Below are positions 1 through 64,000 of a DNA stretch of 64,000 nt, in pieces (position 1 is the stretch's first letter; each line of letters starts with the position of its first letter). The notes beneath the pieces are model-generated. The model saw only the letters and a program-made list of their open reading frames with translations. It did not search any database and was not told the DNA's origin. Location: contig CP075494.1 of the NCBI GenBank assembly GCA_021613535.1, forward strand, positions 5,890,001 through 5,954,000. The letters are read 5' to 3'. The position numbers and the translations under genes were made by a program. The DNA comes from Adineta vaga (Eukaryota; Animalia; Rotifera).

Positions 1-370
1 AAATTTCTCTTCCACTCAACAATATATTCTAACGTTTGTCATTGATTTCTTTAGTGAAACTATATTGTTTGTGAACTAGAAATGAACAAATCTTTTTACA
101 GATGTAAAAGACATTTCAATGACACAATATTTTAGAAATAATTGGCAACAATTAGTCATGTAACAACAGCTTTTCATCTCTTTCTATAATTTACTTTCTC
201 TCTATTGTATGAAAGATACATCGAACAGTTTAGACTGAATATACATTTAAACAATTTTTTTTTTCATAAAGAAATGTTTGAATGATGTGTTTTAGTCTTC
301 CTTTATTTGAGTATTACTGTTATCTACCAAAGCATATAACATCACACATAAACACACCGTTACAATTCGA

Positions 371-1159
371 TCAAAATCTTTTCATGCACACAGGCATCAA
401 AGGACATGGTGGTCGTCCTGGAAAATGTGCGCATGGAGCTGGAAGTGGTCGACATGCTTCACCTGGAGGACACACTTTTCCTTCGCAAGGATCACGATTA
501 CATTGACAAACACGACAACCACCATCAATAGCCAAACCATATGAACATTGTAAAGTGCAATTTGAAATATCTTCACATGGTTGAACACAATAACTTACAG
601 GTGTATCTAAGAAATTGAAATTATTTGTTGGAGCTTGACAACATTTTTCTTCTCCAGGACATAATCGATCTGGACCTTGACATTGTCGTAGACCACTTCC
701 CATCGTTGGCCAATACTCAGGACAATTTTTTGGTTTTGGAGTTGGATCAACATGAATAGATGGATCATAGATACAACCAGTGGTTTTACCACATCTGCCT
801 GGAATAGCACATGGTTCATAATCTTTTACAATACATTTAGTTCCTAAAGGACATGTATCTGATAAACATGGATCTGGTGCACATTCACATGTTGTACATG
901 GTGATGGATCGACTTTTAAACCGAATGGACATTGAATAGTACATGGTTGAGTAAATTCCGGACAAGAACTGAAACAATTCATACCATTAGTCAATGGACA
1001 ACATTTATAATCATCTGGACAAGGACTATCATCTCCTTCAGATGTACATGGAAGTCCACTAAAAGCATACTGAGCAGATGGACATCGACCATTTCGTGTT
1101 ATTCCAAAGGTGACTGTATTTATTGATAAAACAGTTAGAAGTAGTAAAAGTAATTTCAT
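371..1159 (-). CDS. Secreted cysteine-rich protein with WAP/antistasin-like repeats (putative protease inhibitor)
   Basis: Intronless 262 aa ORF with an N-terminal signal peptide. It has two tandem modules, each with a CP..CC WAP-like block, a CTxQCxxGL..D..C..C.C antistasin-like block and a DPC...CP.G..C block. Confidence 0.75.
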   Translation of the reverse strand: MKLLLLLLTVLSINTVTFGITRNGRCPSAQYAFSGLPCTSEGDDSPCPDDYKCCPLTNGMNCFSSCPEFTQPCTIQCPFGLKVDPSPCTTCECAPDPCLSDTCPLGTKCIVKDYEPCAIPGRCGKTTGCIYDPSIHVDPTPKPKNCPEYWPTMGSGLRQCQGPDRLCPGEEKCCQAPTNNFNFLDTPVSYCVQPCEDISNCTLQCSYGLAIDGGCRVCQCNRDPCEGKVCPPGEACRPLPAPCAHFPGRPPCPLMPVCMKRF

Positions 1160-1912
1160 TCTTGCGTCTTACTTTAGCGATTAGAAAATATAGTATTAAA
1201 AGCTTTGAAAACAGATCGTTTAAATATTTCTAATGTAAATCTGCAAAGCAATGAGAAGAACGAAGAAAATATTTGCATTTTGTTTATCGGAATGAAGTAG
1301 TATGGTGGGGTGGGTGAGGTCGTATCAGATTTAACGACCGATAAAAATAATCTATTAAAGTCACATTAAAAATCATACAATATTATTCTTTCGACTTTTA
1401 ATCATTTCTATTGGTATTTGACTTATTTTTTATTGTGATATGCTGTTATATAAAGGCATCATTTCATTGATATTGACTTTTATTCTGAAATTTCTGAATT
1501 TTGAATAAATTGATTGAAAATTCGATATGATAAAATGAAGTCAACAAATCTAGCTCATTTTTTTCATTATTATGTTTGAATGTAATTATCTTTTATTAAC
1601 ATTATCATATTCCGACTAATATACGACGTTCTTTGCTAATCAAATGTAAATTTGAAAGTTCTACTGTCGTTGATAAGTTGAAAAAATTCAAGGTTTTATT
1701 GATAGCAATATTACGTTGTTAGATATTTGACACAATCGAAATACTTTTCTATATTGTTGATAAGTTTTTGCGTTTATCCTAGAATCATCATTTTAACTAA
1801 AAACGAAAATCCTTCAGGTGGTATTATTCTCATTCCATGTGATTTCTGTGTTGTAAGGGGTGTATGCGTGTGTTTGTTCTCATCACAGAGTTAGTTGAGA
1901 AAGTCAAGAGTG

Positions 1913-3726
1913 ATGCACAATATAGGATTGAGTTATACTCTTTTACTGCTGGTTATTGCTTTCCCTATAGTTCATGGTAGCTTCGATAGAGGTGTAAATG
2001 GTGGTGTAGATTGTGCAACTTGTACAATTATTGTTGGTGTTGTTGAACATTTGTCAATTCTTTATAATGAAAGTATTGTTTCATCACTTGAACGATTTTG
2101 TAATTATATGCCCAGTCCATTCAAACTATATTGTAAAGAAGCAGTCGAATTTTTAGGTATGCTTTCTGTATGATAGAATGCTTTGAAGCAAACGACCGAA
2201 ATCAATTATTTAGGCCCCATTATTGTCGATGGTTTTCTAAACAAGGAAACACCTGATGTTATTTGTCATGCATTGAAAATCTGTACAGATGATGCAGGTC
2301 AACCTGAATGTCGTTTATTTCCAAAGAAATCAGCATCACCATTATCAATTGCTCAACGTGGATTGAATCTTCGTCATCGTCATCGATCACTTCTCTCTCT
2401 ATCCGATTCGAAAGCATGTACACTACCTGGCATTCGAGAAATTTGTAAAATTCTCGAAAATGTTTTTAATAATCACATACCGCTTATGGATTTTGATGGT
2501 GATCATTTCGGAACAGAATCATCATTACGTGGTAGTTCATGGCGTGGAAAAGATTGTAATGATTTTTCACGAAATATTCGTCCTGGTGCACGTTCAGTAA
2601 AAGGTGATCCTGTATTAGATCAGAATTGCAATGGTATATTCGGTCTGGATTCTGCAACTGGGCGACCATGGGAAGAAGAATTTTGTAATGATACACAACG
2701 ACTTGGTATTGCAGTATTAGGAGACTCAATTTCTGCTCATTTTCATATACCTGAACAATGGCTTGATGCTCGACAATTATCAGTTGAAGTATTTGAGCAT
2801 TTATTATTTATTCTTGAGAATGAAATAGATTGGCCTCAATTATCAGGTGTTACAGGTCACATCAACATTACGTGGCCAAATGTAGAAGGTAAAAGGAACG
2901 TTTTATTGAATATTTTCATCTAACTATCTAATTTAAAGGTCCAACTCGTTCACTCTATTCTCGTCTATTTGATCTTGATCATTGTAATCATCGTGATTAT
3001 CAAAATATTGCTGTAAATGGAGCAAATAGTAAATCGATTCTTACGATCGCAAAATCACTAACACGTGATCAACAAAATGATGTACCTCTACTTGTCATTT
3101 ATTCCTTAGTTGGTAATGATGTTTGTAATGGTCATGAAGACACCATCGCACATATGACTACTGTTGAAGAAATGTTAAATAATACATTAAATGGTTTAGC
3201 CTATATTGATACTGTTCTACCGAAAGGTAGTCATGTTTTAACAACTGGTCTAGCAAACGGTAGTCTTCTCTATCAACTTCTTCATGATCGTATTCATCCA
3301 TTAGGGCATGTCGGTACACCCATAACTTATACACAGGTGTATTCTTATTTAACCTGTCTACAAATTTCTCCATGCAATGGATGGTTATCATCGAATGAAA
3401 CACTTCGTGACCTCACGACACAACGTGCAGTAGATTTATCAGCAGCAGTACGTAATGCAACATATACATATTTACCACGTAACTTTGATGTTGCTTATCT
3501 TGATTTTCCATTTGAACAAGCTATTAAAGAATGGGAAGCACAAGGTGGTGAAGCTTGGCAATTAATCGAAGGTGTAGATGGATTTCATATAAATCAATAT
3601 GGTCATGGCATTACTTCCGATGTTCTTTGGGCATGGTTACAAGAAAATAAACCCCACTGGTTACCATCAGTCAATCCACATAATGTTGATATTGAAAGAG
3701 TATTTAAAGATCAAGGTGGTTATTAG
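1913..3726 (+). CDS. AOAH: Acyloxyacyl hydrolase (saposin-B domain + SGNH/GDSL lipase), 3 exons
   Basis: Signal peptide, then saposin-like CATCTIIVG..FCNY..YC. Motifs LRGSSWRGKDCND, LGDSISAHF (catalytic Ser), CNHRDYQNIAVNGA, GNDVC and DGFH. Introns 2157-2213 and 2889-2938 join the three ORF-track pieces in frame. Confidence 0.93.
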
Positions 3727-4479
3727 AGAGAGTGAAATTATTGTCTAACTTCTTTTTATAATAATACTCATCTTCAATGAATAAAGAAAGATCATTTTAG
3801 AAACGTTTTAGCAGTTTTGTTTTTTCTCTTTTTTTAAAGGACACTTGGACAACTGAGTATGCGTTTACATTTATATTTATCATTTTACATTAGAAATGTA
3901 CGAGTTACTCATGTATATAGCTAATAGTTAGTGGAGTCAGTATTATACTACTACTTTCATCTATTGTTCATATCATACTTGTGACTGACAGAACGGAAAA
4001 GTGACAATATATCTTATTCAAAACAACTCGCTTATCTGCAAGTAATTTCATATTTGTACGATGGTCTGTGTGACAAACAATGATATTATCTGACATTGGC
4101 ATCGCTTTATGAAATGTCAGCCTTGTATATATATAAAGCATACATAACTATCTGGTTTTATTTTCTTCGTTGTATGCATCGTTATCTGTGATATCGCCTT
4201 TTGAATTACACGATCAAATATCTACAGCAAGAAAAAAAAAGGAGAAAAGCACAAAGACACCAAACATAGATACATAGATCACCTATTATATCATACGTCT
4301 ATACATGGTAAGATGATGATTTAAATGAAGCGTGTATGGATTGTGTTTTTTTTATATTGGTGATCGTTATTATCGTCACTTGATCTCGTATTTCGGTTCG
4401 TTTATTGGTTTTTTTCTCAACATTCTAAGAAAAGTATCATTTCATATAATATCTATCTATCGATACGTAATCTATATCA

Positions 4480-4993
4480 ATGCTTTGGTGGTATATTCTT
4501 TTTTGCATTATTACAATTCAAAAGAGTAAGATATTATTGATAATTTTCTTAATATTTTTCTGTTTCTTCCTTTCTTTTTTCAGTTACTCATTTTGTTCAT
4601 TCACAAACAGATACTGATAACGGTGAAGCAACAACAGCCACACCCATCTCTACTACTAAAATCAATGATGAACAGCAACGAATTCCGTTCCATTCGTTGC
4701 TTATATCAAACTTAACAGCTAGAAATGATATTAGTAATGTAAGTGAACAAAATATTGATACAATTAATTCTAATGAACCATCCAAACAACGTATTATTGT
4801 TGCACTGGCTGTTTTATGCGCTGCTCTTTTTGTTTTACTTGGTTTTCTCATTTCAATCGTTGTTTGCCAATGGTTAGAACATGATAAGAATGCAAATGAT
4901 CTTGACGTTGAAAAAATAAAATCCCAGCCAAATTTTATTGGTTCATCAGACAATCATCACGAACATGCTTATCGGCAAACAGTGAAACTATAG
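4480..4993 (+). CDS. Small single-pass type I membrane protein of unknown function, 2 exons
   Basis: ATG 4480 encodes a signal-like MLWWYILFCIITIQK. GT-AG intron 4526-4583 splices in frame into a Thr/Ser-rich ectodomain, a TM helix IIVALAVLCAALFVLLGFLISIVVC and a short tail. Confidence 0.65.
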
Positions 4994-6471
4994 ACAATAG
5001 AATGTACAATTCATAAATTTTTCTGACTATTGTGTGTTACAATAATGCATTGTATATAGATAACGATAGATATGGAGAATCTATAAAATATATACAACTT
5101 ACTGCTTACATTACATTCTTACTCTTTTTTAGATTTTTTTTAAACGTACAATAGTGCGTAAAACGTAAAGATTATAATGATATTGTTCTTTCTACATCAT
5201 TCTTGACTTAACTGTATATGATAATAAATTCTATTTCACAATCGAAATAGTCTTTATATAATTTATTCACATGTATCTGTGGAGAAAATTTAATGGCAGC
5301 TTTTTCTGTAATCACTCGACGTTTATAAGATGAAAAGAATCGTAACAAACATAGTCTGTACGTATCTTGAGGGTGGATGTGTGTGCTATATTCTGTATAT
5401 ATAAATATCATTGTAATTTCAGATAGTTTTCTTGCCGTTATCGAATTGTAAACAGACAGTTAATGAACTGCTTTATGAATTTTTTTTCTTATATAAAATC
5501 AGTTGAGAATACTTATATCTTCATTGATAGTAGTGTATCTTATGTAACAGGAAATAAGATGTAAATTTTTCTCTTCCTATCCACTGTGTTATTCATAAGG
5601 GAAAACGGTATGTTATAGGAATTGATGTATTGGAAATTACATCAACTTTCTTTAATATCCAAGAATTAATTAGCTGTATATTAATATCTGAATCGTTCGA
5701 ACATAGTATAAGTTCTTCTCATAATATTACTTTTCACACTTTGTATATCCCTTAGAGTCAGAGATCATATCTATATCAGCTTGTTTTTGTTGTTGTTCTT
5801 TTTCTATCTCATCAAACTACGCAGTCGTATAATCAATATATATCTATAAAGTTCATCTATTTAACAATACAATTCTAAAATACTTGTTATCATCGATAAT
5901 GGAGCGAGGGAATTATTTGTAAAGATTTTATCGAATTTTTGCAAGATCCGTTTAGTCGATAGAACTCATCTATGAAAGTTCTCATAGTTTTGGGATGAAT
6001 TTCACTCTAAGGATACATCAACAGTTCATTATCTGAATTCTCTACCGAATCATATTGAGTACTATTGGATACTGATGAGACTTTGTAGATATACAGATAT
6101 TATCCGATAAGATCATCTATTCTCGGATCAATTACCATATAACTTATGATCATATTCAAATTATAATTATAAAAAATATTTCATTATATATTGTTATTGT
6201 TGTTGTGATCCGTTGACAGAGGATATTATCTATATTATTAAACATCATTTATCATCTTTGATACATATTTTACTTTTCGAAAAAAAAAACAAAATCAAAA
6301 ACATTCATAAACACATAGACATATACGGAAAAAGAGAAACTGGAATGAGACGACAAAGAAAGAAAAGAAAAGAAAAAAAAGATATAAGAACGACTAGAAG
6401 AACATTTCTACATATATAATCATTTCACTTGAGAATAATTATTGACTATATGGAATAAAACTCGATTGATG

Positions 6472-8073
6472 TTATGCAGTATTTTCTAGCATAAGTAATG
6501 TAAGTAAAACAGGTAATATGTGTTCATAATGTTCGATAGGCGTACCTTGTAATTTGATGTATGAATTTCGACTTAAATATTCATATAAAGTAAGAAATTC
6601 TACTAAACCAAGTGTTTCTTCTAAATATTTTCTTAGAAGATTTATTTTTGATTGTCGTGAAGACTTTAAATGTGCAGCAGAATAAAGTGCATGAAATGTA
6701 TCATTGGACGTTAATTTACGTTTATTATTTAATGAAATTCCTATTGGTGATGGAATATCATCTTGATGATTTTCTGATGGTTGAAGTGGAAGAATTATAT
6801 CAGCTGGTTTAATTATAACTGAAGATGAATTTGGTACAACAGATTCTCGTTTCATTTTCTTTGCTGAATGTGTTGATGATAAGTCAAGTAATTCAGAATT
6901 CGTTGATGGTATCAATAAACCTTTTATTTTACCTTTTCGTAAACTCATACACGAAAATTTGCCTTGTATACCAGCTTTTTGCATTGATTGTTGAATCAAT
7001 AAATCTAATCTATGACGTCCAGCACGTATAGTTTTATACCAAACACGTTGATCTGTGGATGTTCGTGGTACAAGATAGAATGGTGCATCTGAATTTGAAC
7101 ATTGTGTTGGTCGATGATAGATCATAAGACGTAAACTAGCAACAGGACATTGATTTGGTTGCGATGGTGTTGCATATGCACGTAAATTTGCTGTTGAACG
7201 TTTATATTCAATATATTCATTGGATGTTGTTGGATCAGTTTTTATTTCTAAATCACCCCATAATAATGAACGATTTATTGTTGATTCATTGCCACGTTGA
7301 TCAAAATATTTTGAATTATTAATTAATAATTCGAGTAATAAACCATCTGGTGTATCACGTGTAATAATATTCATTTGACGAAGTGATATTTCGTGTTCTG
7401 ATGTAAATGCTTCAACTTTTGAATTACTGATATTTTTCGTTGGTTTAGCCCATGTATCACGTTTTTCTTGAATAACTTCTCTACATGATGCAAAAACAGG
7501 TGATTCAAGAATATTATATGAATATTGACGAGATTTTAGATAACGTTCAATTGATAACATAAAACTTCGTAATGTATCAGGTTCATATTCTGTATTATCA
7601 GCTTTACGAACATTACCAAAATAATGTTTCAAATATGTACATAATTGTTCAGGTTTCAGTTCATCAATAGGACATTTTTCATTAAATGTATCTTCTAAAT
7701 ATAATGCAAAACGTCGAACTTCATGTTTAGTTTTACGTATTGTATTATAAGAATTAGTTCCCGAACAAATTAAGAAACGATTGGAATCCATACGTTGATT
7801 TGCTAAACGTGATAAACGTGCAGCAGCTGCTGCTGATGAGATCGGTTTAGTTGTTGATGATCGTTGATCATCTTTAACTGTTTCTTCTTCTTCTTCTTCT
7901 TCTTCTTCTTCGCCACTGGTTACAGGTGAAGATTCTTCGTCAAGTTGTAATTCATTTTCATTTTCATCTTCATCTTCTTCAGGTTCATCATTTCCATTTG
8001 TAACATTCATTTCATCTGCATCAGCACCAAATAATTTTATCATTTGATGAAAATCAGCCAAAGATGTAGCCAT
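6472..8073 (-). CDS. DUF3504 (Crypton tyrosine-recombinase-derived, ZMYM/QRICH1/KCTD1-like) protein with acidic N-terminus
   Basis: Motifs YEPDTLRSFMLSIERYLK, LLWGDLEI, CPVASL..MIYHRP..APFYL and VWYK..AG...L..MQKAGIQGKFSCMSLRK are typical of Crypton-A/DUF3504 proteins. First ATG at 8073; intronless CDS. Confidence 0.8.
   Translation of the reverse strand: MATSLADFHQMIKLFGADADEMNVTNGNDEPEEDEDENENELQLDEESSPVTSGEEEEEEEEEETVKDDQRSSTTKPISSAAAAARLSRLANQRMDSNRFLICSGTNSYNTIRKTKHEVRRFALYLEDTFNEKCPIDELKPEQLCTYLKHYFGNVRKADNTEYEPDTLRSFMLSIERYLKSRQYSYNILESPVFASCREVIQEKRDTWAKPTKNISNSKVEAFTSEHEISLRQMNIITRDTPDGLLLELLINNSKYFDQRGNESTINRSLLWGDLEIKTDPTTSNEYIEYKRSTANLRAYATPSQPNQCPVASLRLMIYHRPTQCSNSDAPFYLVPRTSTDQRVWYKTIRAGRHRLDLLIQQSMQKAGIQGKFSCMSLRKGKIKGLLIPSTNSELLDLSSTHSAKKMKRESVVPNSSSVIIKPADIILPLQPSENHQDDIPSPIGISLNNKRKLTSNDTFHALYSAAHLKSSRQSKINLLRKYLEETLGLVEFLTLYEYLSRNSYIKLQGTPIEHYEHILPVLLTLLMLENTA
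7881..7910. repeat. (TTC)n microsatellite encoding poly-Glu in the DUF3504 protein
   Basis: Visible ttc repeat; EEEEEEEEE on the minus strand. Confidence 0.9.
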
Positions 8074-9546
8074 TGTTTTATATACAAATATACACTCACG
8101 CAAGTAAAATTAATCTAGAAGAAATGAGGAGACATGATATCTTGTGCATACAAATAAAGGTATCTCTCTCTTTCTCGTTAATACATTACGGTATTTACTC
8201 GACGAGACATAGGAATGACAATTTGCGTGATATAGACATGAGAATAAAGCTCATCCCTTTGTCCTTATTCAACGTCAATATGTGAAAAGAACAAAGATAA
8301 GATAAAAATTGGTTTTTCACTTGTATTATAACTGACCTTTTAAACTATTCGAAAGAATCATTAAGATAGGTATTTAAAGTTTGATATTCTCTGATCGGTT
8401 TTTTTCTGTACTATGTATACAAATGACACGCACACAGAGCGCACATTTTCTTTCGTTTGTTCTCTCTCTCTCGCAGTTTGTACCATCTGCTGACTGTGTC
8501 GAATGTATGCGGCTGGTGCTGCATATTAAATTTAGGTTAGAAGATATCTTGTTCTCATGTGTTTTGTTATTTTCTCTTACCCTGGACTATTTCTATATAT
8601 CACGTTCGGCTGAATGATAATGATGATGATGATGAACACGAAAGACTAGAACAAATATGCCGAACAAACAATTTAATAAGTCCTACCCTTATAAATATAG
8701 ATGACATTTTTACAACAGATACTCATGATATGACAATGATGATGAATGGTGGTTATCATCATCGTTTTCGATCTCTCGCTCTTTCTGGAAAAAAGACATC
8801 TAAATATATATAATACTATAAGAACTACAGTTCATTTTTTTACCCTATTCATATAAGCGGATAAAGGCTTCCTTAACTCCATCTTTTTTTTCATCAATGT
8901 TGATGGCTTATATATCTATCCATCTATATGTGTGTGTCTCTTAGTTCACAAAGAAAAAAGGCGAAGCAAAAAGAAAAAGATGAACATTTCTCATCTAGCA
9001 CATATCTCTATATCCATCTTTTGTCGATGTCGTTCACTACTATTCTCAGTCGATGCTGCCTCATATTTCTTCGTCGGTCGTCACATAGTCTATTTTTTTT
9101 GTGCCCGAGACAGAAAGTTCAGAAAAAAAACATAAAAAAGGGAGAGAGAGTCTATACCCATTGCTTTCCTTATGTCTGTCTTCGTCTCGTATCTTGAAGT
9201 AGTGAACACATACATTCAGTTTTTTCCCTCTTCTCTCGTCGTATATCATCAGAACGAACAAAAAAAACCTCATCGATGAAAAATGCTTGTGCGTTCACAC
9301 GCTCAAAAAAATGGGAAAAAGAAAGAAGAAGGATATACAACTGAATCGAGATTGGCAGCAGTAGTATTGGGATTAAATAGAAACAAGAGGACAAAAAAAA
9401 AGAGAACGTTCATATACATATACAATGTATACCTATGTCGTTTTTTTCTGATTCGATTCAAAGCGATAACAAAAGTAAATGAATGAAAAAGAAGAAAAGT
9501 AACAATCACCTTCGATTCTGACCAAATGTCAAATACAGAGATATCC

Positions 9547-9571
9547 TCTTCTTCTTCTTCTTCTTCTTCTT
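9547..9571. repeat. (TCT)n microsatellite
   Basis: Visible in the sequence. Confidence 0.85.
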
Positions 9572-10577
9572 TTTCTTTTTCTCTGATCGACTAGCAATGG
9601 TACTCGCTCGCACACGTTTACATCTATGTGTTACGAAACGAATGTAAACATGAAATCTAACGAAGAGGATACACCGCTTTCTGATGAGTACGAAATTTGA
9701 TCTATCGAATGATAACGAACGAACGAGTGATTTCTTCTATGTTCTTTCTCCCTCTGCTTCTCATTCAGTATAAAAAAAAGAAAGAAAAGAAAAACAGAAG
9801 AGATCCCTAGTCACTGATAATGATGGACGATATTCTATTTCTCTGTCGTTTTTTTAACGATGATTATAGGTCAACTGCGTGTCAACATCAAATTGCTGCA
9901 GTCTGCCTTCTTTTTTTGTCAAACAGATCATTCTTTTTCTCTCTTTCTCCGTTTTTTTCTTTCTTCTTTCAAGATATATGACATTATCGTGAGCGCAAAG
10001 CGTAAATATCGAACGACAATGTTCATTAACTCAGTGCCAAAGAACAGGAAGAAAGGGACATATATATATATATATATATATATGAAGATGTATTCTTCTC
10101 TTTACCTCTGTCCATATTTGTAACTGATGGCGCACGTAGTTTACCTTTTTCTCGTTCTCTAATTAATTGTATGTATACACAGTATCCTACTCAATCGTAG
10201 TAATACACTTGCTGTTTGTATATGCATTGCACATGTTGGATTGTAATAAAAAAAAATAGTAAAATGAAACTCTCATTTCTTCATTTACGTCTGCCTCGAT
10301 AGTCAGTCTCTATAGCAAACAATTTCAAATCAATGTACGCGCGATTCTGCAGCTACCAATACTATCAATAAGAAAGCAATGCACGAGTAAAAAATATATG
10401 GATATTGAAAGATTTTTTGTTCGTTTCTCTCTCTCTTTTTCTATCGACAAACTTTCATCCGACCAACAAATAGTAACACTCTCGGCTTTTTTTAACATTT
10501 TATACTATATGCAACTAACAACACTAGTTTAAACAAAAGAAGAAGTGTAATGTATATAAAAGAAAAAAAGTTTTCTT

Positions 10578-10579
<2 letters not shown>

Positions 10580-10608
<29 letters not shown>
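10580..10608. repeat. (TA)n microsatellite
   Basis: Visible in the sequence. Shorter (TA)n runs occur near 10060, 12796, 17790, 43092 and 62392. Confidence 0.9.
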
Positions 10609-10611
<3 letters not shown>

Positions 10612-11053
10612 CAATCGTCTATCACACACATAGACGATATTCCGGGATTTGCCCTCAAGGCAATGTTGATTCTGGAAAAATGTATCGACAATTAGTCGAG
10701 CGAACAAGATAGAACGACTGCTGTCTATTGCAGGTGTAAGCAGATGGCAGACGATCATGAAAGATGAATGAAGGTGGATATAAGTATATATACATGTATA
10801 CATGTCTATTCAGCAAATAAGCTCAAGCGGAGAGGATAGGTGTTCAATAAAACAAAGAAAAAAGTGATGCCTTAGAGGCATACATCTCACTGAAGAAAAA
10901 GACGTAAAAAAGATGATAATATGAATAGCGCATAAAATAGTTCTTTCTCTCACATTCTGTCGGCTAATATTTGACTCGCCTCTCGTTCATTTCTTTCTCT
11001 TTTTTTTATTGCAACACACTATCACCTCCAATATGACATACGGAAAAATGAAG

Positions 11054-11076
11054 AGAAGAAGAAGAAGAAGAAGAAG
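11054..11076. repeat. (GAA)n microsatellite
   Basis: Visible in the sequence. Confidence 0.85.
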
Positions 11077-12229
11077 TAAGAGAGAGGCCACTTAATTATG
11101 GACGATGTTTACAATGGTATGTAATATTCGAGAAGGAGAAGAAAAGTTGTAAGAAAATCAAGACAGCATCAAATTAAAAATAAAAGTCAGGACACTCAGA
11201 CTATAAATGCACTTTTAGTGTTGGCGATAACAAATAATTTATTTTCAATAAATAAAGGTAAAAAATGGAATGATTTAACAAACGATACTTAAAATCATTC
11301 ATGTTATATTTTAACAATCTAGAGAATTGCCATTGATAAATAAATAAAACCTTGTGTTTAAATACGATTTACTTCTCTCTCTCTCTCGTTTTAACGATAA
11401 TGAATTATATTCAAATAGGAAAGTTTTACTCAAAGAAGAAATCTTTTCATTGCCAAATACTTCTCATTATATTATGTTCATTCGTTTTATATTAAAAACC
11501 ATTCTCGATACAATAACTTCATTTCGAACTATTTCCGATCGATTTTATATTTTTCTTTAACGTCACTAGTTTAGATTATTTCCAAACATGACTATTATTT
11601 TGTTAAAAAAAATAAATATATCAATCTCGTAGGAATGAAACTTACTGAATAACCTACAAAATAGAGATATTATATCTCAATCATAAAATGTTCAAATCCG
11701 TTTGGTCGTTTGAATAACATGTCATAAATTTAGATAGTTAGATTACAATAATCATCAATATCTCCTACAGTTTTTATTTCCAAATGATTATGTAACATAG
11801 TTATTATTTGAATAGAATAATTGATCAATTACCTTGACAACAAACGAGACTATATGAACATTTTTCTATCGATTCCAATTAAGAAATCATTCGTTTTGCA
11901 AATTCTCTTAGTGAATAACTGAATGTAAATAATCAACTAATGTTATATTCGTGTAAGTTTGTCTACTGATTTTGTTTTGAATGAAAGAAAAAAGATAATG
12001 GTTGGGAGTAGTCATTAAATCGATGATAATTAGTATCCATCCTCCACGCCAGAGACAAACATGTAGTGTTCTATTGATCGAATGCGTGATGACACATTTC
12101 CTACATGCGTGTGGACGTCTATTTACAATCGGCTCACCTGTAAACGGACAGCGCTCGTGTAAATATTCACGTTCATTTAGTCAATTTTATTATCAAAACG
12201 ATGTTCTATAACACATATGACATGATGCA

Positions 12230-12724
12230 ATGTTGTTTCTAAAATCGATTTTCTTCTTCGTTATATTTTATATCTATAAAATTTCATCTGAATGTGAATC
12301 AAATGCAACATTATGGACTTATTATCCTTGTTCATTTATCATTTCACCATCGTCATTCTACTGTTCACATGTATCAATTATTGCATCCATTGATCAATGT
12401 TCCGATAGAGAAATGATTTTCTTCTGGCATTTTCCATTTGGTAATATGACACTAACTCTTCAATCCGATAAGAATCAACCATTTTTATTACGTTTATCAA
12501 GAACATCATTATTATCGAATAAATTAATTAAACATGTTTATCATTTGATTAATAATCGAACATTGGAAGAAGAAATGATTTATAACAATCATGCCAATGG
12601 ATTGATTACACTTTATTCAGATAAATATAATCAATGTTCAATGAAATTTCAAAGTATAAATGAAAATATTTACAATTATGGTACATTTATTCGAATGACT
12701 GCTTTAGTCGATAAGACTAATTGA
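12230..12724 (+). CDS. Small putative secreted protein of unknown function (164 aa)
   Basis: Intronless ATG ORF with a hydrophobic N-terminus, several Cys and a beta-rich pattern. No family recognised. Confidence 0.6.
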   Translation: MLFLKSIFFFVIFYIYKISSECESNATLWTYYPCSFIISPSSFYCSHVSIIASIDQCSDREMIFFWHFPFGNMTLTLQSDKNQPFLLRLSRTSLLSNKLIKHVYHLINNRTLEEEMIYNNHANGLITLYSDKYNQCSMKFQSINENIYNYGTFIRMTALVDKTN

Positions 12725-12917
12725 ATTTATGTAAAAACATAATTGTTTTTTTGTTTCTCTTTGAACAGTAAAATTCTTCTCGAAAAAAAATGACATATAT
12801 ATATATATATATATGTATACTTCAAATATTAATGTGAAGGATCGAAGATGATCAATCGATCGATGAATCTTTATTTATAAACTGAAAACAAACACACGTA
12901 ATAACAAGAAAACTATG

Positions 12918-14548
12918 TTATTCTTTTTCTTCATTTTCTTTTTTCTCTGAATCTTCAGGTGGTGTAACATAGTGTGGTAATTTTCCACGTTGAAAATCAT
13001 TTAAAACCATTTTTGCTACTGTTGATAAATCTGGTTCAGCACCTTTCAATAGTTTACCTGCTTTTCTTGCTAATTTTTCTAAAAATTCTTCACCTGTTGA
13101 GTAATCATCGATAGCATATGTTTTTAATATATATTCACGTTTTACACGTGATAATAACTCGTCAATATATTGTTCTGGTTGAGGAACATTTTCAACACGA
13201 ACAACACCTTTAAGAACAATATCCGTTTCAGAATCATCCGCTGGATAAACAATTCCTGGACAATCGATCAGAAAGATACGTTTCATTAAGGTAATGTATT
13301 GCCAAACTTTTGTTTCACCAGCAATTGGAGCTACTTTACATACCTAAGAAAAACCAAACAAAGATAATCGTATAGGATATTTTAATTTTTAAGCTTACTT
13401 TTTGTGCTCGTAATGTATTAATGACAGATGATTTACCCACATTTGGATATCTAAAATATCGAATAGTTTTACTTTCGTCATAGACATAGATATTCGTACC
13501 CAATAAAACCAACTGAAATTTGTTTTTTATCTTGATGCAATCGAGAAAATTGTCTTAATAATTGAATTAATGCTTGTTTACCAAAGTTTTTCTTCATATT
13601 TGCATGAAATGCAAGTGTTGGATGTGAACGTGAAAGTATTGCTACCCATTTTTGTGTAGCCCAAACAGGAATCAAATCACATTTATTAAGAATAAAAATT
13701 AAATGTTTATAAGCTTTTTCTTTCTTTAAATATGCTTCAACTTGTCGACATCGCGTACCTTCAGGATTTCGTGCATCAAGAACTTGAATAACAACATCTG
13801 AAGAATCAATTACCTAAAAACAAAATGAATCTAAGATTTTAAAGAATTCGAAACTTTCTATTACTTTATAAAGTTCATTCCAAATACGTTTACTTTGTCC
13901 AGCTCTAAATAATGGATTAAGTGTTTCTTGTTTGACACCATCATCTTCACGCATTAAATCAAGATCTTTTTCTTGATTATATTCACTTTGTGTTCGTTCA
14001 ACATGAGCCATTAATGCGTCCATATCATCACCACCGCCGATATTTGATGGTCGTTTTCGTTGTGCTTTTGGTCCAAACGTTGTTTGATATGATTCAACAT
14101 CAAGAATATGAGAACGTTTTTGTTTGCCTTTTTCATTTAATAATGTTACCGGTAATTGTGTTTGTTTCATCACGACTTGATATGGATCAGCAAGTGTTGT
14201 TGATAAAGCTGTTTGAAATTTTTGTAAAGAATTTTGTGTTACAACTCGACTATTATTAAACCATTGACGATTTGGTGCAACTCGTGCTTGTGTACCGGAT
14301 GGAAGTTGTTCTTGAAAAGCGGCAACTTGAGTAATTCGTCCTGATGGATCGCGTTTTGGTTTTCCTCCACGATACATTTGTAATCGTTTAACAGTTGATT
14401 GAGAACGAAGTTTAGCACCATTGACCGATCCAGTTGTTGTTTTAGATGGTTGACGGTTTTTTAATGAAAGAGAATGCGATGTCGAAGATGATTTCTTCGA
14501 TGATGAAGATGATGTTGTTTTATTTTTGCGTCCTTTATTTTTCGACAT
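12918..14548 (-). CDS. GNL2: Nucleolar GTP-binding protein 2 (circularly permuted GTPase), 4 exons
   Basis: NGP1NT region ([25 protein letters not shown]) and [13 protein letters not shown]. Also [21 protein letters not shown] across an intron, and LIDCPG. Introns near 13815-13864, 13451-13499 and 13345-13398. Confidence 0.95.
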
Positions 14549-14814
14549 GATGAAAATTGTCTAAAACAAAATTAAAGAAACTTTCATAATTTTATTAGGT
14601 GTAGGCGTGAGTATATCGATCGCTTAAAAAATAGTATTATAAAACTAGTGATAGTGACTGGCTGATCTGCAAGTGACTCTCAAAGGACCGTTAAGAAAAT
14701 ATTCTAATAGATGGCGTTATCAATCATCACTTGTTGGTCAGACTCGCACTTTTACAAAGAATATATTTTCAAATAGAAAAAGAAAAGACATCAGATCAGA
14801 TAAGTTAGTTGTCG

Positions 14815-16860
14815 TTATATTAAATTTGGAATGAATAGATCATAATTAACAAAATCTCTGCCCTCACGATGTTTTTGACTACTCTCTAACCATAATCGAA
14901 CTTTTAATGTATGTGTTCCTAGTTGACCTCGGTCATTGTTTTGAATATCGGTACAAACAAGTTCATGAGTATGTTGATGATTAGATGGTTCTGTATTTCC
15001 ACGATCATTCGATCTAGATGTTGGAACTAATTCAATCACCGGTGCAGTTTTATTCTTCGATCCAAAACATCGTTGAAAACAATTGGCTTTAGTAGGTGTA
15101 AAATTCGATGGATCTGCATCGTCGCATTGTTCAAAATAGCACCAATTTCGATTTGGAAGAATTTTTTTATGCAGCAATTTTCTTCCTGTTTCGGGAAGAC
15201 GTTGAAAAAAATCGATTAATCTTTCTTCTGTATTTTCAATTGGATACCATTTTGTTTTAACTAGATGTGCAATATGAATAGCTGTACGAGGAGGTGGAAG
15301 ATTAACGATAGCAGATGAGATCACTTGATACATTAGTTTTGAATCATAGATAGGCGGTGGATCATTTTTTGAATAAGTTTTAAATCGACTAATTGCACAA
15401 CAATGTACATCGCCACTAAAAAATGTTATCCGTACTCGTTTCTTTTGAGCAAATTCTTGAAAACGTCGTAATGCACGATTACGTTCATCGATGTGTGCTT
15501 CATGCGTCCATTCGTCAAGTAAATCATCATAGAGTTCAGGTAGACCAAAGATAGAATTTGTTTGTTTAACGAGCGGAAGTTGTCGACATTTATTGGGAAG
15601 ATTTTTAATATGTTCAAAACAAGTTTCTGCAAGTTTAAGTCGTATAAATGAGAATGGTACAGGAAATAGAATAATTAAATGAGGAATATTATGAATTTCC
15701 TTGTCTAATTTATCAAATATCATATCCCATGATCGTTCATGTTGAACTATTTCTGTCGTACGCTCTGTACGTGCATCAGCACCAACAATAGCTAAATTTG
15801 GACCACAAAATGTAAGAAAATTATAACCTTGATATCCAAATAAATCATGATCACGTGCTCTTTCGACAGTTGTATGATGTTGAAATAATAGACGCATTTT
15901 TTGTGCTGTTTTAAATAAACCTGTCATCATTGGACTATCATGAAGTAATGGTGGATATGAACCAGCACCATCAAATATATCATGATCATCCCACATCATT
16001 AAACTTGGAATAGATGCTAATGCATTTTTAACTTCAGGACGTTCCCAATTTTCAATGTAAGTATTAAAATGATATTCTTCCACTTGTTCTCGTAGATCAT
16101 CACGAAAATCACATGTCCACTTTAAATTCCATTCCATATCGACCCAATCTTTAAGATACGGTACATCTTCGAACATAAAATCAATATATGTTTGATCGCC
16201 ACCCCAAATTAAAAGATGTAATGGAATTTCATCATGTATAGAATTTAAATGTTTCCAAACATTTCCAAATGTTAATTTAGATTTCGCTTGTTCGGATACC
16301 GTTGCATCAAAACCATTGCAAGAAAAGAAACCTCCACGCCACTTTTGATTATAACGAGCAATATGAAATACACCTTCAGTTATTTGATCACCCCAATCAA
16401 TTTTCCAACCGATTCTTTCATCACCTTCACCATTACGTAATTCAATCGAAATATTAATACGATATGCTCGCATATTGAATATATTATCATATAAAATTTC
16501 ATTATTAAAATCTAATTTTGCTTGAGAATCAAATTCAATTCGTGGACTATCGTAGGAAATTTCACGAAAGATCAAAGCACTTCCAAGCCATAACATTCGA
16601 TTTAAATCAGTTTTAATAAAATGATAATATGGTCCTAGAGCTGGACCGGGTTTTCTTGGTGGACGATTAATTGAAGGTGCCTGTACATTCGTATGTGAAG
16701 GAGGAGGCATAGCTTTGAGTTTCGTTGTATGTGGTTTAGGTGTTGGACAATCAGTATTACTTTTAGGATTTGGATTAACTGGGTTAGGAGCATTGGCATC
16801 CAAATCTTGATATTTACTAGTTGTACTGTTTTTATATTCATTCTGTTCACTTTCAGCCAT
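14815..16860 (-). CDS. PhoD-like metallophosphatase (fungal/protist-type), intronless
   Basis: Motifs FFSCNGF, LLIWGGDQTYID, MMWDDHDIFDGAGSY, DARTER, ELYDDLLDEW, SGDVH and QVISSAIVN. First ATG is 16860 (MAESEQ). Confidence 0.85.
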   Translation of the reverse strand: MAESEQNEYKNSTTSKYQDLDANAPNPVNPNPKSNTDCPTPKPHTTKLKAMPPPSHTNVQAPSINRPPRKPGPALGPYYHFIKTDLNRMLWLGSALIFREISYDSPRIEFDSQAKLDFNNEILYDNIFNMRAYRINISIELRNGEGDERIGWKIDWGDQITEGVFHIARYNQKWRGGFFSCNGFDATVSEQAKSKLTFGNVWKHLNSIHDEIPLHLLIWGGDQTYIDFMFEDVPYLKDWVDMEWNLKWTCDFRDDLREQVEEYHFNTYIENWERPEVKNALASIPSLMMWDDHDIFDGAGSYPPLLHDSPMMTGLFKTAQKMRLLFQHHTTVERARDHDLFGYQGYNFLTFCGPNLAIVGADARTERTTEIVQHERSWDMIFDKLDKEIHNIPHLIILFPVPFSFIRLKLAETCFEHIKNLPNKCRQLPLVKQTNSIFGLPELYDDLLDEWTHEAHIDERNRALRRFQEFAQKKRVRITFFSGDVHCCAISRFKTYSKNDPPPIYDSKLMYQVISSAIVNLPPPRTAIHIAHLVKTKWYPIENTEERLIDFFQRLPETGRKLLHKKILPNRNWCYFEQCDDADPSNFTPTKANCFQRCFGSKNKTAPVIELVPTSRSNDRGNTEPSNHQHTHELVCTDIQNNDRGQLGTHTLKVRLWLESSQKHREGRDFVNYDLFIPNLI

Positions 16861-18147
16861 TATAACATAAATATTGTATGTAAATGTTCTATAATTGAAA
16901 GGAAATATTAAATTGACTTTTTCTTGACATATTTCTGATTGAAAAGATATGAAATGTTTAAGTAAAAGAAAAAACAACCACTTTTCAAAGACTGATTTGA
17001 GTTTAGAAAATACTCTCTGAAGATAACTCTAAGTAAATTTAATCTTGAATAACATGTTTCTTACTTACTTTTATTTCTCAATATCAATCGATGTATATGT
17101 TTATAAAGTAATAGATGTTCTTTTATTTCCTTTAACCACTATGTTAACAGAATATTTTTTTTCCTTCTCAAATGGTAAACCTTATTAATTGTTATTCCCG
17201 TCTCATATTTTTCTTTTCTTTTCTACTTTATTTGTACGTGAATTTAAACTCACATGCTTATGTTCACCTCTTTTCTTCGCGAGTTGACGTTACCAAGAGA
17301 ACGATAATAAAACACATACACACCTGGGTGTATAGTCATCTTACTGAATAAAACTATATGATGAACATCATATATGGTTATAAGTCATCATCTTTCTTTC
17401 CGTTCTGTTTTTTCCTACATAAGCAGATGCCATTATTCCAGTTACATCATTCAAATAATCTCTATTCATCTCTTTTCCTTTAATAATGACAAAAACTACA
17501 ACAATCTTCCATTGGTAGATGTCGTGAAATAATAGTTGTCAATTTTCAACTATTAAATTCGGACAAGTTCCATCTATTCAAGCACTACTATGAACATGCG
17601 TTTGATAAAAGATGTGCTAATCTATCAAGGAATGTTTTGAGCTGTCTTTTAGAGAATAACAGCTGATGAGATATGATCTACAAACATAAACATGAGTTTT
17701 GATTGTTCTGTAAGAAAACTGATACATGAATTCAAATAGTATAATATTCTTCACTCAATCAATGCAGTTACGATGTCAACGGATGAATGATATATATATA
17801 TATATATAAAAGAAATGATGAAGATCAATTAAAATGTGTAACTTCTGTTACATTCATTCGAAATCAGATCATTGTATCAGTAATTGTGATGAGTAGACAT
17901 CATACGTTCTACTTTTCTTATAATGTTAACCTTTGTTCGAAATAAAATATCAAATAAATCATTTTCATTTCATACTACTAAGGTATTCTCTCATAATCCA
18001 TTTTAAAGTTTATCTATTCTCGATGTACAACTATCAATGAGTATATCTAGACTCACATATCATTCGAATTTTTTTCAAGTTGATCTTTTTATTCAATATT
18101 TTAAGGACAGTTGTTAATGGTCTGGTTTTTCTTTGTATATTTATAGA

Positions 18148-20211
18148 ATGTTGAAGATAAGTATTAAGTTTTATTTGCTGTTCATTCTAAAATTTCTAAT
18201 CTGTTTATCATTTCCAACAAAACCACGAATAACATTTGATGAATTTTTCGATGCTACTGCTTTTTCATCATTAAGTTTATCACCAACAAATGAATATTTG
18301 TTTATCGGAACACTTCGTGCGTCATGGAATACAAGTTCGTATGAAAATGCTCTTTGGATTTACGATACTCAAAAACAAACAAGAAAACTTATTACAGAAA
18401 ATCTTCACAAAACAATTAAGCCACAATGGTCACCTAATGGTCTCTGGATTGCATTACTTCTTGATCAGCCATCATCGAATATGACACATATTGATCGATA
18501 CGGACAATCTATTTCGAATGATTCACACATGGAACATTACATCCATTTATATTCTCCTCAAGCCGATGAATTGTTGCCTGTTGAAATCGGAATGAATGTT
18601 CCTCTAAGTTTTACTTGGTCCGATACTGATTTTTCACTTTATTTAGCTACAATAAATACACCCATACCAAAGATCGATGATGAATGGAAAGATGTTATTC
18701 AATATCGTGAAAATAGAGATCATGAACAAAGTTCTATTATTCAAATTGATATCGTTTTATACAATCAGTCATTCTCTATTGAAAAAAATCTTGTAACAAA
18801 TCTATCCTTTTTAATTGGTGAACTATTGTTTAATCCTTCGGAACAAAAATTAATTGTTGCATCTGTTTCATCATTAATCGAAAATTTAGATTATTTTGAA
18901 ATCTACTCAATAGATTTTCGAAATACATCTTCATCCATTGTTCGCTTGACATTTAATGAAAATATGGAACGTAACTTACAATTATCAGCAGATAATAAAT
19001 ATCTTCTATTTCAAAGTAGTACCATCAATTATAGTTCAAGAAAAATGAATAATACACAAGTTACTCTTTCTGCATTAAATTTAAATAATGGTCAAGTTAC
19101 ACGTTTAGCACAAGATTTTCATGGAAGTATTGATGATTATACAACTACAGCTGATGGTATCATTTATATTCTTGGACAATTAGGGACAGAAGTTCAGATT
19201 TATTCATTACAATCATTATCCGATGATTTAACTCAACATATTGGATGGAATGGTAGTTATGGGTCGATCACTGTATCAAATCAACATTCGATAGCATTCG
19301 TTTATTCATCAACAGAAAAACCAATGGAAGTATATCTGATTAATCATATTGATAAACTTCAAAATGCACAGTCAATTACAAATGAAAATCATTTATATAC
19401 TCAACGAGATTTACCTCGAGCCACAGTTTATCAATGGAAAAATCAAGATGATTCTCGAAATATTGAAGGAATGCTACATTATCCACCAGGTAAATTTCTC
19501 TCAAAAAATTTACCACTTCTTGTTCTTATTCATGGTGGACCATACGGAGCAAGTATTAATCAATTTCTACCTAATTGGTATACATGGGCACCATTAGCTG
19601 CTTCCGAAGGTTGGCTAGTATTAGAACCAAATTATCGAGGTTCGACAGGTTATGGTGATGAATTTCTTCAAGAACTACGTTATCGACCTTTATCTCTAGC
19701 TGGACAAGATATATTACATGGTGTTGATCAATTAATTCGTGATGGAATTGTCGATCCATATCGACTTAATATTGGTGGTTATAGTTATGGTGGTTTTCTT
19801 ACGAATTGGTTGATTACACAAACAAAACGTTTCAATGCTGCACTCTCTGGTGCAGGTTCTATTGATCATACATCATCTTGGGGCATGATGGATATACCAA
19901 TATTACTCACACATTTATTTGGAGGTCATCCATGGGAAACTTCTCATATCTATAAAAATGAAGCTCCAATTTATCAATTAGATCGAGTTCGAACAGCAAC
20001 ATTAATAACTACTGGTGAAGTTGATGTACGAGTACCAACCAGTCAAAGTTATATAATGGAACGTGCATTATATTTTCGAGGTATACCAGTAAAATTACTT
20101 GGTTTCCCAGAAGAAGGACATCTTTTAGCAAATAATCCTTGGCATGGAAAAATTAAAACTCGAGAAGAATTAAAATGGTTGAAACAATATGGAAATCAAT
20201 CATCGTATTGA
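18148..20211 (+). CDS. Secreted S9-family serine peptidase (dipeptidyl aminopeptidase / acylaminoacyl-peptidase type), intronless
   Basis: Signal peptide and a beta-propeller region (PQWSPNG). Motifs LIHGGP and PNYRGSTGYG. Catalytic triad GYSYGG / DVRVP / EEGH. Confidence 0.92.
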   Translation: MLKISIKFYLLFILKFLICLSFPTKPRITFDEFFDATAFSSLSLSPTNEYLFIGTLRASWNTSSYENALWIYDTQKQTRKLITENLHKTIKPQWSPNGLWIALLLDQPSSNMTHIDRYGQSISNDSHMEHYIHLYSPQADELLPVEIGMNVPLSFTWSDTDFSLYLATINTPIPKIDDEWKDVIQYRENRDHEQSSIIQIDIVLYNQSFSIEKNLVTNLSFLIGELLFNPSEQKLIVASVSSLIENLDYFEIYSIDFRNTSSSIVRLTFNENMERNLQLSADNKYLLFQSSTINYSSRKMNNTQVTLSALNLNNGQVTRLAQDFHGSIDDYTTTADGIIYILGQLGTEVQIYSLQSLSDDLTQHIGWNGSYGSITVSNQHSIAFVYSSTEKPMEVYLINHIDKLQNAQSITNENHLYTQRDLPRATVYQWKNQDDSRNIEGMLHYPPGKFLSKNLPLLVLIHGGPYGASINQFLPNWYTWAPLAASEGWLVLEPNYRGSTGYGDEFLQELRYRPLSLAGQDILHGVDQLIRDGIVDPYRLNIGGYSYGGFLTNWLITQTKRFNAALSGAGSIDHTSSWGMMDIPILLTHLFGGHPWETSHIYKNEAPIYQLDRVRTATLITTGEVDVRVPTSQSYIMERALYFRGIPVKLLGFPEEGHLLANNPWHGKIKTREELKWLKQYGNQSSY

Positions 20212-20704
20212 TAAGAACAATTAATTATCTTCCTATTTACTTGTTTTATTACTTTATAATAAATTTTATTTAATCATCGTTTTCAAGACTATTTTAGTGT
20301 CATTCGTCTCATACGGTCATTGAACAGCACTTGCACTCTCTTAAAAGACTGTTATGACTATAGATTCCATTCCCTTCAACAATGCTATTAGTAATTTCGC
20401 ATGGTTAAATTTCCTTCCTTTTCTTCTATCACACAGAATATCCGCATCTTCTACCCTTATCGTTTTTAACTACTTATTGACATATCCTCCATCCGATATG
20501 TGGCTTAAAATGTTGTCGGTTTTCAAGAAACGATGCTTATTTCTTGATTTAATTATGATTTTATTTAGTGTAAATATTCGAATGCAGTATTCAAATTTGG
20601 ACATTTGATTTAATAATAAAAAAAGAATATTTGCAGCGAAAAATTGTAGTTTTTTTTTATTCAATGAAAGGATAGTTCTTTTCATAAGAAAATATTGCTT
20701 AAAA

Positions 20705-20995
20705 TTAAGGTAAAATAGCTCGCCGTTTTCCTCGCATAGCATGAAATGATCGACGATTTGGATACGGTTTGAGTAAATCTCGTGTAACTAAATTTGTATC
20801 TTCATCGCTTGATCTGTCTTGTTCGGAATCATCAAAGATTTGTTCATCGATGGGTATTCGTCTTCCAAATAAAATAGCTTGGATTCGATCATTATGGTAA
20901 TTGTGATTATTATTACAATTGGCAATAGTAAATAATAAAACAAAAATTGAGACAATTGCCAATATAAGCAGCTGATTATGCGAAGATTTCAACAT
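20705..20995 (-). CDS. Neuropeptide precursor (tachykinin/natalisin-like FxxxRamide plus an ILFamide)
   Basis: Signal peptide, amidation/cleavage sites AILF-G-RR and RR-SFHAMR-G-KRR, and an acidic spacer. A short 5'UTR intron lies near 21005-21058. Confidence 0.8.
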   Translation of the reverse strand: MLKSSHNQLLILAIVSIFVLLFTIANCNNNHNYHNDRIQAILFGRRIPIDEQIFDDSEQDRSSDEDTNLVTRDLLKPYPNRRSFHAMRGKRRAILP

Positions 20996-22976
20996 GGTTT
21001 TATGCTAAAAGATAAAGTATAAAACTAAAGAATGTTTCTGATATGACATGAAAGATTACCTTAGGCTTTTTCTCTCTTCTATATCTTTTACATTCATCTA
21101 TCTCAGAAAGAAAAATCTATTACTGTGTTTTTGACAGAAAAATTATATCAAAAGATTATTATCTCTTCATCAAACTAGTGTTCGCGAAAAAACTCTTCGT
21201 CTTACAATTAACTATAGTTAACAAGATCATATATTTATAGACGCATTCACATCCTTTTCTAGTACTCGATGATTTTCTTTTTTGATTGTATGATTCAATC
21301 AAATTGATTATCACTTATTCGTTTTCGATCGAACTTATTGGAATTAGTCAAATAAAGAGTTATACAATGCATGTATTATCTCTCATTTCACTCGTCGAGA
21401 ATGAAACATTGTCAAGTTCATTTTCTGAGTAGAAGAAAAAAAGATCGAACATTACTGTTACAATGAACGATAAAAGTCGAACATAATTCATCCAGAATCA
21501 TATTTACTGGAAAGAATTTATATATATTACCTGTCTCTTTTCAAAGAGAAGAAAAAGAAATAGGAGAGGATTGCGTGTTTAATTGCTTTTATCTAATGGT
21601 CTTATCGTTGAAGAATACCAGAGTCAGATAAAAAGAATGAATTTCTCTCTCTCTCTAGTAAATTTACATGAGCTGATCTCGTTTTCATCTTCGGAAAATC
21701 GTTAGAAGAATTTGTTATTCATATATAATTCGTATTCTCTAGATAATTCTTACAAGACTCGAACGGGAGATTTTCTTTTCTCCGCCTACATACTTAGCGG
21801 AAAAGAACTTATACGATTTGACATAGAAGAATAAATATATGATACTCACATCGAAATATTCAACATAATATATCTATCTAAATCTAGAATAAACAAGACC
21901 TTCTTTTTTTGTATCTAACAATGTCTATGATGTTAGCAAATGAAACTCTTCTAATTATCTTGCATTTCTCTTACGTCAGTAAAGTACCTTATAAGCGAAT
22001 AATCTTCTTGTAAATCTAAGTGTTTCGTGACTACTTTCATATCATTTTTTGATGTACGTCAAAGACTCCTACAAAAATCTATAGTGTGCTCAGTATTCTG
22101 ATATAAAATGGAGTGTAAAAAAACGACAACAATTTATCTTAGTTTGAATAGAAAAGAGAAAAAATCAAATATTTTTTATATCGACGAAGTAGAAACAATC
22201 TGTTTCCTAGAAAATATAGAATAAACAAAGAAATTTAACAGTTGCATTGTCTTAAATTTAGTTTGCTATCGATTAAATGATTCATTTTTAAATAATACTC
22301 GAAATTGTCACTGAAATATCATGATAGAAATTGAATGAAAATAAAATCCTTATTAGTTGATTAAAGATAGAGAAAATGTAAATAATCTATTAGAAAAGAT
22401 TTTACGTCAAACAAGGTAGAAATCAATCTCATTATGCATTATTTATTTTTGTATATAATTAATCATTACATCACCAGATGACTATTTGACATTGTGAACT
22501 TGAAGTGTAAATATCTCCCTATTTTGTCGTTGTATTATATTTATGAATATGTAAGAAAATAAATCAACATAAATGTAAGAGAGTAAAAGTCGTTAACATT
22601 CCCACTAATACTCATGTATTATTTGTTATTTAAAATAGAACATGCATGGCGATGTTGAACAGATAGTCGATGATGACATTAGCACTTATGACTATCATGA
22701 TCTGTAGAGAAATAGTGGAAGCGAGGGAACGCAACTTTCATCTATATTCTCTAGATTTTCACACTTCTTTCACTTCTTGTTACATAAAAGTCATATAAGC
22801 TGAATATATCTGCATATTTGATGAGTGTTCTTGATAGAGAATGTCGAGTTATTAACTAATAATGGTATAAAGATTGACTCAAGTGTGAATGTATATGAAA
22901 AAACATCCTGATTCTCAATCCAAATATGGGTGGTATTTATTTCAGAAAAAAATAAAAATCTTGATCGTCTTTAGTT

Positions 22977-23906
22977 TTAATTGGCTTGTAAACACTTCAT
23001 ACATTGTTCTTTTAAATAGTGTCGAAGATCACGATTGTATATAAATATATCTATTACAGTAACAAGTGAACTAATTGCAGGTAATACTTGTAATGCTAAA
23101 CCGACCCAAAATGGTGCCGTATCAATCAAATTATTTACTTGTACAATATAAACAGGTCCCCATCCAATGATAAATATCACAAAAAGAAAAAGCATATGTT
23201 TAAGTAGATATGTATCTCGTGCATGTAGACGTTTGGTATTAGCCATAGAAGATGCTGTTGCTTTTGCTCCAGCATTAACACGTCGAGTTGATGATCGAAC
23301 ATTAAGAAGTATTATGGAATTCAAAGTAACTTTTAAAATCGATGGAAATATTACAATAATGACTAGTCTATAAATAAGAAGCCATTCAGGTGATGAACTA
23401 TGGTTGATGCATTCCTAAAACTCAAACAAATACAAGTAAAACATTAAAAACAAACTTTGATGTTTACTTGATTTGTCGCAACAAACTCAGGTATTGACAG
23501 AATAATAGTAACTATCCAATGGATAACTAATGGAGATTAGTGAACATGTTTTTTTCCGAAAGAATCGATTCTTTGGATAAATAACTGCAAAAAATTGATT
23601 TATAGTTATTACTATTAAACAATAGACGACTAAAGAATTGACTAGTGTTGGTAGGGATTCAATGAAAATGCAAAGCGATGTCGATTCAAATTGAGCAGTT
23701 GGATTGATAAGAAGAACTAAATTGTTCATAACCCAAAAGCCACAACAAATAATACCACTCACAGCAAAGCCACCAATAAGGATATTAGTTGCTGTATGGA
23801 AACGTCGAACCAAAATTATTAATAATAAATAGATCAGAAGTAAAACAATAATAATCGAGAGAATAACAATATTTAAAATTGTAATAATATAAATTTCTTT
23901 GTCCAT
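22977..23906 (-). pseudogene. Divergent rhodopsin-class 7TM GPCR with a 1-nt frameshift in TM4, 2 exons
   Basis: Paralog of 32750-33682 with the same intron position (~23415-23467). Removing one base near 23529 restores ISIVIHWIVTIILSIPEFVATNQ up to the GT donor. Confidence 0.75.
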
Positions 23907-25963
23907 CTTTTTTTTTCTTCTTCAAAGGAAATGGTTTTTCACAAATAGGGTAGAAAGAAAATGTCTACTTGTTTTTAAAAGGGTCCATAAAATTCTATTC
24001 ATCATTCTTCATTTTTATTTATTATACTTCAACGATTCAGCATCGTCGTCATTAGTGGCATCTCAGAAAAAAATAACATTATATTGACTAGATGATTATC
24101 TATTCTACCTATATACATGATGAAGCATTTCTTTTCTTTTATTATTTTATATTCATGTATTATCGTAATATGCTTGACTGGTTAGTTACACAACCTTTCT
24201 AACGCGTCACAACATTGAATCATACCATACTTGAAAATTGATTGTCTGAATAATTTTTCTATCTCTATTATAGCGAAGTGCTTTTAGATCGTTGGTGGCT
24301 AAGAGACAGGCAACAATGACAATATGCGCAGTTTTGAACTTTGATCGAGCATCTTATAAAAACATAAAATTTTATCAAGACGTAGATGAAATTCTCAATC
24401 ATTCCAATTGGGTGTTCTTCTTTAATTTACAGCTTTAATACATATAATACTTGACTAGTTGTGTTCACTAACTATATTAAAATATCAATTCATAGGAGAT
24501 ACTACTGAAGAACGAGCTAATAAGCAATGAATAGATAACGTACAACATATTTTATACTTCTTCCAGCATTTAAACTATTATCATAGTGTATGAAGTTGTC
24601 TATTTACGTGACGTCAAGTAAAAGGAAGATCTATTTATAACATTGTATTACACAAAGAAAACGCATGTCGACAAAGTGAACTAAAAATAAACAAACTATT
24701 TTTGGTTTATTGAATTCATAGATCAATAGATATTAATAGATGTATCATAATGTTTTTTGTTGTCTTGTAAAAAAAGTACCGAGTCGAATGCACTATTACA
24801 TCTTTATCGAGCTATTATAAGAGTATCATTTGCGAAGATTTTAGTTTTCTTGAAACATTAAAAATCAAGTGAACTCGCTGAAAGTAAAAAAATGCACTGT
24901 GACATAAACCGTTTGATGTCTATTATTATCCGAAGCGATACCAAAGTACAGATAGATACTGATGGAAAGAATACACAACTACAAAATATGAGATAAATAA
25001 ATAATCAAACTGACTCTACAATTTAAACAAATTAACGAAGTTAACTGCTTGGTGCGAAACTAAATTCATAGGATTATTTCATTGAATATCTAGGCATTAT
25101 CTTCTGTATACCCAGTTTGAAGATATTTAGAAATCTACGCATATTTGCAAACCGTTCAAAAAAGCAACTATATAACGTGACAAAAGCTCAACGTATAAGC
25201 TTTATCGGACAAAATCAACAAACTCTGGGTCATACTGAATATCGGTTTTTAAAAATATCGTTTATAAAATAGAATATATTAAACAGAAAAATGATTACTT
25301 TCATAATTTTTGATTCAAGAATATGGACAAATTTCTATTTCAATTTTGAATATAACATATCAAATCAGTAAAGTTAGAAATAAGATTAGTCTACAAAAAC
25401 TATTCACTTATTTTCATTAAACAATAAAAAAAATGTCTAGAATTTGTCTTTATCTTATTTTCTTCTAATAGGTATGTATCTGGATATTTTTTCGCCTTTT
25501 ATTAGTTCAAATTTGTTTAATTGAAAATATTTCATTATTTATATATGTTCAGCATTCAAGTCTTGTTTCAATACGTGAAATCTATGATATGTTAATAACT
25601 AATTAGGTGACCTTAAAACAAACATTTTTTGACAATCAATATTAGTTTCTCTTACGTAGAACGTCATTTCGACGAATAAAATTCTATATAAAATTTTCGG
25701 AAATATTATTTTCATAATTCGATTGCATATATTTAATTGTCAGATAATACTATTCATATTCGTCTTGGAATATTTATCAAAGTTTTTTGTCTAAGTCAAA
25801 TTGTTTTAGTTGTGGACAAAAGAATGTTGTTACACGAACGAAATCGTTTGTTTATATATATACATGTATGAATGCGCGTTTATCATTCTTTTCTTTTCTT
25901 TTCTTTGCTATCAGTATATATACGTATTGATCTTTGTGAAATATAAAAACAAAGAAAATCACA

Positions 25964-26313
25964 ATGTCAGCTAAGTGGATAAACAATGTAAAAATGGGTG
26001 GTTATGATTTGGGAAGAAGCTATTTAGCAACTACAGCTCTTGGTCCATGTATTGGTTGCTTAGTTTTGCAAGACAATGACGAATACATACATATTGAACA
26101 CTGGGATCATCCTCATCTTCCATCTAAAATTTTTCGCTGAGTCAACTCGTTATTTTTGTTCACGTGTTGCACTTCTTTGTGCTGATAAGATTAAAGACAA
26201 TGATGGAAGAGAAATGTTTGATATTGCAAAAAATTTATTAAACAAAAAAACAAAACAAAAGTTTGTATAAAACGACAAAAAAATTGGTACGTGTTGGTGA
26301 AGACATACCTAAG
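25964..26313 (+). pseudogene. Frameshifted CheD-like (Cys-His deamidase fold) gene
   Basis: Reads MSAKWINNVKMGGYDLGRSYLATTALGPCIGCLVLQDNDEYIHIEHW. The frame breaks in homopolymer runs near 26130 and 26245 and ends at a GT donor. A possible later acidic exon lies at 26758-26841. Confidence 0.5.
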
Positions 26314-27363
26314 GTAAAAATTTTATATCTTTAATTCTCAATTTTATCTATTGATGAACAAAACTAAATGCTTTTTGACATATTCTATCTAGTACATGCA
26401 TATATGAGTTTTAAAGTATAATACAATCCTATCTTCCTATTTCTCTACGATCACAACGATCATCGAAGGATTGATCATCTGTTAATAGAAAAAATTGTTT
26501 AGTTCTCATGTGGACTGAGTTTTTCGTATGGTCTTTCCGCCAAAGAGAAGATAAGTCAAAATTGATCTGTTTACTCTATTGATAATTTAATTCCCTAGTT
26601 GTTTTAGAAATCAGCATTGTAAATTGACGAAATCAGTGAGTCACTATAGATTGGCAAACTACTTATCGATTTAAATAGGATATCGGACTAACACATTCTT
26701 TCTATTATACATATGTACTTAAGGTTTATATAAATATTTTTTAATGTTGCTTTGCAGATTGTTAAACCACCAATTGATAATGTTGATGAAGATGGCGATG
26801 ATTATGAAGATGATGGTGAAGACGCAGATCTTTTTTTTTAGTTTGAAAAACAAATAAATCCATCATCATTATTTATCTTGATCAACTTAAAAAATACAAG
26901 AATTAATTTCGAAGAATATATTTAAAAAGTCCTAGTTTTCTATTGTTGATATTGATCATGCTTGATAATATCATATATATATATTGATTTGTTTGAAGAG
27001 ATCGCACCATTCTAAATTACATTTGAACTTTGGAAAGCATATAATGCAAAACGATCTTTGGAGAGTATTGTTTGAAAAAAAGAATAGTTACTTCTTTCAT
27101 TGCAAACCATTACGTATCGTTTTTTGTATGTGTCGAATAAAAGAAATTATTCAATGAATGAAAAAGACAGTAAAGAGAAAGTTCAAAATCAAAACTTATC
27201 AAGAAATTTATTTATTTCATGTATGCTCTTTAACATAAAAATAATCTTTATGATAACAACAAGTGATATTCTATTTTTTCAAAGAATGTTCAGCGTGTCA
27301 CAATGTTCTCGTATAATAAAACTCGAAGGTTGTTTGCTTAAAACTATTCATTTTGATATTGAT

Positions 27364-29560
27364 TCAATTTGTGAATGGGACTTGTGAAACACCATCTGAG
27401 ATTTGTTTCATATATTCATCAAAATATATTCTCATTCGATCAACATCTGTGGTGATATATGGTGGTAATGATGTACAAAATGTCGATAAACAAGTAGCAA
27501 GATCTCTCCATAATGTATATTGTGCGTAAATCAAATTTTCAATTAGTCTTTGTAACAACAGATAACATCCAAGATAATATTCGTTGACTTAATCAATTCC
27601 TTTCTCGACAAGATTCATTTATGACATTCTAAACAGAGAAAGAAATAAACAAATCATTCTCATCACTTTAACTTACAGATGATTGTTTGAATTCTTTGAG
27701 AAAATATTCACGAATTGTTGACTTTTTATTTGTCGATAACGAAGATGAATTAGTAATAAGAAGTTGATGATATTTTGAAAAGAGTTTAGCTAATGAGATG
27801 GATTGTTTTTCTTCAAATAGTTGTTCATGATCAGACTTCTTATAAACTTTGCCATGTACATATATATTCACATAACCAATATTTTCCATTGACATTGACA
27901 TGTCTTTCACTTTTGATTGTTAGAATATGTTTGATTCAAGATCCAAATTATTTGTTTGTAATGATTTTAATACATAAGAAAGTTGTTGTGAATATTGGAT
28001 TAACCATTTAAATCGAGATAGTTCAATGAAGGTGATGGATCGATGGGCGAAAAGATGTGTGGCCAGTGAAGTGAAAAAAGATTTTCAATTTATTATACAT
28101 TTTCTGTTCTAATTCAATTTGACATTGAAAGTAAAGTTTTCAGCCCTATCAAAAATCAAATTCCATCAAAATAATGTTTTATACGAAGATCATATAAAAA
28201 TGAACACGAAAAATATGTCATTTAACTGTTGAGATCTTGGCTTGTTTTCTTAAGCAAATTTAAATTCTTGGGTAAGTGGATGTTGTTTCGAATAATTGGT
28301 TTTACTAAACAAAGAGAAAAAATGATTTTTTCAACAAATGACATGGAATGAAACAAACCATGTTGATTGTCTCATGTATTGTTTCCATGAATCCGAACCA
28401 AATTGTCTTTCTCTACCGGTATATTTTTCTTCTCCAAAAGCTCTACCAATCTCAGCATCACTTGTTGGAATATTAACGTTAACCTTAAGACAAAAGAAAG
28501 ATCATAAATCCACAATCAAATCTATTTGGATCAATCAATTTGAATAAACATTTAAGATTCATTGTAAATGTTGAACTTGAGATCAACTTCATTATTCTAT
28601 GTCACAGCTTCTTCAAATGTCTTTTAAACAGAAAGGTAAAAAACGTTTCTATCATACTTTCTATTTAAGAACAGTAACAATCGTTAGTTGAACATAATTT
28701 CCTTTTTTTTCTATATAAAGATTTCCACTATATAAAATTTTTCCACTTCTTCTAAAACTTTTTGACATAACTAAACGGATTGTTTTATATGTTATGCTCC
28801 AAAAGGAACATTTTCTTCACATGGTTCACCAATTCGAGATTCAATATGTTCATAAGCACGACGTATATCTGAGGAAACTTCATCATAAATACCCTTTTGA
28901 ACAATCTAGTGTGAAAAATTCAAAATGAACAAATAGTTTTTTTCTGTTAAAGATGAAAATCATACAAGTCGTCTTGTAGCTGTACAGTTTTGTTCAGCAG
29001 TTCTAACAGCAGCAAAAGCGACAGCAGGAATAGCAAGTAAGAATTCAGCATCACCCATACTAATAGTGCAATTGTTTCCACGTAATTGAAGGATTGCTTT
29101 ATCGAATCTTGCCTGAACTGTTTGTGTAACTTTACAATCTGATTTTCCAATCAGCTCCAGCACGTGTTAATGATGATAAACCACCGAGCAAAGAATTTCG
29201 TGTTAGAACACGTTTAATCATTTTTGTCGTTGCAATACTCGTCAATAGTGCTGTTTGAGTACCTTTCCTATAGTTAAATAAAAATCAGTTTTTGAATAAG
29301 AAGAGAAAAGAAATTTTACTATAGTATCATATTTCAACAAGTAACTGCAATAGCTTGATCCCATCTGAAGACAGCATATGGAAAATAAAATGCTGTAATT
29401 ATTCCAATGTTTCGTAATAGATTCCATTGCTCCATTAGAATATGTTCAGATCCTAAAATAACCTCAATATAGAATAAGACTCGATTGACATATTCACTGA
29501 CTATCGTTCTGAAGGAAGAACTTTGCCTTCGAACATTCATGAACTTCACCAACACTTTCC
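27364..29560 (-). pseudogene. Decayed multi-exon coding remnant(s), family not recognised
   Basis: Protein-like fragments ([69 protein letters not shown]) are bounded by intron-like pyrimidine-AG tracts. They are interrupted by stops and frameshifts. Confidence 0.4.
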
Positions 29561-29994
29561 GGAAGAGTTTTATTTTTTCCCATTGTGATCTATATAAAAT
29601 AATAATAAAACCGAACTAATTTTTCAGGTGATTGAAGGTTTTTTTTCTAGTTCGTACACTGTATGATTGTTGAAATAGCCTTTCATTTAGATGAGCAACT
29701 ACCAAGAATCGATTAGCTGTCATAGTTTCTATTGCATAGATAACCATACCACGACATACATACAAATATTGCTTGTGGGAATATTTTCTGCTGTGTGAAA
29801 AGGTTGAGTTAAGTTATTTATTAACATCTGATATCACTATAACAAATGAGAGAAAAAAGAATGAATAATATGAAATACTGACACGATTTTCTCTTCAGTG
29901 AATAAATATCTTAAATAATGCTTCATAGTAGGAAAAATATTTTATTTTGAATGAAACTATTCATTTATAAATTTAAAAAAGATGGCAGAATTGA

Positions 29995-32457
29995 TTATGA
30001 ACGATAAGATTTTCCTTTGAAGCTTTTCTTATTTGGTCGGACGAGTGCTCTTTGCATTGCTTGTAATTGTTCCATCTTTTGAATATCTGATTTTAACCGT
30101 TTTACTTCTCCATGTTCTTCTCCAAATTTGGCTTTAAAAATCGAAAGACTTTCATTAAAATATTGAAGTGTATCTGTTATTTTATTCATTTTTGCATAAC
30201 ATATACCAATATTGCGTAAACTAGTTGCTAGATCTGAATGATCTGACGGTAAAATTTGTTGATAAATATCACGTACTTTAAATTCACATTCTAATGCTTT
30301 GTCAAACATACGAAAATATGCATATAAACTGGCTATTGATACAAGACATTTCGAGTATGTTTCAAAATCGTATGGAGTATATGTGACGATCAGAATGTGA
30401 GCTTTTTCAAAATAATCAAGAGCTTTACTTGGATCATTATTTTTAAGAATGTCACCTAGAATCATTAACGTTCGAATTGTATTAGGATGGTGATCACCCC
30501 ATTTATTCTTTTGTATATGGAGTTTTTCTTCGCATAATTGTAAACATTTTTTAATATCACCGATTTTAAATAGTGTATCAATAATAACATGCAGAGCTTG
30601 AATAAGATCGGGATGATCGAATGATAAACATTGTTCTTCGATATTCAAGTGCTGATAATAATAATCTAAAGAAGTTTTTAGATCACCTTTTTTCTCATAA
30701 ATGTATCCGATTTGACCAAGACAAAGACCTTCATCATGTTGTTGCTTAGACGAAATACGTTTATACATTTCAAGAGCACGAAATAAATAGTTAAGAGCCG
30801 TATCAAACTCGTTTTTGTTACCATATATTCGGCCAATATTATCGATTAATTTTGCTTTTTGTAAATTATCACCAGGATATTCTCTTTCAGCGATATCTAA
30901 TGCTTTTTGATAATAATCCAGTGCAGAATCAAAGTTACTCTTTCTACTATGAATAAGAGCTATACCCCATAGTGAATCAATGGCATCGGAAGAATTCGAT
31001 GATGAATGATTTTCACAAAGTTGATAAGCAGTTTCATAACTTTTCAATGCTAAATCAAATTCATCTCTATCATTATGTATATTTGCAATGTTTGTATAGA
31101 TTTTAATGATATCTGGATGATCACATGGAAGTGATTGAAGTAACATATTGAAATATTTTTCGACTTGATCCAATAAATCAGAATCATTTAGAAATAAACG
31201 TCCAACATCAATGATTAACGAAGAGTGTTCTGTACCATTTTTGAAATCCGAGTGATATTCATCGATCTTTGCTAAACCTTCATCTGTAGCATATAGTTGT
31301 ACTTTCCATAAATTGAGTGTTGAATCAAAATTAATCGAATGAATTTTAAAGAGTATATTCAGATTGAATAAGACTTCATTATCACATTTGATTGGATTTT
31401 TGTTTGGAATCGATTTAAAGCTAACTGGTTTTATTGATGAATCAACATAAATCTCAAACAGAATGGATGAATAATCTTTTGATATGGTGTTTGCACATGC
31501 AGATTTGACTGCTGTTTCAATGTTTCTTGTTGTAGATAGAAATTCATTTGTTGAAATAATTTTACCAACATTGTCTTTCAATTTTTCGAGTTGTTCATTT
31601 GGAATTTGTGCTCCACGATATACTGATATAATTCCTGTATCTTTCAGTTGTTGACTTTCATTTTCAATGGCTGTACATAGATCAGTAACAAAGAATCGAA
31701 AAGTATAGAGCAATTCAATATCTTCTGTTCGTAATGCTTTGTTTAATAATTTATATAAAAAACATTCATTTGTATACCATTCAATTGCGTTGTCATGGCT
31801 ATAATTTTGTTTGAATTCTTCGATTTTCTCCAATTCGGATTTGTTGTTTTTAAAATAATCACGACACATGTCGATCATTGTTTGCTTTCCTTCTTCGTCT
31901 TGTGGTATTTGTTGAAGAAGAGATATTAATATTGGATGTCGAACTAATGATTTTGATTCTTTCGATAAATCTTTGAATGTTTTCTGCTCTTGATCAAAAA
32001 GACTGAATACAAATGTTTGTTTTTCGATGAGATTCATTTTTTCTTGAATTGATTTTAACAAATTATCTTGATTGGCAAAGATTCCCACCACTTTATTGTA
32101 TTGTTTGATCGATGCTTCTTGATCTTGATGATCTGTAGAAAGAATAAAAATAGCGACCAAACTTCGATGATTATAAATTTGTGTTAGAATAGAAATGTGC
32201 TGTGTAAAATCGCCAGAAAAAATGAGAAAAACTTGTTCATTTTTTAAAGATTTTATAAAATTGAAACACTGTTCAAAATCGGAATAAAATTGAGCAGCTG
32301 GATTCAATTCTAGTACTGACATCCTTCTTAGAAGAAAATCAGATGAATTGTCCATTTTTTCATCGAGCCAAATCAATCGAATATCTTCTTTATTGTCTAT
32401 AGCTTTCTTTGGAGGACGATTTTGATTGTCATCACCAGGCATTGTACTAGAAGCCAT
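29995..32457 (-). CDS. Receiver-like + ADP-ribosyltransferase (R-S-E clade) + TPR repeat protein
   Basis: N-terminal LIWLD..FLIFSG domain, then AIEWYT..FLYKLLNKALR. ART motifs VYRG, FLSTT and DNEVLF. About 9 TPRs follow; intronless CDS. Confidence 0.88.
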   Translation of the reverse strand: MASSTMPGDDNQNRPPKKAIDNKEDIRLIWLDEKMDNSSDFLLRRMSVLELNPAAQFYSDFEQCFNFIKSLKNEQVFLIFSGDFTQHISILTQIYNHRSLVAIFILSTDHQDQEASIKQYNKVVGIFANQDNLLKSIQEKMNLIEKQTFVFSLFDQEQKTFKDLSKESKSLVRHPILISLLQQIPQDEEGKQTMIDMCRDYFKNNKSELEKIEEFKQNYSHDNAIEWYTNECFLYKLLNKALRTEDIELLYTFRFFVTDLCTAIENESQQLKDTGIISVYRGAQIPNEQLEKLKDNVGKIISTNEFLSTTRNIETAVKSACANTISKDYSSILFEIYVDSSIKPVSFKSIPNKNPIKCDNEVLFNLNILFKIHSINFDSTLNLWKVQLYATDEGLAKIDEYHSDFKNGTEHSSLIIDVGRLFLNDSDLLDQVEKYFNMLLQSLPCDHPDIIKIYTNIANIHNDRDEFDLALKSYETAYQLCENHSSSNSSDAIDSLWGIALIHSRKSNFDSALDYYQKALDIAEREYPGDNLQKAKLIDNIGRIYGNKNEFDTALNYLFRALEMYKRISSKQQHDEGLCLGQIGYIYEKKGDLKTSLDYYYQHLNIEEQCLSFDHPDLIQALHVIIDTLFKIGDIKKCLQLCEEKLHIQKNKWGDHHPNTIRTLMILGDILKNNDPSKALDYFEKAHILIVTYTPYDFETYSKCLVSIASLYAYFRMFDKALECEFKVRDIYQQILPSDHSDLATSLRNIGICYAKMNKITDTLQYFNESLSIFKAKFGEEHGEVKRLKSDIQKMEQLQAMQRALVRPNKKSFKGKSYRS

Positions 32458-32749
32458 GTATCTGTTAGAGAAACTAAAAAATTTTAATCAAACCTGCCAT
32501 TCCAAATCGTACTTTATACCAGAAAGATATTGCACAACAGTGGTCTAATTACATTCGCTGTTGTTTTCTCAATACAACAGAGATAACAACGTTATCTATA
32601 CTCTAACAAAATGAACTCTTAGTAAATGAAAAAGCGTGCATATAATAATATTCAGATATATATGTTATTTTATTATCGTTCTATATTCGAGTTTGTTTTT
32701 CGTATTTAATATTGAAAACATGGACACACATTTGCAAAGTTTATTATTG

Positions 32750-33682
32750 TCACAGGAGTAAATATTTCATGATTTTTTGTTTCAAATAATGTCTCAGATC
32801 ACGATTATACATGAAAAGATCAAGTATAACGATCAGTGAACTGAGTGCAGGTAAGAGTTGCAATACGAGATAAAGGGTGTAATATCTATTACTGTCGGGT
32901 GCAATAACAGAAAGTGTATAGATTGGTCCCCATCCAACAATAAATACAATAAAGATAAAAATTATGTGTTTGAGTAAATGCATATCTCGAGCATGCTGAT
33001 GATTGGAATTAGCATGGTTGGAAGTAGTTGTTGATAAAGCTTGAACACGTCGAGTTGAAGAAGCTACATTGAAAAAAATTAATGCATTGAACACACCGAT
33101 GAGAATCGATGGTAATATAAAAATGATAAATAAAGTATAAAATCGAAGCCAAAAAGGTACAAGACTATAATCATAACAGCCCTAGAAAAGAACAAATCAA
33201 TGGATACTATATTCTTAAAGCAATGATTTGTTAAGTATGCTGACTTGAGTTATAACAGCAAAGTTTGGTGAAGGTAAAGTAAACGCTAATATCCATTGTG
33301 TAATTGCTGAAATAATAGACCATGTATGTCGTTGGAAAAGCCTTTTGTTTGGATAAACAACTGCGAAAAAACGACTAATTGTTGTCGTTAAAAGTGCATA
33401 AGTGGTTAAACAGCTACAAACTGTTTGAAAATACCTAAGTAATAGGCATAAAACTGCTTGGTTGCTAAGAAGAATTGGATAGAAACCAAGGATAATGAAA
33501 TATGCGATCCAAAACGAAGCTGAAGTGGCACCGGCTAAACAAATGTTACTTGTGAGAATATTTGCTGCTGTATGAAAACGTTTAACTAAAAGAATTGTTA
33601 AGATATATATCCAGGCGAATATAATAATAGCTAATAGACATATAATTTCTATGATAATCAGAAGTTTAAAAATGTCGACCAT
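32750..33682 (-). CDS. Divergent rhodopsin-class 7TM GPCR, 2 exons
   Basis: RFHTAANILTSN, SRFFAVVYP (DRY-equivalent), GWGPIY and YNRDLR. Phase-0 intron 33182-33244 joins the two ORFs. Confidence 0.85.
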
Positions 33683-34346
33683 GTTCTTCTTAGTGAATAA
33701 ATATTTGAAAAATGAGCAATCTAAATAAAAAAAAAAGAACGTTTTATAAAGATAGCTGTTCATGTTCTTTTATGTTTTAATGAGTGAAGATGACAGTTAA
33801 TGGAAGTGAGACGTAGGGTATGCTCTCAAGCGTATGACAACATGAGTGTTCAATATAACAACAAATATTTTGCACATTTACATCATTGGATCTTTTCATG
33901 CGGGGTGGCTATGAGTACACATATTTACCCTAGAGAAATATTTATGGATGACTATTGTCCGACTGACAAAAACTTACCACAAATATCATCTGAAACGGTA
34001 CCCGTTCATAATTCAAATAACTATGTCGATACGTTTTAACACGTTAACTTATCTTCGATCGCTCATCGTAGGGATACATTTTCATACTTTATTGTCTTTC
34101 AGGTACGTGCATGGATTTTATATACTATTTGTATCTGAATCGTATAATAATTTAATGATTGATCATATACGTATATTCATTTCGTCTATTTTCAATGTGT
34201 TTAACAAAGAACGCCATCTATGCTAACTATTGATTTGTTATTTCCAATATTCTTTTATTATGTATTGAAAGAAAGAAAACCGTTGAATTGAATGAATCGA
34301 AACTGAATACAGCTCATTCAATTATTATTTTCTCTTCATTTTCACG

Positions 34347-37300
34347 ATGCATATACGTGAAATTGTTCTTGAAGGTTTTAAATCATATGCAACTCGAACA
34401 ACTGTCGGCCCATTTGATGAACATTTCAATGCTATAACAGGTTTAAATGGTAGTGGAAAATCAAATATTCTCGATTCAATATGTTTCGTTATGGGCATTA
34501 CATCATTATCACAAGTTCGTGCTCAAGCATTATCAGATTTTATCTATAAACAAGGTACTGCTGGTGTTACACGAGCTAGTGTTTCAATTATGTTCGATAA
34601 TCGAAATAAAGAACAAGCACCTGATGGTTATAAAATGTGTATGTTGTTTTTCTACTTCTTCGTTTATTTAATGAAAACTTGATTGTATCTTTGATTTAGT
34701 TGATGAATTAACTGTAACACGTATTGTTGAATCGAATAAATCAAAATATTTATTAAATGGGAAAAATGCTACTCAATCTGCAATACATGATTTATTTAAA
34801 TCAGTTTCATTAAATGTTAATAATCCACGTTTTCTTATTCTTCAAGGTCAAGTAACCAAAGTTTCTAAATCTAAACCACAAGAAATTCTTGGCCTTATCG
34901 AAGAAGCTGCTGGTACACGTATGTACGATCAAAAGAAAGCTGAAGCTCTGAAAACAATTGCTAAAAAAGATGATAAATTAAAAGAAATTCGTACAACAAT
35001 TGATACTGATATTACACCAACGATTAATAAATTACAACAAGATGAACAAAATTATAAAATGTATACGGAATTAAAGAAACGTTATAAATTAGTGAATGAT
35101 CAACTAATCGCCTATGAATATTGGCAATTGATAACATCAGTTAAACAAACAGAAACTGATGTCGAAAATATGGAAGAACAAACAGATGAATATCAAAAAC
35201 GAAATGGTGTTATTTCCGAAGAGATTCAACAAATTCATACTGAAGTGAAAAGTATTGAAAAAGAAAGAAATGAAAATGTTGGTAATGAAGTATCAGAATT
35301 ACAAACAGTTTATGATAAACAACTTGTTGAACTTCGTACTTTAACGAATGAAAATGATCGTTTAACAAAACAATTATCACAATATAAACAACAGTTAACT
35401 GATTCGGAACAACAACATAAACAATTGACAAATTCTATTGAACAATTAGAAAAAGATATTGATTCAAGTCGTGAAGAATTAGGTGAATTAGATAAGAAAG
35501 TTTTGACAGATACGGAACATGTTAAACAATTACAACGACGTCATGAAGCTGTTAGTACAGGTACAGCTGTTGTTGGAAGTAGTTCACAAGCTGTTGGTGG
35601 ACCTAATGATGATAGTCGTTTAACGAATAAAGAAAAATTAGATAAATATAAAGAACAACGTGGAGAAATAGCCACGAAAATCAAACAACTTCAACAACGA
35701 GTTCGTATTTTTCTCTATTTCGAATTTTTCTTCATGAGAATTCTCTCATCTAGATCGATCATTCTGCAGGAGAATTAAAAAAACTTCGTACAGAACAAAA
35801 ATCGGTTACATCAAAACAAGGAACATATTCGTCCATGCGTAATGAATTTGACAAGAAGAAAACAACATTAACTCAATGTGAAAAAGATTTAGCGAAGTTA
35901 CAATTTGATGTTGAACGTTTAAAACAAATCCGTGCTGATGTTCGTAATGATGATGAACATATGGCACGAGATCAAAATCGTTTACAACAAATGAAACGAC
36001 AAAATCATCAATTAGATTTTCAATATACAAATCCTACACCAAATTTTGATCGAACTAAACATGTTCATGGTTTAGTAGCGACATTATTTAATATCAATGA
36101 TAAAAAATATGCTCAAGCATTAGAATTAACTGCTGGAGGAAAACTTTTCAATGTTGTTGTTGATACAGATGAAACAAGTAAGAAGAAATTGAATTCATGA
36201 AGTTCTAAAAAAAATGACATTCTCTTTAGGTAAACTTTTATTCAAATATGGTGATTTGAAAAAGCGTATTACTTTTGTTCCATTAAATCGTATATCATCG
36301 AATTTAATACCAAAAAATAGAATCGAAGCAGCACGACGTGAATTAGGTGATCCAAATGCAATCTTTTTAGCAAAAGATCTCGTGCGATACAATCAATCGA
36401 AATATGAAACTTTAATGAATTATGTCTTTGGTTCAACGATTATTTGTTCAACATCAGCTATTGCTCAACGTGTAGCATTCGATGAAAAATTAGGTTTAAA
36501 TGCAATGGCAATTACACTAGATGGTGATGTCTATAATCCAGCTGGTATTCTATCAGGTGGTGATCGTGGTGGTGCAAATCGTGGACCAACATTACTTGAA
36601 ATTGTTTCTGAAATGAATCAATTAGAAGAAAATATTCGACAATATAATACTGATAATCGACAAGAATTAACTAAACTTGAACGTGATTATGTTCAATATC
36701 AAAATTTACAACAACAAATTGATGCATTGACAAATGAAATGCAATTATTAGAATTAAAATTGGCACAAAATGATGAACATCGTTTACAAACTGATATTAA
36801 TACATTAGAACAACAGGAAGTAAATAATAAAAATGAATTAGATGAACAACGTCAAGAAGAGAAGATGTTAACAGAAAAAATAAATGATCTTGAGAAATTA
36901 TTTAAAAATGAAGGTGAAGCAAAGAAAAAAGAATTAGCAGAAATTGAACAATTAATGAAAAAAGCTGAAAAACAAGTGGATTTAAGTCGAAAACATTTCA
37001 GAGATATGCAAACACATATCAAAGGTAAAGAATTCATTTTAATTTTCAACTATTTCTTAATGTTTCTTTTTATTTTAATTTAGATTTGGAAATGCAACTA
37101 GATACTCAACGAACTGAACTCGATACATTAATATCCGACATGGATACACTTCGTGGAACGATTGCCACTTGTACACAATCATTAAATGATTCAATACAAA
37201 TCCTCGATAATAAACAAACAGAAGCCGATGAATTATTATCAGATTTACAAACGAAACGTTCACGTTTAACTGAATATAACAATCGTATTCATTCGTTACA

Positions 37301-38257
37301 TCAAAAAGAACAACAATTAATCAAAGAACGTCGCGAAATTGAATTACAATTAGAAAAAAATAAACATTCTCTTGTTGATTTACAAAATATTGTCAAAGAA
37401 TCTGTTCGACGACGACAATTAATTATTGATAAACATGGCCGTTGGATTGAAGAAGAAAAGGAAAAATTCGGTGTACCTGGTGGACAATATGATTTTGCTT
37501 CAATGAATATTGCAAAAATGCAAAAAGATGCAAAAGATGATAAAGAAAAAGTAACCAAAATGAGTAAACATGTCGATGAAAGAGCAATGACTCTATTGGA
37601 ACAAAAACGAGCAATGTATAAACAAGTTCGTATATTTGTTATTCTTCCTTTCGGATTTGACATTTATGTGTTTTTTTTTAGTTATTAACCAAACAAAAGA
37701 AAGTATTGAAAGATAAAGCGAATATTGAACGTGTTGTTGCTGAATGGGATAAGAAGAAACAAGAAGCTTTACGAATTGCTTGGCATCGTGTTAATAAATC
37801 ATTCGGTGAAATATTTTCAACATTACTTCATAATGCAAATGCAAAACTAACTTCTTTAAATGGTCATTATGATGCTGATCGTGCACCGAAAGATCTTGTC
37901 TTAACTGGTTTAGAAATTAAAGTTCAATTTGGTGCATTATGGAAAGAAACATTAGATGAATTAAGTGGTGGTCAACGTTCATTAGCTGGTCTTTCATTAG
38001 TTCTTGCTTTACTTCAATATAGTCCTGCACCTTTATATATTCTTGATGAAGTCGATGCTGCTTTAGATATGTCTCATACACAAAATATTGGTTTAGTCAT
38101 ACGAAAAAGTTTTCGTAATGCACAATTTATCATTGTTTCATTGAAAGATGGAATGTTTTCAAATGCAAATGTTTTATTTACAACAAAATTCGTCAATGGA
38201 ATTTCTACTGTTTCTCGTGCTGAAAATGTTCCAAATAAGAAAACAAAAGAGAAATAA
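34347..38257 (+). CDS. SMC2: Structural maintenance of chromosomes protein 2 (condensin), 6 exons
   Basis: [27 protein letters not shown] (Walker A) and [10 protein letters not shown]. Hinge [11 protein letters not shown] / [11 protein letters not shown]. Signature LSGGQRS and Walker [12 protein letters not shown]. Short introns explain all ORF breaks. Confidence 0.96.
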
Positions 38258-38805
38258 CTTTTCGAATCAAATTTATGTGTAGATATTTTATGTCAGATTG
38301 AATAGTGTATATTTTTCATTAAGAATAAATTGTATTAAAGAAAAGAAAGGCGAAATTTGGATCGAACAAATATAACATTGCTTCCAGCTGTTTGCCTTTG
38401 AGTGATTCATCGTATTTGATTGGTCGTTCAATTGACCAATAGAATTGCATTTGAGATGAATATTTATAAATTAGTTATGCAATACATTTAAAAAACAATC
38501 TTTAACTTAATATTTGAATAATTTTATGAGATGAATCGATTTTTTTATGTTGTTGGATGAATTTTTATGAGTATTTATTTTGAAAAGAAAAAATCAATCA
38601 TCATAGTGGCTAAACTTATCTTGAAAAGGCTGACATCAACGTAGACAGCATACGAGTCATCATCATCATCTTACTCTCACCTGTCTATTTAACACCAGTT
38701 GATAATCAGATTTCATATCTTTTATATAATTTTATCTTCAGATCAGACAGAGATCTCCATCATCGAAACAAAAAGACAAACAAAGTGAAATAATTCACAT
38801 TCATA

Positions 38806-39774
<969 letters not shown>

Positions 39775-40870
39775 AAAAACAGAATATGGAAAAAAGCAGA
39801 AGAATTTCTATGAAATATGCCGGCTGATATTTATGCACACAAAACTAAATCTATCTTCTATATTTCTTTTTTTTTGCGATTTCTTTAACTCTTTGATTTT
39901 CGTTCCGTTTTCTCTTGTTCGATGTCGTTACATAATAAACTAAACAACATGCATATAAACATAAAAAATCAGTCATCGGCCGTCTATAAAAAGAAAAGAT
40001 ATAGAAATTCCATTTTTTTCTCTTTTTTTTCTTTTTCTTTTTCATTTGATCGTTTATTTTTAATTCGGAAACAAAACTTAACTATGAAAATGTGTAACTG
40101 AAGCTATCTTTCTTTCTGTCTCTCTCTCTCTCTGTCCCTTTTCTTCGTTCGTATTGTCTATTTCTGAATATGTTGATGATGATGAATATATACATATATT
40201 ACTTTTGTCTTTTTTTTTTTTCGTTTTATCTATTATTGATCGTTCTAGTTTCTTTTCTTTTTCTATCTACGTATATCATCCATATTGTTTATTTGTCTCT
40301 CGTTTACTCTTTCTCGTGGCCGGCAATAAAAAATACAACAAAATAAGTTTTACATTAAATCAATATGAGAAAAATCGAGATTAATAGTATTTATTATAAC
40401 ATATCAAAAGTAAATGTTTAAGACCAAGGACATCTTTTAATGCATTTCTTTTTCGAGATTCATCACTAGTTCCAAATTGTGAGTATTTTTATCTTAAATA
40501 TTCATACATCCAAGTTCGTATGCTGACCGATACAATCGAAAACTTGTCAAGTATTTCAGTCAAATATGAACGAAAAACGATCATAATTTCTCGGCTACTT
40601 TCTATAAGATGAAGAACAAATGCAACAATAGAAAAGAATAAAAAAACGTCCTTTCGACATAATTTGTCAATAGAATGATAGATTTCTATAGAGCTATTTT
40701 TATTAGATTATCAGTATTTGCTCAAGTGGTACGACTCGTATATCATTAGAGGTCGCTGTTTTACATTGTTCATTGAAATTCTGGAGGTTAAAATCTAAGA
40801 TATCCTCAGTAACGAAACAAATAATGTCTTCTTTCATTCTATCTCCGTATTAAACTGTGAAATTTATACG

Positions 40871-43028
40871 ATGACTAGTGCTACATTAATTGATCACTAT
40901 AATTCTCATGATAATTTCGATAAACTTAGTCAAACTTATCCTTCAACTACTGATCATACTTCTGACTACAATGAATATGAACAAAAATTACGTGAAAAAG
41001 TTGAAAGTGATAATCGAAATGGTAATTCATCCTTTCTTGACACAATCGAAGGTCTCCGTCGAGAACAACGTGCTCGATTAGCAAAAGTTGAACACGATTA
41101 CTATAATCAATTGACAACATCGACTTCGCTTCATATCCCAAATGATTCACACGAAGTACACATCAACAAAAGACAAGAACAATTAGTAACATCAAAACCA
41201 CCTTTACCAAAGGCAACTCGTCCATCTGCTTCACCTGTCTTCTTAACTGAACAACGTGCTCAACATCGTATTCATCATCGTCCAACATCTGAGAATATTG
41301 TTCGAAGACATGATGATGACATTGCTTTTTGTCCACATCGAACATCCATTGGAAATACAACAACAACAACTGTCCATGATCTAACGACAGATCATGTTCG
41401 AAATCAACTTAAAAGTATGTGGAATGAATTCGAATTAGATGATTATATGGATCGAAAAAAGTAAATTATGTCTTAAGTTATTATTTTTTTCTACAACTTT
41501 TATTTCATAGAAATCGCCGTTCAGACACAGCAGCAAGCTGGGCTGGTCGCATAACAGTTCCGGAACCATTTTCTCTAACAAACAGTATAAATATGGATAA
41601 TATACATCGAAAAAAATGTATGTATGAAATTGAAGCAGCGAAATTACAAAAAGAAGTCGAAGATGAAATGCATCTAAGTTATTCATTTAAAGGTAAGCTT
41701 TCTTGCAAATGACCTTGAAAAGGATTATCAGATTCACTTTATAAGCATGCAAAATGGTTCTACTTGTAATTTATATATTTAGCTAAAAGTGTTCCAGCAC
41801 ATGTTCATTTACCTCTCTATGAACAGATGCAAGAAGATCAACGTCTTCGAAGTGATCATGTTCGTCATATGACGAAAGAATATTTAGCATCAATATCCAA
41901 ACCATTTGCTTTTGAATCACGTGAAAAAGCTAAAACAATTATTCGACGACATTCATTTGCAGGTGGTGATATGCTCCGATCAGAACCAAGATTCAAAGCA
42001 AGACCTTTACCAGATTTTTATTATCGACAACAAGAAGAAAATGAACTGTATGTGAAAGTTTTAAATCTATCTATCATAATTTTGCATCTCCTCGTTGTTT
42101 TCTTAGATCACAAGAAAAAGACTTGCATCGTTCAGTGAGAAAAGATATACGTGCTAAAGAATTACTTCGTCAATCTCGTACACCATTTAGTAGTTTCAAA
42201 CCAAATTTTACTCGTCGTTCAAAGAGTGCCAGTGATATTGCACGGTTTCGTTATCAAGAGCATTCATTTAAACCGAAAACAAATGGTTACTATCTTCCCA
42301 ATTATGATAAGAATTATTCGAATTTTCTACGTACAATGGAAGAAAAAAAACGTACACGTTCACCAACGAAATGCAAACCATTCTTATTATATACAAATAT
42401 GATTCCATCAAAGAAAGATAAAGTTCTTGCTGATATTCGCAATGATGCACAAACGCGACATGCCGAAACATTTCGAATAAAAGGAAAACAAATGCCAACA
42501 AGATCAACATCCATTGCTAATCTATCAGTAAGTCTTCAGAAATCAGAACCTATTCCAACGAAAACAACTGAAGCACAACGATTACGCGAAGCTGTTGGAA
42601 AGAAAAAACGACGTGAAGAAGACGTCAGAAATAGTGTTGTAGAAATCCATCAAAGATCAAAATCGGCTAAAGAACGACGTGTAAGAGAAGCAATTCTTCA
42701 ACGAGGAGATTTACAAAATAGAGCAACTGTTGCTAAAGCAAAACGAGATGAAAATGTAAATATAAAAAAAAAACGTTTGTCTTAACTTTTAACTTCAATT
42801 TCTTTTCAGACTCGTAAACTTCGACAATCGATACGTCAAAGCGAAGATGATTATGCAAAAAAATTAGATGAAATGAAAGAACGTGTTGAACAACGTCCAC
42901 TATTGCTCGAACAAGATTCACGAAGAAAAGCTGTTGAAGAATTAGAAAAGAAAATCAAATATGCAATGGATATTGCCAATATTAAAGAAAGTGATTTACG
43001 ATTTGTAAATACAAATTATTCATCATAA
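40871..43028 (+). CDS. FAM161A: FAM161 (UPF0564) family centriolar/ciliary protein, 5 exons
   Basis: ITVPEPFSLT, FKAKSVPAHVHLPLYEQM, SKPFAFESREK, FKARPLP, PNYDK, PTKCKPFLL and RVEQRPLLLEQ. Confidence 0.82.
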
Positions 43029-43380
43029 AAAGAAAAACTATTTTGATTGTATACAGATCTTTATGGTTGCTTAAATTTTGTACGTCAGTTTTATATATAT
43101 ATATATATAAATCAATTGCTAATTGTTTTTTTCTAATACATATGAATCTTTAGATATATTTGCTTAATAAATTTTGTTCTTGTTAAACAATTCTTTATTT
43201 TGGTAATACGAGGAACAAATATATATCTATTGCAATCAAACGAACGAATTGCACTTTTGTTTAAGTTCGTTGTACTTTTTTTTCATTTCAGCGGTTTCAT
43301 GTTTGCTTAAGTCAATCTTTGTTATTTCAGTAATCATTTACTATTGAAGATTCACGGTCAATACAAGTATAGCATGTAAC

Positions 43381-43630
43381 AGATTGGCCAAATGACAGGA
43401 ATGACGTCGTTTCTGAAAAGTTTCCGCCCCTTCTTTTCTCTGCATAGCTTCTATCATAGAGCTAAACTATTTTATCTGTATGACGTTCAACGAGAAAAGA
43501 TTTATCTCACTTTTTAGAACGATTTGTTTGCTATGATGGATATTCGTTAAACGAGATCGTGCGAAAACGAATGACTCTATGTGTTTGACGTGTCTTCGTT
43601 GACAATCAGAAAACAATTTATGACGTTTAA
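43381..43630 (+). promoter_or_regulatory. Candidate promoter: CCAAT box, GC box and four TGACGT (CRE/ATF-like) cores
   Basis: ATTGG 43383; TGACGT at 43402, 43481, 43586 and 43621; CCGCCCC 43424. Confidence 0.45.
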
Positions 43631-43633
43631 TAA

Positions 43634-43933
43634 ATGCCTAAAATGAAATCGAACTTTTCATGCTTTCTATCATTGTATTTTGCACCATATGTTATTTGTT
43701 CGATTTCGTGTTTTGTTCTAATGATAATTGTCTACAAAAGCAGCTGGTCTCCCACACAAAATATATCATCATCATCATCATCAGAACAGTATAGTATATA
43801 TTTCTTTCCTTCTCAAGAAAATAGAAGAAAGAAGATTTTTGCTGTATTTTCCCGTCATCGCGTCGGTCAACATTGGCTCATCCTGTTCTGTTCTGTTTCC
43901 TTCAAGAAAATCATTTCTTTTCTTATCTCATAA
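43634..43933 (+). CDS. Candidate upstream ORF / hydrophobic microprotein (99 aa)
   Basis: ATG ORF with a TM-like segment. Its stop lies 4 nt before the transporter ATG. No homology recognised. Confidence 0.3.
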   Translation: MPKMKSNFSCFLSLYFAPYVICSISCFVLMIIVYKSSWSPTQNISSSSSSEQYSIYFFPSQENRRKKIFAVFSRHRVGQHWLILFCSVSFKKIISFLIS

Positions 43934-43937
43934 AACG

Positions 43938-45098
43938 ATGCAACTTGCCAGTAGTACTACCAATCTTGGTTTAGCTATGTCTGATTCTTCCCATCATGAC
44001 GATGATGGTAAAACATTAATTCTATCCATAAAAGAAGATGTTATAAATTTTAAACAAAAATCTGAAGAAGTTTTACAATCTATCGCGTTTCGTGCAATGA
44101 TCTTTTTTCAAATTATTGCATATGGATCCTATTCTATATTGGTTCATCTATGTGAAGAAAATAATGTTATTACATTTTCATCAACAACAATGAATTTCAT
44201 TGTTGAATTTGTCAAATTATCTTTTTCATTATTTGGTGTGATTTATTCATCAGCAACATCAACCATTGATTTTTCTCTAAGTTTAAAACAATGCATAGGT
44301 TGGTTTAGACAATCCTTACCTTATGCAATACCAGGAATTTTATATTTTATTAATAATAATCTTGCTGTACATATGCAAGTCTATATGGATCCAGCATCGT
44401 ATCAAATTCTAGCTAATTTTAAAATATTTACAACTGCAATTCTATATCGATTATTAATTAAACATAAATTAACAAGACAACAATGGTTTGCCTTATCATT
44501 ATTATTCTTTGGTGGAGTTGCATATAGTCTCGGTAAGTACGAATTGATATACAAAATGATTTGAATGAATTATTTTTATTTAGGAACTATCAAAAATTCA
44601 TCAGTGATGTCAAAAAGATCATCTGCATCATCGACACATATGCGTGAAATGTATATTCATCCATACGGTATTCCAATGATTGGTATTTATTGTACATTAA
44701 GTGGTTTAGCTGGTGTATATAATGAATACATTCTTAAGAAACATTATAATGAATCATTACATGTTCAAAATATGTTTCTTTATTGTTATGGTACGATTTT
44801 AAATTTTATTCCAGCAATTGGTGCTGCAATCTTATCTTCACATACAACTCGTTCGTTTAATCCATTTCGTGGCTTTTCATTTTATACTTGGTTAATTGTT
44901 TTAACACAAGCATTGAATGGTTTGTTCATGTCTGTAGTTATTAAACATTCATCGAATATTGTTCGATTATTTGTTATTTCATTTTCATTAGTTGTGACAG
45001 CAGCTCTTTCATTTTTCATCTTTCATATTAATTTCAATATTTATTTCTGTTTTTCATTTGTAACAATGACTTGTGCTCTTTCACTTTATTATTCATAA
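43938..45098 (+). CDS. SLC35A4: SLC35A-family nucleotide-sugar transporter (SLC35A4-like), 2 exons
   Basis: YGSYSILVHLC, EFVKL, YAIPGILYFINNNL, MDPASYQILANFKIFTTA, SGLAGVYNE and QALNGLFMSVVIKH. Intron 44533-44583. Confidence 0.85.
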
Positions 45099-45984
45099 TA
45101 AAGAATTTTGTTTTTTTCCAGAAATAACACGTGGTAATTGACTACTGTCCAATCGAATTTCGATTTGTTCGAAATGAGGTTGTAATAATTCTTTGATTTG
45201 TGTAACATTAAATTGTGAACATTCAAATACAAGATAACCTTGATCTTTAAGCCAACCATTGACAGCACGAAGAATAATTTCGGAATAGAACTTTAATGGT
45301 GGATTGGCAAAGAGTGCCATGGAAGGTTCATGAAAGATTCCAAGATTACATTGAGATAATTGATCATCAGAAATGTAGGGAGGATTGGAAATAATTAGAT
45401 CGTAGGAAGAATGTTCGAGAAAATGAGAATGGAAAAGATTGCCACGATGAAATTGAATATTGTGACAACGATGAAGATGTGCATTGTTCCGAGCAATTCG
45501 TAGAGCAGATGAGCTAAGATCACAAGCATGAATTTCCCAATGAGGAAATCGCCGAGAGAGAGTGACTGATAAACAACCACTGCCAGTACCGATCTCAAGC
45601 ATAAATTGTTCTAAAAAAAAAGAATAAGCTTTTATTACTGTTTGATTTAAATACATCTTGAGATTTACTATCTATATTCTGTTGATAAAGTTGTTGAACA
45701 TGATGAATAAGTGTTTCGGAATCACGACGTGGAATAAGAACATGTGGATTGACAATAAATAATCGATTACAGAACATTGCTGAACCACAGAGATATTCAA
45801 TTGGTACATGACGATGATATTGACTGATCAACGAACGAAATATTCCGAATAATGATTTCGATTTGACTTGACGAGTTTGAGAAAGATGACATAGATGTTG
45901 AGCACGAGAAAATAACCAACGGTATACATATGTAGTTGATTCATCAATTGTACTACGACGAAGAAGATATTTTAACGAACGCAT
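45093..45984 (-). CDS. HEMK1: HemK/PrmC release-factor glutamine methyltransferase (mitochondrial type), 2 exons
   Basis: VPIEYLCG, VLIPRRDSETL, LEIGTGSGC and ISNPPY. Phase-1 intron 45611-45668. Confidence 0.9.
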
Positions 45985-46865
45985 TTCTATGTTTCTCTAT
46001 GTCATAAAGACGAATTATATATTCTTGTTTAGTTATTTATAATGTTGAAATGAAACGAGAGAGGTCGTTATGAATCATCGTAATGTATCAAGTATTCTTT
46101 GAAATTTATGGATAAGATCTCAAATACGAGTAGTGCTTTGAAAAGTGATATTTGTTGTAAAACGAATATGATTAGAAATAGATATTTCAGTAGAAACGAG
46201 AAGTCTCTTATGTTTCAATTGACAATAGATGTATGTCTGTTAGGTGGTATTAATATTAATAAATAGTGCAACACTTGTATGCATAAACAAATACGTTTTT
46301 CAATCGCTTCAGGCGACCTACTGACATCATGGTTTTATTTTGTTCAAGCATTTTTGTAACAAAACATGACGAGCGAATAGCAAAACCCCTAGTTTAATGT
46401 ATCATACTATTCTATTTTAATGTGCAATACCATTACGTCTCACTGTTCTCATCTATCAGCAGTATATTAATAAAACTGCATTTTTTCTTTTTAGTTTTCT
46501 GCACAATTTCATACACACTTAAGACATTTTATCTTATTGCAAATATACTGCACTTCGAAAAATCGTCATAAAAAGAAAGACAAACAAAAGATTTTATTCC
46601 GCGAAAAAGTAACAACGTAACACTTCCTAACAGAAACGAAAAGCGCTTAAAATCTTGTTCGTTTTACTTCACTAGCGATAAATCGAGAGAGAAAGAAAAA
46701 AAAACAATGGTTGTACAATGAAAAAGTATTTGTTTTACAATACACTTTGTTTCTTTCACTAGTATGTGAATGCTCTCAGTATTTCAATAAAATATCTTGC
46801 TATATTCACCCATAATTATCTTTATATAAAAACTGAAAAATAAATATAAATTACCTTTCATCACA

Positions 46866-49484
46866 ATGGCTACTAATGAACCATTAAACACAGGACGATG
46901 AGATCTTCGTCCAAATGAAATTTTGGACAACAAAGAAAATATTCAACTCATCTGGCTCGATGCAAATATGGAGCAATCACAAGATTGTCTTCTTACTCAA
47001 ACAATGTTGATTGAACTCAATCCAGCTGTGCAGTTCTATTCAAATTTTAATCGATGTCTTGACTTGATCAAGTCTATCAAAGATGAACAAATCTTTCTCA
47101 TTGTTTCAGGTGCCTTTGCACGACGTGTACTTTCACAAACTCATCATCAACGAGTTCTCGTCGCTGTTTTTATTTTCTGTTCTAACAGTCAATATCATCA
47201 ACCATTAATGCAAGAATACAGTAAAATCGTTGGAATCTTCACTGATTAACAGACTTTATTAGAAGCTATTCGAGAAAAAATGGAACTCGTCGAAAAACAA
47301 ACAATAGCATTTAGTCTCTTCGATCAAAAACAAAAATCACTCAAAGATCTCTCCAAAGAATCAGCATCATTTCTATTACATCAAATGTTAGTGTTTGTTC
47401 TCAGACAAATGTCACAAGATCAACAAGCAAAACAACAAATGATTGACATGTGTCATGATTATTATAAAAACAATAAACGAGAATTAGAGAAAATTAAACA
47501 ATTCAAACGAACTTATTGTCGTGAACAAGCGATCGAATGGTATACAGATGAATGTTTTCTATATAAACTACTGAACAAAGCATTACGAACAAAAGATATT
47601 GAATTACTCTATACCTTTCGATTCTTCATCATCAACTTATGTTCAGCCACTGAAAACGAACGTCAACAACTGAAAGATAAAGAAGTTCTAACATTATATC
47701 GTGGAGCACAAATTCCAAGTGAAGAACTCGATAAACTCAAAGATAATGTTGGTAAAGTCATTTCAACAAATGGATTTCTATCCACATCAAGAAACATCAA
47801 TGCATCACTTAATTTTGTTCATGGAAACGTTGTATCAAATGACTTTCGATCTGTTCTATTTGAGATTAAAGCTGATCTATCAATGAAGAATATTATCTGT
47901 GCTGATGTGAAGGATAAGAGTCGAATTGATGGTGAAGAAGAAGTGTTGTTTAGTCTCAATTCTCTATTCAAAATTCACTCTGTTCACTTTGATTCGACAC
48001 TTCGGATGTGGAAAGTGCAATTGAACAGTACAGATGAAGGTGCAGAAAAAGTTCAAGAATATCTTGTGTTATCAAAACAACAACTAGAGGATTATTCACC
48101 GATCATCTATTTTGGTCGTCTTCTGTTGTATGACTTAGGTCAAGTGGATCGAGCAGAGAAATATTTCAAGATGTTGCTTCAATCACTTCCGTCTGATCAT
48201 CCTGATATTGCATCTGTTTACAATCATATTGGGATTGTAAACGATACAAAACGTGAATACAATTTGGCATTGAGGAACTATAAGATAGCCTATGACATGC
48301 GTCGAAAACAACTGCCACCAAATCATCCTCGTATAGCTGGTTCACTTAACAATATAAGTGATATTTATAGAGCAAAGGGCGATTATGACAAAGCACTTGA
48401 CTATTATCAAAAGGCATTGAAGATCTTTGAAATAAACTATCCAAATGATCATTTATCAAAGGCAATTACAATTGGAAATATTGGCAGAGTATACAGAGAT
48501 AAAGAAGATTTCGATACTGCTCTTACATATTTCTCTCGTGCACTTGAGATGTTTAAACGTGTCCTTCCTAATCAAAATAGTAACATAGCACCATGTCTCG
48601 GTGCAATTGGATACGCTCATAAGAAGAAAGGTGATTTAGATGTTGCTCTCGATTATTATCAACAACAGCTAAATATGGAAGAACAATGTCTACCTTTTGA
48701 TCATCCAGATCTTTCAGATCATCTTGGCTGGATCATTGATACATACAAACAGATGAATGAGATTGAAAAAGCGTTAGAATTTTGTCAAGAAAATCTGATT
48801 GTTCAAAAAGATAGATTAGGTGAAAATCATCTTCGTGTTGCTCGAACCTTGATGATCATGGGTGATCTGATCGAGGACAATGATCCAAATGGAGCATTGC
48901 AACACTACGAAGAAGCTCTCTCTATTCTGCAAAACTATAAACCGCTTGATTATGCAGCCGTTGCTGAATGTCTCATTGAATTGGGCTGTTTGTATACTGA
49001 TCATGATATGATGGAAGATGCATTACGATGCGAACACGAAGCACTTAATTTTCGTCGCCAGATATTTCCAAGCGACCATGTCACAATTGCTTTTAACTTG
49101 AGAAATATTGGCTTGTCTTACGAAGAAATGAACAATCCATCTGAAGCACTACGTTATTTCAGCGAAAGTCTCTCGATTTATCGAGCTAATTATGGACCTG
49201 ATCATAAAGATGTGAAAAGAGGCGAAGAAGACATAGCAAGATTAAATAACAAAGATTTATTACCATCATATCATGAAGAGCAACAACAAGAAAATATCAA
49301 AGACAAAGAATATTGTTCAGTCTCTGATTCGTCTAATGTTCATCAACCAACATCTACTACCGATTCTATCCTTGAGACTCTCTCAGATCAGTCCAACTCA
49401 AATAAAACTCCTGCAACTGTTCAAAGTAAAACATGTATAATTCAAAGATCATTGGATTTGTTAATCTTTCTTTCGATCTTATAA
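46866..49484 (+). pseudogene. Receiver-like + ART + TPR paralog with two in-frame stops in the N-terminal domain (intact 734 aa ORF from 47280)
   Basis: One frame runs from ATG 46866 with TGA at 46899 and TAA at 47247. It is collinear with 29995-32457. ART motifs LYRG, FLSTS and EEEVLF are intact. Confidence 0.8.
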
Positions 49485-49962
49485 ACAAAACGATTGAGAT
49501 TTTTTCGTGAACATTGTCTTTGACAAACTATGAAATATTTTCAGAAATCATTCTAATTTCTTATTTTATGTGAGAACAAATAATATAATTGGAAGAAATA
49601 TACGAGAAAATTTAGATGAGTAGTCATATGGTTTAACAAAAGAAAATGCACAATACATCCATACTTTCAATTGTAGAAGAGATGCAAACAATGCGACAAA
49701 CGATACTCTTCGACCGTTAAAAAATAATACTGATTCTCTTCTTCAAATTATTGTAGTCATTTACTGAGTTATATTATTTAAAAACATACGAGACAAATCG
49801 AAAATGCATGCTACTTTTTGTTGCGCAAGCCAATTTTATTGACGAAATTTTTTTTCTTATGTTGAATATATAGGTATATATGTATATAGAATAAGCAGAC
49901 AGAAATACAGCTGAAACGTAGCATAAAATAATCATTAGTCTTTTATAAATATTAAGTGTCAT

Positions 49963-52900
49963 TTAAAGATCATCCCCATCAAATTTTGCCAATGGTGCAT
50001 CACGAGTTTTATTCATTGAATCAAATATTGTTGTTATTTCATTTTTCATTGTCTCGTTTTCATCTTCATTTACTTTTTTATTATCAATTCCAGCTACCTT
50101 ACGAAATGAAGACCACATGAAATCCATCATTTCATTCTTTTGTTGTGATGCCGCTAATTCTCGTTTAACATGTGCAAAGGAATCATTTAAACTAGAAAGA
50201 AGAAGTTTATCTTTATTTTTCTAATACAGCTTCAAGTACTTACATGGTCAAGAAGATGCTTAATAGTGCAATAAAGACAAGAATAATAAATGATACAAAA
50301 TAGAATGTACCTACATAGAAAATATGAATTCATTTGACATTCCTGTCTTTTTTTGTTACCTACCATAAAGACGACTGACAGCGAACATATCCGGTGCATT
50401 GATTTCACCCAAAAGCATTCGAAAGCAAGTTGTTAGTGCAGTAAAAAAGCTCTTATAGGATTCAAGTGAACGACCAAACACAGCAAAGCCCATCACTGCA
50501 TAAGCAATCATAAATATCAAGAAAACGAATCCAAATGAACTTAAATCTTGTCGAGCATAATGAAGTGATTTTGATAACATTCCAATACGTTTATTAAATC
50601 GAAGTAATTTTAAGAATTTCAACATAGTAAAGAATGTGATTAAAGCAACAATATATGAATATACTTCATCAAAACTTGCAATAGCATTAAAATTAACGAA
50701 GGCACCTAAAGAAAATTAAGATTAATCCTGTATCTTAATTTTTAGAAAGATAAACTTACCCATTTCAGTCTTTCTTAATGAACGAATAGCTAATCTTGTT
50801 AATGTTTTCTTTGTTCCATACATGATAATTGCTGTGATACTAAAGACTGTTGTAATAAATGAAATTACATTCCAAAATTTATGAAAATAAGCTCGTTTTT
50901 GTTTGATAAGTAATAATAATTCATGAATTGTTGAATAAATTGTAAAAATCACAAATAAAAGTTCAAATATATACACTAATATACCATAACCACCGATATG
51001 ATCATATAATCGAAAGATTTTGATTTGATGATCTTGAATAACTGAGCCCATCGATGTCATTTCAAATGATAGTGTTACAGCAACAAAAAGATTGACATTT
51101 GCATTATAAAGTGAAAAGTCAATAATAACTGCACGTGTCAATTGATCCAGCCAATTTAATGAACGAAGTTCTTCAAGAACTGCTCGACTTTTTTCATAAG
51201 TTCGACCTAATGAAACAATATAACCACCACCTTTATATGTTTTATAAAGTGCTTTCATAGGTCCACTCTTTGTACGAGCACTACTCTAAAAACAAAACAA
51301 CAAAGAAAAAAAAACTTAGAATCAATAGATGAATGGAATCTTACTTGATAACACCATGGTGTTTGACACCGTTTTGTTCCATTCTTATTTGCATCACTCA
51401 TTCTTGCTTCTTCTTTTGTTAAAACTGTTTTCCAACTTGGTGTATAATGTTTTGTATCATCATCAAACCAATTGTAATCATCTCGACAATGTGTTATAAT
51501 ATGTTTAACACGACGATGTACTCGACAACTATTTTCTTTAACACGTAATTGTCGTATTCGTGGTGCACCCACCCGCATTGAAACACGACTTCCTGTTGTT
51601 AATTTTTCTCTCCAAGTTAAATTTTTATCATTATACCATGTTTGTGCATAGAGTCCTTTCAATAAAACATCATCACAATATTTCCACCATGTATTTATCG
51701 AACCAACATCATGAAAATCATCGGTAATAAAGAGATTTTTTGTATCACGATATAAACCATATGAATTTGTATCTCTTGCTTGATAGGAAAGAAATAATAA
51801 AACAATAGTGAAGAATACATAAATAACGATTTCACGTATGATTTCACCCATTTTGATTTCTTGTAAACGTTGTGCACGTGCACGAGACATTTCAGTTGAA
51901 TCAATTGGTCGTAAATCAAATAATCGTACACGACGTTGTCGGGCAATATCTAATATTACAAAACAAAATCGTTTTGTTTTATTTCATTCCTCAAAATGAA
52001 CTTTTACCTTTCACTTTCATATCATTACAAGTTTCTTCGCCCTCTTTTTCTGGAATATTATTATTAGAAACTAATGCACCCGTGAATGGATCATTGAAAT
52101 CCAATGTTTCATCATCATATGGTCGACGAATAAGAAAACTAATAATAGCTGTAATAAGAAAGACTTTCAATGGATCAATAACAAGAATTGATTGACCAAA
52201 TGAAAGTATCATAGTAATTAACCATTCATTGGCTCGTTTTGCTCCCCATTCTAATGAATAGAGGATTATGAAGAATGAACATGTTAAAATACTCAATGTA
52301 ACCACTAGAAAACAAATGAATAGAATGAAGGAAGAAACTTTTCTTTATTGATCTTACATCCCCATGCGATATAAACCGTCCAATGTGGAAATGTTCTTGT
52401 TTTATCTTCAATGGAAGGTATAGCTCCGATACGTTCTAAACTTTCATCATCTATTGTTTTTGAATGTGTCAGACGATATTTTCCTCTTGAGAAGAATCTA
52501 AATAGATTCAAATATGAATTATTAAAGAAAAATAAAACACACAGACCTTGATGTTTCTTGATATTGTTCATCTTTTTCATCTAATTTATTTCGTCGTTTA
52601 CTTTCTTTCAATTGATGTCTTACTAATGCCTTTTGACTATATTTTGCTTTTCGAAATAAAGTAACAACAAATAAATTCACTGGTAGAACGATTAATGTAC
52701 CAATAAAACTAATCCAAAGTTGTGTCAGAGTAAATTGAATTGGTCCAATCTTCATCAAAACACCAGCTTTAGTTCCGGTTGCTTGCGTATCTTGCCGATA
52801 GAACATGGCATTAGATATCATTGTACAAAATAGTAATGATATACAACATGAAATACGTTGTAAACGAGTGAAATTACTTCGTACGGGTCGTGAAAAAACG

Positions 52901-55900
52901 GAAAACCATAGATGACCATCACTGAATTTCTTCTTAACAGATTGAGTAAATAAATGAGCAAAACTTTTCAATTCTTTTGCAGTTGCTAATGGAACAACAC
53001 GATCAACAAGTCCATCACCTTTTTCCACAGCAAGCCAATTGTCACAAATGAAGTAATTTCTTTGAAAGGAAAAAGAAAATTTAAATTAAAAAGTAAACGT
53101 GTCATTTTTTCCTTTACTTTTCCCCAGTTTGTAGATCTAAAACATTGATCATATTCAAATACCATGATGCTTTTGTTTTAAAACCAGAATTGTCATGCCA
53201 TACACGAAGGTAAAGTAATGGGCCGAGTGGAACTTCTACACTCATAACGAAATTTCGGACACTGCCAGATTTGAATTCCTGGAAAGAGGAGAAGAAAACA
53301 TTTTTGTTCTCGTCCAAAAATAATTGTATCGACGTTTTTTAATAGATTAGAAGAAAAAATAAAGGAACTTCTCCATTTACCAATTCAAATGGTTCGCACA
53401 CATCCTACTCGTATCATTAAATATGCCATTGCAGTTCTTGCTTTTGGTGTTATGACTTATTTTATCGTTACTTGTGTTCGATTATATTTCTGTAAATTAA
53501 TTCTTGAATTTCTAATCAACGAAATCCCTCATTATGCTTTTATTTCTCTTTCTAGCTTATCCAACACAAACACGAGTATCAATACGATTAAATCGTTCAC
53601 AATTATTTCCTGCTGTAACTATCTGTAGTGGAAATCCAGTTCGATATGATAAATATCTCATGCCTTTAATTGCTTATATTCAAGCAAATAATCTTTCAGC
53701 TTCACCTCCAAATATAACACGAAATGATATTTATTACAAAGCATTTAATTATATGATTGATCTATTCAATAAGAATAAAACTGATCAAGCAATGTCGTAC
53801 GGATTTCGATTAGAAGATATTCTACTCGATTGTAAATATAATGGATATGATTGCGAATCAATGTGGACAGAAACAATCTCACCAGTGTTAGGAAATTGTT
53901 ATACATTTAATCGACAAACAATCGATAAGAAAACAAATCTTTTTCAAATAAATCATGTTAACGGACGAACACAAAGTTTACACAGTGGTCTTATCATGAC
54001 ATTTTATTTAAATATTGAATTATATTTTCCATTATTAGAATACGGACTTGGTTTAACCGGTATTCTCCATCATTCCAATGAACAACCATTGATTCGATAT
54101 GCTGGAAAACGTTTTTCACCAGGTTTTGAACATACATTAGTATATGAAAAATCTGTTTCAACGTATCTTGGTTCACCATACTCATCATGTACAAACGATA
54201 TTCGAGATGATATGAAAGCATTATATAGTTATTTTGATAATAATACGGAATATATTTATTCCGAAACAGTTTGTTTGGAATTATGTCAACAAGAATTTAT
54301 GTATGAACAATGTGGATGTATTTATCCAGTTTATTTCTATTTAAATTATGTAAGAAAATGGTCTACTGATCAGATTTTTGTTGAATCAAATTTGTTTTTA
54401 GTTAATTATCGATGGACAATTACGATGGGTTCGAATATGTACACCATGGACAACAGAATATCAATGTACTATTCAAGCTCGATTTCATATCGCTAATAAT
54501 CCAAATCTGCAAGAACAACGATGTCCACATTGTCAATCACAATGTACGATTTATAAATATTCCAGTGATTTATCATCATTAAAAGGACCAAGTGATTCAC
54601 AAAAAGATTATTATAAGATGATGATACTATCCAATTCAACCATTCCAGTTAGACCAGATTTTCCGATGAATTCAAGTTATTATTTAGATCGAAATTATTT
54701 GAAATTATCAATTGTATCTTTGAATCCATATGAAATTGTCTACGAAGAGAAACCAACTTATTTATGGTCAGCATTTATATCTGATCTTGGTGGACAAAGT
54801 GGTTTGTAAGTGAAACAAATTCAAAGAAAGAAAAAAGAAGAAGTGAATATCATGTTTCTTTGATTTAGATGGTTGGGTCTTAGTGTCATCAGTATTCTTG
54901 GCGTAATGGAATATGTATATAAAAAAGCGCATGTTATTCGATTACAACGAAAGACAAAATGTGACGTTCAAGCATTTGAAAAAGAAGTCGAAACTGTTGC
55001 CGATGAAAGATTATAAATCATAAACTTACTTGATTTTTTCCATCTGTTAATTTTCTAACACCACTATCTGATGCTTCACCCGACATAACGAAACTAATAT
55101 TTGATGTTGTACTCGCTTCTTTTCCAACACCCGTATGAACTGTAATTAAATAATGATAACTATCAATAGGAAGGTTATCAACAAGTGGCGCAGCTGTCCA
55201 CTAAAAATAAATTTTTTGAAAAATAGTTCAATTTTTATTGCATCGAACTTACTTTAACCAAATCTTGCCTATCTTTTCGTCTTGCCCAAATTGCTGCAAT
55301 GACATATAAACCAAAGATTACAATAACTGTACTGAATACAGCAGCATTTTCATGTAATGTTTTAAATTTTGTAAAAACTGTTTTAAAATCAATAGTATTG
55401 GGTGGAACATAGAAATCACTACCAAAGGTTGTCAAATGTGTGCAAAGACATTCTGTTGATTTCAATATTGTTAAAGAGCCAACCTAGAAGAAGAAAATAA
55501 TAACAACATTGATGAATTAATTCTAGGAGAAAATAAATTTACTTCGCATCCATCAGAACTCCATACATATCGTTTTTCGTCCCAGTATTGACATTTTGAT
55601 ACATACATATTTACTGTATAACTTGAATTGTATTCAGTTAAATTCATTCGTGTACTTGCATCTAAAATTTAATCAATAACATCAAAACAATTCTTTCCTT
55701 TCAACATTAAGAAATACATACTTAGTAATCGAACGCCAAAAATGTAAGTTCCATTACCCTTATGAACACTTGGTGGCATGAAAATTGTATGTCTAATTTC
55801 ATGTTCATCAGCTGCATTCACATCACTTAGAGCTGTTCGATTCGGTAAAACAAATAACATGTCAAATTTCGATTCTGTTGGTGGTTCTAATAAAGTTTCA

Positions 55901-58900
55901 TTTTCTCCAAAAGAAACATAAACAGCATAAATATCCATTGGTGAATCATTTGGAGCAACATAGATGGATAAAGTCATATGTTTTTCTGGCAGAGTGACTT
56001 TGTGATAACGAAATGTGGTACCATGTGATTCATGAATTTGATATTTGGGTTGTTTGTCAATTGGTCTTGATAGGCGAATGGCAATTGGTTTGGTTGTATT
56101 TTGTACAGGCATTTCAGATCCGTCAGGTCGTGAAAGAATGATAGTAACAACACTGCCTTGAACACCAGTATTACCATTTGCACTTGCATATGGATTTTCT
56201 TTTGATTCGAGTACTTTCGTGAATACATTTGAACCACCAGAATCAGAATTTAAATCATTGAAACTGGGAAGACGGATATTTGTATCACCAGCAGATAAAC
56301 TTGAATGACCTTGTATTTAAGAGAAAAAACAACAAAATTTAATTGAGAAACGTTTTCATGAGATAAGATGCATACCATCAGGAGATGCTTTAGTAAAAGT
56401 CATTGCCATTGATTTACTTTCGATGGTTTTTGCTTCATCACCTGATGAACGATTTGTTAGAACATCACCAACTGTAAATAAGCCAGTAGCACTTCGTTTA
56501 GCAATACGTGAAGCCTATTAAAAACAAAAATTGAAGAAAAAAAAACACGAAAAATAAGTAAACGTTCATACTCGTTCTCTTCCTTTGATAATGGTTTTCT
56601 TTTCTTCTTCTAATTTCAATCGATATGCTTCCCATCGTTCTTCAGGTAAAGTATCACATTCATCACAATCATCATAAAATTTTGTTGGAGCATACAAAAC
56701 TTTCGTGTCTATTTCTTCTTCCCCTTCTTCTTCTTCTTCGTTTGTTGCAGGTTGTTTCATTTCTGCTTCAAGACTCTATATGTTGTAGCGAAGAATACAT
56801 TATTTGATTAAGATAAATAGTTTTACTTACTTCAATGACAGCAGTAGGATCGTTGTCTCTATTTTTCGAAACGGTTTTTGATGCAGCTTGAAGAACATTA
56901 CCACCAACATCCATCAATGCTAGAAATCAATCACATATTTTCGAATGAAAATGAAATGAAATGAAAATACATACATGAGGCTAAACCAGTAACTGTATTA
57001 TCATCAGCTGATTCCATACCTTTCACTTTATTTCCAACTTTTTCAATAATATCAGCACCTTTTTCCTACAATTCAAAATTTTATATTCAAATTAAATGAA
57101 AATAAAACGAATCAAACTTGATTATTCAATGGCATTTGATCACTATTTGCTGTCACTGTTGTACTAGCTTTCAATACTTTATCGACCATATTCGGGTCAT
57201 TTGATCCTTCAATTACTGTATCCATTGATGATAACATTTTTGATCGCATCTAAATTTTATATTACTTCCTATTTGTTTCGTTACAAATCTCAGCATACTT
57301 ACAGATGCCATTCGTCCATTCATTGCTTCTCGATCAGCATCACTTATTTCACCAGTAGTCTATAGAAAGAAAAGCATATTATTATTTTCTATCCAAAAGA
57401 GCAATTACTTACAGAATTATCACTCATTTCATTAAGTTTATCAGCAAGACTTGAAATTAATTCCACTGCTTTCTTTGGATTAGTTGCTGCTAAATTTTCT
57501 AAATTACCCATTGCCTCTTCTAATAAACTTAAATCTTCTGTTTCAAAAACAATCTTCATTTGTTTTTCAACTTCCAAACGTGCAATCAATTGTCGTCCAT
57601 CAGTCAAATGACGAACAATCAATAGAAAATGAAGTGTACCATTACTAAAATCTAAATCTTGTTCACTAATATTGAATGTTTTTGTTATTGGATCGAATTG
57701 AATCACTGATTTATTTTTCGTTTGTTTTGGATTTGATAAAAGACAATGATTCTCATAAATTTGAATATTTAATTCCGAACGACGAGTAATTAATGTAAAA
57801 TTATTCCATTGAATTGACCAACTATTATGATTTTGTGAATTAGTTTCTGTCGGTCTTGTTGAACCGAGTTGAAGTGTATCGGGAATGAAAATAGATGATT
57901 GTAATTCTGCTGGATAACATAGTAATGTAAAATTAACTTTTCGACGATCAAATTCTTTCGTATCTGGATCACTTGTTGAAGAATAGAAATCTAATTGAAG
58001 TGTATCATGATCATTTGTCAATGTATCATTTCCACCGAAGGTTGTTTCTAAATTCGAACGAATAATTTCAATTGGTTGAATGAATTGTCGAAAATCGGAT
58101 GGATTTGTACTGACACTAACAGTAAAAACAGCGATATAATATCCATGTGAAAGAGATTTTGGTTCGATGATTAATGTCGATTTTGGACCAATTTCTGAAC
58201 AATCTTTCGAAAGATATGTGTCTTGAAAGGATTGATACATTGAATGAGAATATCGTTGTGAACGTGAATATTTCCATTGAGATGGATCAACGGATAGAAG
58301 ATAAAATGAATAACTAAAATCATTTTCTGAACAATTACTAAGAATTGTTGGTTCAAGATTGTGTTGAAGAGTATAAGGAAGAAGTAATACAGGTGAAGTT
58401 GATGTGATATTATTAAAAGCATTAGGAGAACTAAGAGAAAGTTGTTGTTCAGGAAAGCATGTTTCTTCCGGTTGAGTAATACCATTGACAATAGTTATTG
58501 TTGGACATTTGATTTCAATAGTAAGAAGTTTAGATGATGGTTGAGTAAATGTTACATCGATTTTATATGTACCAGCTTTGTTAAATCTAGAAAAACGAAG
58601 TATTATTATTGATATTTCGTATTCTAATGAATATATAAAACATTCTCTCTTACTTATATCCAACTTGCAATCGTTGTTTAGAAAGACGTTTCCATTGTAT
58701 TTCATGTTCACCATCATTTTTCTTTATTATACGATTCATTTGACTTGCCATAATTTGTCCATAACGAATTGAAACTTTCTTTACATTTCCATAATCAACT
58801 TGAATATCAAAACCAATACCATTGATCCATTGAATATCTACCCAAACAAAATCTTCATTAACAAAAGCAATTTGATTTACAACATAAACTTGTGGCTTAA

Positions 58901-61900
58901 CGGTTATATCCGTTCCAATGGTAAATGTTGTTTGTGCTTCACGTATTGTTGGAAAATCACCACCACGAACATGTAATGTTTGTCTACCATATGTTGTTAT
59001 ATTCATATAGAATTGTTCAGTGAAATCATTTGATGATAATAATTGTATACGTTCAGTACGTGTTTGATTTTTTTCATTAATACTTGTACTATCTACAATA
59101 GTTAATGTAAATATACCTTCGAATGGAATACGTTCTAATGCATGAATAGTAACCGATGTTAATTGATTAATATCATGACGATCTTCGATTTCCACTTTAA
59201 ATGGTGATAATGGTTCTTCAACATCAATACGAATAGATTGATTGACTAAATTAATACGATTAATTGCACTAACTAATGGTTGATATTGACCAGGTTTGGA
59301 ATAAGTACAATTAGCCACAACAATTGGTGACATGTCAGTTACATGTTGAATATGAATGATTTCTAAAGGAGCTGAAGGTGTATTGCAATCGAAAATAATG
59401 GTCAGATCAACAGTAGGTTCAAGAGTAATAGAAAATTGAATTGATTGACCACTTTTAATGATTGTTTGTGATGCTTCAATATCTAAGGATCGAACAGCTG
59501 GTTGAACATTAATGTAATAAGCTTGTAATGATACATTATCACATTCAAGTTGATACATATGTTTACCAACAGGTAATACCTAAATGGAAAGATTTGAATA
59601 TTATAATGTTATATTGATTAATGCACAAGTTGTATGAATAACTTACATCATTTGGAATAACTTCTAAACTTTTTCGTCTCCAAATTAATTTCATTTTATC
59701 ATCTGTAATCATATTTCTTAAATAAAGACAATTTGCATGTCGAAATGAATAATCTTCTTTGGAGATTAAGTTAAATCGACTTGCACTTCCTGTGTCCATT
59801 AAATTTTCATGAATAATCATCTTTTGATTCATTCTTTCTCGTCGAATTGTACGCGTTAGTTGTGTTGTATTTGTGCTACGATCATTGTAACAACGAGCTG
59901 TTACATTATATTGTCCATAACGAGTATAGTTCCGAGAGAAATAAGCTGTATAATATTGATGACGACTTGTACCATTTGTTTGATGATGTCCATCACCGTA
60001 ATCAACTGTACAATTGATTGGTATACTTCCTACAAAAGAATAAAAAGAAAATAAGAGAAAAGAAATGAATTGATGTGCAGATGGTAGTTTACCATATGTT
60101 TGTACGGTAAAGTTTTGAAATTTTTGACCATCACGATTATCAGGTGTGAAATGAACAAATTGTAATGGTAAATCTGTTTTGATATAAACAACATCAACAT
60201 AAACAGTACGATATTCAGCCATTTCATGATTAACAATTCGACGATAATCAGCACGAAATTGTACTTTCTTAGCACCTTCACTCTTCCATGAAAGATTGAC
60301 CTTTATTTTTCAAAAGAAATTATTCAAGAGAATCGTTTTTATTTTGAAATAAATCGAGAAACTTACAACACCAGGTGTAATGTAAATTTCATGTGAACTG
60401 TTTGTATTTGTATTTTCTTGTCCTTCGATATCACCATAGACAGTTAATGAAGCAAGATTTCGTTCATTTTTGATCAAAACTACGATTTCAACACCTTCAT
60501 TGATTTGAACACGCGTTCGACCATGATTAAGAAAACTCGAATCAGCCATACGAATTTCAAGACCTACAAGAATTTAAGCATACAATTCTGTCTTATAACA
60601 ATAGAATATAATATGTCTCGATTGAGAAAGCTATAACTTAGAATACATCGTAGAAAAACACACTGTAATGAGGTTATGAAACATTAGTTAGATACGTCGG
60701 TGGCCTTAAGAATTGATATGAAGAACTGTTATCGAAGTGCGATATAACTATTTCTCACTTTTTGCATTCCCTAAAGAATATATTCACGCATTGTACTTTT
60801 CACATCTATCTAACACTTCACTCTTACACTTAGATCGTAGTAACAATTAATACATACCAACTTCACTATCGATTAGATCAATAACGTTTGATACTGTTAA
60901 TACATGCCATTGTCCATTATTTCGACATGATTTACTTGGTTTTTCCAATGAACATTGACATTTAGTTATATGATCTTTAAATGCGGAATCGAATTCATAA
61001 GTACTTTGAATACATCCACAATGCTTATCTGAGGGTGAATAAAAAGCAATCTATTTAAAAAAGACGATCATGAGAGAAATTAAAAAGATCAATTGAAAAC
61101 AAACATTCATCTTTCGTCCATAACAGTCAGATCGACATTGTTGCCAATGATCATATTTTTCTGGAATGACATATTGATGAATTAAGTCAATTTCTTTTAA
61201 ACATTCCATTGATATACGATCCAATGGTACTAAATTCATAACATTAAATTTTATGTTTTTTTTGTTAATATATCAAAAAGAATACAAACCATTAGCAATT
61301 TCTTCTTCCGTTAAAGTTCGTTCATAGTAAACCATTTCATCGAATTTAATCAATCCTGTATCATTGGCATAGATCATAGCTTGTTTAGGATGTAATTCAC
61401 TGTATTTGAATGCAAACACTTCTGTATAATTTTCCATTTGTGTTTCTTTATAAAAATGTCCATCGAAAAAGATACTCATTTGATGATGTTGTCCAAATGT
61501 TGTAACACGTTGTTCAATAGTAACAACAACATCAATCCAATTGTTCACTTCTAAATCAGCTTCAACTTGCCAGAAATAAGCAAATTGATCATTTCGAAAT
61601 TCTTTTAAACCAAATTCTAAATACGATGTATTCTTTGATTGATAGAGATAAATAGACATGCCATCACCATGTGGTTCATGTGCACCGGTACTAAATACTA
61701 AAGATTTTCGTTCTCGATCAACAATTTGAAATGGATTGAGATATAATTTAAATCTTAATGACCATCCATGTGCTGAACATTGGGATAATTGTCGAAAACA
61801 ATTAAAATCTTCATTTGATAAACGATAGAATCCATCTGCATCAGATTTAGTTTGCGAACGATCAAGTAGAAGTTTTCCATCTAATGAAAAACAAAAATTC

Positions 61901-62013
61901 ATATATATATATGATTTCTAACGAATAGCTGAGGTAAACATACCTTCAACTTGAAGAGAATAATTTAATTGAATTAAGATTATAAATGAAACAAAAAACA
62001 CCGGGATTTTCAT
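49963..62013 (-). CDS. Polycystin-1-like protein (PKD1L family), >20 exons
   Basis: Signal peptide MKIPVFFVSFIILIQ, LamG-like exon, PKD-like repeats (VDYGDG) and REJ-like region. GPS CQYWDE..WSSDGC..CLCTHLTTFG, TM1, PLAT (YLITVHTG..LRVWHDNSG) and HLWFSV..SNFTRLQR. TOP domain (RIRQLRV, WLDQLTRAV) and channel TMs. Stop at 49963. Confidence 0.93.
53389..55016 (+). CDS. DEG/ENaC (ASIC-like) sodium channel subunit nested antisense in a polycystin intron, at least 4 exons
   Basis: TM1, then SYPTQT, FPAVTICSGNP, LGNCYTFN, G.RFSPGFEH, Cys-rich thumb and TM2 ISDLGGQSGLWLGLSVISIL. Introns 53492-53555, 54350-54401 and ~54806-54868. The true N-terminus may extend upstream of 53389. Confidence 0.92.
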
Positions 62014-63552
62014 GTTACCGACGTCAATTGTAATTTGAGTGACTGTCGTCGATATATTATTCGAAACGACTGAATGAAATAAGAAACTATAGTTCAGAAA
62101 GCTTTATTCCTTTCTCTCTCTCTCTCTTTCTCCGGTGTATTGTACGACTTATTTTAATCATTTTATGATTAAATACGTATAAAAAATGTCTATAGAGAAA
62201 TCTAATTTTCTCAATCGATCGACGTCATTGACTAATAAGAAGGTAAAAGTAAATGAATATTTTTCATCTTACATCTTTTGTTTCTATTTGACATGAAATG
62301 TATGGGGAAATTGTTGAACAAAAACAATAAATCTATCTGGAAATTAAAAAATAATAATAAGATCGGTCACGAAAGTAGAACATAAGGTCATTATATATAT
62401 ATATATATGTATTGTTGTTTTTGATTGATAATTATTTTTGAAAAAGGTCCTTACGATTGATTAATAAACTTACCAGAAAAGTCTGAGAATGAATATTATT
62501 CTATGACGTCAATAATCTAGAAAATACCAATGAGAATTGTTGTTCAGTTTCTGACTTTTGTTCAATCTACTTTTTCACTGGAATATCAGACATTATGTCG
62601 AGAGATTATTATAAACAAATCGAAATCACGATAACTTTTATTATTCATCTATCTTCAGTCAGATTCGAATATACATATATTGTTCAGTGAAAACTCAACG
62701 TTTTCATACCTTGATACGATATTGGCAAACATAATCAAGATAATTGTCATACTAAATTCATTCAAATACGATGACACTTTGATCATACTATAAAAAGTGA
62801 ATGTCCTTTTTTTATGACTTGATTTTTATCAAGAAACGTGTTTTGACAACACATTATTTAGTTGATTGAAATTGTGCCATTGCTGACTTATCACGAATAA
62901 TTCCATTATTAATTATTTGCATACTCTCTACAATATTCTGAAATACATAAATACAAATATGAATTTGATTAATAGACATCGAACGATATTTTGTAATTGA
63001 TGTGAATTATTGTAATACTATTATTTATTAACTTTCAAAGCGTCAGTAATTATCATTACAATCAATATTAGATTTACCTATTGCCTGTTCATACAAAAAG
63101 ACATCGGAGAAAAAATATTTTTGTTACACTAAGTCCTGATGTTTCGTCTTGAACTAGCATTACAAAACGATTTATATTCACAGTTCTCTCTCGATCTTGA
63201 TTTTGACAATAACAAACATGTTATTGTTAGTAGAAGATAAACCGTATTGATTATAATTTGTAAATAAAATGATGTCACAGATCAACATCAGCACGAGAAA
63301 GAAAAGGGAAACATTGTCAAGAGTTTTTTTACAACCTTGAAAAAATTCAAAAAAGTCTACAAACAAGTATTTTTTTTTCTTTCTTTTGTAAATAGATAAT
63401 CATTTCTATTGACAATTCAAATGGCTTTTCTCTCTTATTTTGTTTCAATGATAAATTACTGAGTAAAATTCGCTGAAAGATTTTAAATCATTCCTATTCA
63501 AATGTTAGTAAAACAAAATTATCTAATTGCATATATTCTTTACTTTTTCTAG

Positions 63553-64000
63553 ATGTCTACAGATTCCCAAACGAATGATATAAACAAATTTATTGAGAAT
63601 AATTTAAAATCTCGTACATGTAAGGTTTATAATCGACAGGCCAAGCCAGCCAAAGATAAACCAGAAGATGCATGCGCATGCGGACGATTAATTCGCTGTC
63701 ATAGTTTCTCAGGTGAGTCTCAGCAAGTTCAGGCAAAAAAGAACAATAAATTCGACTGGAAGCTTCCCCCGAAATTTCAAACCAAACATTACAGCACAGC
63801 TGCTCCTGTTAGTGTATATGGAGAATTAGAATTCAAATCTAACAGTTGTCAATTTCTGCGATTGGAAAATCAGTCGGATCCGAAAAATGTCTATGACTAT
63901 TTGGTTAAATGTTGTGAAGGAAAAAAACCAGCCATGATTCTAAGTGTTTATGGTGGTGCGAAATATTTTACAATGACAGAACGGTTACAAAAAGAAATTA
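63553..64000 (+). CDS. TRPM-family cation channel, N-terminal part (runs off window; absent from ORF track)
   Basis: MSTDSQTNDINKFIENNLKSRTC..CACGRLIRCHS..VSVYGELEF..FLRL..PAMILSVYGGAKYFTM matches the TRPM MHR1/SLOG N-terminus. Confidence 0.85.
   Translation, partial: MSTDSQTNDINKFIENNLKSRTCKVYNRQAKPAKDKPEDACACGRLIRCHSFSGESQQVQAKKNNKFDWKLPPKFQTKHYSTAAPVSVYGELEFKSNSCQFLRLENQSDPKNVYDYLVKCCEGKKPAMILSVYGGAKYFTMTERLQKEI

Follow-up and report, generated by a model that had tools for sequence, protein, structure and literature searches.

The window, by which we mean the whole 64,000-nucleotide stretch analysed here (Adineta vaga assembly GCA_021613535.1, contig CP075494.1, positions 5,890,001 to 5,954,000), is AT-rich, with about 30% GC. 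Two genes of channel families share one locus in it: a polycystin-1-like gene on the minus strand, with an approximate extent of 50232–61902 as delimited by open reading frame mapping, Pfam domains and matches to polycystin chains, and a DEG/ENaC gene on the plus strand (coding sequence 53389–55016) that lies wholly inside a single intron of the former (53279–55029). The preliminary description of this DNA had named both families and placed one gene antisense within the other; both names were borne out by Pfam (ASC, PLAT, Polycystin_dom and PKD_channel), and the nesting proved to be real, with its coordinates exact to the base.

The host gene and the intron that splits its PLAT domain

The predicted host protein runs in order through a weak ConA-like/Laminin_G_3 match, a PKD domain, an REJ-like region, a GPS motif, a transmembrane (TM) segment located in the open reading frame 55235–55465, a PLAT domain, a TM bundle, Polycystin_dom and PKD_channel. 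Pfam matched Polycystin_dom at 1.4e-26 and 1.1e-15, PKD_channel at 1.6e-17 and a single PKD domain in the ectodomain at 4.4e-5, and the chains of polycystin-2, PKD2L1 and PKD1L3 matched the host at up to 2e-25. The GPS motif (CLCTHLTTFG) scored an E value of 0.018, which is under the Pfam cut-off, and Pfam returned no REJ domain on the 442-aa and 219-aa open reading frames of the host. The PLAT domain is in the first cytosolic loop following the ectodomain that contains this sub-threshold GPS, and the C-terminus combines a polycystin domain with a PKD-channel-like TM bundle, as is the case in polycystin-1-like proteins. The host thus resembles PKD1, PKD1L2/L3 and PKDREJ in its succession from PKD domain to channel-like bundle, and is unlike a typical family member in its weak N-terminal lectin match, its sub-threshold GPS and an REJ region that Pfam does not detect. 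Relatives of the host carry the JGI name 'polycystin 1L2'.

Sequence and reading frame place a phase-0 GT..AG intron of 1751 nt within the PLAT domain on the minus strand. The intron starts with gtaagt after a complete codon ending at 55030 (...LTDGKNQ) and ends in ...ccag, beyond which the downstream host exon begins at 53278 (EFKSGSVRNF...). The upstream exon (55030–55200, minus strand) encodes the N-terminal half of PLAT, which was read from its translation as the exon alone is too short to score; it is bounded by RNA joints at the intron edge and at 55200->55253, is 82–91% identical in relatives, and would be antisense to an ENaC 3'UTR of more than 13 nt. The downstream exon (53118–53278, minus strand) encodes the C-terminal half and matched positions 44–92 of the 117 in Pfam PLAT (E 1.5e-5), with RNA joints at 53059->53118 and across the 1751-nt intron. 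Ten other host introns mapped from RNA contig joints measured 49–66 nt each, in keeping with the earlier remark that the PLAT intron is long among short ones.

The nested DEG/ENaC gene

The DEG/ENaC (hereafter ENaC) coding sequence on the plus strand consists of four exons that together encode 482 aa with no internal stop, separated by introns of 64, 52 and 63 nt that are all GT..AG. The host intron leaves 110 nt between its acceptor end and the ENaC ATG, and the ENaC stop codon falls 13 nt short of the donor end. Exon 1 (53389–53491) holds the ATG, a cytosolic N-terminus of about 11 aa (MVRTHPTRIIKY) and TM1, and is defined by the open reading frame, a GT donor, the splice to 53556 in a contig of RNA run X10 and a start that is conserved among orthologs. 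Exon 2 (53556–54349), matched by Pfam ASC and by an RNA contig of run X1, encodes the post-TM1 motif FPAVTICSGNP and the larger part of the extracellular domain, which is Cys-rich. The remainder of that domain, up to the pre-TM2 motif GGQSGL, is encoded by exon 3 (54402–54805; Pfam ASC, GT..AG signals and frame), and exon 4 (54869–55016; frame, AG acceptor and an X10 contig) contributes TM2 (WLGLSVISILGVMEY) with G-L-S at the selectivity-filter position, a C-terminal tail and a TAA stop.

Family assignment was based on Pfam ASC (PF00858; cut-off 23.6 bits), for which exon 2 (6.1e-31, 108 bits, profile positions 50–318) and exon 3 (3.2e-12, positions 331–439) gave consecutive matches, both above the cut-off. 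Exon 2 also matched PDB chains of human ENaC and ASIC at up to 4e-17, as well as FaNaC, and direct reading of the translation found the two TM segments and accompanying motifs (AIAVLAFGVMTYFIV, FPAVTICSGNP, DLGGQSGLWLGLSVISILGVMEY). These database searches used single exons or the listed open reading frame, and the joined spliced model was compared locally with fetched loci only. The predicted protein is like human ENaC alpha/beta/gamma (6BQN, 6WTH), ASIC1 and FaNaC in its ASC match, two TM segments and FPAVTxC, GGQSGL and G-x-S motifs, and is unlike these solved channels in its very short N-terminus without the His-Gly gating motif and in an identity to them that is only distant. The paralog clade nearest in sequence carries STHGL at this point, and His-Gly is absent from the ENaC orthologs and from two co-orthologs in Didymodactylos carnosus. 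The His-Gly motif is common in the DEG/ENaC family and lies outside the Pfam definition. As the short N-terminus is common to the orthologs and the Didymodactylos co-orthologs, it appears to be old and a sign neither of decay nor of crowding.

The A. vaga genome searched (100.8 Mb in six contigs, of which C2 and C5 are chromosomes 2 and 5) contains at least 30 DEG/ENaC loci. No homoeolog of the nested ENaC was found elsewhere in it, the next best match being 45% identical. The nearest paralog (C5:4156198-4156977) shows 39–45% amino acid identity and consists of one long exon; the nested gene, conversely, has three introns, which rule out an origin as a retrogene. A search of the protein collection returned no protein identical to the nested ENaC, and for this reason the gene may be unannotated in A. 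vaga; among named species, A. ricciae and A. steineri supplied the closest relatives of the proteins encoded here. As it has start and stop codons of its own and three short introns, the ENaC reads as an independent transcription unit for a channel subunit with two TM segments.

RNA and DNA support for both genes

Two studies contributed RNA runs X1 and X10, in whose contigs 53278 is joined directly to 55030 and exactly 1751 nt with CT..AC ends are skipped, so that the host is spliced across 55029–53279. Host introns are absent from these contigs, which identifies them as spliced RNA. For the ENaC, a single X10 contig (depth about 3.7) had intron 1 removed at the joint 53491->53556, with GT..AG in the plus sense; the 'CA' between the two sides of the joint is the start of exon 2 with a synonymous T>A at 53557. 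Removal of a plus-sense GT..AG intron is impossible from the host pre-mRNA, and an ENaC-sense transcript therefore exists. Further cover was provided by X1 at 53848–54058 and X10 at 54879–55029. The ENaC is expressed at a low level: contigs are few, with depths of 2–6, and RNA supports one of its three introns, introns 2 and 3 being drawn from splice signals, frame, the continuity of the profile match and an A. steineri protein at NCBI (P0002) that has the same junctions.

An assembly chimera, named in the preliminary description as grounds for rejecting the nesting, is excluded by DNA contigs of 2013 (X7), which cover 52863–53322 and 54366–55159 and so cross both edges of the intron, with even coverage across all bins. 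The ENaC coding sequence is thus wholly inside one host intron, the host is spliced across it and the ENaC is transcribed from its own strand, which together make a nested gene pair.

Relatives in which the nesting is kept

In A. ricciae (locus L021) the two PLAT halves flank the ENaC in the same arrangement, with gaps of 110 nt on the 5' side and 16 nt on the 3' side of the ENaC. In the public A. ricciae annotation the host is divided around the ENaC and appears as two proteins, a PLAT protein of 160 aa and another of 1906 aa. The same nesting was found on three metagenomic contigs from one ENA assembly (L023, L024 and L027; GC 46–48%), and L027 has methyltransferase and TPR genes as neighbours of the pair, as in A. 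vaga. Between the ENaC stop and the host exon lie 13 nt in A. vaga, 16 nt in A. ricciae, 11 nt in L024 and 17 nt in L027, and in L023 the ENaC coding sequence extends 21 nt into the host exon. The 5' gap ranges from 110 to 296 nt across the nested loci, and no conserved promoter or other non-coding sequence was seen in the 110-nt gap of A. vaga, which is 53% identical to that of A. ricciae, about as intron sequence is. One further contig has a gene list that leaves no room for a nested gene.

In the ENaC tree the two D. carnosus co-orthologs are sister to the nested ENaC clade (support for that clade 100/99), and no host exons were found within several kilobases of them. No orthologs were identified in named non-Adineta bdelloids such as Rotaria or Philodina, and a representative search returned one cluster above 50% identity besides Didymodactylos P0018 (51%).

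Loci with either gene alone

Conservation of the nesting at the same PLAT intron, which the preliminary description had proposed to check in homoeologous copies and other rotifers, holds for A. ricciae and the three metagenomic loci above, and does not extend to the A. vaga homoeolog or to three further hosts. The haploid assembly of A. vaga has six chromosomes, among which chromosome 5, where the window lies, is homoeologous to chromosome 2 (PMC8494291). The homoeologous host on chromosome 2 (C2:14.38 Mb) is complete, is 62–94% identical piece by piece and has a 52-nt intron at the identical phase-0 site, with no ENaC within 40 kb. Three other loci, L032, L033 and L034, also have intact hosts, with introns of 159, 56 and 165 nt at the PLAT site.

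The L032 locus is colinear with the nested locus L023 at 81–85% identity through exons and introns, and about 1.8 kb of L023 is replaced in it by about 140 nt. Three blocks of the L023 intron survive in collinear order in the L032 intron, one at the donor, one in ENaC exon 1 (25/28 positions) and one in the ENaC 5' flank (27/33), the best of which stood at a z value of 10.5 against shuffles. These relics mark a secondary deletion of the nested ENaC at L032. In the short introns of the chromosome 2 host, L033 and L034, no ENaC relics rose above the shuffle controls. L023 and L032 are sisters in the host tree (100/100), and the nested hosts therefore do not form one clade. A single split between nested and unnested hosts was rejected with all rows included (AU p 3e-106), a result driven by the L023/L032 pair; without this pair the deep nodes collapsed and the AU test was borderline (p 0.035), and for these reasons we make no claim that the chromosome 2 copy lost an ENaC.

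The converse situation was found in A. steineri, where the ENaC of three assemblies groups with those of A. vaga and A. ricciae (94/94) and lies between DENND11 and a YHYH gene. On one side of it are a frameshifted piece of post-PLAT host sequence and the C-terminal half of PLAT, at about 60% identity, and on the other is a 15-aa remnant of the N-terminal half, all in the order and orientation expected of the host. The A. steineri host is reduced by decay to fragments on either side of an ENaC that is mostly intact. The ENaC frame is intact in two of the three assemblies; in the third (L022) a Gln codon has become a stop and 1 nt is deleted, damage that is compatible with an ENaC losing its function after the death of its host. 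A further A. steineri fragment (P0211) is 95% identical to the chromosome 2 type of host, which suggests that the other homoeolog survives in this species. Intact hosts without an ENaC, together with the A. steineri ENaC amid a dead host, indicate that coupling between the two genes is not obligate.

Selection on the ENaC

The ratio of non-synonymous to synonymous substitution (dN/dS) for the ENaC, from comparisons over about 397 codons, was 0.10 between A. vaga and A. ricciae, 0.21–0.23 against A. steineri and 0.065–0.084 among the three metagenomic orthologs, for which dS is saturated in comparison with A. vaga, A. ricciae and A. steineri. Read variants inside the A. vaga ENaC coding sequence were synonymous in 7 of 11 cases and conservative in the other 4, with no stops. 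The low dN/dS values and mostly synonymous variants demonstrate that the ENaC is constrained and under purifying selection. The preliminary description had regarded an untranscribed ENaC with dN/dS near 1 as fatal to its claim, and the plus-sense splice of intron 1 and the value against A. ricciae place the gene well away from both.

Origin and significance of the nesting

The locus is most probably an ordinary case of antiparallel gene nesting, in a bdelloid genome that is compact. The nesting would have arisen in the ancestor of an Adineta-like clade (the Didymodactylos co-orthologs are not nested), and the pair would afterwards have been kept in several lineages, with the ENaC deleted from at least one host copy and the host decaying in A. 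steineri. Introns of this genome measure about 50–65 nt, and a bias towards deletion has probably trimmed the host intron down to the minimal functional ENaC unit, which would explain the 'edge to edge' fit of the two genes, the 3' boundary being held fixed by the host splice donor. The end of the ENaC mRNA most probably falls either at the edge of the host PLAT exon or inside it by a few to some tens of nucleotides. With 13 nt left after the stop and with TATAAA at 55012 and CATAAA at 55019 close to it, we infer that a short antisense overlap is likely at the ENaC 3' end. The preliminary description had gone further in stating that the ENaC 3'UTR, and probably its promoter or 5'UTR, must overlap host coding exons. 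Contact or overlap of the 3'UTR is reasonable given the spacing of 13 nt, the similar spacing in relatives and the coding overlap of L023, while the 110-nt gap could accommodate a 5'UTR that touches no host exon. Such antisense overlap would be a side effect of crowding that is tolerated, and not a regulatory device. The stop spacing of 11–17 nt, kept across saturated synonymous divergence, could nonetheless reflect selection on the overlap and not crowding alone.

It is unlikely in our view that the nesting serves as a regulatory device, by which convergent transcription, or pairing of the ENaC 3' end with the PLAT exon in double-stranded RNA, would couple two sensory-channel genes towards mutual exclusion or tuned ratios. 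Such a device would fit the short distance after the ENaC stop at four diverged loci, where the host exon follows within 11–17 nt, and the coding overlap at a fifth, beside a 5' gap that ranges over 110–296 nt, and would also fit the presence of both host and ENaC in RNA runs X1 and X10. The tight 3' spacing is expected in any case from deletion bias acting against a boundary fixed by the splice donor, and no conserved non-coding sequence marks the 5' flank. The relatives speak on both sides: with its host dead in A. steineri, the ENaC of this species seems relaxed or broken, with a dN/dS of 0.21–0.33 and the nonsense and frameshift changes of L022, yet it remains intact without a host in two of three assemblies, and intact hosts do without the ENaC on chromosome 2, in L032 (with its deletion relics), in L033 and in L034. 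The narrower proposition that the conserved juxtaposition of the ENaC stop and poly(A) region with the 5' splice site and PLAT exon of the host is a selected antisense switch, such that in particular sensory cells ENaC transcription modulates splicing or dosage of this polycystin copy, or the reverse, seems to us quite unlikely. If it were true, the chromosome 5 copy would have gained a form of regulation absent from its chromosome 2 homoeolog, which would amount to subfunctionalisation after genome duplication. The co-regulated or mutually exclusive expression of the two genes in sensory cells that was raised in the preliminary description is speculation.

We consider it very unlikely that the ENaC is dispensable and on its way out in A. 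vaga too, with transcription at noise level and no present function. An open 482-aa frame with canonical splice sites throughout, a dN/dS of 0.10 against A. ricciae, within-species variants that are mostly synonymous and intact post-TM1, GGQSGL and TM2 G-x-S motifs all argue against this, even though the gene has been lost repeatedly from related host copies, is broken in one A. steineri assembly and is covered by RNA at low depth. The N-terminal His-Gly gating motif of the nearest paralog clade is indeed missing and no identical protein was returned from the protein collection, but the Didymodactylos co-orthologs have the short N-terminus too, which makes it old and no mark of decay. The chance that the arrangement is an artefact, whether as a chimeric join or as an ordinary intergenic ENaC with a separate polycystin fragment on each side, is close to nil, as this possibility has already been refuted by the DNA and RNA contigs. 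The division of the host in two around the ENaC in the public A. ricciae annotation would favour it; against it, the 2013 DNA contigs cross both edges, RNA of two studies joins the PLAT halves in frame, and unnested copies use the same phase-0 site with introns of 52–165 nt.

Genes inside an intron on the opposite strand are a common feature of animal genomes. In Drosophila about 6% of genes are intronic, and 2mit lies inside intron 11 of timeless2 on the opposite strand (PMC3786989); the LRRTM genes within vertebrate alpha-catenin genes are a described case of how nested pairs arise and are lost (PMC3933685). The A. vaga pair is like 2mit/timeless2 and LRRTM/alpha-catenin in that a whole gene sits in one opposite-strand intron, the host is spliced across it, and the arrangement is long conserved and lost in some lineages. 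It is unlike 2mit and LRRTM in that the A. vaga intron is trimmed to the ENaC with 13 nt to spare on the 3' side and the coding sequences of L023 overlap by 21 nt; with an intron so trimmed, a short overlap with the host coding exon would be almost unavoidable. The TipE-like genes of insects, which encode auxiliary subunits of sodium channels and stay in a host intron across many species (PMC3240667), likewise present an ion-channel-related gene stably nested in a host intron. They form an auxiliary subunit cluster, whereas the A. vaga locus contains a single subunit of a pore-forming family inside another channel-family gene.

In summary, since nested opposite-strand genes are common, the locus opens no new question beyond the lesson that it holds for annotation and the comparative series that it provides. 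The former is illustrated by A. ricciae, in which the host was cut in two at the PLAT intron. The latter consists of an intact pair, a host from which the ENaC has been deleted with relics remaining, and a host that has decayed around a surviving ENaC, and it may offer a small test bed for the question of whether antisense nesting constrains expression.

Overlap, neighbourhood and annotation of the nested gene

Analysis of L023, a metagenomic rotifer contig with the same nesting, showed that the DEG/ENaC (ENaC) frame continues for 21 nt beyond the host splice donor and into the host PLAT exon (L023:4740-4760) before ending in TAG, and therefore the ENaC and polycystin coding sequences truly overlap in antisense in this relative. 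The TPR gene adjoining the host is a conserved neighbour, represented in the A. vaga window at 46923-49484 (plus strand) by a large ORF that encodes 734 aa in a single exon, together with a further ORF upstream of it, with many TPR repeats, and in metagenomic contig L027 by a host-adjoining counterpart annotated TPR_12 and TPR_10.

In the public A. ricciae annotation the polycystin host is cut into two genes of 160 aa and 1906 aa (L021:1-529 and L021:2224-8172), and the break corresponds to the ENaC-bearing intron. A search of the protein collection found no protein identical to the A. vaga ENaC, and this gene may thus be unannotated in the A. vaga genome. Its nearest DEG/ENaC paralog is located on A. 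vaga chromosome 5 (G000:C5:4156198-4156977; L008:1075-2541 on the minus strand of L008), where one 488-aa open frame encodes nearly all of it and the STHGL His-Gly motif is retained, whereas three introns interrupt the nested gene and this motif is missing from it. Matches of high-depth RNA contigs from elsewhere (depth 51–140) to window positions 56526-56547 and 52158-52184 do not count as evidence of expression at these positions, since only short low-complexity words of 22–27 nt are shared and the contigs continue into unrelated sequence.

Nested gene and host in A. steineri

The ENaC ortholog of A. steineri assembly GCA_905332015.1 carries a CAA to TAA nonsense change in exon 2 (L022:8918-8920) and a 1-nt deletion directly upstream of the GGQSGL motif (near L022:9400), and NCBI protein P0008 bypasses both defects by invented introns. 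The ortholog is intact in both other assemblies of this species (L019 and L020). Approximately 560 nt past ENaC in L019, a second piece similar to the C-terminal half of PLAT was observed (8194-8283; 63% over 30 aa), which suggests partial duplication or rearrangement while the A. steineri host decayed.
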